A DNA stretch of 57,861 nucleotides, counting the filler, from Basidioascus undulatus (taxonomy: Eukaryota), in the NCBI GenBank assembly GCA_000826855.1. It is 5 parts of 5 records of this genome, joined end to end, with 100 filler letters (N's around TTAATTAATTAA, not from the genome) between each part and the next. Parts side by side here need not be neighbours in the genome. Positions count along the whole stretch, not along the records: positions 1 to 27,857 come from JTLS01000156.1; 4 more parts are not named here. One strand, written 5' to 3'. This document shows positions 1 to 57,861 of the stretch, piece after piece. The position numbers and the translations under genes were made by a program. Position 1 is the first letter of the stretch; every line of letters starts with the position of its first letter. Below the pieces are notes generated by a model. That model ran no database searches. It saw nothing but the letters and a program-made list of their open reading frames with translations, and had not been told where the DNA came from.

Positions 1-1334
1 CTCAGGCGCACTAGACCCCGCGCGGCTACTCCCGCCTCCCCCGCCCCAGATACCCGCCGTCCAGCCCAGCCAGCCACCTCCGCCTGACGCGCTCGCCTCG
101 CTTGCGTTGCTGCGCATGCTGCCTGAGCGGGCTTTGGTTTTTGCGCGAGCCGGGGAGGAGGCTGTTGTTGGTATCCGAACGGGGAGGGAGGCTGGGGAAT
201 AGGATGCGAGGCGAGTGGAAGGGTCGGAGGGCCCTGAGGGGGAGTGGGAGAGGGATTCGGAGAGGGCTGCCGGGGGTGGTCGGAAGGCAGTGGATGACAT
301 TGCGTCGCGGAGGGACTCGTTAAGAGCGGACTGTGAGCCGGCAGCAAGCGTTAGAGGCGGGACAATTATTAGCACCTTCAACCACTTCCACGCACCTGAT
401 GTGGCGGCAATGCCTCATCGTCGCCCTCGCCTCCCGTCTCGACCACCGCGCCAGGCCCGTCCTCGCTCGCCCTGCCCGCCTTCCTGGCCTTCCCCTCTCT
501 CCTCGCTCTCCTCCCGCTGCCCTTACTTCCCGTTCGCCGTACGGGCGGTGCGCCCGGTCGGTCGGTCCGGACGCGGCGGAGCACCCGCTCCACCTCGCCC
601 TCGCTCGCTCCGTGCTGCTTGGCGAGCTCGGCCAGCGCGTCCACCTCTTCCGCTTGAGCCACAGCTGAGGCACGCGCGGCTGCGAGCGCGGACGAGAGCG
701 CGCGGATGAGCTGGAGGGCGGAGGGCGGGACTGGGAATCGCGGACTTGCACCAGCGGACGTCGCGGGCGGCGTATCGGGGAATGGGAAGCCGAGGAGTTG
801 GGAGGAGGGTTGGGAGAGGGTAGAGTGGGTGGTGCGAGGCGTGAGGAGCGGTTCTTCGAGGATTGTCTGTGCCGGAGGGGAGGGGATGGGGGAGACGCGT
901 GTCGTAGCTGGCTGGGGGAGGATCGACTGATTGGACGGCTTCGAGCTCGGCAAGGGCCCCAAGAGGTCAAGGAGCTGCCTGTCGCTCTTGAGGTGGAAGT
1001 CCGCAGTATGCACGCTAAATACGCGCTCGTAGTCTGCCGACTCAGCGCGCCGGACGGGGCTGCGCGGCGGGGTGTAGTCGGGCGTGCGCCGCCCCGAGGG
1101 GGGCCACAGCACGCTGCTATTCCGCCGCCTGTGGCCCACGATCTCGCCCGTCTCGTCGGCGGAGCTGATAGCGCGCTGGAGGTCGAAGTAGGAGAGCGGG
1201 AGGTGCGCGTGCGGCAGCTCGGACTCTGAGTCGGTCGGGGCGGAGAGGGCGGCTCCGAGTGAGGCGCGGGTGCGACGGCGCGGCGGCGACAACTCCTTGG
1301 ATGGTGAGAGAGGGTGAAGGGAAGTCGACTCCAT
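1..1334 (-). CDS. Hypothetical Ser/Pro-rich protein with a probable coiled-coil segment; runs off the window
   Basis: 318-aa ORF from ATG 1334 (MESTSLHPLSP...LQLIRALSSALAAARASAVAQAEEVDALAELAKQHG), then a GTGCGT donor and a further probable exon toward position 1. No family recognised. Confidence 0.55.
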
Positions 1335-2544
1335 GGTTTCCTAGGATACGAACACGAGGAAGGATCGGGTCAGCAGGACGAGCTAAACGACCTTGATTGC
1401 GCCAGGCAGCATGTGGCTGAGGTGCTACTGTGAAACCGACGGCTCGCACGAAACTGCGGCTTTCGCTCAAAGACCATAGAGAGTAAACGGAAGGCGAATA
1501 GTACAAGACCCTTCCCGGCAAACGGGAAATTACAACCCGATAAGCGAGAGCGGAGGCTCACCTAGTAGTCCAAGTGAATGCCCGGTCCCGCCCGCTCACT
1601 CGACCTTCGACTGACACCCCAGACGGCGCCCTGACGCGGTCAACCGATTCACTGCGTCTAAGAAGGCCCTCTGTGATCAGTATCCTCCACTTACTCTCCG
1701 AATCTGAGCGCCAGAGCGTAGCCCCAGCTCGAGCGACCTCCGCAGCTCGTACCGGTCTCCCCGAGGCAGACTCACTCGTATTCTGCTCACCGACGACGAT
1801 CCAGCCCGCCCAGATACCTATTCGGTGTGTATGTCCGGTAACTGAGCTGCGCCCTACGCGACTATGCGGGTGAGCGAGCTGAGGAGCGGGCGAGGATGAT
1901 CGAGGTTGAGCTTCAAGCTGATCGACGCTCGACGCGCGACCAGGTTGGCGGGGCCGACCTCGTCCGCGTGAGGTCATTTTCAAGCCCAAAAGACAAGATG
2001 CTGCGTTAGACTTTTGGTCGCAAATGGACTGTACTTTTCTTCAACGGGGAATGTACAGGCTCAGATGAGATAACCAAAGATTCAGAATGGCGAAGCTGCG
2101 AACAGCATGTACCGAAGTGGCGTTGCTGTCCTGCTGTGACAGGTCATTCTGAAAGGCCTCGACAGGCCGCCCCAACCAACACAATTTTCAACAGCTGCTG
2201 CTTTCAGAAGTGGTTCTTCTTATTGTGAATCTCCCAAAGAACATATTTCGCTGAGCGTTTAGAGAAGGGAACTGGAGAATCGCTTGAGAGTGAGTGGCAG
2301 CTTCAAGAACGCAGTTTCGCGCCGCGAACTTGCAGAGCCTTTCGAAATCCGTATTCCCTGCATTCCGACCACTGCCAAGCAAAAGAAAGGTGAAACCCAT
2401 CAGATTTTCAACGAGAGATTCTCAAGCACTGCAAGTGCCGCTTACGTCCACAGTCGCCAGACATGTACACCCAACACGCTCAACAAACGTCGCAAGGATC
2501 ACATAATGACAAGACATCTGCCGGCAAGAATCTTCCAAGTTCGT

Positions 2545-4969
2545 TCACTCGTAAACCGCAAACTTGCTCTGCGCCACACGCTTGCGGACCGCCTCGTCCC
2601 CGACGTTCGCGCCGCGCTCGGCCTTGCCCTGCGAGGACGACATCGCGCCTTGGCCGTAGCGCTCTTCCATCTCTGTTTCAATACTTTCAGTTTTGTTATT
2701 GGAGGTATATAGGATGGAAAAACTCACCCTCCACAGAGACGGCCCGCAACTTCTGGCTGGGGGCGACGTACGTCTTCGCAGCGGCGTGCTTGTCGACCTC
2801 GCACCCGCCCTCGAGGACGCCGACGCGCATCATTTCCAGTAGGTTGTGGGCGGCGTTCGAATGGGATTCCTCCAACGAACGCGGTAGACGCGTCCCGGCC
2901 GGTCATCTTCTGGAGGAGGTGGCGACCGCCAGGGCTGTTGAGGAGGGTCAAGGGGTCAGGAAGGCTCCGCCGCCGGGCACTCGAAGTTTACTCAAGAGAC
3001 TTACTGCTCATCCACGAACGAGCTAACGCCATGTATGTAGCCATGAATGAGGACGAGTGTCTTGGACTGCACGGGCAGCGAGCAAACATGCAGGTGAGAC
3101 GCTGTGCTCGAATGCCGAAGAGCAGAGTACGCACAGGCATCCCAAGAAACCACCGGCAAGTCATTGGCGTCATCGGCCAGGTAAGCGCGCCCTGCTTCGC
3201 CTTGAGCTGCTTGATCTGCATGGGTGAGCTCGCCCTTGCGGATCTCTGTCCCCACGCAAGCAAGCCCGCATGAGCCTCTGCACGATCAGACCAATTGATG
3301 AGGACGACGCAGCGCACCGTTCTTCTGGAACGCCTTGAGGCGCGTGGCGAGGCCGAGGTAGTACATTATGGCGATGAACCATTTCGTGCTGTAAAGACGA
3401 GGGTATAGCGAGCTGCGATCAGCTGAGGGTAGAGGAAGGGAAGACGTACGGGTTGTACTGGAACCACTTGATCGCGTTGCGGTAGTCGTTGGGGTACTGT
3501 TGGTGGCTGTGTTGCGCGTGTGTGTCAAATCCAGCACGCATGCGAGGAAAGAAAATGGAGAAACGCACAAGTTGTGGTACCCTTCGCCAACAGTCACGAT
3601 GGCCGTGAGGAGGTGGTTCCTCGGCGTGTGCTTGTCATCGTACTGCGGAACGTCCCCCTCGCCAATCCCTCGTCGTCCCAATCCCAAGCCGCCAAACTCA
3701 CAGGCCGGTCCCCAATCCAGTGCGCCAGCGAGTTAACGCAGAAGGTCTACTACGCCCATCCCACCCTCTCAGCAACCGCAACCCAGGCCCCGCCCAGCTC
3801 TAAAAAAACACTCACATGGTGCACGATCGTAAGTCTCATGGCCCCAGCGTAGAAGTAACCCCCGCGCCAGTCGCCCCACAGGAGGCCGGCACGACAGTGG
3901 GGATGATGAACGCCATGGTGACATCGTCGCGAGGTAGTGACGCTGCTGCCAGCGGAGGAGCAGGTCGCGCATCAGGTCCGACACGTCGGCGACACCGGGC
4001 TTGCGGCGCGCCTTCATGAGCATCCCTGGATTGCAGTACAACCAAACGTCAGTCAGACATGTTGCGGAGGTAATGCAGCGAGACGGGGGCACTGACAGCC
4101 GATGTGCGAGAACCAGAAGCCCTTCATCGCGTCGTAAGGGTCGAGGTCGGTGTCGGTGTCTGCAGAGGAGGGACGGAAATGTCAGCTATGGATGGGGAGA
4201 ATGGGAAGAAGGCACAGAGAAGACGTACAGCGGTGGTGAGCGCGGTGGCCGCGCGACCACCACTTGACACTGCCCTGGCAGACACCCGAGCCAGCGAACA
4301 TGAGGAACCATTGCAGGGGGCGGGAGGCGTTATAGCAGCCTGTGGAGCCAGAAAGTCAGCACCACGCAGACCTGCAGACTCGAAGAGGGGATGCGTACGG
4401 TGCGCCCAGAGACGATGATAACCTGCAGGCTCGATAACCCTCAGCCTTCCTTCTTTCCGAAGTGACGAAGAGAAAAAGAAGACGCACCCGCAGTGATACC
4501 CAGCCCAGTAACAAAGTACCAGAAGAAGCTGAACCAGAACGTCTTGGCCTGCAGCGGCGTCTTGAGCATGCCGTAGATGGCGATGCTCGGGATGGTGATG
4601 AGAAGGACTGCCGAAGGGGTGTCAAAGTCTAGAAATGGGCAGGATTCACCGGCTTACTGATGTTAAGGCAGTTGAGTTCAGTCCAGAAGTTCTGCAGCGT
4701 GATGGGCGGCCGCGGCTGGGTACCTTTCAGCGTGCGATGGACGTAGTCGTCCTCGAGGTAGGCGTCGATGGTGCCTGAAAGAATTCAAGCAATCAGATGG
4801 GTCCATTCCACCGATTTTGCCCACGTCGAGACGTCCAACATGTCCTCCGGTCGAGCGGCGGAGGAGCGTCGAAGGAGCCCGCCATCTGCTTGGGCGTGAG
4901 CGGCGGGCTGAGCTCGCCGCAGGACGGGGCCGGCGTGCGGATGCTGGGGGATACTGGGCCATCTGACAT
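2545..4969 (-). pseudogene. OLE1: Delta-9 acyl-CoA desaturase with C-terminal cytochrome b5 domain (OLE1-type), disrupted
   Basis: Spliced motifs [39 protein letters not shown], b5 EHPGG and HSNAAHNLLEMMRVG. Disrupted by frameshifts near 3921, 3891, 3223, 3175, 3065 and 2864, a TAG at 3747-3749, and His-box 3 reading HNFHQ. Confidence 0.88.
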
Positions 4970-7900
4970 AGTGTGAAGTGCTTGAACAGACGAAGCGCAG
5001 ATGGCAGAACGAGAACAAGAGTGCAGCCGCAGCGTCTTCTTATCCGACGACGCTTCCCAGATTGCAGTGCCCCAACCACAGGCCCTTGGGGTCTCCTGGT
5101 AGGGACGAGTAGCGAAGGGAGATTTATGCGGGAATAATGGACCCAGTGATATGCTAGGGTTGCCACTTGGGCTTCAGGACCACGCCCACAGCAGGCGAGC
5201 GAGGATTGTAGGGTGCGCGCGAGGGGCGGCACTTGGGCGCTGGGAAGGCGCTTCGCCCTGTCATTCCTGCTGCTTCCAGTGGATTCCGTGATCTTCACGT
5301 CTTTACCAGGCCTTGTCGGGGATGCGATGATCATGAGGATGACTTGTGAAGGAGTATCTCTGGTATGTTTTTTGCCAATCCCGAGAGTGGGATATGGTAA
5401 TGCGGCCGATAGGGACCCAGGGTGGATGAGGCTCAGCAGCGTGCTCCCATTCGATGCTTGCCGAGGCATTGAGCAGCCAACGCTAGCGCTGGAAAAGAGG
5501 TGGAGCTTTCAGAGCTCTCGAAGATTGGGTAATCCTTTGAAACGAGATGTTTTTGTTACCGTTGACGGCATGAGCAAGATCCAGTGAGGGCGAACTCCAC
5601 CTAGTTGCGAAGACCGCTCATCGGTGCATTCATGAGCTTGGCGTTTGACTGCAAGACCACGGGTTATGCTCACATCATCCAACAAGTCCAGATGTCTATG
5701 ATCCTAACGATGTCTATCAACCATATAGAAATTACACGTTGACTCTATGCTCAGATGAAGCTGCTTCTCGATGCTAGCTAGTGTCTTAAACTCCAGCTGC
5801 GTACTTTGAATGAAGCCGGGCCATCAGGCATCCCGCGAAGCATTGGACCCTTGAACATTAAAATTAGGTCTTCCTACGTAGGCATTTCTGCTCAGTCAAG
5901 GCCATGGAAGTAAAGAAGGATGCACTTCGGATACAGGATAGAGGACCTCGACTCCCCGCATTGGCCACAATGTCCAGGTTGCCCATGTCGTAGCATTTGT
6001 GGTCGTGTCTGACTCGCAATCCATGAAGTGGTTTCTTTCTGAAAGGTATAATGGACGAAGGAATAGATGGGGTTGCTCAGCACGACATGGTGTGTGTCGT
6101 GCTTGAGGTCGATGCGGTTGAAGGGGCAGGGTGTTCAGAAACGGTCTGCAGCCTTTGATAAGGGCTTGTGGTACCCTCACTTATTTCTTGCCTTTCCTGG
6201 AACTTTCTATGGACCATAATGCTATGTAAGAAGTGGAAACAGCAGTTTCATCTGGCAAAAAACATGTTTCTTGTCACCGTAGAATTGTGCCCACCACGCA
6301 TTTGATCGCGCTGGGCGGAATGCGTTCTTCGCCGCTTTGTGGCTAATTGGCTAACATCAACAACAAAAGATTAGTTTGTTTGACTTGCATTTGCAATTTT
6401 AACATACCCTAATGCTGCAGGATAGCGTCGTTGCCTCCCGTTGCTCCCGATTAGAATGCTGATTTGCGCATAAGGTGAAGCCTAGGACCGACACCCTACC
6501 AGTGTGATTTTCCGTTTGTGTTCTAGTATGACTGGGTTCTAACATGAATCCTCGCCTGAAGCACTCGTCTTGTTGTGAGCTGGCTTGGGCTTTTCACGCG
6601 ATAGCGGTCGTCGACACAGTGCGGATCAGCGAGTACTGGTCAAACGGGCTCGCATGGTCCTCCACTCTTGTAACAGGGACCGAAGCTGGCGGGTCTGGGC
6701 AAAGGGACAGGAACATTATCTGATACTTTTCCAGAGTGTTACAAGTTATCCACCCGGTCGCTCTCGTGCAACGGCACATACTGATGGGCGTCTCGGCACA
6801 AGCTCACGTGTCGGGCTGTCTGAAACGGGACAGTGTTACGTCGCTTCATCAAGAGGGTGCTCAGTAAGAAGAATAGAGAAATTCAGATCCCTGAATCTAT
6901 TGTAAATCCTCGGTGAGATGCACAAGTTTCGTTTGTGCGCCGCGCTTGGGTCATGAAGAGAGGGAGCCTCGAGGAGGACTGCGCGCCGCGACATTTCACG
7001 CACAAGAGACGCAGACAATGGGGCTAGCCGCATTCCTCCGGCCCCTGTATTCTTGGTTACACTAACGAAACCGCTCTACCCTGACCCCCGAGGTAGCCAT
7101 TCTATGCAGATCAATCATCTCAGGAGCTCATTTGGAGAAGCTGAACTGTCACAGCAGACCCAGCAATTCATGGCACTGCGATCATGGACAAGGTTTGATG
7201 AACATATGCAGATTCTAGCCGTTCATCACATACTGACAGACAATTTTTTCAAAGCAAGTCCCATCGACAATGGAAAGGGCGAGCCGGGTTCCACCCAGTG
7301 TCAAAAAGAGGTGCATGACCGTCACGACACGAAAGTCGCGCGGCCTGGGAAATTGCCCCAACCCAGGCAGTTAAAACGTGCTTCGTATCTTCAGGAGGAT
7401 GGTCAGGGGATGGTCATAGCTTATTTTCTTGGGGGTTTGCAGTGTTTATAACCGGCGTCGATACTTTACTGGCTAGCGACTGGGGAAAGTCAGGAGTTAC
7501 GGGGACGGCAGCCGCTGCGAGTTGCTGCGAGGGCCCCCAAGCATCCCGTAGCGACCATACTTCCAAGGGCATATCCTGAAAGACCTTCATTCCAGGATGG
7601 TGTGGAATTCCATTGATGTGGCAGGTGGGGTCCTTTGCCGTCTAGTCTTTTCAGCTGCGCGACAACAAGCGGTCCGGCCGGAATCAGCCCCCTCGTAATG
7701 TGTGGCTGCCCACTGCGCACGCGGGTCCAGGGCGATCATCTTGGGCGATTGACCATGTATTCGTTCGCGCTTCTACGACGCTTGTTCCTGGTCCACCGAG
7801 TTGTGGCGCTGGGAATTTTTGGCAAATTTTGGTCGCAAAGTTCCATCCTATCCTGCGAGCCCATGGTTGGTGTTGGTTGGGGTGACTGCGCCGGATGGAC

Positions 7901-8694
7901 TGAGCTCCGGCTTCCGAGTCCGGAGGTCAGCGGACAACGACGTGAGCACATCACAGAAGGCGCGCAGATTTGTATGCAAGGTCCGAAAAAAGGGATTGCT
8001 TCACGCATGCCAGGATACATTTAGTCGGGGGCCACATGGAAAATGCGGGACGCAGCACGGCAACTCCACAAGGACCCCGCAAGGCGCCCGACATATGCCC
8101 CGGATCTGCCCGTTGCGGAATCCGCCGAACCTACATAGGTTGAAAAAAGATGGATGGGAATACTGCCGAAGTCGTGGGCCACGGACATCGAATGAGGGGC
8201 ACATACAGGAGTGAAAGCCTGTACTGCCGGCTAGAAGTCTACGGAATTTGAGAGTGGCGAACAGTGGCAACAACCAGCGAACAGAGCTTATTAACTGATA
8301 TTGTAAGAATTTTCTTTAGTGCAGCGCCAAGAGCAACTCGAGATACGAAACGCCGCTTACAGTGTTGAAGATCGAAGGTGGAGATCCGAGATGGAGAAGT
8401 GGAGAAGGCCGGGGGTCCTCAGCTACGCGCGCCAAAATGGTACAGACAGCTCGCTATTTTTATCTTCATCTCCTCACTCTAACTTCGACCATCTTTGACT
8501 TGCCCGTCGGCAAAAACACCTTTGCTCATGGCCTGCTTGTGGGGCACCTCTCGATAATGACCGCATTTTGATGTTGCCCAACCCTCGATGATGCTGTGTG
8601 CGCCTTCTCAGGCGACCGTTTGTTGTCGGCCCACACTCCACGCCCTTTGCTAGTCCTTCTCCCTAGTTCGTGCCCCTCCTGTCTCATCGCACCC

Positions 8695-8702
8695 TTATAA
8701 AA
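8695..8702 (+). promoter_or_regulatory. Putative TATA box upstream of the sugar transporter
   Basis: TTATAAAA followed by a CT-rich tract, about 165 nt upstream of ATG 8862. Confidence 0.4.
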
Positions 8703-8861
8703 CCCTCCCCGCATCTTGCTGTCGCATGCTGATCTCCCCCTCTTTCTCTTTTCTAGCGTGCCTGTTCCTCTCTCTGTTCACATCTCACCACCAACGCTGC
8801 CGCCGACCGACCGACGGAGCGACTAATACTGTACAACAGCTAACGACTAACGCCCTTCGAG

Positions 8862-11469
8862 ATGGCGAAGCATCAGGAGGTGGACAAGCCCCATTACGAC
8901 GATGGCGAGATCCCGAAGTGTAAGTTCCAATATCCATAGGTGCAAGGGTGGTATGGGAAAGGAACAGGAAGGCTAACTCGCTAAATCGTATGCGCGGTGG
9001 ATAGACATGGGTCTCCATGGTGACGCTCTCATTCGTGCCATCACTGTGACTGCGACGCTCGGTTTCTTGCTCTTCGGCTATGGTGCGTTTTCGCCTATTT
9101 TTTGTGACATACGGTTCTGCTTTGCGGATTCTGACACAACATTCTCACAGACCAAGGTGTCATGTCCGGCATCATCTCCGCGCCGCAATTCGGCGCAACG
9201 TTCCCCGCTGTCCTTGCCGAACACTACAAGGACGAGGGGAAACCCGAAAGCTACGCGAAGTACCAGTCCTCCCTGATTCAGGCCACGTACACGTCCATCT
9301 ATGAAGTCGGTGAGTAGCCCAGGCTGCCTCTGATGGCGTAGGTCTTCGGAGCTCAAGAATGGTTTACAGGCTGCCTGTTCGGCGCCCTCTTCTCCCTTAT
9401 CTACGGTGACAAGCTTGGGCGCCGCAAGGTCATGTACCTCGGTGCTTTCGTGATGTGTGTGGGCAGTAAGTTAGTGTTTTTTAGCCGTTCTCCCGTCTCG
9501 GAAGCTCAGTTGGGTTCGCTTGCTGTGCAGCTCTCATCCAGGTCACTGCCTTCGCCGGCCACAAGGCTCCGGAGCAATTCTGCATTGGCCGTGTATGTCG
9601 GAATTGTACACCACTGACCCAATGCGTCAGCCGATCTAACATCCGAATTTGTCCCGAGCAGGTTATTACCGGTATCGGCAACGGTTTGAACACGTCCACG
9701 ATCCCGACCTGGCAGGCCGAGACCTCTAAGTCGCACAACCGCGGTCTTCTCGTCTGTATCGAAGCCTCCATGATCGCCACCGGTACCGTCATTGCCTACT
9801 GGGTGCGTTAATGGCATGAAGAATTCATATAACTCACTTCAACTGACGGTTGTCCGCGCGTAGATCGACTTCGGCCTTTCTTTCGTCACGGGCGAGAAGG
9901 GTGACGTCTCGTGGCGGTTCCCGATCGCGCTTCAGATCATCTTCGCCGTTGGTCTCGTGACCGGCGTGACCTTCCTCCCTGAATGTTAGTGATTTATCGC
10001 ATATACTTTCAGATCATTGTCGCTGACGTTAGCAAATCCAGCCCCTCGGTGGCTCCTCGCCCACGGTTACGAGGAGGAGGGTCTTCGCGTCGTCGCCTCC
10101 CTGGCCTCGGTCCCGACGCACTCGGAGGAGGCGCAGAGTCAGCGTCGTGTCATCGTCGACGGTCTTCGCGCCATCCAGGAGACCCAGGGTGCCGCCCGTC
10201 GCCGTGACGTCTTGTGAGTGCCGCGTCTCTCTTGCTGGGCGAAATCTGACTAGGGATCGGCACAGCACCCACGGCAAGACTCAGCACTTCCGTCGTACGC
10301 TGCTCGGTGCCAGCTCCCAGATCTTCCAGCAGATCGGGTGAGTCTTTGCAGATGCTTAAAATGATTGCACCGCGCTGACGCTGTGCTTCACGCCGTGATC
10401 TACAGAGGCTGCAACGCTGTTATCTACTTCGCGCCGGTCATTTTCCAGGACTACCTCAACCAGGACCGCACGCTCTCGCTCATTTTGGGCGGTGTCAACG
10501 TTTCCGTCTATGCGCTCGCCGCTTTCGGGTCGTACGTCCTGATCGAGAAGGTAGGTCGCCGCAAGATGTTCCTGTGGGGCTCCGTTGGCCAGGCGGCGTC
10601 TATGTTCATCTGCATGGTGAGTTCAAGTATACGATATATTACGCATGAGGTATTTCTGATATAGCTTGGTTCGTAGGGCTGCTTGATCCCCGGCACTAAG
10701 AGCGCCTACAACGGCGCTGTGCTCGGCCTATTCCTCTTCCTCGTCTTCTTTGGCGCGACCTGGCTTGAGCTGCCGTGGCTATACCCGGCGGAGATCAACC
10801 CGCTCCGCATCCGTACCAACGCCAACGCTATCTCGACGATGTCTAACTGGGTGAGTTTCCCGTCACGGCGCCTACTCCGACCCGTGTCCTGACCGCTGTT
10901 CACTCTCGTCCAGGCTTGGAACTTCGCTGTTGTCCAATGGACTCCACCTATGCTTGCTTCCCTCGGCTGGGGCACGTTCTGCTTCTTTGGTGTTATCAAC
11001 GCCTGCTTCGTGTAAGTTTCCGCCCGAGAGCGCCCCTGAATCCTAGGAGCCTGTCTCCGCATGCTGGAGCCTCCGCACACGCTCCGGACCTCGAACTGCA
11101 TGCTGATCGGCACTTACTGACCTCAACAGGCCTATTATCTGGATCTGGTACCCGGAGACGTTAGTAATTTCCTGATTTCTTCCTTGAGACCGTGGTCTGA
11201 CCTCGTCCACAATATCCAGTGCTGGCCGCTCGCTGGAGGAGATCGATGTCATCTTCGCGCTCGCCTACACCGAGGGCAAGTCGTATGTTAGCGTCTCGAA
11301 CCACATGCCGAAGCTCTCTACGGCAGAGGTCGAGTCCGAAGCTGCACGCCTCGGCCTCACCAACATCGGCACCAAGGACCTCGAGCACGGTCGGCCAGCC
11401 GACTCCCCGACGTCGTCCGTCGAGCAGAACGCGGTCGACGAGCCCGCGCCTGCTCCGAAGGCTGGCTGA
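8862..11469 (+). CDS. MFS sugar porter, STL1-like (glycerol/sugar:H+ symporter), multi-exon
   Basis: Spliced translation contains GFLLFGYDQGVMSG, GDKLGRRK, PESPRWL, QQIGGCNAVIYF, WLYPAEINPLRIR and YPETAGRSLEEID. Stop TGA 11467-11469. Confidence 0.92.
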
Positions 11470-12651
11470 GCATCTTCTTTCCTTTAGCATAATACCATAG
11501 ATAGGACACCCATTTCAGTAATAGCTTAGAATGCGCGATGATGCATGCATTCAATTGTACACCCAGCGGGCGATGGTCTGTCCGAGCTGTCTCGGAGTTG
11601 TTTTTCTTTTGACGGAACGTGCTTTGATGTTTATCACTTGTATTAAGCACTGCATTGTGTCCTCCAGAACATGACCTACGGTGAACACCCCGTGAAACGA
11701 GTTGGGCGGAGGCGGTAACCCTATGTTTCGCCTCCGTTCTGTCATTTCGAAGACGGAACCCAGCACGCATATATATTCACCTTGTGGGGTCATTTTATTT
11801 TGGGCCCGCACACGAGCCCTCCGGAGCCTCGCCTGTCAGAGTCCATCTTCGGTGCTTTCTGCAGGCGCTCAGCGGGCCACCTGCACTTGCTGGCAAGGCT
11901 TCTATGCGCGGTGAATAATAATCAGCCTAAGATGGCAGACGTAGTAAGTGGAAGATCCAAAATAAAATGGTCAGTCCCCATATTAGTCATGGCGTGGACG
12001 CGTGAAGGAGCCGGCGGCATCCGAGGTAAGGTCACTGGACGGCAAGTCGGCCACAGCGAGACTTCGACGATCAACGGTCCCGCGCGCGCCCTCAATCGGC
12101 AGACACAACCACGCCCTCCGCCGTCGCCCTGCTAGATAATGCTTCAAGGACTCCCAGCGTTCTTTTAACTGTGCCTCGAGGGGCTCTTGAGCTTGCTGCA
12201 AAAGTCCATTCCTGAAACTCCTGCCTGTTGTCATCGTTATCGCAGTCACCGCAGCCCCTTGACGGCGGTCGTGCTATATCGGGGCTCGCTGTGAGGTTGG
12301 TGTCGGCCGGCACGTCTGGGGCGACACACCGAAATAAACAAACGACGCGACAGTGCACCTCCTTTGTCCCCTGGCAAGAAGCGAAAGGAACAGCGAACGC
12401 ACCTTCATCCTCCTCATTCTCATCCTCTCCCTCATCGGGCTCGTCACCCGCTTCGCTCCGGCTGTGCGGATCCTTCTCTCGCCATACACGCTCGTCATTG
12501 CCTACCCTCCGCCGCTCTTTCCGCATCGTTTAACTCTCAGCTCATATACCTTGCTGGGCGCCCTTTCCTCCCCTTCCGGCCCGCGTTACCCTTTCTTCTG
12601 TCACCCTTTGCGCCCCTTGCAACCTAGCGCCTACACTCCTCGACCCCTACC

Positions 12652-15033
12652 ATGCGCCCGTCCTCTCGTGCCGTCATTTACGGCGCCCTTGCCGTTGCTA
12701 GCGCGGCTGTTTCCAATGCTTTGAGCGAGGAGGAGCAGGTCAAGATTACCAGTAAGTGGTGGCGCATATCTGTTTGCAACGCAAAGGGGTACCAGGCGTG
12801 AATACAGTGGTGGGCGCATAATGACCGAGCTTTCTCGATGTATAGATTCCACCGAAGAGTGCACGGTCTACTGGTACGCCGGATGGACGGACGTCAAGGA
12901 CCAGTTCCCGCCTATTTGGAAGACCGCGGATGTATCGGCTTCTCGCGCATTCACACACAGGTCCGGAGCTGACCTTCAACGCATGGCTTTCGCAGATTGT
13001 CGAGGGAGACGAGACCGCTCACGCTCTCTTCAATGAGATCAACGCGACGCTCCCCACCTACATTAAGCCGAAGGGCACGACCTCGGGCGACTTCAGTGCA
13101 GTGCGGCCGACGTACGACCACTCCGACCCTGACTGCTGTGAGTCGGCCTTGCCGACGACTTCGCCTTTTGACTGCGGTCACTAAGAATCACTTGGTGGCG
13201 GGGTGTAGGGTGGACGTACAGCACTTGCAAGAAGCCCAAGTATGAGGGATTGGGCGAGGACTACGCTGAGCTGCCTGAGGTATGATCTAAGAACTTCTCC
13301 GTCTGGCATCCAGGCACTGACCTAAGTCACCTGTTCAGCCTGAGACGTGGGGTCTCGCCTTCGACGACGGGTACGTTGGACTTTCTTTCTAGGCATATTG
13401 GGCGCGAAAGTTCAGCAATTTCTTCGGTACGGAATTGCGCAGTCCTAACTGCACGCATAACAAGTTCTACGGTACGTGGGCCCTGTGTCGTATTGCATCC
13501 GCGTTGCATTCATTGACCGATGGCACGCCCGCAGACTTCATGGCTCAGGAGAAGCTGAAGGCTACCATGTTCTACATCGGTGAGTCGGTCTAAATATCTC
13601 AACTGGCGTCTCTGACCCACCATTCCAAAGGCTCGAACGTTGCCGACTGGCCGCTGCAGGCTATCCGCGGTTACAACGACGGTGCGCTTTCCAATTTGAG
13701 CGTATATGGCACTTCCGGGATAGTCTTCTAAGGACGGGATGTGGTTTCCAGGTCACCAGCTCTGTGTGCACACCTGGTCGCACCAGTACAGTACGTAACG
13801 TGATACCACGTCGCCGTTGAAGATGTCGTCGCTGATGGTCCGTCGTCGTCAAGTGACGAGCCACACCAACTCCCAGGCCTTCGCCGAGCTCTACTACACC
13901 GTGCGTTTTTGGGTCCCGATCGTTTACTGAACATTATGTTGAAACTTTCCTGGCGGGACATAGACGGAGGTCATCCGCGTCATCACAGGCGTTACCCCGA
14001 CGTGCTGGCGGGTAAGTTGTCATGCTCATTCATCTATTTCTTGCTTTCTGACTTCTGGTTAATCTTCAGCCGCCCTTCGGTGACATCGACGACCGGATTC
14101 GCATGATCGCTGCTGGTCTTGGCTTGCGAACGTACGTCCTTGTAGTGTCGAGAATCCGTATCTTCGTCAGCTGACGCGTCCTCCATCCAGCGTCATGTGG
14201 GAGTTCGACACCAACGACTGTGCGACTAGGTGCTTTTAATTGTAATTCATACAATCGCTGAACTAGTCCTGGCTTCCAGGGAAGATCGGCTCCTCGTCCA
14301 ATGTCAGCGAGGCGGACGTCCGCAAGAACTACGAGAATGTCTTCGCCCGCGCTGCGAACGGCACGTTTAAGGAGCACGGTACTATTGTGCTTACGCACGA
14401 GATACATTCTCAATCGATGGATTGTCAATCAATCTTTTTTTTAGATTAAGCGATGGGTAGAGCCTTCCGGTTGACGCTTGTTCTTCCCCCCAGTGTTCAT
14501 GGAGCAGTACCCGAAGATCAAGGCAAACTTCAAGGTGAGCTTCACCTCCCGACTTTCGTAGATCCTTCTTGTACTCAAGGAATCATTATCAGAACATTGC
14601 TCCCCTTTACGCGACCTGGAACGAGACCGAGATCTACGTCGAGTCGAACGGCACGAAGGGCGAGGTACGTCCGCTCCTCCTTCCCCCTGTCGCCATTGCC
14701 CCCCAACCCCTCTTCCCATTCCCTACATGATTCCCGAGAGACCCATATCTGACCGAAACCCCCCTCCAGACCTTCGCCGACTGGGTAAACTCGCACGGCG
14801 GCTCGATCGCCGACACGGCGACGACGAACACGCACACGCACCCGAACCCGACGCTGACGGGCACCGCCGGCCCTCTCGCGACTGTCGACAACCCCGCCGT
14901 CACCAGCGTCCTCCAGGCTGCGGCGGTCACCGCCGGGCAGGACGGCGCTGGCAGCGGCGCGTCCGCCGTCTTTCCGCGCGCGCTCGTGGGTGCCGTCACT
15001 GCTGCAGGTCTCGGGGCGCTGCTCGCGTTCTAA
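12652..15033 (+). CDS. Chitin deacetylase (CE4/NodB domain), secreted, predicted GPI-anchored
   Basis: Signal peptide MRPSSRAVIYGALAVASAAVSNA; CE4 motifs WGLAFDDGP, HTWSH, CWRPPFGDIDDRIR and IVLTHE; Thr-rich tail and hydrophobic C-terminus ...GAVTAAGLGALLAF*. Confidence 0.92.
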
Positions 15034-16010
15034 GTCTGAGTCGATTTCTCTCTGTTATGCGTTTCTCTTCATCCTCGTCTTTCAGAAGTCCTCCTTCGCA
15101 TACATCTATACCTCTCGCATGGGGCAATACGCGAACTTTTCACACCATCTATTCACTTCACCTTCTCACACATGCCGACCCTTTCACTCGCTGAAGCACC
15201 ATCTAGATTACCCTCTTACCATCCGCACATTTCACCCTCCTGTTGTGGATTAGTTTTCATTGCACATTCTCGCGCAGCATGGAGCCGTTCTGCACACTCC
15301 GGCTTGACGCACGGGCTACTGTCATCTGCTGTCAACAATGCCCATCGAAGTCTTCTTCACATCAAGCACCCTGGCGCTGATGCGCGCTAGCGGCGCTTGA
15401 GACTCTGTTCAGGCATGTTCAGGCTCGCTGATGCAGGTTTCAGCAGTACACGGAGCGCAGCACAGATTCTTTATAAAGGTCGTGGTGGACAACGAGAGCG
15501 GAGCGAAGCCTTCCTTGCTCTGCTTCGACTTTCACGCCCATCACCGCCTCAACGCTGAAGCTCAACGGGTCCGCCTGAAACGGAGTCGAAAAATAACAAT
15601 ACAAGATCCAGCAGCGAGGCCCAGCAGTGTCGAGCGGCCCGGCTGGCATTTCCCGGACCGCACATCCTCTGTGCGAAGTTAACCAATGCAACGCATTTAT
15701 GAAGTTCTACTCGATCTCCGGCATGCAAATACCGTACTTTTTACATATTTTGTATCAGCTGATGCGCCAAGGTGATGGGGGAAGCTGAGCAAGAGTTTGG
15801 GGAGGCGGAGACCATGGACCGCATCGCTGCCGAAACGCCGGCCGGCAGTCGAAGTTGCCGGCAGGGGGTCACGTCCTCCCTTGCCGCTCTCCACCATCTC
15901 TGTGTCTTGATTTCCCTATCTCTTCCCATACCACCTTCATCTCCCACATACCCAATTTAGACGCCTTCCCCCTCCCCAGACATCCCGTACCCTCGTCAGA
16001 CGCTCCCAAA

Positions 16011-17852
16011 ATGGCTCCCCAGACAATCCGGACCCCCCTCACCGACCTGTTCGGGATCGACCACCCTATCATGCTCGCAGGCATGAACGTCGCTGCTGTA
16101 AGGGCCGATTCAAGCTGTGCTGCATGCCGGGCTGGATCTGATGGACTGGTGGCGAGCGTTGCAGGGCCCGAAGCTCGCGGCGGCAGTCACGAACGGAGGT
16201 GCGTTTCTGGACGACCTCATCCGCGTCCGCCCGGAACTGACCCTGTTTTCTTGGATGAAGGCGGTATTGGTGTCCTCGGTGGAATCGGTACGTTTGTTAA
16301 TGTTAGTTTCTGTAGCACTTGAAGCTTACCCAGGACGGAAGGCTACACGCCGAAGGTGCTCCAGATGCAGATCGACGAGCTCAAGGCGGACCTGAAGGAC
16401 AAGAACGCGCCGTTTGGCGTTGACCGTGCGTTTCCACGTTTCCCAATCCACCTTGCTTACTTTACTTGACTGACCCAGCGGTATCTGCTTTCAGTGCTCC
16501 TGCCTAAGGTCGGCGAGGGTGCCCGCGCAACCAATTACGGTCAGTAGCAGCGCACGCATCTCGTCTGCCACTGCTTGACGTAGTCCTTGTGAGACCAGAC
16601 TACACGAAGGGCCAGCTCCCCGAGCTGATCGACGTGATCATCAACTCTGGCGCGAAGCTGTTCGTCTGTGCGGTCGGTGCGTCCGCTCCCCCTCCTCCCA
16701 CCCATACCTTTCCGCCATCTCACCGCGCCCGCTCCCACTCCCCAGGCGTTCCTCCGAAGTTCGCCGTGGACAAGCTTCATGCTGCCGGAATCTCCGTGGC
16801 GAACATGATCGGGCACCCGAAGCACGCGGAGTACGCGCTCCGCGCGGGCGCGGACATCCTCGTCGCGCAGGGCGGTGAGGGCGGCGGGCACACGGGCGAC
16901 ACGCCCTCGTCGATCCTCATCCCAGCCGTCGTGGAGGCTGTGAAGGGCCGCAAGGCACCCCTGAACGGGAAGCCCGTGCAGGTCGTTGCAGCCGGGGGAA
17001 TCTACAATGGGAAGGGACTCGCTGCGGCTCTGGCTTGGGGCGCGACGGGCGTTTGGTACGTCTCTCTCTCTTCTATCCTACCCGCCCACTTCCGCTGCGG
17101 GCTGACACACACATTCAACAGGGTCGGCACCCGGTTCGTCGCCTCCGTCGAGGCCGGCGCCCCCAAAGTGGGTCCCTCCCCGATCCCACCATTCTTCGCA
17201 TACCTTCCCCCCCTTCCCCATTCCTCTTCACTGCTCACGCATTCCGGGAAAACAGTACCACAAAGACTTGGTCGTGAAGTCCGGGTGGGACGACAACGTG
17301 CGCACGCTGATCTACACGGGGCGGCCGCTGCGCGTGTTCGGGCACGAATACGCCAAGGATTGGGAGGCGAATCGCCAGGAGGAGATCAAGAGCTTGACGA
17401 GCGCGGGGAAAATTCCGCACGAGGTCGAGCTGGCAAAGCGGCCGGAGATCTCGGCCAAGTCGAGGCGTGCGTTTTTCGTCTCTTTCACCGTGGCTTGTTT
17501 ATTTGTGATGGGATAGTGGCTGACGATGCTTTTGTCGGGGGGTGCAGCGTGGCTCATGGGCAGTACGTAGCATCGCTTATCGCAGCCACTACGCTGCAAA
17601 GCACAGTCCTCTAACATTCTGGCCTGTTTCCGCCATCTCTAGAGGTCGCAGGCGCCATTACCGTCCGTCCCCTTCCCTTCCCTCGCATCTTTTTTCACCT
17701 CTTATGGAACCCAAGCTGACTGGAAGGCACGGACGGGTCAATAGGACGTCCAGCCGGCGCAGCAGATCATCGATGAGATGATCGCCGAGGCTGCGCAGCA
17801 GCTCAAGACGGGCGCGAGCTACGTAGTCGGCGGGGCGTTCTCGAAGCTGTGA
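16011..17852 (+). CDS. Nitronate monooxygenase / 2-nitropropane dioxygenase family flavoprotein with C-terminal PTS1 (SKL)
   Basis: MAPQTIRTPLTDLFGIDHPIMLAGMNVAAGPKLAAAV, AQGGEGGGHTG, VAAGGIYNGKGLAAAL and VGTRFVAS. Last exon ends ...GGAFSKL*. Confidence 0.92.
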
Positions 17853-18460
17853 TTTTTGAGTGTGAGAGGGAGGGAGGACGGGTTGATGCGACTTGAGATG
17901 TGGCCTTTTAGCAGGAGGGAGGGCTGTTACTGCGTGTACTGAAGGAGTTGGCGAGATGCATGTAGTGGGCTATTAGCGTGCTCGCCGGTGTGTATGTTTC
18001 AAAAGAGGAAATAAAGGCCTGGCTTCCCCTTTTCTGGTGTTGAGATATATGCAAAGAAAGATGCTTGTATGTCCGGCGACCACACGTTGCTTACTGCCCC
18101 GATCGGCACCCAGCACTGTCCTGCACCCCGTCCGCACTCTGGATTCTTGGATCCAGTCGGTATCTGGGCCTTTATGAGTGAATATACTTGAAACGGTGTG
18201 CTTGCGCTCCATGAACGGTCGAACAATGCCTGACGGGTCATCAAGCAGCCAAGCTTGCGGTGACACCGCGCGGTACGCGCGTTTCGGCGCCTGGACACAA
18301 TTTTTATGGGACTTACGTGGGAGGATGTCAAAAACCATTGAAAAGAAGCGCTCATAACCCATGCGTGCGGATTGGTCTACAAACTACAATGCCTACAAGG
18401 CTTCAAGCCCTCCTCACTCCTTAATGTGCACCCAGACGCCGCTCAATTCCAGCTCAACCG

Positions 18461-19234
18461 TCACAGCCCATCACCAGCCCTGAACACCGTAAAGTGAGGG
18501 AATGTTTCGCCGTCACACCAAGTGAGCCGCTCGAGGCAAGGGAACACGCCGCCATACACTTCCGTCCGCCTCACAATAGCAGCTTCAAGTGTCCCGCGAA
18601 GGTTTTCATTGAAATCGGCCTCCTCGATGGAGTCTGCGGTAGCGGTTTGAAGTGTGGCTTCAATGGAGGCTTCCGTGGAGGATAGATCTGCGTCGCAGGA
18701 TGTACGCAGTGCAAGCCGATGAAGCCAGATGGAGCGGCGAGATGACATCCAGCACATTGTAGGCGACCTAGGGAACAACCGAGGGTCAGAAAATGCTGCT
18801 CTTTCTGTCGGCTGGTGGAAAGGGAAGTAAAGGCATGCACACCGACGCGTCATCGTTCCAATAGATATCAAGGCACTCGAGAAGCGGGTCCCTTGTCACT
18901 AGTTCAGTCAGTGCCATTGAAGTTGGGAGGAATTGTGGAATTGTGAGTAAATGTCCAGACCAAAGTACTAGCTGCGTTAGGAACGTGCGTACTTGATCAA
19001 GCGCGCGAGCCCGCCCTCCACGGTGAAAAATGCGAATTGCTCTGGGCCGTGTACTGTAACGCGCCGGTAGATGAAGGCGAGGCATTCTTCCCGGATGGAA
19101 GAATGGACCATCGAGAAATTGAAGAGGTCTGTCTTCGATGGGCTTGCCTCGGCAAGACACCGAGGACAAAGATCGACCAGGTGCGATGCGATTTCGCCGA
19201 GAATCTCGGGAGGAAGGGGCGAAAAGGTGGCTAT
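18461..19234 (-). pseudogene. Degenerate F-box(/LRR-like) gene
   Basis: Frame from 19234 reads (ATA)ATFSPLPPEILGEIASHLVDL...DLFNFSMVHSSIREECLAFIYRRVTV, a typical fungal F-box. Start is ATA where the paralog has ATG. Downstream segments (LECLDIYW, FPCLERLTW) lie in other frames. Confidence 0.65.
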
Positions 19235-19410
19235 GGCGCTACTGCACGAAGTCAGGGATAAGGGGAGTACGAGGGACTTCGAATGTGGCTCAGTAGTCTC
19301 AACGACAGCGAGAGTAGCGGGAGTGAGGAAGCGGAGAGAAGAGACTCTCAGATAGGTGTGTCGCTGGAGTCGCGGCGCTGGGGGCTGTGCAGGCCTGCTA
19401 CCACGTGCAG
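19162..19410. repeat. Left arm of a diverged ~250-bp inverted duplication (partner 22786-23044)
   Basis: Shared blocks with the reverse complement of 22786-23044 include TCGACCAGGTGCGATGC, TCTCGGGAGGAAGG, GGCTCAGTAGTC, AGAGTAGCGGGAGTGAGGA and GGGGCTGTGCAGGCCTGCT. Confidence 0.85.
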
Positions 19411-20277
19411 CACGGAGTCATTTGTTTAGTTTGTATCTGACGTTTGAAGTTGTGCAATTCCATGTGTGACCAAATTCCACAGAAGTCCGCTCTGTGACCG
19501 TGCTCCACTTGAAAGGCTAGTCTATCGGTCCTGTCTGTTAAGTTTCTAATTTCTTGAAACTTACCTATAATTTAAAGAAACAGAAGCTTTGCGGCAGGGG
19601 AAGGCTCGCAAGGGAGTTACCGAGCAGGACCTTCGACGCAAACGAGTACGCTGCACTTATAAAGGACAACATGGCAGTACTTCAGCTTGTGAAAGTTCAC
19701 ATCGTATCGGTAAACTGGAGACGAAAAATGATGCTAGAAAGAAGAGGGTGGATGAGCAGAGCCCCAAAGCCCCAACACTCTCGAACGAGTATGAAACGAC
19801 TGAGCGATCTGGCAGGCTACACTGGTTTTTGGGATTCCACGAGGAAGGTGCATGGCTATAGCTCATATCAGAAAGGGATGGCGTATCGAGACTCGGCCGG
19901 AGTGAACGGCAAGCTGATGCAGAAGCATGTCGCCCAGCTCATCCCGGACCCTACGCTGCCGGTGCGCCCTCCTCGAAGCGCTTGTCAAGGCTTCGACCGA
20001 CGAGTTTGTCGCCGCCATTACCTCGTCCTGCAATATATTCGAGGCGGTCATATACGTGAAACGGTCGTCAAGTTAGCGCCACCTCTATGCGCGCGTTCCT
20101 TGGCTTTCGCTGCGCGGCACGCGCCGACAGCCCTCCCAAGATGCACAGTCATGCAGGCGGGGCGCGAATAAAGTGTAGGCATCACAGGGAAAGCGAAGAG
20201 CGAAGAGTGAACGTAGAACGTAAAGATGCAGTAGTGTCTATGCACATCGAAAGAACGGGACGCCCCGACCGGCCCCC

Positions 20278-22146
20278 TCAGCGCTCGACCGCCGCCGCTA
20301 GCCCCTCGTCCGCGGCCTTGAGCTCCTTCAGGCCCGGTGCCCGCGGCTTGTCGAAGATCTGCTTGATGCGTCGGGGCGGGGGGCAGTGTTAGAGGTAGGA
20401 TAGAGGGGGGAGAGGAAGGATGGAGGGAGGGAGGAGGAAAGGAGGAAGGACTGACCTGGCCCTCCCGCTCGTAGCACGCGTAGGCAAGGTCGTAGCTGGG
20501 TGAACGTGAGGGATCAACAAGGGAAGAGAGAATAAATGAGGGAGCGACGGAAGTGGAGAAGCAGCGGCAACGCACCCCTCGAACTCGTAGCCGATCTTGT
20601 CCTTGCGGACGTACCCGCGTAGGAGGCGGGACCCGAACTCAGGCACGCTAACCGCGGACTTCTCCTCCTCCTCCTTGCCCACAAACAGCGTCATGCTAAT
20701 CCTCCCCGGTTGGAAGATGTCGATGACCTTCCTCACGAGCTCCTTGAGCTGCTCGCGGCTCCCGATTGGGACGTTGCACTCGAAGCTAGCGTAGCTCCAG
20801 CCCTCCTCGGGCGTGACGTGGATGGTGAAGTACCGATCGCCGGGGCCCCAGAGCGCGTTCGCGCTGTACCCGCACGGGTGGAAGAGGTACGCGTCGAGCG
20901 TCGCTTCGGGGAACAAGGACGCGATGCCGGTCGAGGCGGAGAGAGCTTGGCCGGGCCCGTGGCCGGAAGGGGAGTTCACTTCGTCTGCCGGGCAGAAGAA
21001 GGGCGCCATGGCCGCGGGGGAGAGGTGGGTCATGAGGATCTCGAGCGTCGTGTCGGGCGGGGAGGGCGAGAGGGACAGGGTCTGCGGGATGGAGAGCGAG
21101 GGGGGCGGGAGCGACGCGAAGGACGTGGAGAGGTCGGACGTCGGCGTGGTCAGGTACAGGAGCCAGTGGTCGCCGTTGACCTTGCCGACCGTGTACGCCG
21201 AGCCGTTCTCTGACATCCCCGCCATGCAAAACAACGGTCAGCATCCCTAGCGGTTCTCCCGTTTTCACCCTTAAGCGCCACGCACCGAAGATCCCGTCCA
21301 AGAACCCCACTTCGTCCTCCCATGCGCGGTGCGGCCCCCGCTGCCGCTCGGGGAACATGAAGCTCTTGCGCGAGTAGAAGCAGCGCCAGACGGTGTCGAG
21401 GCCGCACCATTGCGACGCGATTTCGAGGATGCGCGGGAGGCCGAGGAGGAGGGTCGTCGTTCCGCAGGTTTTGAGGATGATCCGGTGGGTGGAGACGAAG
21501 AGAGAAGATTCACTGGGGAATGGGAGCAGAGCGTTAGGAACCCCTTTCATCCCTTCCGCGAGGGCACTGCGTGTGGAGCGGAGCCACTCCGTCAAAGCTC
21601 CAAGCGCCGCTCCACTCCATCAACTCGAACCAGCGCTCCTGGATTCCACCCGACAGGCAACACAACCTCCTCCTCCACACCTGTACCGTCCAACGATGAT
21701 GTGAACCTACTCACCTGAGAAGATACGCGTCCGCCTGCTCGCCCTCGATAACGCTGAGGACCTTGCACTTGACCAAGTCCAGCATGTCCTCCCACACCTC
21801 CCTCGTAACCCTCCTCAGCCCGTGCCTCCCCTCCCGTCCCGCAGGCGCGTGTGCTGGTGAGTCCGGGATCGCTTCGGGCGAGGTAGAGAACCAGATCTCG
21901 AGCACTGCCGCATCCCATCTCTTCAGTTGCCTGCCGGGTCGTGTGATCGAAATCTTCGAGCCTCAAACCCACATTTCTCAGGTCAGGATACGCCAAACAC
22001 CCCAAGCCGCCTCTGTTAGCGCATGTGAAGGCGTTTGAGACAGCAGAGGAAAGGAAAGAGAAGTACCCCTCGAAAGGCCCCGGCGGGTCGTCCGCTGCGG
22101 GCGCGAGGATCTGCGGCTGGAGCGAGGGCGAGTCGAAGGCCGTCAT
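20278..22146 (-). CDS. SPE2: S-adenosylmethionine decarboxylase proenzyme
   Basis: Spliced GPFEGPEKLLEIWF, AYLLSESSLFV (pyruvoyl cleavage site), [35 protein letters not shown] and [20 protein letters not shown]. The model needs the 11-nt exon 21973-21983 with a UG acceptor. Confidence 0.95.
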
Positions 22147-22163
22147 CGTGGCGAGTAGGGCAT
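22143..22163 (-). promoter_or_regulatory. uORF MPYSPR* overlapping the SPE2 start codon
   Basis: ATG CCC TAC TCG CCA CGA TGA; the TGA shares bases with the main ATG (ATGA). Confidence 0.6.
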
Positions 22164-22785
22164 GTAATGGAGCGTGGACGGCCCGGGAGTCGAATTGGAC
22201 AGTAGAGTCCAGGAAAATGAAAGAAAGCGAGGAGGAGGAGCAGGAGCAGGAGTTGAAGTTCTTAGAGAAGACGCGAACTCTCAAAGGCCTGGCACATGCA
22301 GATTGGGGCATTTTCTGGCTATCGGCGTTTCAGAATTCGCGTTTGTCGCGTTGTTGTTTTCTTCTTTTTCTTGCTTCGCTGGGTACACCTTCTGCCTACC
22401 CGAGTGAACACTCGATGTGGGGTTTTATACAATGCGATCTCCGGAATGCAGCGGTATCCTCACACACAAGTCCCAGAAAATCCGTGTCCAGGCGCCGAAG
22501 CGGGCGTGCCGCGCAGTGTCGCCGCAAGCTTGATGGCCGCTGAGGAAATGATGCACGGTCAACCTTTCACGGAGCGCAAGCACACCTGTTCAAGTATTCC
22601 CACTAATTAATGGCCCTTATACCGACTGAATCCAAGACTTCAGAGCAGATGCGGGCTGGACAGTGCTCAGTGCCGATCGCCACCGCAAGTTGTGGTCGCA
22701 GGACATACATCTCAAACGTACGCTGTTAGTGCTAAGGGCCAGCGGGAACCTCAAGAAACGACTGCACGCTACAGATAGTGGGCTT

Positions 22786-23044
22786 TGCAGGTGGCAGCAG
22801 GCCTGCACAGCCCCAAGATCCGCGGCCCTGGAGTCTGCCAGCGGACACACCGCTCTCTTCTCTTCACCGCGTTCGCTTCCTCCTCACTCCCGCTACTCTG
22901 GTTCTCATTGGGACTACTGAGCCACCATCGAAGCTTCCTTTTCTCCCCTCCATTTAACTTCGTGCCAGCGTCATGGCCACCTTTCCGCACCTTCCTCCCG
23001 AGATCCTCGGCGAAATTGCATCGCACCTGGTCGACCTTCGTCCT
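22786..23044. repeat. Right arm of the inverted duplication (partner 19162-19410)
   Basis: Reverse-complement similarity to 19162-19410, covering the upstream region and first codons of an F-box gene. Confidence 0.85.
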
Positions 23045-23071
23045 CTTGTCATGAAAGGCAGAATCATCTAA
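22973..23071 (+). pseudogene. Truncated F-box gene fragment
   Basis: MATFPHLPPEILGEIASHLVDLRPLV then unrelated sequence and a stop. Similarity to the 19234 copy ends where the TIR element begins (23050). Confidence 0.65.
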
Positions 23072-24043
23072 CTATGCTTGGTCAAATTTGATCGACCCGA
23101 ATAAATTGACTGTGGAAAGTTCAATTGACCAGCATAGCGGAATATACATACTTAAGTCAATCTTTGTCAAACGCAGCGGTGGTCTGGCTGGAGAACACAT
23201 AGTCAAATGAGCATGTCTATCAGCCAATGTCTGGTCAACACTTGGTCAAACCACTGACTCAAGCTGGGGTTTGTAGTCGATTTAGCCAAACAACAGAATG
23301 ATGTCCAAAAGAAAAGCCCGCATCATGCTTTTCAATTTTGCAAGGGATCAGGGCCACCTCAATCGTCTTTCAGATGTACTCGTCACTATGCTGAAGGCTT
23401 TCCACACACCTGGATTGCCCGTGCAGTTATCGTAATTTGAACCTGCACTACTCACTTGATTAAACTTCACGAGACAGACTTACTACCCACTTACTCAAGT
23501 AAACCTGCTGGCCACATGACAGTTGTACAATCCACTTCAGCACATTTGGGGACACTGTGATGATGAAACCTTCCAAGGTAAAGCTAAAATGTTGTTTGGT
23601 AGCATACAGTGAGAGTATTCACAAGGTTACCAACACAAGTAGTGAGTGGCATGCTTCATTATGGGATTCCTATCACCAATCACTCTTTTGCGAGAGCCAC
23701 TTCCTTGCTGTTCTGTGCTTTGGAAGTCAGAGAAACTGATAGCAAGACATGCCTTTTCTCTATTCCATGTTGTGGATGATACCAAAGTTTCATCTAAGTG
23801 CAGGGGAGTTGAGGAGGAATGACACCTTGAAGGCATTAGGGGAAGCTGCTTTTCCTTGTAATCAGGTCTTGCTACAAACACAAAACATCAAGCCTGACTA
23901 ATCATATTGGAATAAATACATAAGAGTTAGTCAGCATCCTATTTGATTGATGCAGTCAGAATATAAGTGGGAGACTGCACACCGTCCTGTCAGCCACGCC
24001 CAGCTTGATGTGTCCGCGCACATGGATCTTTTTGCCTTTCGTG
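23050..24043. mobile_element. Degenerate ~1-kb non-autonomous DNA transposon with ~19-bp imperfect TIRs
   Basis: Left end CATGAAAGGCAGAATCATC versus reverse complement of right end CACGAAAGGCAAAAAGATC (15/19). Eight GTCAA/TTGAC motifs in 23078-23250; AT-rich, CpG-poor interior; no intact ORF; no perfect TSD. Confidence 0.6.
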
Positions 24044-25022
24044 TTTCATGTTGACTATTTTGACTACTAGATCACTGATATGACTACATATTGAATACAA
24101 CTGGGTGTCCTCGGAAATATGAAACGGGCAAGCATCCTGCTGCCGGCAAGACCGAAATAGGGAGCAGCCTGCATACCACGCTGGATCCTATTGTACCCAG
24201 ATGAAGAACGCCATGAGCAGGATGAGCGATCGAAATCGATGCATGTCTGCCCTGGCACCGAGAATGGTCGTCTCGAAGCGTGCTGTGCACAAGTTGAAGC
24301 AAGACGCGGGGGGGAGAAACGGAGCGGCGCGAGTTCGACGGGTAGGCAAGTGCTGTGATGAACCCATGGACCAAAGGACGACGGGGTGCGCAATTCGTTG
24401 TGACGTCTGTCTGCGAGACAAGGCCTAGCTAGGAAGGGGGATTAGATGTCGCGGTGAGGGAGGTGCGCTGCACGGGGTGGGTTTCGTCGATAGGTGGAAG
24501 ACAAGCGCACAGGACCACGATGCGAAGCGCACGGCGTCAAGGCTCTATTAAAGGATGGCCGCGGAAGACAAGGATGACGTCGAAAGCGGGGAAAGGCGCG
24601 TTGTGGCGAGACCAATGGTGGTCATTTTCGTCTCATGGCGCGCGGGGCGAGGCTTGATGTGCGTCGCATCGAGGGGCGTGGAAATTGAACGCGTGCGGCG
24701 GTGAACGTGCGAGCCGAAAGTTTGAGATGAAGACCGATAGCTTGCGGGTCAGCGATCAGCGTTGCGAAGTGCGAGGCGCGATATGCGAACGCGAAGGGTA
24801 CCGGCGTGGATGGGGTGCGAAAGACTGGGAGCGCGAGGGATGGAGTTGAGAATCCCGAGGTGAGTTCGGAAACGAAAGAGGGGTATTATGAGCGTTATAG
24901 CGGCGTGAAGGGATTCGATCTTGTGGGTTGAGACAAGCGGCCACGGACGAGTGTTAAATCGCGAAATGCGTAGTACCTCCAGAGCATCTTCCCCCCCATC
25001 CAGCCTCGCCGACGTCCGCCCC

Positions 25023-25906
25023 TCAAACACCCGTCGGCCTCGCAGGCAGCCCCGCCGAAGGGGGCGGCTTGGGGAGCGTCCCTGAACCCGACCCTGAGCC
25101 TGATGGGGATTCGGATGTGGAAGGTGAGAAGGAGGCGGATGAGGAGGACTTCGACATGCTCGCGAGCTTCGCTTCGAGGGCGGCTATCTTCGCGTCGGTC
25201 CTGTGAGGTAATCCAGGCGCGTCAGACGTGGGAGATGAAGGGAGACAGTAAGATGGTGAGGATGGAAAATGGGAGGGGACGCACGTCTCCGGCTTCCGCT
25301 GATTCTTCAGCAGCGAGAGAGTCGTCGGGCGCGGTGGCTCGGCGCGTGCTCGGCGTGCGCCGTGCGAAGGGCCGGGAAAGTCGGGGTTGGTTGGAGCCTA
25401 CGGAGGCGGAGGTATGTGTGAGGAGGTATGGGAGGGAAGTAGTAGGTGGAAGGTGGAATCCAAAGCAAAGAGAAGACGCACGACATTGGCATGCGTTACG
25501 ATGAGCTTCCTCCCGCGCAGCAGCTTATCGTGCGTGGCCACAAGTGCGCGGAGGGCTTCCTTCAGCCACCCGGTGGAGGGAGAACAAGAGCGACAGGGAC
25601 GGTGTCAGTCCCCCTGCTCCCCCAACCGCAAAGTAGGCGAAAGAGACGCACGTCCTTGCTGCCAAACTCCACGAATGCGTACCCCTTCGGCTTGCCCTTG
25701 TTCGGCCCCGCCTTGTGAAAGATGTATTCGAGACGCACGATCTTGCCGTACTTGGAGTACAGCTGCACGAGCGCGTACTCGTCGACCGAGTGATGCAGGT
25801 TCCCCACGTAGAGGCGCGAGGTGTGCTTCTCCGGCGCGGCGGCGGCGGCGGAGGACGAGGAGGAGAAAGATGGGCCGGGTCGGGAGAGAGGATTGATGGA
25901 GGACAT
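25023..25906 (-). CDS. RRM RNA-binding protein, RBM18-like
   Basis: RNP2 RLYVGNL, FHKAGPNKGKPKGYAFVEF (RNP1), LLRGRKLIVTHA, and C-terminal PTTLSLLK...TDAKIAALEAKLASM; three introns. Confidence 0.85.
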
Positions 25907-27857
25907 GCGGAGTTCCGGAGGCGGCGTGCTGCTGGTGTACTTGGGAACCGTGTTGTAGTATGTCCGGTGAAGAATCGGAAGCAGCGGCGAGTTGACGAGC
26001 GTGCGACTGGAGATGATGGGAGTGCGAAGGCAAGATTCCGCCACCGCCTCAGGCCCCCTGCCTCCAGAGGGTCGTCTTCTTTGGACCCCATCGCATCATC
26101 GTCTCGCCCTTGCTTCGATTTGTTCATCGTCCATGGCTCATCGAGCCTACAACTGCTATTTTGATCCACCACGCTCATACCGCGCGTATTCGAAGGCGGC
26201 CCTCTGGCTACTCCCTTCTCGGTTCGAGCTTCCGTTGTCTTGTCTGCGATCCACGCACTTTACGTCGATACCGTCCGCAACGACATTCTAAGATACCTCT
26301 CGATGACCACGCCTTTCCCTGCTCTTCCCAGCGCGCTCTGCGCCAGCTGCCGTCTTCTCGAACCTCACATCGAGTCTCATCTCTCGTCATCTCTCCGAAG
26401 TCTGAGGAGAATCCCTGTTCACACTGCGGCTTCGCTTTCATGTCACTCTGGCATAATGGCTTGCTTTCTGCGCCTTGCGACGCTGCGTGCGCACGATGAA
26501 GAAACGGCACGCAGGCGAGCTGGACATCGAGTTGTATGGGCGGCTTAGCAGCCGCAGGCGCAAGCGGTGTCCACCGTGGAGAACGGTACGGAGGGGTTGA
26601 CGGCCATTTGTCTGATATCGGGATAAAAGACGAGCATGCGCTTTCCCGAGCGATCTGGCGACGAGGATGGCCTCGTCTGGCCCGTTCCACCGCGAGCCCC
26701 TGGGTCGCGTCGATCCTCACCCTCACGTTCGAGTTCCACAACTCTTCCTGGCACTCTGAAATTCTCTTCTGCGCCATCCCGCTCCTCGCCCAGCCGCAGG
26801 CCCGACGCTAAGGTTCCGGTTGGGCGAGCGCACGCTGGCTGCGCGGGATTCTGCGGCAGAGACGCCTCGGATGCCTCCCAAGAGCGCTGCATTCTACGCT
26901 GCGCTTGGGCAAGATAGATGCGCCGGAGTTGATCGATTTGCCGTCACTGCGGACTGGGTTCTTCAGGGCCATCCACAGGGACTCGCGCTCCCTTGGGAGG
27001 TTCGAAAGTACGTCGAGTCCATGGCGCCCTGAAGAGATGCTGAGTCGATGTATTTTGAGAGCACGCCGCGCTCGGACTGGATGTGTGAAGGCTGTACGGA
27101 GGACTTCTCTTTCGTTGGGGATTGAAATGGAAGCCTTTCGCTTATTTGACAAGTCCGGAATGACTGCACGGGCAGCGTACCGGTGCCTCAAGTAACGAGC
27201 ACCGGCGATAAAACATGTCGGCGATAACTTTTCACATGATCGCTATTCATTCCGTGATCCAAGGACCGTGCCGGAATGCAGATGATGGGAACGCATCGAG
27301 ATGCGGGGTGGTGGGGAACATCGAAATGCTGTACGCGGACGCTTTGAGAATCGGGAGAGAGGGAAGCTCGAGAACTTGAGTTTGGCGCGTTAGGGACGCG
27401 GGAGAATAGAGACATCGAAATGCGGGGAGCAGAGGGGCGTCGAGACGCAGAGGACACATGGATATGTGGGAGAGGAAAGCTTCGAAAAGCACATTGAGAA
27501 CGCTATGAGTAGCGGGACGAAGGAGCTTCGAAAAGCGAAAGACGGTTGAGGGACCCAAACCTGTGCAATGCGAGTGCAAGAATGCTGCGAAAGCCAGAGG
27601 AAGAACGGTGCGAAGAGGGGGGGGGGCAAGCTTCAAAAGCCACAGGGGACTGGAAGGTCTAAGGGAGAGAAAGCACGTACCGTGCCATAGCCAGCTGCGA
27701 CCCTCCAGACATCCGCCAGGACTGTGCACACATAAGGGAAGTCAGCCACAGCCACTATGAGGGGCTCGAAGAACGAGAGACGACGTACCCCACCCCCATC
27801 CGCCCTCTCCTCCGGTCCACGCACCAGTCACCCCACATCGTGAATCTACAACCCCAG

Positions 27858-27957
27858 NNNNNNNNNNNNNNNNNNNNNNNNNNNNNNNNNNNNNNNNNNN
27901 NTTAATTAATTAANNNNNNNNNNNNNNNNNNNNNNNNNNNNNNNNNNNNNNNNNNNN
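27858..27957. other. Assembly spacer (N-run + TTAATTAATTAA + N-run)
   Basis: Identical 100-nt six-frame-stop linker occurs four times in the window. Confidence 0.97.
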
Positions 27958-29108
27958 CGGTAGAGGCAGAGGCGGGAGAGGCGGCGGGCGCGGTGGTCGC
28001 CGAGGAGGTCGTGGCGGCTCTGCTGCTCCACCGCCGCCGGCGGCTGGCTAGGCTTCTCGCCGCTCTAGACGCAGGCTTGCGCACTCTTTCTTCGCGTCTG
28101 GCTTCGCGATGCGCGGCTCGACCATTCATCTCGCCCTCCCAGTCGTCGGTCGCTGCACCTCCTCGGTAGCTGCGATGTCGCTATGCCTCGGACGGGCGTC
28201 TCCTCCCGTCTCATTCCCTCTCTTTCGTACTGCATTTGTCTGAGAATGCAGAGCACAACACGCAATTGCGCGCATGCATTCATCTTTTGTCGCATTCATG
28301 CCCTGCCACACTTTCCTCGTGTTCAGACTGAGTGCTCTGCTGGAGACTGGAGTAAAGGCCGGTGCTATTTATTTTACAGGCCCAGATTCTCACAGTTTGA
28401 CACAGCAGGTTTCAGTCAGCATATTCCGAACCCTGTGGGTGGAAAACCTCTCCGGGAGTAACGTGTTTCTCTCCCGGAGGTTTTGCGCGCAGCGCTACCA
28501 CGCACTTTCACGGCCACACACTTTCACCCTCTCACCCATCATCAACTGCCAGCTTCCCCCCATTTTCTGGGCCTCTACGATGTCCTATCAGTTTTTTCAT
28601 GAGGTCTACCGTAGTGCATAAAGGTAGCATGCACGTTCTTCTATGAATTCGGTACCGACTTGCACACCAATCCCTGCTGCCACCGACGCCGCACTCCACG
28701 TTGCGGTAGAATTGCCTTCTCAGTCATGCTGCCGAGCAGGCAATTGGCGCATGTGTGTACTTTGAGTAAGCGTGTGATGTGTGTTGGTCGGCTGACGGTC
28801 CTGTTCGAATGCGTAGCTCGCCAAGGTCCTAAAAGCGCCATTGCTCGTCCCCAGGTCGGAGGATCCAGCCATCTTTCCCCCACATCTGGTTTTGAGAAGG
28901 AGACCTTGGAGGCGTTTCGAATTCGGCGTCGACTGCACGCGCCTTTGGGCAAAGCGAGCTATAGTGCAGCCAATGAAGACACTTCTGGTGTCATTCCACT
29001 TGAAAAAATGCCAGATAAGCGAGTGTTCGATACATTATGTCGCTGATGCTAATTGGGGTATACAAGAGTTTCGGGGGAATATCCAAGCACCACTTCCTTG
29101 AGATGGGC

Positions 29109-31348
29109 TCAAGTGATGATGAGCTGCTTCTTCTTCGCAAAGCCGTCGACGGCCTCCTTGCTGATGTTCAGGTTGGCGGCCACGACCTCATGAGGCGTGA
29201 GCGCAAGCCTGATTAGAAAGGGAGGTTTATTGTCAGGGTTCCCTGCGCCCCATCGCAAGGCTTCATAAAAGTAACGCAACGCACCATTGCGTGAGCGAAA
29301 TGTCCTGGTAAACAGCATCCTTGAAGACCTCGAGAACAACTAGGGGCTCATCGCCGATGTTCTGAATGTAGTGACCAAAGCTGTAGGGTAGGAAAGCGTG
29401 AGTATCAGGTGAAATCTATCCTCAGCTCAAGCAGCGTACTTGGTGGGCCAGACGGCACTGTGAGCAGGGATGGGAGTCAGTTTATTAGAATCCGGCATTA
29501 TGCAAGCGGCAGTGAATATCTTACGTGTCTCCCACAGTAAGATCGAAAGTCCGTGCTGCAGCTTGACCCGAGAAGGCGGTTACGCGAGCGTTGCCCGAGA
29601 CGACGTAGAACCACTCGTCTGGTCCGTGCCGGATGGTCAGTCGCCTGCGCATGTGCCTGTTGATTCCCAGCAGCTCACCCTTGTTCGGGTGCCAGCTAAG
29701 AAAGTGAGTTGAGTGAGCCTCATCCTCGAAAGTTCTCGTGTTTTTCAGCCGACGCACTGCAGCTCACGCAGAGCACCGGGGTTGATCGTGACTAAAGCGG
29801 CAGCGAAGTCGTCGGAGATAGGCTGTATTGTGAAAGAGTTGACCACCTGGGATCCTTCTAAACGATTTGTGCAGTGAGGCCAACGCACGAAGTTCTTGCT
29901 GTCGACGATCTTGACGGATCCTCCAGGAGCAGAAGTCGCCTCTGCAGTGCTGAGCGAGTAGAAGTAGGTGTTGGGAACTTCGCCTTCCGGCGACTCCACC
30001 TTCTCCTGATCGACGGAGCCGGGGGAAGAGCCAGGGAAGAGGTAAGGGTTAGGCGAAGGGACGTGGTCAAACACGGAGGTGTTGACGCCGAAGTTCTGGG
30101 CCAGAATTTCTGTTGGCCAGCGCAGTCTCCGTGAGATAGGATCCCTTGTCGTGCCATCAGCAACCGTCAACTTACCCTTGGGGGTGTGGGCCACCCAGTC
30201 ATCAAGCATGAAGGTGAAACTTGAGAGTAGCGCATCAGCCTTATGACTTTGGTACGCAGGCTGATCAACGAGCTCACCCGCGGGAGTCCTGGTCGCCGCC
30301 AGCGAAGAGAACGACGAACTCGAGACCCTCGTCACTGGCCTGAATGGAGTGTCCGATTCCCTGCGGGAAGTACCACACCTTTATGTACAAAAGAAAGAAA
30401 GTTAACCTGGAACTATCTCCTAGACCAGAGAGGAACGCTTACATCGCCGGTGTGGACATCGCTGATGAAGTTCTTGCCGCTGTTGGATGCGGTACTTATC
30501 CGTCAGTACACCTGAATTACCCCTGGAAACCCTGATGACTAACTCCTGGTCCACGGCCGAGATTTGACCGGAACCAGCGAGCACGTAGGCCCTGCAAGAT
30601 AGAGATCATGTCAGAGATTTCACCGTACGGCTGCGGTGCTGGCATGAAACGTACCACTCCGACACGCTGTGCCAGTGCCTATAATGACACAGACATGAGA
30701 AAATTCCCAGCAGGTTTAAACTATCAAGCTTAAGACTTACAGCTCTCGAATGGAACCAGGGTTGAGCCTGAGCTCCGCTGCACTGATGTCCTTCGAGGGC
30801 GGCAGGTCCGTAACCGTCTGCTCGCGGACCCAGCCGCCTTTGATGATGCGTGTATGCGAAAGAGAGAAAGGCTGAAAGAATTATCACAACAAAATTAAGT
30901 TCGGGTGGTCACAGCTCGGTGGTCATGCTCACATACCCATTTCAGGTTCTCGACAACTCCGGCGTCGGTCGGTGGCGGGGCGACGTTGTCGTGGTTCTGT
31001 CGGAGATGCCGCATCAGCGACGATTCCCAAGTCCTTTGAAATAGTCTCGCGACGCACCTGAAAGTCGATGGCAGTGTTAGAAGGGTGGAAGAACGTCCCG
31101 CCCTTCTCACCACGCTGGGGCTGCGGCTGCCCGTCCGGGAACCTCGCAACCTCCCCAAGGTCGGCGCGCTTGTGGTGCTGCGAAGGCTCGGCAGCAGTGC
31201 GGGTAAGGCGGACGTGCTGGCGCTCAATTTCAGGACGGCCTCCGCCAACGACGTCCTCCGGGGTCGGCACGCTGGAGAGCGGTTTGGCGGCTGCCGAGGA
31301 GAGTAGCGCAGGAAGGAGAGCGAGAGCGGTAGCTGCAGAGAAACGCAT
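29109..31348 (-). CDS. Secreted bicupin of the oxalate decarboxylase/oxidase family
   Basis: Signal peptide MRFSAATALALLPALLSSAAA; PTDAGVVENLKWPFSLSH, GGWVREQ, cupin-1 IRELHWHSVSEWAYV...WYFPQGIGHSIQ, cupin-2 LRELHWHPN..EW...FGHYIQN; ends QLIIT*. Confidence 0.93.
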
Positions 31349-32295
31349 GGCTGCGTCGTCGACGGGAACGATAGAGAGACACTGGATAAAGGGAGGGAAA
31401 TTAAATTGTCTGACTTTTATACTCCCGCTTTCAATAACTGCTGTGCTGAAAAGAGCACGCAACTTTCACAATGCATCGCAACAAGCACAACAACGTCGCA
31501 ACGCATGGTAGCCGATGGTGTTCTCGGCGTCTGTGATATGCACTAGCAGCCGATTGAGCTATTGGAAGGACCAAAATGTATGTACACCTCTTGCCAAGAA
31601 GCAATAGTGGAGGTTGGGGAGCTGTCGAGGTCGACAGCAAAAACGACGAGCAGGCTCCTCCAGGATGGGAGCAGGGGCGCTATGATGGCGTGCTTCTCGA
31701 AGGCTGAGCCCTGTGGGCGAGGACGATGGAATGCCGGCGGGCAGCAATGAATTAATTAGTTGTTCGGAATGGACCTTAGTCGACAGGGATAAATGTAGAA
31801 GCACTTGTTTATAAAGCACATATGTCCCGTAAGACAGAGACGAGGTGGAGCCTACAGACGGTTCAATGCAGCACCGGCAACTTCCGACACGGTCAGCGAT
31901 CGACGCCATGAGAGAAACCGCATGCGCGGAAGTAATGTCAATTCATCATATTTCGCTGGAAGTTCGTGCTACGTCCGGAATAAACAGCAGCGGTGGGTTG
32001 CTCAGGTTAGGTGCGCAAGGGTTCGCTGAACAGAGCGAGTCCCACCTTTCCGACATCGCGGCTCAGACTTGGGTCAGACGACTGGCGTTCAGGTCCTCGA
32101 AAACGATAAGAGTGGGGGATGTGTCCGCAAGAATAGCCAGCATGTCAAGAAGGGCGACAATACGCCGGTAGCGCTCGCAGTTTGGCGCCTGAAAAATGGT
32201 GAATGTTGTTACCGCAATGGGTATCGTAGGTATTCATGAAGAAAATTGTAGAATATGTAGGGTGTCTATCTATATTGGGGGTCTATGTAGGATGT

Positions 32296-33852
32296 CTAAA
32301 GTAAGAGTCGGGGCAACTGCGATGTCAGCTCAGGCGTGGCTGTGGCTCGCGTAGCTCTTGCGAGACCTGGTCCCCATTGAACGACAAGGGTGTCAGCACG
32401 CAAACTGGTCGCTTGGTGAACAACGTACGGGCGGTTGAAGGGGCTGTCGGTGCCCGAATAGATGAGTCCGTCGTAGACGGTCGCGCCGACGAGGCCACCG
32501 ATGATCGTCGTGAGCCAACCGTTCCACAGCCAGTAGTGGTACCGGAACGTCCAGACTATATCGAGAAAGAAGGCGCGGTTGGTGAGGAATGCTCGTGAAT
32601 GTGAGATGCAAGGATTCCGCACCTTCGGACCCGTAGCCGACGAGGGACGCCATGAGACGAGGACCGAAGTCGCGCGCTGGGTTGAGACCGTATGCGGTGT
32701 TGATGCCGCTGGAGACGGCAGTTACCGCAATCAGCGGTGCGAGAAGGAAAAGAAGATTCAATGGGTGAGACTCACAGAGCAGCCCCGATGCCGAGGATGA
32801 GGAAGAAGAGGGCGATGGGCGACGTGCCCTGCGCACAGTAAATTCGCGGACAAGGTAGGACAAGCGTCAGCGTCGCTTTTTATGCTTCATGGTTTATAAA
32901 TTGTGAGGCATACCTGAGGCGGAGCAAGGTTGTTCTTGTCCCCGAGCGCCATGACGACCGCTACGAGCACTGCCGTCCCGAGCAGCTCGCTGATGAAGCA
33001 GCTCGAGGCCGGGAGGAACGGCAGCGGCACGGTGAAGAAGAGGCCGCCGGTGGCGCGCTCACCGACAGTGGTGCGGATGCCGGTGCCCTCGTAGAGGTCG
33101 ATCGAGTAGCTGGAGGTGTTAAGTGTTCCGGTAGGTGAGGCGCCTTGGCTGGGGCTGAAGGATGGGGTGAAGACATACTGGTAGTTTGCGTAGATCACGA
33201 GGGCAGCCGTGAAGCAGCCCAGGACTTGAGCAATAATGTACCTGGAGGGAAGAGGTTATTCAGCTAGCGAAGCTGTCCATGAGCTAGGGAGAAGCGCACG
33301 AGGGCACACGCTTCCAAGGGAAGCCGCGGAAGACCGCGAGCGTGATGGTGACCGCCTTGAAGTAGCAAAACGTGTTCAGCGAACGGATACCTCCCAACAT
33401 AAGGGATAGAGACTCACCGGGTTAATGTGACCGCCGGAGACACCGCCTGACACCCACACGCCTGCCGCGACGCCGATGGCCCACGCGAAGTTGATGCTCA
33501 GCATGCCACTGCCGGCGCCGTGGAGGACGACCTGGCAGTCGACGCCGTTGCCAAAAATTATAAGGAAAAAGCATCCGAGGAACTCGCTGCATCAACCCGC
33601 ACATGCACGTCAATATCTCGCTCCCTTTTCCAGCAGGAGGGCACACCCCGCCCGCAGTACTCACGCAAGCTCCTCCTTATACGCGCGCCGGAACCGCGCC
33701 CAGCGGTTCGCGATGCCCGCGTCGGGATCATGCTTGAGCGTGTGCAGGTGCGTCTCCTCCTCGGGCGCGACGGCGCTCGCGGGGAGGAGGGGCGCGTCCT
33801 GCTCAGCCTGGACGTCGCGGCGGAGGAGGGGTGCTCGCTCGGAGGTGGACAT
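32296..33852 (-). CDS. Aquaglyceroporin (MIP family)
   Basis: EFLGCFFLIIFGNGVDCQVVL, SGGHINPAVT and TAYGLNPARDFGPR (NPA-RD signature of glycerol facilitators). Confidence 0.92.
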
Positions 33853-34462
33853 TGGTCTGGTCGTTCGTTAGGGTCGTGGTCGTTGATGGTGGTGGTCAAG
33901 CCGTGTCTGGCCGCCCGAGGCTCCTGATGCCGAGCATGCGCGGTTTTGGTTCGAACTTGGATAGGGACATGGCTGCTTCGGCTGCAAGACACGGTCCAAA
34001 TGAATAGGGAGCCCCGGATGTGTGACGCGTCGGAGTGATGCGAAACGCGAGCTGCGCGAGTTGCTTACGCACAAACAAAGGAAGCTTGAACGTTGGTGAA
34101 AAAAATTGTTCTCCAGTTCTATTCTACCAGACGAACAAAGGGTTTCTCTCAAGAAAGATGGTGGTATGGAAGGCCGAGGCATGAATGTTAACTGAGCGAC
34201 TAGGCAGTCTGATGCATCCGTGGCGACGGCAGCGACCAACTCCGTCACGGCCCGCGCCTGCAAACGAGATCAAGGCAGTTGAAGGTCCGTGAACATTTTC
34301 AGATTACGATAAGATGTCAGTTGTGACTACAGATCGTGATGCCCACAGGAGGCACTCCCAGCTCCAAAAAACTGGCAACGCAGATACCTATGCAGGCTCA
34401 AGGCATCGGGCGTGCCGGGCCTGGCGAGACGGCTGAGCTGCGAGCTGGACGATGCCTCTCTC

Positions 34463-34504
34463 GAGATTCGGGAACAGAGATTCGGGAACAGGGATTCGGG
34501 GACA
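34463..34504. repeat. 14-bp tandem repeat x3
   Basis: GAGATTCGGGAACA, GAGATTCGGGAACA, GGGATTCGGGGACA. Confidence 0.85.
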
Positions 34505-34855
34505 GGTTTGTGTTCTAGCGCTGTCACATCCAGCTTCAGAAGATGTCTACCGAGCGAGCGAAGAAATTCGAAACGTGGTTTGGGGATCGAGGAGAACCGA
34601 GCGCTGAGAAAGGCGCTATCGATGGGTTGTGATGTGCGCCGAACAGGAGCTCGGTAGGTCAGCGGTGAGTAGTAGAAAGAGAGCGATCGACCGAGAACGG
34701 AATGGTGTCCTTTGGGCGAGGGAAGGCCGGTGAGCTATTCCCTTAAAGCACCCCCGCGGGTCCAGTTCAAGTCGTAGGTCGTAGAGACTAAGATGTACTT
34801 CAACCCCAAACGCCTGCCGCAGTCTGGTAGTCCACCAACCTTCCCTGGGCTCCCA

Positions 34856-35386
34856 TCAAATGTCGAAGTCCGAGTCCTCATCGTCCACCTGTGGCCTACT
34901 CTTCCTCGTGAACTACCCACGCCCACACCCCATCCAGTCAGTCTCTTCTTGCCTCCCTCTCTCTCCGCGTCTTCGTGTCCACCAAAACGCACAGTGATCT
35001 TGCCCGACCCCGCCGAAGACGTGGCGTTCGCGACCTGGTCGAGGAGGCCGACAAGCTGCTCCTCGGAGACGCGCTGGCGGATCTGCCCGGCACGGGCCAT
35101 GCGGAGGAGCATGTCCTTGACGCGCTCAGCGTGCTCGGGGCGGACGAGAGAGATGCGGGATACTGGGCGGGGGGCAAGCGGTTCAGCATGTTGGGCCACG
35201 AGAGGGAGAGGGAGTATGGGGCGCACAGCGTTCCCGGCTGCACGGGATAGACAAGGAGCGGGGTTCAGCCTCTACGTGGGAAAGGGAGTAGAAAAAGGGA
35301 TGGGAATGGGACACACGCAGCAGGCTCCAAGATCCTTGCCAAATCCTGGCGCTTGCTCTCCTCTGCAGCCTGCGCCGCCGCGGCGT
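34856..35386 (-). CDS. PDCD5: PDCD5/Sdd2-like dsDNA-binding protein, 5' end lost in spacer
   Basis: LARILEPAARERLSRISLVRPEHAERVKDMLLRMARAGQIRQRVSEEQLVGLLDQV...KIT...DDEDSDFDI*; includes an 11-nt microexon. Confidence 0.88.
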
Positions 35387-35486
35387 NNNNNNNNNNNNNN
35401 NNNNNNNNNNNNNNNNNNNNNNNNNNNNNNTTAATTAATTAANNNNNNNNNNNNNNNNNNNNNNNNNNNNNNNNNNNNNNNNNNNN
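35387..35486. other. Assembly spacer
   Basis: N-TTAATTAATTAA-N linker. Confidence 0.97.
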
Positions 35487-35585
35487 CTGTCCGCCGTCCT
35501 GGCGCTTGAGGATGTTGCCAGAGTGGGGAACGGCGGAGGCGACGGCGAGTACACCAGCGAGGATGGCAAACGATGCGGAGCGCAT
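35487..35585 (-). CDS. N-terminus of a secreted protein, truncated by the spacer
   Basis: MRSASFAILAGVLAVASAVPHSGNILKRQDGGQ: signal peptide plus Kex2-type KR site. CT-rich leader and TATAAAG about 130 nt upstream. Confidence 0.7.
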
Positions 35586-37155
35586 GTTGAAGATAGGGAC
35601 GACCTGGGATGATGGGGGTAGAGTAGTTTGTGAAGGAGAAAGTGATTTGTGGGTGAGAAGACAACGGGGATTGCGGGTTGGTGAAGACGCTGAGCGGCAT
35701 GGGAGACTCGGTCTTTATAGGCAGAACAGCTCGGTGTCACCGCCGGCTGCGCACCAGTGGCCATCATGTTGTCATAAAAAATTGCATTTGGTTTATTCTC
35801 TGGACTAGACGCCACGCATTAGGCAAGCAGAGGTGTAGCCTGTCAAGCCACGCAAGCCTGGTTGGTAACCCGCCGGTACTCCAACGCAACGATGCAGGGG
35901 TTTCCAGCCAAATGCGTCGAGTCCAAAGACGACCATGTCATGGAAACCAGAAAAAGTCCTTCTGGAGCATGTGTGTTCAGAGTCTAACTTTTTAGCAGAA
36001 TCCCATGGCGGTTTGTTAGGTGCGTCGCCAAGTCAGCGACGAGAAACCACCTGCCTTTCGCTTTCGTAGCGTCCTGTATCGAGTCCCAACACTTAAATAG
36101 TTCGTGTAATATGAAGCTTCAATCTTACAATGAAACCATACAGTGCACGCTAGGTTGAACGTTCGAGGCCCACAATTGAATTAGCAGGGCGGCTTCCACA
36201 GAACCGAGTGGAGCGAGCTGTTAAGTGCCGATGGAAAGCTTTGATCCAGTCCGAATCAGGTAATATAGCTTGTGTATACGTGCTTTACTCCCGTTTAAGT
36301 TCCAGCACGCACCGTTTGGTGCACTCGAAGATGGCAAGCCGGGTAGGGCATCATGGAAATGGCGGTCTCAAGGTGCACGTTCACGATGCGGAACTGATTG
36401 AGAGACTGTCCCACAGAGAATTCCAATTGTACAGGTTGCTTCATGGCTTAATGCCTTGCCTAGTCCTGGCCCCCTTCGGGAGGCAAGTCTCTGAAAGTCG
36501 ACAAGCATTGCATTCATCAGGTGGCCAGGCCGGCGTGTGAACAAACCAACGCTTGGTACCCTTTAGTGCCGTATGGCTTTTTACCAATGATCAGCCTTAG
36601 AGGACGGGGGAAATTGTGTTGCGTAGACTGGTTCGTCGAGAAATGGATGAGAGCAGAACGAGGCGAGACTAGTCCCTGCTAGGCTTTGCAAGGCGTCTTG
36701 CCACTTCTTGGGGCATTCCTTTCAAGATCATCGCAAGCCCCCACATAGAACTATACAGAGTAGGACATCCTTATAGTCTCGTATCACTGAGGATCTGAAA
36801 GCGAAGAGGCTGTACCGCTACCTACACTTGAGTGACAAGATTGAAAGTACACAGTGGAGCGGCACCACACCAAGTGGATCGACGAATCGTGCCACATGAG
36901 ATGCAACACAATATAGACTCGCTGATCCTTGTCACCTGTGATTTGAAGAAGGAATAACGCGCCACCTCCCTTCTAGGGCTTCCGAAGACCGCCGGAGGAT
37001 GCTGGCTGAGCGACGTCCCGAGCCATGGAGGAGCATAAAAGACTGCCCAGACACAGGGCAGTTTATTCCTCATCACCATCTCACTCGTTCTATATTCCCA
37101 CAGCGGATACCCCCGTACCCACACACACCATATCTACCCTTCCACTCGTTCCACA

Positions 37156-37764
37156 ATGATGCGCACCGCTGTTTACTCAGTTCTCGCCATTGCCGCCGCC
37201 GTTGCGACGGTCACCGCCGCGCCTGAGCCCAACAACTTCCTCAAGCGCGCCGACGGTGGCCGCTGCAACACCGCTGAGGTTTCGTGCTGGTGAGTGCAAT
37301 GTCACTTATCGAATAAGACTACGTATCGTTGCTGAATTTCTGTCTTCCCTCTAGCAACACGGTCAACTCCGCCGGCGATGTGTTCGGTGGCCTCGACGGT
37401 CTCCTCGGTCTTAACGTCGGCAGCATTCTTGGCCAGGTCGGCCTGAATTGCATCCAGGCACGCCCGCACTCGATCTCTTCGGACTTCTAGGAGTAACCTT
37501 ACTTATAATCTTTGCACTCGAACAGGTTCCCGTCATCGGCGGTGCGCTTTCGAGCCAGTGCAACCAGGCACCGGTCTGTTGCGAGAACGTCACCCAGGTA
37601 AGAGAAGTTCGCAAACACTCTCACGATGCTCTCTGACGAAGCTTTGTGCACTTCAGAACGGTCTCATCAACCTCGGATGCTCTGTAAGTATTTCTTTTGA
37701 CCAAGGGCGATCAAAACTGCAGGCTGCTGACGTCGGTTTGTCCCTTCAGCCCATCCAACTCTGA
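37156..37764 (+). CDS. Class I hydrophobin
   Basis: Spliced MMRTAVYSVLAIAAAVATVTAAPEPNNFLKRADGGRCNTAEVSCCNTV...GQVGLNCIQVPVIGGALSSQCNQAPVCCENVTQNGLINLGCSPIQL*; 8-Cys C-CC-C-C-CC-C pattern; four introns. Confidence 0.95.
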
Positions 37765-38566
37765 GTTGACGAGCGAAAGTGAAACACAGCGGCACTTCAT
37801 ATTCAATCTATCGTCGGAGATATAATACCCTGCCCTGAGCGACAAGCACGTAATTGCCGGACATGAACCAGCTTGGCTGCGGAGCGGCTGCTAGAGAACC
37901 AGAGACAGGCGGAACAATTGCTCCCCTTACTGCTTTGCCCATCTTATCTGTTATAAGAACGTACAACTGCACCAATCCTGGATCCTGGCCCGTCTTCACA
38001 CCGATACGTGTCCCAGCAGCCGCACATCCCCCTCGTCGCCCAGCAGTACCCTACTGTCTAACCTCTCCAGGCGGGGGAAACGGCGGAAGGAAAGCAAGCT
38101 GGTCCTTTGTGATTCTCCCCGAGCTGCGAGACTATCAGTTGCCCTCAACAGGGAGCTATCGATTGGAAATGCGGCTTGCAAGTCAAACATGTACCGGTAG
38201 TCTGCAAGGTATACATCGACGAGCAAAGAAACCAGATGCGACAAATATGCCGGCAATGACGGTTAGCACCCTGGCTTTGAGCCGCCTCATGCTATTCCCA
38301 CAGCACAAGCGGGCGTGTACATTGCTCAAGAAAATAGATGTGCGAGACGAGACGACCGATTGAAAAGCCATGCAGCGGTGAAAGCCAATAGAGAGAGTGG
38401 CAACGATGCGAATGGGTATGGAAGCGGCAAGCGATTGGTGTAATCTAAGCAGATGCGTGTTCATAGGGGAACACAAGAAAAGAGAAAAGGCAAGAACAAA
38501 AGGCCTCGAAAGAAAGTGATAAAGGAAAGAAACAGGAGAAGAAAGAGAGCGTCCAATAGATTTTAA

Positions 38567-41500
38567 TCATCGGGGCCGACCCGGCCCGCGCTCATCCCGA
38601 CCTAGCGGGCCCAGCGGCCCCCATTCCGACCCAGGCGGCGGCGAGTCGTCCGACCCCCTTCCAGCGCCCACCGCGGGGCCGCCCGAACGCTGGCGGACGT
38701 GGCCATTACCACCCGCAACGCTCTCGTTGATGGCCGACGAGTGCGCGAGCGGCATTCGGCTCTCACTTGGCGAGTACGGCCGTGGTATGGGGTAGCTGTC
38801 GTGCAGGTCGTATTGACCTGTGCCGGGAGACGTCGCCGTAATGAGCGGCGGGGGCGCGTGCGGGTGCGCGCCGGGCGGGAAGAACTGCGACTCTGGTCGA
38901 GAGTCGTCGAAACCCTCCTCGAGCATCGCGTCGAGGTCGGCTTGGTGGATCTGTCGGCCGGGCGCATGTTGCACAATTTGCGGGCTCGGATTGAGGGTGG
39001 CGGGAGGGGGAGGGTACGCGGGGTTGTTCTCGTTGTACGCGCCGATGTCGGCGCCTGTGGCCCGGGGTCAGCTTGTCGTATTCGAGAAGTCGATGCATAA
39101 CATGTGCTCACCCCATCGATCATCTTCATAGCTGCCGACGGACAGCGTATCGGACTCGCCGTACTCGCTTCGACTCCTCGAGGTGAGGCCGTCTTCGGAT
39201 GCTGCGTAGCCCGAGTCGTTGTGGAACCCTTGGCGACCGAAAGCTGACGAAAAGGAAAAAGGATTTGATGTTCAGCGTCCACTGCGTGCCATGTCTGCCG
39301 TGACAAAAGACGACAAACGCACCCTTCTCGAACTCCTTCCTGCGCTTCTCGTCGCGCTTGAGCTTGCGCAACCTTGAGCGCTCCCAATCCTCCCAGCGGC
39401 GCAGCGGCACTTGTACAGTCTCCAGCTCGGGCTTGTCGCTGCCGTGGCCCGTGTCCTTCCCTTCGCCCTCCACTTTTCTGAAGACACGGTCGAACGCAAA
39501 GGTTGTTCGTCAGCCGGATGTCTTGCGAGCTTCTAAATCAAGAGAAAAACATCAGACGCACCGCGTCTCTCCCCAAGAGAAGTCGTCGAAATGCCAGAAC
39601 GCGTCTGCGAGTTGCGCATGGTCAGGGCCGGAACAGTCTTTGCACGACATTCGAGCTCGGGAAGTGACTCACAGACGGGGAGGACGAAGTTCCAAATGGG
39701 GAGCGCGATGAGGTAGATCACCATCCAGGCGACGTAGACGAGTTTGCGCGTGGTCAGGAGAATGAGGATCGCGGGGAGACCTGGTCGGACCCGGACGGGT
39801 GAGCAATTCGTCCAAGAAAAAGCAGCGAAAGGAAGGGAGGGCGGCATACCGAGGACGGCGGCGAGAAGCATGAGCGGGATCGCGTCGCCGAAGCTCTTGG
39901 GCGGGGTGATGATCGAGTTGACGATGAGGGCGAACGTGAGGCAGATAGCGATGGGGAGGACGACGGTGCCGAGGAGGTCCATGAACACGACGAACTGCAT
40001 GGAGAAGCAGAACGTGCCGCAACTAGCAGAGTAAACGACGGTCTGTCAGCGTTCCGGTCCTACACGAAGTAGTGATATAGAATAGCGGCCCAGACATACA
40101 GGTTGCGAACAAGAACGAGCTCCATCAGGTTGTGGACGGTCGAGTTGATCCAGCGACGACGCTGCGAGAGGAGCATGCTGAACGTGTCGGGCACGACCGT
40201 TCGACAGCGGGCCTGTCCCTCACACCCCATTGTCAGCCAGTCTCCTCAACCGACAAGCATAAAACGGCGTGCCGCACATGAGGGCAGAACATCATCTTGC
40301 GATTCGGGAACGTGCGGATGAGGATCGTCGTGAGGAAGCGGTCCTCGCCGAGGAGGAGAAGGTTCTTCTGGTGCAGGGTCGCGACGACGCTCTGGGAGTA
40401 CTCGCGCACGATCTCGGGCTTGATGATGAGCGGAACCCAGTCGTCGTCGTTCGCCTTGCGCGCCTTGAGCCGGAACATGGAGAAGCACCCGGGCAGACAG
40501 GTCACACCGCCGAAGACCGACTCGAAGCCCTGCTCGCGTGCAAAACGTCACCGGCGAAGTTGTCAGACTACCAAGTCGTAAATGATAAGATCGCGAGAAT
40601 GGGAACGGCGCACCTTCGCGAGGTGGTGCGAGATGTAGTACTCAAAGACCTGGATCATCGTGACCCAGCTCTGGCGCTTGTTCTCGATGCGCGTCTCGCC
40701 GCAGACGCCCATGATGTTGTTGTCGTGTTGCATGCAGTTGACGAGGTGCGTAACCGAGTCCGGGAAGACCTTCGTGTCGGCGTCGACCTGCGCGCAGCCG
40801 AGCGATAGAGCCTATCAGCGAGGCACTCCCAAAGACACACTATTTCATAGACAACGCACCATGAGACAGACTTCAAAGTAGTCGGGCGTGACGCCCATGA
40901 GCGTGTGCACCTTGCGGAAGAGGTCATAGTCGAGCGGGGACATGCGGTCGTTGTACGTGACCTGGACGAAGGCTCCTTGAACATTAGCGTGCTTGTGCGC
41001 GTTTGCAACCGAGCGGAGTGGAAGTACGCACGCGAGAGAAGAAGTTCATCAGGATCAGCTGGCTGTCGCGCTTGCCGCGGTTACCGGGCTTCCTGTCGTG
41101 CACCGCCTCCTCGGCCGTGCCGCACTTGACGACGATGATGGTCGGCGTCCGGTGCCCATTGCAGACTGCATCACCGCCATTCTCGCACCATCAGCAAAGC
41201 CCTCCTCCACACCTCCTCACCCCCTTTCGCGCACGTACCATAATGACCCGCATAGATCATCGCCCTGTTCTCGGCCTTCTTGCCCGCGCCGATCGAGTCG
41301 TACGACATAGGCATGGGGTTGCCGAAGCGCGAGTCGGCCTCGAGAAGGCCGACGCAGATGTCGGGCGTGCTCCGCTTCTCGCCCGCGCCGGTGATCATCC
41401 CGTCCGCGACGACGAAGAGGAGCTTGCGCTGGTCCGAGTAGTCGGACGCGGAGAGCGAGTCGAGCGTCGCCTTGATCCCGTCCTCGCCCTCCGAGTAGCA

Positions 41501-42912
41501 CGTGATGAGACAGATGACGAACAGCTCCGCGCCGATCTGCGCCTTGGAGATGACGGGCGCGGGCGCGCCACCGCCGCCGCCCGGGGGCGCGAGCGGCTTC
41601 CCGCGCGAGAGCTTGTTCCGCCCCGACGCGGAGACGCCGCCGTGCGCGGCCCACGGCGCAGTGCCCGTGAGGTTGTTGACCGAGATGTTAGCGCCCTCGG
41701 GCATGACCGCGGGGGAGACGACGCGGCGGTTGAGGTCCTTGGGCGGGATGATGAGTCGGGCGGATAGGAACCAGTTGAAGACGCAGGCCATGGCGAAGCG
41801 AGCGAGGACGACTCCGAGAATGATCACGAGGGCGCCTGTGGTCCGGACCTCGCAGTGTCAGCGAGGCACAGCACGCGGGAACTTTGGAAATAGAGGACTG
41901 ACAGTAGAGGAAGAGCTGAGAGACAAAGCAACCGGGCGTGATGTGGTCGATGTGCCCGGCCTTGTACCGCTCGATCAAGCACGGCACGGCTTCGCGGAGG
42001 TAGGTGCGGCTGTAGAAGAGCATGGTCGCGTCGCGTCCGCCCTTCCTGTCCATCTCGTTCAGGACGCGACGGATCGCGACGTCGACGAGGTCGTTCTTGA
42101 CCGGGTAAGGCTTGATGGTCATATACGGCTCCATGTTGAGGACAGTGCCGTCGATGACCATGTAGTTGGAGAGGTTCGCTACGATGCCCCAGTCGTAGCC
42201 GACGAGGTACGTGGTGTTCTCGAGGCCAAGGGACGAGAGCGTCGCGGCGTCGAGCGTGCCGAGCTGGCACGAGCCCGTCTTGCTGCAGAGGTCGATGCTC
42301 GAGTACGCGGCGGTCTTGTTCGTGCAGCTGCTCATCGTGGAGGCAGGGCGCTCGAAGTAGGTCGTCATGTCCTGCCCCGCGCTCTCGCCCGCGAAGTCGA
42401 GGAAGTTGATGCCGCCCTTCGGCTTGGAGTTCGTGACGTTGAACTGCCAGCCGTCGATACCGACGACGTCTGCACACCCGACCCTCTCCTGTCAGGTCCC
42501 CACATTTCTCCCGCTGTCCCTTCGCCTGCTGGTCCCTGCGCCCTTAGCCCTTCAGAAAAGAAGAGACTCACTGTCGGTGTCCCGTAACCGTTTAAACTGC
42601 GACGCTGTCCGCCCCTGAGACGTAGGGCAAAGGACGCGGTCGATGCCCATCGTCAAAAAGCCGACGATGCCGGCGAGGATCATGCAGATCGCGCAGAGAG
42701 CGATCTTCTCTCTCCACGCCTGCTGCGTCGCGGGGTCCTTGATCCCCATCGCGCGGAGGAGCGCGGGCGGCGCCCAGAAGGTGAACACATACGACGTGAC
42801 GACCCAAGGCGTGAGGCCGCCGGTCGTCGACGTCGGGGACAGGGACGACTTGGGCACGGTGGGCGCGATGAGCGGCGCGGGCGCGACGTGCCGCTCGGGG
42901 CGGGTAAGCGTC
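38567..42912 (-). CDS. Chitin synthase (GT2, division 2, probably class IV), 5' end lost in spacer
   Basis: [82 protein letters not shown] and [12 protein letters not shown]. Confidence 0.95.
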
Positions 42913-43012
42913 NNNNNNNNNNNNNNNNNNNNNNNNNNNNNNNNNNNNNNNNNNNNTTAATTAATTAANNNNNNNNNNNNNNNNNNNNNNNNNNNNNNNN
43001 NNNNNNNNNNNN
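42913..43012. other. Assembly spacer
   Basis: N-TTAATTAATTAA-N linker. Confidence 0.97.
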
Positions 43013-45459
43013 TCTTGGGACCGCGGGTGGTGCTGGTGCGGGGGCCGGGACGGCGAAGGCGGCACCACCTAGCAACTTGTCGATGGAGCTCGAGCCGATC
43101 GTCCCCGCCGCGTTCAAACCGCCCACGTTCTCCCTTGCCAGGTCACACAGGAACAGGCCCGCGTCATACGTCCCGCCCGACGTGGCGCGCTCGTCCTCGG
43201 CGAGGTTCGACGCGGAGCTGGTGGACAAGTACGGGTTCATCTGTGGGTCCAGCGTCTTGTCTCCATTTGCCGATGTGCTGGCGCTGACGTGGAAGCGCGG
43301 GAGCAGACAAACCGACTCTGGCCGACGTCAAGCTCCTCCGCGACGCCGCACGCGCGTCCAACCCCGCGCCGACATGCGCGACGGGCGTACGCCCGCAACT
43401 GGAGAGCGACGAAGACGACGTGGGCAGCGTGCGGAGCTGGTTGATGCGGGAGGAGCCGGGCATGCTGCGCGAGGTTGACGAGGAGGAGGACGACAAGCAA
43501 GACCAAGAGGCGGCGGCCTCTCAGGCGCGTCGCCCGAGGTCAACGTCAGCCGGCCCACTGCTCGACCCGCAGCCCGTTCAGCCGTCCGTCGAACCGCAGG
43601 CGGTGCACGCTACCGCCGACGCGCTGTCGCCGATGGACGAGCACCCCGAGCTCGATCTGTCCGCCACAACGACGAGCACGAGCACCAACACGGTCGCCTC
43701 GAGCCTCAAGAGCGCCGCGTCCTCGATAACCACGTCGGAGAAGGCCCCCGCCGCAACATCCTCCGCGTCTGCCGTCCCCCGGTCGTTCGTCCAGCGCCTC
43801 CTGCGGCAGCTGACGGACAAGTTCGACGCGCGCCAGGCGGAGCAGCTCGAGGCGTGGGACGAGTTCCTCAAGCGCCGCCGGGACGCGCTCAGCGCCGCGT
43901 CGTCTACGTCCCGCCCGTCTGGCTCCGGCGCAGGCGGCGGCGAGGCCAAGGCCTCCGGGATCCTCGCCAAGTCGGGGCTGGCGCTCCGCCCGCTCGACGG
44001 CGACGACGAGGACGCGAGCTGGCGCGACAGGCTCATCGGGATCAACTCCATCGGCCTCGACGGCCAGGGCAGGGACGAGCTCGACCGCTTCCAGCGCTTG
44101 GTCCGCGGCGGGATCCCGCTGTGCTATCGCGCCAAGGTATGTTGAAATGGGGTATGGGAGGGGGATGTGAGCTTACGCGGGCGGGAGGACAGGTCTGGGC
44201 GGAGTGTTCTGGCGCCGTGGACTTGCAGGAGCCGGGCACATACCAGGAGCTGCTTGAGCGGCACGAGGGCGAGACGCCGCAGTGCATCGCTGAGATCGAT
44301 CGCGACATCACCCGGACGATGCCCACCAACGTGCGTCTGTAAACCGTCCCTCGTGCAGGCGGTGATCCTGCAGCTGACCACGTGTATTGTTCGGGGCTGC
44401 GCGAGTAGATCTTCTTTGGTGGGAACGGCCCGGGCGTCGAGAAGCTGAGGAGGGTGCTCGTCGCATACAGCTGGTACGTTGCTATCTGCGTTGAAGTTGC
44501 GAGTGTACAGCTGATGCACGGAGCGGTTAAGGCGGAACCCGGAGGTCGGATATTGTCAAGGCATGAGTGCGTATATCACTGCGCTTGATGCCTCACGCCG
44601 TTGCTGACCTGACCCATACGCTCGCTACAGACCTGATTGCCGCCACGCTGCTCCTCACGATCCCGACCGAAGAAGACTGCTTCTGGGTCTTGGCCTGCAT
44701 CATCGAGGTTCGTTTTCTCCCACCTACCTCCCGACATGCGATCAACCCGCTGAAAGAACCCTTCGTCCATTCAGCATGTCCTGCCATCCGACTACATGAG
44801 CCCTTCACTGCTCGTCAGCCAGGCCGACCAGCGCGTCTTGCTCCAGCTCGTCGAGCGCCTACTGCCGAAGGTCCACGCCCATCTCGTCAACCACGGCATC
44901 CAGCTGCCCGCTATCACATTCGGCTGGTTCTTGTCGGTCTTCACAGATTGCCTGCCGCTCGAGGTACGTCCCTTGCGCTCGTCGGCCGCCCTGCGACTCG
45001 CGTGCTCACTTGGCTTTGCAGACCCTCTACCGCGTGTGGGATGGTATGCGCGCTTTTCGTCTTTCGGGCAAGCACGGTTGGTGATGCTGACCTTCTGCGT
45101 ACACCCGCAGTGCTCTTCGTCGAAGGCGTTGACGTTCTCTTCCGCGTTGCGCTCGCGATGCTGAAGATGAACGAAGCTGCCATCCTCTCGCACGACTCGG
45201 AAGTCACGCTTTACTCGTTTCTCACCTCCATGACGGGCCAGCTCTGCAACGCCGACCAGCTGCTCAAGGTGAGTTGCGGCGCGCTTGTGCTGCGGTCCTA
45301 CAAGCGCACGTCTGATTCCGAGCCCTCCAGATCGCCTGCGACGACTTCCCGAGCGTGCAGTACTCCGACATCTCGCGCATGCGCGAAGTGGCCGTGCGCG
45401 AGCTTCAGCTCGAGCAGCACCAGGCCGACGGCGAGGACGTTGACGAGGGAGCCGTTTAG
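43013..45459 (+). CDS. TBC-domain Rab GTPase-activating protein, 5' end lost in spacer
   Basis: LVRGGIPLCYRAKVWAECSG, IDRDITRTMP (IxxDxxR), [22 protein letters not shown] (YxQ), ITFGWFLSVFTDCLP and RVWD; stop TAG 45457-45459. Confidence 0.92.
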
Positions 45460-46030
45460 ATCGTTTGAACGCTAGCCGGCCATCCACTTATGGGGATTTT
45501 CATTTGCATATGCAGCTCTCTGCATTGTAACTCTATCCGTCTCTTGGTTGTGTTTCCCGTTATTGTGTAGCAGTCTGTTTTGGTTCAGCTCATCCCATAC
45601 CATCGCTCCTCTCGCGTCGCATTTGCATTCTATGCACTCGTTCTCGCCCGTGTAATCTTCGCGCATCTACATCCTCACCGGTGGCAACATGTGTGAATGA
45701 GGATTGTTTGATTCTAAAAGACTCCGCCGCGAAGAAAAGGCACTGGCAAGGCACACCGGTAGCTCGGACATAACCATGCCGCGCTCCCGAGCCGGCGAAC
45801 ATTCGAACGCCTGCGAAGACGTGCTGGAAATTATGGCTCATGCAACTTGGCTTACGACACTCGAGTGTTCGTCTTCGCTTTCAGTTTTCTCTCAGGTTTC
45901 CGCTCACTTACCTATGGAAAGCAGGCGTCATTGTTCATAGCAGGAGTAACTGCTCAGGGCAATTGAAAACATTTCGGGTCAAGAGACGGCCTCATTCAGG
46001 CCCACATCGCTCGAAATCATCGATCGCATC

Positions 46031-48587
46031 ATGTCCGCTGTGGACACCCGCGATGGTCTGCAGCAGCAGCAGCAGCCTCTTCCGTTTCTGGAGCGCGCCG
46101 TCACTCAGATCAGCGAAGTTATCGAGGCTGAGGCGGGCACGATGAAGTCTGCCGTCTCGACCGCGCCGAGCGCACAGTGGGAGGAGCGGTCGCTGGCAAA
46201 GTCCACCGTGCTAGTTACCACGCTTTCTCTGAGTATGATCACGAACGTGAGCTTCCTTTACTCCTTATATCTGACTGTGCTGTAGCTCAAGATCGACGTC
46301 CTGCAGGTCGCCGCCAGCCAAGCAGCCAGTGCGCAACGCTCTCGTCACGGCGAGCATATAGTGACAGCGACCCACAGACATTGCGCTGCCAACAATAGGG
46401 AGAGAGCTGGACTTCTCGACAGCGGACCTGCAGTGGATAGTTTCGGCGTGAGGGCTTCGCCTAACATTCGTGCTGTTCGTCGCGCTGACATTGCCTCCCA
46501 GATTTGCCATCACTGCAGGAAGCGGGCTTCTTCTTTTCGGACGTCTTGCCGATATCTACGGGAGGCGTACGGACATCCTCACATTTTCAGGACTGCGGGC
46601 GATACTCACAATACCGATCAGGACGTGTCTTCCTCATGGCGAACATCTGGTTCATTCTGTGGTCCGTGGGCTGTGCCCTCGCACCAACGCGGTTCTCCTT
46701 GATCTTTATGCGGGCTTTACAAGGGTAGGTTGACATGTCGCTCCCTTAGCTCTCGCGCAACTGATATCCCTTTTCAGTCTCGGGCCCGCTGCCTTTATAC
46801 CTGCTGCGATGGGCATTCTTGGGCGAAGCTTCAAGCCGTCGCCCTTTCGATCTATCGCATTCGCCACATTCTCTGCAGGCGCGCCAGGTAGTCCCCCAAA
46901 CGTACGGCATACATTGCGGAATACATGCTGACGGCCGCAACAGTCGGAAGCGCCCTGGGTAGCATTATGGGCGGGTTTCTGACGGTCCGTCGCCTTCCAA
47001 GTCTTAAACCCATCGCGGTTCACTGATCTGCTCCGCTTCTTAAGGAGTACGGTGGCAAGACCAAATGGCGCAGTGTCTTGTGAGCCCCACTCCTACCTTG
47101 AAAGGGCCCCCATTGATCGCACCATAACATGCAGTTACGTCCTCGCCGGCCTCAGCGCAATCACCATCTGCTCCGGCGTGCTCACCATCTCACCCGACCA
47201 GCCGTACGAGGGGACGGATCGCTCTGTCGACTGGCTAGGCGCGGCGCTGATCACTTCATCTTTCGTGCTCCTGCTCTTTGTGCGTCTGCCTGTCAACTTC
47301 GTTCCCTGCTGAGCTACAATCGCTGACTGCGTCTTTCGCGCCCCTCAGGTGCTCGCCCAAGGGGAGGTTGTCGGTTGGCACACCGCTTACATTATCGCCT
47401 TATGCGTACGTCCCGTGGAAAGAAAGTTACCCGGTATCGGCGCGCGCTCACAGCCCAGATCAGATCGTCGCCGTCCTGCTCTTCATCGTCTTCCTCGGCT
47501 GGGAGTACAGGCTCGAGCAAGAAGGCCGGCGCGCCCCGCTCGTCCGCCTGTCCATCTTCCGTGTCGGCAAGCTTTCAATCATCATGGCCATGGTCTTCCT
47601 GGTGCGTCCCGGCCGTGCACCTGCGCTAGCGACCGAGCACTGAGCACATCGTCGATTACGACCAGGCATTCTCCAACTTCAATGCATTCCTCTTCTGGGC
47701 CACCGTGTTCTATCAGCAGTTCAAGTTGCTAAGCCCCATTCAGACAACGCTGCGATTCTTGCCTACGGCGATCATGGGTGAGGCTTGTTTTCGGGACGCT
47801 GAAGTGCGTCTGTCGACTGACATGGCGGTGCAGGCATTCTTGTCAACTTCATGGCTGCCATCTTGCTCCCCATTATTTCAGGCCACTGTGCGTGTCTTTC
47901 CAGCCTTCCGAGCAGACATACAATTGATCTTTGAATCGAGTCCAGACATCCTCATCATGGGTGCCATCGGCGTGCCGCTCGCATCTATCCTCTTCGCAAC
48001 GTCAGACCCCAGCCTCCCATACTGGGCGATGGAGTTTGTCGCATTTTGCCTGTGAGTACAATTTCACAGCAAGTGCTTTACAGTGGTTCGCTGAACGTGT
48101 GCTGCCCATAGTTCCGTCATCGGCGTCGACTTTGTCTTCGCGCCCAGTAAGTCCCAGACAGCATTTTCACTTCACATCGTCATGGCTGACTTGCATACAA
48201 TACAGGTGCGCTGTACTGCTCAAGCGTCGTCGGGCCTCATGAACAGGCAGTCGTAGGCGGCGTCCTACAAACGGCTCAAATGGCACGTGCTTCACCCGTA
48301 GTTCCTCGCTGTGTTTGTCCAGCTGATCGGCGGGTAATCAGCTCGGCGTCTCGTTCGGTCTAGCCATCACCACGATCGTTTACGACCGGACGCAAGACGC
48401 GTCCGACGCCATCCACCCGTACCGCATGGCGTTCTGGACTGCCACTGCGTTCGGGCTCGCCTCGCTCATCTTGACGGTGTTCGGGCTGCGCGGGATCGGC
48501 GTGCTGGGACATAAGAAGGGACTGAAGGCTGAGGAGAAGGCGGATGCGGAGGCTGGGTGGAGGAGGGCAAAGTCGGGTGGTAGCTAG
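46031..48587 (+). CDS. MFS drug:H+ antiporter-like transporter (DHA2/Atr1-like)
   Basis: GLLLFGRLADIYGRR, FMRALQG, AFATFSAGAP, VDWLGAALIT, LSPIQTTLRFLP and YRMAFWTATAFG; many introns. Confidence 0.85.
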
Positions 48588-49610
48588 ATTACGTTGCTCA
48601 TGTTTGATTTATCGGGTTCTGGAGAGAGGTTGTCGAAGTATTTGGTTGAGTGTGAGTGAACTTCGCCTGAGAGGACGAACCAAGCGGCCCCTGGAAATGC
48701 AAGAGACTCTCAGCACGCCTGGACTGCAGTCGCTGGCCTTCATTGGGCATGATTGGATTGTTGATTCGCTCGTCCGGAAATGCATCAACCCGCGCGAGGC
48801 AAAAGATCCGTATACACTCCGGCATCCTAACTCCTCCGCTGGTCCCTCCGCCTGTCCCTCCACTGGTCCCTCTGCTGCCTTAGCTGCTCCTGCCGCGGCT
48901 GCCTTCGCCGCTCTCTCCGCTTGCCCTTCCGCCTGTTCCTCTTGCCCCTCCGCCACTACCTGCGCCTTCTCCGCCTTCACCTCGCTCTTGGATTCCGGCA
49001 ACACGGCCGGCTTGACGTCCCCTCTGCTTGCTCTTCACATTCTCCACCTTCACCTTCACGTCTTCCTCCCCCTCTCCCTCCACCCCATGCTCCCACTTCA
49101 CCCGCTTCGCTTCGATAGCGCGGATCCTCGCTTGCGCTCACACCCGTCATCAGACGCGCGTATCGAGCTAAGAAAATTGTGGAAGAAGAAACGCACGGAA
49201 ACCCGCTCGAACTCCCCCTCCGAGTGGATGAGGAGTCGGAGATGTCGATGCGCTGAGATTGGAAGACTATGCGGAAAACGCGGTCGGTCGGGGAAGACGA
49301 GAGTGATCTATCTGTCATCAGAATTTGGGCACGAATGAAGGAGCGGGTTCGAGTGAATGATTAGGGCTGAGACAGTCCCTCCGAGAAATTAGATGGCCGA
49401 CGCTTCCAGCGCTGAGCGCGGGCCACGAGGAGTGACACCGGATGTGAATCGCAGGAAAGAGGCGATGCGTGGGGTACGTGAGGCACCGAGCTCCAGACTC
49501 TCCATACGCGACGACATTTGAACCCGCCAATGGGAGCCGATAAAAGAATATGGTATATGCAGCACGAACGCCTAAAGACATAAAAAGACGCTCCAATCCC
49601 GGGTCATCTC

Positions 49611-50105
49611 TCATGAAGCCGCAACCGACGGGGCCTGCGTATTTCCAGTCAAGTCAGCGCACTGCCAGGAACGGGAAGAGGCAAGGGACAACGCACCGGG
49701 AAGTCGTACTCGATCCCCTGTGCCTCGAGCTTCTTCCTGCGCTGCTCCTCGCGCTTGTTGAGGCGCTTGAGGATCTTGGCTTTCTGGTCGTCGGTCTTCT
49801 CCTGCTCCCCAAAATGCCTCATAAGCGTCTCCTCCCGCAGCAAGCGAGGATGAAAAAGCAGGAAAGAGAAAGCAAGCAGACGAACAGCATTGTGCTTCAT
49901 CCTCTCCCTCCTCCCCTTGGGGACAGGGCGGTACTTCCGGTCTGCCCCGACCCAGAGGGCGTCGTCGATCTCGGACTCGGGGAGGACCTTGCACACCAGC
50001 AGCCGGTTCGCGATGAGGTAGTTGTCCATCGTGTCCGCGACGATTGCGGCGACGTCGGACGAGGAGAACTCGATGAAGGCGTAGTGCTTGGACGCGCCGG
50101 TCTGG
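49611..50105 (-). CDS. NOP15: Nop15/NIFK-like nucleolar RRM protein (60S biogenesis), 5' end lost
   Basis: TGASKHYAFIEF, VAAIVADTMDNYL, LWVGADRKYRPVP and RRKKLEAQGIEYDFP. Confidence 0.88.
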   Translation of the reverse strand, partial: PDRRVQALRLHRVLLVRRRRNRRGHDGQLPHREPAAGVQGPPRVRDRRRPLGRGRPEVPPCPQGEEGEDEAQCCSSACFLFPAFSSSLAAGGDAYEAFWGAGEDRRPESQDPQAPQQARGAAQEEARGTGDRVRLPGALSLASSRSWQCADLTGNTQAPSVAAS

Positions 50106-50363
50106 GCATCGGGCCGGGCAGTGCGTTAGTGACTGTCCGGCGGAAGAATAGAGCAGGAGAAAGAGGGAGTGGGGAGAGAGCGAGGCAGAGTGAGGCGGGA
50201 GGGAGGGACGGAAGAAGGAGCAAGTGGAAGAGGAGCGAGGAAGGAGAGGAGCGAGGAAGGAAAGGAGCGAGGGAGGAAGGGAACGAGGATGGGGAGAGGG
50301 ATGGCCGGGGAGGGCGGGGAGTGGGAAAGAGGGAGGAAGTTGGGAAGTGGAGAAGGGAGAAGG

Positions 50364-50463
50364 NNNNNNNNNNNNNNNNNNNNNNNNNNNNNNNNNNNNN
50401 NNNNNNNTTAATTAATTAANNNNNNNNNNNNNNNNNNNNNNNNNNNNNNNNNNNNNNNNNNNN
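50364..50463. other. Assembly spacer
   Basis: N-TTAATTAATTAA-N linker. Confidence 0.97.
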
Positions 50464-50763
50464 ACTCTTCGACGATCTCCGCCTCGACCAGGAATCGGTG
50501 GCGCGGCCCAGCCTGGTGCGGCTGGCGCGCCCGGTGCGCATCCCGCCGATGGAGTCATGCTGGACGGTGCGGGAGGCTTCGACAGCGTGGGCGACTTCTT
50601 CGATTTCCCTCTCGATTATTTCGAGAGCTTTCACAACCCCGCGGCAACGCAACATGCGCTGCCTCCGCCGCTGCCGCCGCCGACTGTGCACGACATTGGC
50701 GGGATCTCGGGCAGCGCGGCGCCGTCGCAGCCGCACGCAGCAGTCTGGCATGTGCCGGGGTGA
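50464..50763 (+). CDS. C-terminal fragment of an unidentified protein (acidic/aromatic patch resembling an activation domain)
   Basis: Open frame from the spacer: ...GAHPADGVMLDGAGGFDSVGDFFDFPLDYFESFHNP...WHVPG*; GC-rich coding-like composition. Confidence 0.45.
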   Translation, partial: TLRRSPPRPGIGGAAQPGAAGAPGAHPADGVMLDGAGGFDSVGDFFDFPLDYFESFHNPAATQHALPPPLPPPTVHDIGGISGSAAPSQPHAAVWHVPG

Positions 50764-52013
50764 GGGTTTGGCTAGAGGGGCGCGGGAAGGACTTGAAGCA
50801 GAGATTTGGACATTTGAGCGGAGGGGCGTCGCGGGAAGGGCGTCAAGTCAATGCGGCTTTTTTGTTCTTTCTGTTGTGTTGTGCATGAGAAGTCTTCTTT
50901 TAAGGACTACGAACATGAGTGCCATGCTAGCCACGGAGTGCGGGCCCGATTTCACGCCTATTAAAGTCGAAGCATCAAAGGTAGCCCGCGGACTTCCCTG
51001 TCTTTTCACCGGTAATCATCATGCGGGACAGGCTTCGATCCGCAAAATTGATTGTTCAACCCTCAGATGTCCCGCCGGGATGCCTCGAAGTGCACCGAAC
51101 TTGTATCTGGACCGAAGAAGTTTTGACTAAGATACATCTATGCTTTGCTGCGACAGCACAAGCCACCGGAAGTCGCCCTGGAGCAGCTTCAGCGCTGTTG
51201 CTGCATGTAACGCTGCACAAAGTCCCCTTCCCCCGGAAACTGGAGGAACGGTCCGAAGTATTTAGCGACCTCAACGCTAGGGGCCGCTGCTCCTGCCCGT
51301 TCCTTGTTTTTGAGGATGTAGCTCGAGCTGCAGGGTTTGGCAGTGAACGGTCTTCCGGGACAGGGAGAGCTCTTTTCTGGCTAAAAAAGGAACTCAAAAC
51401 AAGAGCATACCATTACCTACCCTCGCCCACCTTGCAGAAAAGCGCCCAGTAGACGCCAGAACTGCGCTGCCAGTGCATGCGTAGTACGTCGATAAAGCCC
51501 GACAGACTGTATCATAGGGACGGAAAGGTGACAAGGGGACAAGGGGAATGGGAAGAGCAGAAATGTATCAGAAAATCGAACCAAGAAGGATAAAAAAGGA
51601 CTACCGGGCCGAAAAGTAACGAAAGCCAGTCGAGAGGGATTTACGGGCAGCACGTTGCATGAGGTGCAGGTCACGTCCCAGCGGGAGCAGCCCATCTCAA
51701 CCCGAAGGGACAGACTGAATATGCATTTCTGCCATGCACCCCAACAGACAATGAAAATGTCTTGAACGTCGCTGAGAGATACCACCTTTCTCTCCGTGAC
51801 ACGGTCGAAGCGCAGCATGGAAACCCCGTGCTACGGCAAGAACGTGGAAACGCCGTTTGGTGTGCAACAACTTTGTTCAGTGCTGATTGTGATTTTAAGA
51901 AGCTCTGATGTATCATGCGCAGCGGACATGTGCGTGCCAGCGGGCTGACCTTCACTTGGTCGTGGGGTTGAGAGTGGTGGAAAATATGTTGCACAAACAT
52001 AAAAACCAACATC

Positions 52014-52096
52014 TCTTTGGTAGTATAGTGGCTAGTATATCCGCTTGTCATTTCACCTGACCGCGGGCGACCCGGGTTCAATTCCCGGCCAGAGAG
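52014..52096 (+). tRNA. tRNA-Asp(GTC) with 11-nt intron (52051-52061)
   Basis: Acceptor TCTTTGG/CCAGAGA, A-box TAGTATAGTGG, anticodon arm TCCGC-TTGTCA^C-GCGGG, T-arm CCGGG-TTCAATT-CCCGG, discriminator G, then a T-run terminator. Confidence 0.95.
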
Positions 52097-52574
52097 CTTC
52101 TTTTTGCCTCTGAAACCTTTGGCCAGGTTGAGCTGATTGCAGCCTTAATCATACCGGTTTCTGCGAACGACCGTCAGCGAGACAGTTACTCAAAATAATA
52201 ACAGCAGAATTAAGTAAAGTTGCGAACATTCCTTTCACTCAAGGCCTCACGGCCATTAAGCAGGCGGCGGGTCACGTCTGCGAATTCAGCAAAGCGCTCC
52301 AGAGCCCGAGTTCTCCGAGTAATTTACCCAGGCCGATGTTTCCGCGTGCATTCTCCAGCCAGACCAAGCTGGCACGTTTATAAAAACCAGTCACCAAGCG
52401 ACCGTGCTTTTATACGCGGCACAGATTGTCAAGAGGGTACAGCGGGTAGCATGCATTGAGCGTTTCTGACCGGCAGACGGCACGAATGTGATCAGAATTG
52501 CGGTAGGTATGTATCTCTTGGTATCAAATCAAGCAGCGCTCTATGAGCGTCCGGATATTCGTCCTCAGAACAGC

Positions 52575-54607
52575 TTAGTCGTCCTTGGCAGCCTGCACCT
52601 TGTCGCTGAACTCGGGGTGATCCTACGCACACGCCTGTCAGATGGAGTACTCGGAAAAGGCTTCGGGCGAAAGGGGAGCAGACCCACAGCCTGGAAGATG
52701 TCGTAGTCGAAGTCCTCCGACTGGTCGCAGATCTTCTTGGGCGGGTGCGCCACCGCCTTCTCCTCGAGCTCCTTGAACTCCTCGGGGGTGAGGTCGATGA
52801 CTGCGTGGATAGGAGTGCGTCAGCTTTCAATGTCCTATTGCTCCATCGTAGACATGAGACTCACGCTTCAGGTTGTTCTCGATCCGCGAGGGGGTGACGG
52901 ACTTGGGGAGCGGGACCGCGCCACGCTGGACCTGCCAGCTGATGAGCACGTTGGCGCCCTCAACGCCGTGCGCCTTGGCGATCTTGTCGACCTGTTGGCC
53001 GGGAGTGATAGGTGTCAGCCTGTGGACGTCTGAGCGTTCAAGTGAATCTAAAGAAGACGCACGACGTCAATGCCAGCCTGGCTCGCACCGGTAGAGCCGC
53101 TGTAATTGCGAATGGTTTGGGGTCAGAAACGAATACAGAGGGGATTTTGGGAACTGCGCACAGAGGAGAGTATGCCTCAGGCAGGATGTCGTGCTTGATC
53201 AACCAGCCGAGGAGCTCCGGCTGAGGGAACGCGAAAGAAAGCTCGATCTGGTCTTAGAGCGCAGGGCGAGGTCGCGTCAGTTTCAACAAGCGAGGTACTG
53301 AGCACTCCGCGTAGGACTTACTAACGACGGGCTTGATGCGGACGCCCTTCAGGAGCTCCTTCGTCCGGTGGATGTTGAAGTTGCTGATACCGATGCTCTT
53401 CACCAGGCCCTCGTTGACGAGCTGTCGTGACCACGAGTCCAGTCAACACCCTGCTATATGAGAAGAGCGAGCACCGAAGCCTCTGCACCTTCTCCAGCTC
53501 CTTCCAGACGGGAAGCGGGTCGTCGGACAGCGGGCGGTCAACGAGGGGCTTGCCGGTCTTGGGGTCCCTCTTGGGAGCAGTGGGCAACGAGCCGTCGGCC
53601 TTCTCCTCCGGCTCGAGGGCAACGTTCCTGCAGGCGTGTTTTTCGGTTAGCAACGCCCGTCACTTCACATGCTTATATACTGCCTGAAACTCACCAGTGC
53701 ATCTGAAGACGTGTCGATCGAGTTTAGCTGAATCCAGCACCTCTCCCAATGTGGCCAGCCAACTCACGAGGTACAGGTCAAGGTACTTGACGTCTGTCGG
53801 TACATTCGTCAGCTCCAGGCTATCACTGCGGACTAGATAAAACAAACGCACCAAGCTTCTTCAGGGTGTCCTCGACAGCCTGACGAACGCTGTAGATGGC
53901 TGCAAGTCAGCAATACTGCCTTTTCCTGCTGACGACTAATCGACAGCTACGGACTGCTTGTGGTGGAACTCGAAGAGCTGTCGATGCGGAATAGCCGTTA
54001 GCACAACAGTTCTACGCGCACAGGACTGCGCTGACGCTGCTGTTTCACCTTGGAAGTGATGAAGATCTCCTCACGGGCCACACCGCTGAGCTTGATACCC
54101 TCACCAACCTCGTCCTCGTTCCTGACAGCCACAAATGTTATTCTTCTGTGGCTCTCCGTCCCTCTGTACGGCCAGAAACGTACTGGTAGCCCCACGCACA
54201 GCTGTTGAACGTCACGCGTGCTTTAGCCCCTCAGCATTCGATGAGATCAACATAGGAAGACGCACTCGATGTGACGGTAGCCAGCTTTCAGGGCGTGCGC
54301 GACCGCATCGCGGACCTGACCCTTGCTGTTTCGCGGCCGGAAGACACAGATCAGCGTCCTCGTCAAATGAGAATCGAAAGAAGGTGAGTGTACGCACGGA
54401 GATTGCCACTATTCCGGTATGAACAAGTGTTTGGTCAGCTTATCTGCCAGCATGCCAGCTCAGAAGCATAGAGCGACGCACGGTACCGAGGCCGACCTGC
54501 AGGGCGAACAAGCATACGGTCAGCTTCTGGTCTCCTCCGACATCCCCAATGAGACTCACCGAAGGAATCTTCTGGCCGTTGTTCAAGGTGAAGTGAGAAG
54601 GTGCCAT
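52575..54607 (-). CDS. Aldo-keto reductase (Gcy1/Ypr1-like NADP(H) oxidoreductase)
   Basis: Spliced MAPSHFTLNNGQKIPSVGLGTWQSP...GYRHIDCAWGYQNEDEVG...IFITSK...YLDLYLMHW (D-Y-K-H tetrad), KSIGISNFN, EAYSPLG and VPLPKSVTPSRI. Confidence 0.93.
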
Positions 54608-55235
54608 TTTTGTGTTTGTCTATGTGGTTGATGGAGATAGGTAACGCAGGAGATGGTGAAGGAGGAAGGAAAAGAGCAAGAGCCGGCCGGGCAGACGACG
54701 ACGCCCTTGCGGCGCCTCGCTGGCCACTCCGATTCGGCTCGTGTGCTCGCCGCGGAGCTCCCTGTTTTGGGCTGCATGGACATCAGCCGGAGCTTCCAAA
54801 TGGGGTAATAGCGTATGGGTAAATAGGTAGAGGCGAGCAGCTGGAGCCGAGCATAATGACGCAGGCCGTGATGAGCCCGACATTAGCCGGCCCGGTGAGC
54901 CGTCTCTCCTTCTCCAACCTTCCTCCCGCGGCGAATATGGCAGTCGCTGTCGGTTTCATCCTTTATGCTAAGCTCGTACAACGCTCACCTTTGATAACTT
55001 CGGTGCACAGTGTCACACAAAGAACGGTAGATTTGTGCGAGCAAGCAGTGAAGCGAGAGAGGCAGCTGCGCCATGATGGTATCTTCTACGACCGTTCCCC
55101 CATCTCCCCCTCCCCAGAGCAAAGCAACATCAGAAAAGCAGAATATAAAGCAATGAGCTCGCACTGATACGGAAACAAATCAAAACAAGGAGCGTAAGTG
55201 CGAGCAAGAGTCCTCCCAAGCCGCAGAGCATGCAA

Positions 55236-57801
55236 TCAATCGTCCAACCCCCGCACCGCCGCGGCCCTTGCCCTACGCGTCCGTCGGACCGCGACCCAGA
55301 CGCTGAGGAGGAGGCTGAGCACGCCCGCGGCAGCCGTGAGGCGCAGCGTGGCGGCGTAGCACTCACGGCCTTCGAGGCAGGTCGCGCTGGACGCTGCACC
55401 GCTGCGGGGAAGGAGGGCGTCCGCCGCGGAGTAGAGGGCGAGCTCTTCTTGGCTTGGGGCGTGCGACTGCGCGGCGAAAACAGATTTGGGTGCATGCATG
55501 TCAGCGAGGCGGTGGAGGTAACGACGAGGGGGAAGGGGAACGCACGTCGTACTCCTTCCCGAAGAGGAGGTTGAACGTCGGCCCTGCGATGGCGGGGGAG
55601 AGGGAGACGAGCCCCCAGTTGAGGCTGAACCCCGAGACGCCCCACCACTCGAGTGTGAGGACGGGGAAGAGCCCGAAGAGCGCGCCGTAGGCGAACCCGA
55701 TAGACGCCGACGCGCCGTCGAGGTTCTCGGGCACTGAGGGGCGGGGCTGTGAGTGTGGCGAATGGGGCAATTGGGAGAGCGACGGAGATGGAGATGGGGG
55801 GGAGGGGGTGGACGAACGGGATACGGCTAGCGCGAGGAGCTGCGAGAGGACGAAGAGCCCCGAGACGACGCAAGCGAACCACGTCCTCTCCAGCGCCCAC
55901 CTGTTCCGCGCCTGGTCCGAGATCATCCCTTTTCCACGCGAAACAAATCCCAACCCCAATCTGCTGAGCATCGGCACAGTGCTCCAGCGTACGGGAGAAA
56001 GAAGGACAAGGGACGAACCGATCAGGACGCGCCCGGCGCAGTTCATGATGCTCACGATCGAGACTTGGCGGGCCTGCGCCTTCTCGACTGCGATGCGGTC
56101 GAACGCGGGTCGGTGGAACGCGAAGAGGGCTTGGGTGACGGCTGCGTGGCGGTCGACAGGTGAGACGGGTGAGGGGAAGGGAAAGGAAGGGGGAGGAAAC
56201 ACACATCCGACATTGTTGATCCCTGTTTGACAAATTCCAGTTCTTCATCAGTCCCGCAAGTTAACGAAGAAGCATGAAGGGCAAGACCTCAACGCACACA
56301 TCAGACCCGTGCCAGACACTGTTCGCCCCGCACCGCACGTCCCACGCTCATCAGCCTTCTCCCCCCTTCCGAAACAACAGGTGAAGCGAAAGCACGCAGC
56401 GAGACCACAACAAACATCAGCCAAAAGTCCGCCTCTCTCAACAAGCGTCTCCCGCTCTTCTCCCCCGCCCCCTCCTCCCGCGCCGCCTTATCGAAGAACG
56501 AGTTCCTCCTGTCCCTCGCCCTCAACCGCTTCGTCTCCTCGTCCTCGTCCTCCCCATCCTCACCCTCGCTTTCACCCTCCTCACTGCGGCTCCGGCTCGG
56601 AGCCGCAGCGGGCGGCTCCTCAAACAGCGGCTGGCGCTCCTCGACGCTCCCGCGCTCTGCGGCGGAGGGCGTCGAGGAGGCGTAGGAAGGGTGCACGACG
56701 CGCACGAGCGCCGCGCCGAGGAGCGCGGACGCAGACGTCCCCAGCGCGAGCGTGAGGAGGAAGTCGTCAGTGGATCCGGGGAAGGCGGTGTGCGCGAGGA
56801 AGGAGTAGAGAAACGCGGAGAGGCCGAACCCGGCGAGGACGACGCCGGCTGAACTGGCGCGCTGGGGAATTCCGCACGTTCATGTCAGTTAGGATATCCT
56901 CTTTGACGTAACGGGGGGGAGAAAGGGAGGGTGAGGGGATGAAAGGACCCACAGTCTTGTCGGAGAAGGACTTTGCGACTGCGTTCAGCGCAGCAGCGAG
57001 CGCGCCCGACCCGCCCATGCCCGTGAGCATGGAGAAGAACGAGACGGCCGTGACGCGGTGGTTGGCGGAGGAGAGATGCGATGCGTAGAAGGCGTGGATG
57101 CCCCAGTAGCCGGTGAAGAGGAGGAGGGCGCAGACGAGGAGGGGCCTACCGAGGGGGAGGGCGATGAGCGCAATGGGATCCTGATGAGAAGAAATATAGA
57201 AAGGTACGAGGAAGACACTCACAGCCTCGGTCCCCGCCCGTCTATCACAAGTCCCCATGCTGGCCCACTGCGACCGCCTCCGATCTCAGCCAACATGCCC
57301 AGCCTTCCTCCTCGTGCCATCAGGCTTGATAGCACACCTCAGATACACGCCCGCATTTCCAAACGCGCCTGTGTAATAGCCCCGGAGTTGGTGAGCTCTG
57401 CAGTTGCTGGGGGCGGGGGCGGAGGAACATACCGATAATGTTTGTCTCAGTCTGGGTGATGCTGAGACGCTCGCCGAGCTGAGGGGCATACGCTGGAAGA
57501 GGAATGTACTGAGTGCTGGAGAACGAAGAGAACAGAGAAAATCGATAGGTTATGCGTACCCGAGAACACCTACACAAGCGGGGCTCCAATGAGCTACGCG
57601 TCTTCGCCCGTGTCTTCCTCGCTGGCTCACTTACATAGTTGGTTCCCGCACTGCAGCCCTCCCTCCCTTATCAGCACCCTGCTAGACGCCTTTCCGAAGC
57701 AAGAATACATACGACAGCGTCACGACGACAGCGAACGTAAGCGTGGTCGCCCTCGCCGCGGACGGGCTCTGCTTGGGCAGGCGGAGCGAGAGCGCGCTCA
57801 T
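55236..57801 (-). CDS. MFS transporter, Mch1/nodulin-like
   Basis: AGTNY...AYAPQLGERL, GNAGVY, LNAVAKSF, LAGFGLSAF, QVSIVSIMNCAGRVLIG, GFAYGALFGLFP and FSLNWGLVSLSPAIAG. Confidence 0.88.
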
Positions 57802-57861
57802 GCCGGACCTGCAGCTGGCGCGTCGGGAGTGCGGCGGGGGCGGGAGCGGGTAGAGGGCGGG

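Follow-up and report, generated by a model that had tools for sequence, protein, structure and literature searches.

We found that the S-adenosylmethionine decarboxylase gene (SPE2/AdoMetDC) of Basidioascus undulatus needs an 11-nt microexon, preceded by an intron that begins with GT and ends with TG in place of the near-universal AG, to encode the full-length enzyme, and an assembled transcript contig confirmed this structure, as the original prediction from the DNA had proposed. The stretch analyzed (hereafter, the window) comprises 57,861 bases of assembly GCA_000826855.1, in which the part carrying the gene comes from JTLS01000156.1. The genomic evidence is from two read sets, X1 (2014) and X2 (2025), and that for the transcript is a single contig assembled from one run, X3, which shares its sample with X2.

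Gene identity and exon-intron structure

The minus-strand gene is a basidiomycete S-adenosylmethionine decarboxylase. Three of its exon translations matched the PF01536 profile (E = 2.2e-51, 3.1e-32 and 2.7e-12), with scores of 175.4, 112.5 and 46.9 bits against a curated cut-off of 22.2, placing the product in this family. When spliced through the TG junction, the gene model encodes a 420-aa protein with both AdoMetDC hallmarks, FEGPEKL near the N-terminus and the self-cleavage region (...SESS...). FEGPEKL was present in 104 of the 120 best homologues; the others had FEGAEKL (2), ATGPEKL (1) or a truncated N-terminus (13). Residues E1, S2 and S3 of exon 4, which we take to be catalytic, were invariant among the 17 sequences compared. 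The AdoMetDC of the source organism itself was absent from the protein collection searched (115-2000 residues), and the closest proteins shared 49-53% identity on exon 5 and 51-57% when the spliced model was used. Of 21 long open frames scanned nearby, just one had a Pfam match, at 16508-17611, to nitronate monooxygenase. The features of the gene are as follows, in the order of transcription.

22067..22146, minus strand: exon 1, coding part, from ATG (22146-22144) to ...TTC GAG GG, ending in phase 2 within a Gly codon
21984..22066, minus strand: intron 1, 83 nt, GT...TG, from the 11 letters at the joint 21904>22067 and the path search
22015..22019, minus strand: putative branch site CTAAC, branch A at 22016, predicted from sequence
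21984..21985, minus strand: non-canonical 3' splice site TG (T 21985, G 21984), from the transcript joint, the path search and the genomic contigs
21973..21983, minus strand: microexon, 11 nt, from the X3 contig (record 13), its unique match in the window and its translation
21977..21978, minus strand: AG within the microexon, read from sequence, 7 nt 3' of the TG; positions -6/-5 relative to the following donor
21905..21972, minus strand: intron 2, 68 nt, GT...AG (gtgggt...gcag), from the transcript contig and the path search
21931..21932, minus strand: AG within intron 2, from a splice model (open 425-aa frame, PEKL lost)
21715..21904, minus strand: exon 3, rest of the Leu codon and then L-E-I-W-F, PF01536 positions 11-61
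21513-21714, minus strand: intron 3, 202 nt, GT-AG, from the transcript contig
21286..21512, minus strand: exon 4, proenzyme self-cleavage region ...LLSESS..., PF01536 match
21210-21285, minus strand: intron 4, 76 nt, GT-AG, from the transcript contig
20576..21209, minus strand: exon 5, PF01536 match (E = 2.2e-51)
20496-20575, minus strand: intron 5, 80 nt, GT-AG, from the transcript contig
20456..20495, minus strand: exon 6, 40 nt, from the transcript contig and the spliced model
20359-20455, minus strand: intron 6, 97 nt, GT-AG, from the transcript contig
20278..20358, minus strand: exon 7, coding part, stop codon at 20280-20278

The microexon supplies the rest of the Gly codon and Pro-Glu-Lys, its last base opens a Leu codon, and the donor gtgggt follows it. 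The donor of intron 1, gtactt, is the only one of the six without G at +5. This intron has a pyrimidine-rich stretch upstream of the putative branch site and ends ...tatccTG, so that position -3 of the acceptor context (c-c-T-G/A) is a pyrimidine and position +1 a purine. The putative branch site is 32 nt from the G of this TG and 39 nt from that of the next AG.

Transcript and genomic evidence for the TG junction

The X3 contig (record 13; 1502 nt, depth 78.1) matched the window with 0 differences and lacked all six introns, reaching 22067-22272 at exon 1. It skipped five stretches, whose ends on the plus strand were all CT..AC, corresponding to GT..AG in the direction of the gene. In the 162-base skip (21904 to 22067), 11 letters were inserted between the two sides, and these are the reverse complement of 21973-21983, the only match to this 11-mer in the 57,861-base window, in which 0.01 would be expected. 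Aligned to the genome, the transcript thus gives an intron with a GT donor that ends in TG, followed by an internal exon of no more than 15 nt that is flanked by two introns and keeps the frame. The FEGPEK junction that had been looked for is present in the contig.

In an exhaustive path search, 0 canonical routes (GT/GC-AG or AT-AC, up to four introns of at least 20 nt each) spelled the X3 transcript, which excluded a twin intron or a chain of tiny exons using canonical sites only. The two-intron solutions were just GT...TG (22066-21984) or GG...CT (22067-21985). The recorded type of X3 is a guess, 'DNA?', and we took the run as RNA-derived solely because six of six introns are missing. The intron joints were absent from the genomic runs X1 and X2, so the spliced contig does not represent a genomic retrocopy. 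X3 yielded a single contig on SPE2 and no contig of a second isoform, though assembled contigs drop minor variants.

The original prediction had also named a sequencing error as the simpler alternative, with CAG as the true acceptor, and this would be the simplest explanation if there were no data. The genomic contigs make it all but impossible. X1 record 4 (depth 17.8) and X2 record 10 (depth 55.3), from different years and studies and at different depths, both cover 20584-22500 and match the window throughout with 0 differences, including the T at 21985, and the window itself can derive from one of these two sets at most. CAG at the acceptor, which was looked for, did not appear in the contigs of either set. 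These data show, at the level of contigs and not of reads, that the TG is present in the genome of the transcript's own sample. A genuine A-to-T mutation is a possible origin of the TG.

Products of other acceptors

Among the junctions modeled, only the TG junction gave both the conserved motif and the 420-aa protein. Use of the AG at 22014-13 would give a 40-nt exon, a frameshift and a stop after 69 aa; the AG at 22012-11 would give a 38-nt exon that is in frame and stops after 35 aa at TCC TGA; and the AG at 21978-77 would give a 4-nt exon, a frameshift and a stop after 57 aa. If the microexon is skipped, the frame shifts as well, as had been predicted, with a stop after 90 aa. The claim that all nearby AG options are unproductive held for these three sites and overlooked a fourth, the AG at 21932-31 (exon from 21930), which leaves a frame of 425 aa open and replaces PEKL with nine unrelated residues. 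No use of this site was seen in the X3 transcript contig.

UCC-UGA is the +1 ribosomal frameshift site of antizyme, and the parallel drawn with it did not survive translation of the 38-nt-exon isoform. This hypothetical isoform contains the identical six bases; here, however, translation after a +1 shift at TCC TGA ends at residue 68, and the exon occurs in no X3 transcript. A -1 shift stops at residue 37, and the frame is kept only by readthrough of the stop codon.

A proposed mechanism for TG splicing

We think it quite likely that intron 1 is a GT-TG intron of the major spliceosome, followed by the 11-nt microexon and the canonical 68-nt intron, and that splicing at the TG gives the normal enzyme in the following way. 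CTAAC at 22019-22015 would set the window in which the acceptor is searched for. The AGs at 22014-13 and 22012-11, just 2-5 nt 3' of the branch site, would be too close for use. Exon ligation would occur at the TG 32 nt downstream, which retains the last G, the -3 pyrimidine and the +1 purine. With the AG 7 nt further on, the site would form a TG-AG tandem like those in human U2 introns, and this AG may aid early definition of the intron. The AG within the microexon would be a poor site for ligation itself because only 4 nt separate it from the next donor, so that it would lie directly against the site bound by U1/U6. We infer these steric limits, the branch site and the part played by the downstream AG.

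The fungal branch-site consensus is CTRAY. This consensus, and similar elements in introns 3-6 (CTAAC, CTGAC and CTCAC), point to CTAAC as the likely branch site. By analogy with the tandems described in the available part of PMC2374985, the microexon AG at 21978-77 is a candidate TG-AG tandem partner.

By its donor, its branch distance and the literature, the intron is of the U2 type. The donor consensus of U12-type introns is RTATCCTT. A U12-type intron was rejected, with a donor (gtacttct) that misfits this consensus and a putative branch site at a distance of 32 nt from the intron's 3' end. According to the available part of PMC10639083, minor introns have not been convincingly reported in Basidiomycota.

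Two other readings bear on how the mRNA arises from this locus. The transcript fits boundaries of GG...CT (22067-21985) as well as GT...TG because a G stands on both sides of the junction, and GG-CT was the sole other two-intron solution of the path search; the intron would then interrupt the Gly codon in phase 1, as in four metagenome loci described below. These boundaries are nevertheless extremely unlikely, since they break the splice-site rule at both ends, including the near-invariant 5' G-U, whereas GT-TG keeps a canonical donor and is the class catalogued in the portions of PMC11590231 and PMC2374985 at hand. It is also conceivable, if very improbable, that this allele is null or leaky and that the productive mRNA comes from an allele in the second nucleus of a dikaryon, or from a paralogue, with CAG. 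The mRNA of such an AG allele would equal the observed contig, and a heterozygous site may be collapsed in assembled contigs. Against this, the two genomic contig sets contained only T, with no differing contig at 90% likeness or above, and the depth of the 2680-nt genomic contig was close to that of its neighbours (17.8 vs 19.3 in X1; 55.3 vs 44 in X2), not suggesting an allele at half depth. The transcript also had 0 differences from the locus over 1502 nt. We retain a GT-TG intron spliced from this locus as the preferred reading.

Related loci

The shared acceptor structure was sought in SPE2 loci from metagenomes, using the best 80 of 404 confirmed stretches; 7 of these extended too short a way upstream, leaving 73 informative. 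The microexon was absent in 73 of 73 of these loci (from the best 80 of 404), so conservation of the TG has no support. The FEGPEKL region was uninterrupted in 69 of the 73. The remaining four (L045, L046, L051 and L061), three of them near-identical, have a canonical intron in the Gly codon, in phase 1 and one base from the position of the TG intron. Loci found as a single segment may be cDNA and are then uninformative on introns; frame changes between tblastn segments indicated genomic DNA in 46 of the 73, and the motif was uninterrupted in 43 of these 46.

Is the TG acceptor a regulated switch?

Under a regulatory reading, a weak TG would face competition from other sites or from the AG that follows it by 7 nt, frameshifted mRNAs would go to NMD, and the share spliced at the TG would set SPE2 output, possibly in response to polyamines. 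All other junctions modeled stop early, bar the one that loses conserved residues, as such a switch would have it. Human TG acceptors always stand beside an AG-derived isoform, and the authors speculate on a 'regulatory bottleneck' (PMC2374985, in the part available). AdoMetDC is under tight post-transcriptional control elsewhere, through uORFs (as far as covered in PMC2811004) and through a 5' UTR RNA motif in Neurospora crassa (PMC5640933, in part). On the other side, the X3 contigs, which miss minor forms, contained no alternative isoform; the structure was unconserved across the 73 informative loci (from the best 80 of 404); and nothing ties the site to polyamines. Folding of the 186-nt region revealed no excess of RNA structure (z = +1.78; 192 of 200 shuffles folded at least as well), and no Rfam family matched within 21700-23000, with E values up to 1 allowed. 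One short uORF is present in SPE2 here and is not conserved. On balance, we consider a regulated switch unlikely.

A narrower form of the idea, that the TG, the AG 7 nt on and the microexon form a polyamine splicing valve, in which the TG leads to active AdoMetDC and the AG to decayed mRNA at a ratio that tracks polyamines or growth, is quite unlikely. If true, the valve would be a splicing counterpart of the uORF control of AdoMetDC in animals and plants, with a TG acceptor as the obligatory productive site. We treat the link to polyamine regulation as a hypothesis only, and in our view the arrangement is an oddity that is tolerated and essentially constitutive, not a demonstrated regulatory switch.

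Comparison with known systems

The TG acceptor resembles the human TG-AG tandems (Szafranski et al. 2007, PMC2374985, in the part available) in its GT donor, terminal TG, -3 pyrimidine, +1 purine and an AG within 28 nt; the AG at 21978-77 lies 7 nt 3' of the TG, and those at 22012-11 and 22014-13 lie 27-30 nt 5' of it. In human U2 introns, as far as this source goes, a TG never serves as the only acceptor, and mutation of AG>TG activates adjacent AGs and not the TG; competition from the AG 7 nt downstream would accordingly be expected here. Whereas a productive AG always accompanies the human TG, which is the alternative site (PMC2374985, same part), in this fungus the TG alone yields the conserved enzyme, and its partner AG leads to a 4-nt exon and a frameshift, with no use of that AG seen in the contigs.

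GT-TG introns, a rare exception to the AG rule, and microexons are already catalogued in mushroom-forming fungi, and this SPE2 case adds to them. The curated annotation of Ganoderma lingzhi contains 22 GT-TG introns (0.024%; PMC11590231), likewise transcript-supported and from a basidiomycete, and the part of that paper available gives counts only, without a tie to SPE2 or to microexons. A long-read annotation of Coprinopsis cinerea placed microexons of up to 15 nt in about 9% of gene models (PMC12230235); like the one here, they are internal and their omission leads to a premature stop, and the available part of that source makes no mention of a non-AG acceptor before them. No description of a TG acceptor or microexon in a fungal AdoMetDC gene was found in the literature searched, whose scope did not extend to the supplementary gene lists of PMC11590231.

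The known controls of AdoMetDC comprise the MAGDIS uORF in mammals and tiny and small uORFs in plants (PMC2811004, in part), and the SDC motif in the 5' UTR of the Neurospora crassa mRNA (from the available part of PMC5640933). They concern the same enzyme, respond to polyamines and act at the mRNA level, but via the 5' leader on translation, not via splicing.

For annotation, gene finders that demand AG and ignore tiny exons would mis-model SPE2, an essential enzyme, with a truncated N-terminus or as the 425-aa form without PEKL, and the locus would be a good test of pipelines that annotate fungal genomes. For splicing, the TG is preferred, in the assembled transcript at least, over an AG 7 nt further on. 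No other choice is productive, a step beyond human genes, where TG is never the only acceptor. With its short intron, clear putative branch site and tiny exon, the Basidioascus undulatus gene is a compact substrate for the choice of site in the second step of splicing.

Transcript and gene model of SPE2

The S-adenosylmethionine decarboxylase (AdoMetDC; yeast SPE2) gene comprises seven exons at 20278-22146 on the minus strand. In a profile search, the stop-to-stop translations of three exons matched Pfam PF01536 (E = 2.2e-51, 3.1e-32 and 2.7e-12). The best homologues from a protein search were basidiomycete AdoMetDC proteins of many orders, with identities of 49-53% on the largest exon and 51-57% on the spliced model, indicating a basidiomycete without a close relative in the protein collection. 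The only other Pfam match among 21 long open frames scanned was a nitronate monooxygenase (PF03060, E=3.6e-21) at 16508-17611 (plus).

Junctions at the 5' end of the SPE2 coding region
22067, minus strand: end of exon 1, reading ...TTC GAG GG, then gtactt
21973-21983, minus strand: 11-base microexon, with ...tatccTG before and gtgggt after
21905, minus strand: 3' end of the second intron, reading ...gcag

Contigs assembled from sequencing runs were compared with 20300-22500, and three runs matched, none recorded as RNA. One of them (X3, from the same sample as the genomic run X2) yielded a 1502-nt contig at a depth of 78.1, with no differences and five skips, the ends of which were all CT..AC on the plus strand and thus GT..AG on the gene strand.

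Skips in the X3 contig
20358>20456, 20495>20576, 21209>21286, 21512>21715, 21904>22067

At the skip 21904>22067 (162 bases), the 11 letters between the two sides are the reverse complement of the microexon, and this 11-mer occurs once in the window (21973-21983, minus; 0.01 expected by chance). None of the X3 joints was found in the genomic contigs of X1 or X2, so the spliced contig is derived from mRNA and not from a genomic retrocopy. The original prediction that full-length SPE2 is made via a TG junction and an 11-nt microexon is thus borne out, and this structural part of it is supported by RNA: the TG junction is present in mRNA, the genome has TG at this site, and the encoded protein is the canonical enzyme. 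X3 is labelled 'DNA?' but behaves like a transcript assembly, its contig over the gene lacking all six introns; its size is 15.7 million letters, whereas the genomic runs reach about 34.5 million.

The TG-junction model encodes a 420-aa protein with the N-terminal motif FEGPEKL, and was the sole junction among those translated to do so. Among the 120 best homologues of at least 369 aa, FEGPEKL precedes LE[ILV]WF in 104, with FEGAEKL in two and ATGPEKL in one; the 13 without the motif are N-terminally truncated models.

Alternative readings of the junction

A single A>T error had been put forward as the simpler alternative. X1 (2014) and X2 (2025, another study) each gave one 2680-nt genomic contig covering 20584-22500 with no differences, at depths of 17.8 and 55.3, and both have the T of the window. 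Since no base in this region differs between the window, X1 and X2, and no more than one run can be the source of the window, sequencing error is ruled out. A heterozygous site collapsed in the assembled contigs is improbable; no differing contig was found at 90% likeness or above, and the depths of the gene contigs resemble those of neighbouring contigs.

All ways to spell the transcript from genomic 22100-21870 were exhaustively enumerated. Restricting introns to GT/GC-AG, optionally with AT-AC added, and allowing as many as four of 20 nt or longer (enough to take in nested introns as well as strings of 1-3-nt exons), left no solutions, and splicing by canonical introns only was rejected. 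Two introns with any end dinucleotides gave exactly two solutions, in which a first intron of GT...TG (22066-21984) or GG...CT (22067-21985) precedes a canonical GT...AG intron at 21972-21905. The GG...CT boundaries spell the same transcript, but they break both intron ends, whereas GT...TG keeps a normal donor and belongs to a catalogued intron class; we regard GG...CT as highly improbable.

Translation of the junctions agreed with the claims that 40-nt and 4-nt exons and skipping of the microexon all shift the frame, and that a 38-nt exon is in frame yet meets a stop at TCC TGA. The broader statement that all nearby AG options are unproductive holds for the AGs then named and not for one that was missed, at 21932-31 within the second intron. 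Joined to the exon 1 donor, it gives an open 425-aa frame in which nine unrelated residues replace PEKL, a product that is very probably non-functional.

Anatomy and proposed recognition of intron 1

The donor of intron 1 (gtactt) is alone among the six in having no G at +5. A pyrimidine-rich tract is followed by a CTAAC element at 22019-22015, the putative branch site; introns 3-6 have CTAAC, CTGAC or CTCAC elements 11-30 nt ahead of AG. Two AGs lie 2-5 nt past the presumed branch A, which we judged too close for use. The TG is 32 nt past it and has C at -3 and A at +1; the next AG, 7 nt beyond the TG, belongs to the microexon and occupies -6/-5 relative to the donor that follows. Two adjacent copies of a five-base unit, CCTGA-CCTGA (21987-21978, minus), hold the TG and this AG in near-identical contexts; a small duplication may have given rise to this arrangement. 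Predicted folding of the region was not unusual, the minimum free energy being -54 kcal/mol compared with a mean of -61.5 for shuffled sequences (z = +1.78), and there was no match to an Rfam family.

Intron 1 ends in eight bases, GTATCCTG (21984-21991, minus), that resemble the U12-type 5' splice-site consensus. Basidiomycota are reported to be without convincing minor introns (PMC10639083), and this likeness is therefore probably a coincidence. Since, in addition, the donor and branch spacing are unlike those of U12 introns, we infer that intron 1 is a major-spliceosome intron.

The closest described behaviour is that of human TG-AG tandem acceptors, in which TG has a pyrimidine at -3 and a purine at +1 and is always within 28 nt of an AG (PMC2374985). 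All of these sequence features are present at the SPE2 site. The authors propose that the AG acts in intron definition during step I, with the final choice, possibly of the TG, left to step II. They describe TG as never the sole site in human genes, whereas in SPE2 the TG is the only productive site and splicing at the partner AG would produce an exon of 4 nt. We speculate that exon ligation could disfavour the AG 7 nt downstream because it abuts the sequence bound at the next 5' splice site. The last intron G is considered, on structural grounds, to matter most. Yeast without Prp18 is reported to activate non-YAG 3' sites (PMC10711555), which fits this view.

Related loci

Metagenomes were scanned with exon 4 as bait, avoiding bias for or against N-terminal introns. 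Among the best 80 of 404 confirmed loci, seven were uninformative (upstream DNA of at most 194 nt). The motif was uninterrupted in 69 of the 73 informative loci, including 12 with Thr or Ala for Pro and one (L074) read by eye. Frame changes between tblastn segments mark 46 of the 73 as genomic DNA, and 43 of these have the motif uninterrupted. The four informative loci with an interrupted motif (L045, L046 and L061, near-identical, about 2990-3000; and L051; about 67% G+C) each carry one canonical GT...AG intron, at phase 1 of the Gly codon that is also split in the window and one base from the phase-2 position there. Intron sliding could account for this offset, as could a separate gain at a GAG|G proto-splice site. 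With a microexon in none of the 73 loci, the two-intron microexon structure looks lineage-specific, conservation of the TG itself aside.

Regulation and upstream frames

The suggested antizyme parallel does not hold up. Shifting the frame at TCC TGA of the hypothetical 38-nt isoform leads to a stop at residue 68 (+1) or residue 37 (-1); only readthrough would yield a 429-aa product, with a nine-residue insert. No transcript with the 38-nt exon was present among the X3 contigs, which hide minor isoforms. A weak TG competing with decay-targeted products would be compatible, by analogy, with the human precedent.

A six-codon uORF (MPYSPR-stop; 22143-22163, minus) lies within the transcribed leader, its TGA overlapping the main ATG (ATGA). 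It equals the mammalian AdoMetDC uORF in length, but the sequences are unrelated. Only five of 67 related loci have a uORF ending -6 to +12 nt from the start codon, with unrelated peptides, so conservation gives the uORF no support. A second ATG (22309-22311, minus) precedes the proximal start by 165 nt, is in frame with no intervening stop and would add 55 residues; the X3 contig ends at 22272, within a low-complexity CT-rich stretch.

Significance

A curated annotation of Ganoderma lingzhi includes 22 GT-TG introns among about 92,000 (0.024%; PMC11590231), and Coprinopsis cinerea has microexons of at most 15 nt in about 9% of gene models, with 835 needed to avert a premature stop (PMC12230235). 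We found no description of a TG acceptor in a fungal AdoMetDC gene in the literature searched. The SPE2 TG acceptor is confirmed as a genuine departure from the splicing rule, of a rare kind, in a gene of core metabolism; the locus can serve to test annotation and offers a compact system for studying how 3' splice sites are chosen.
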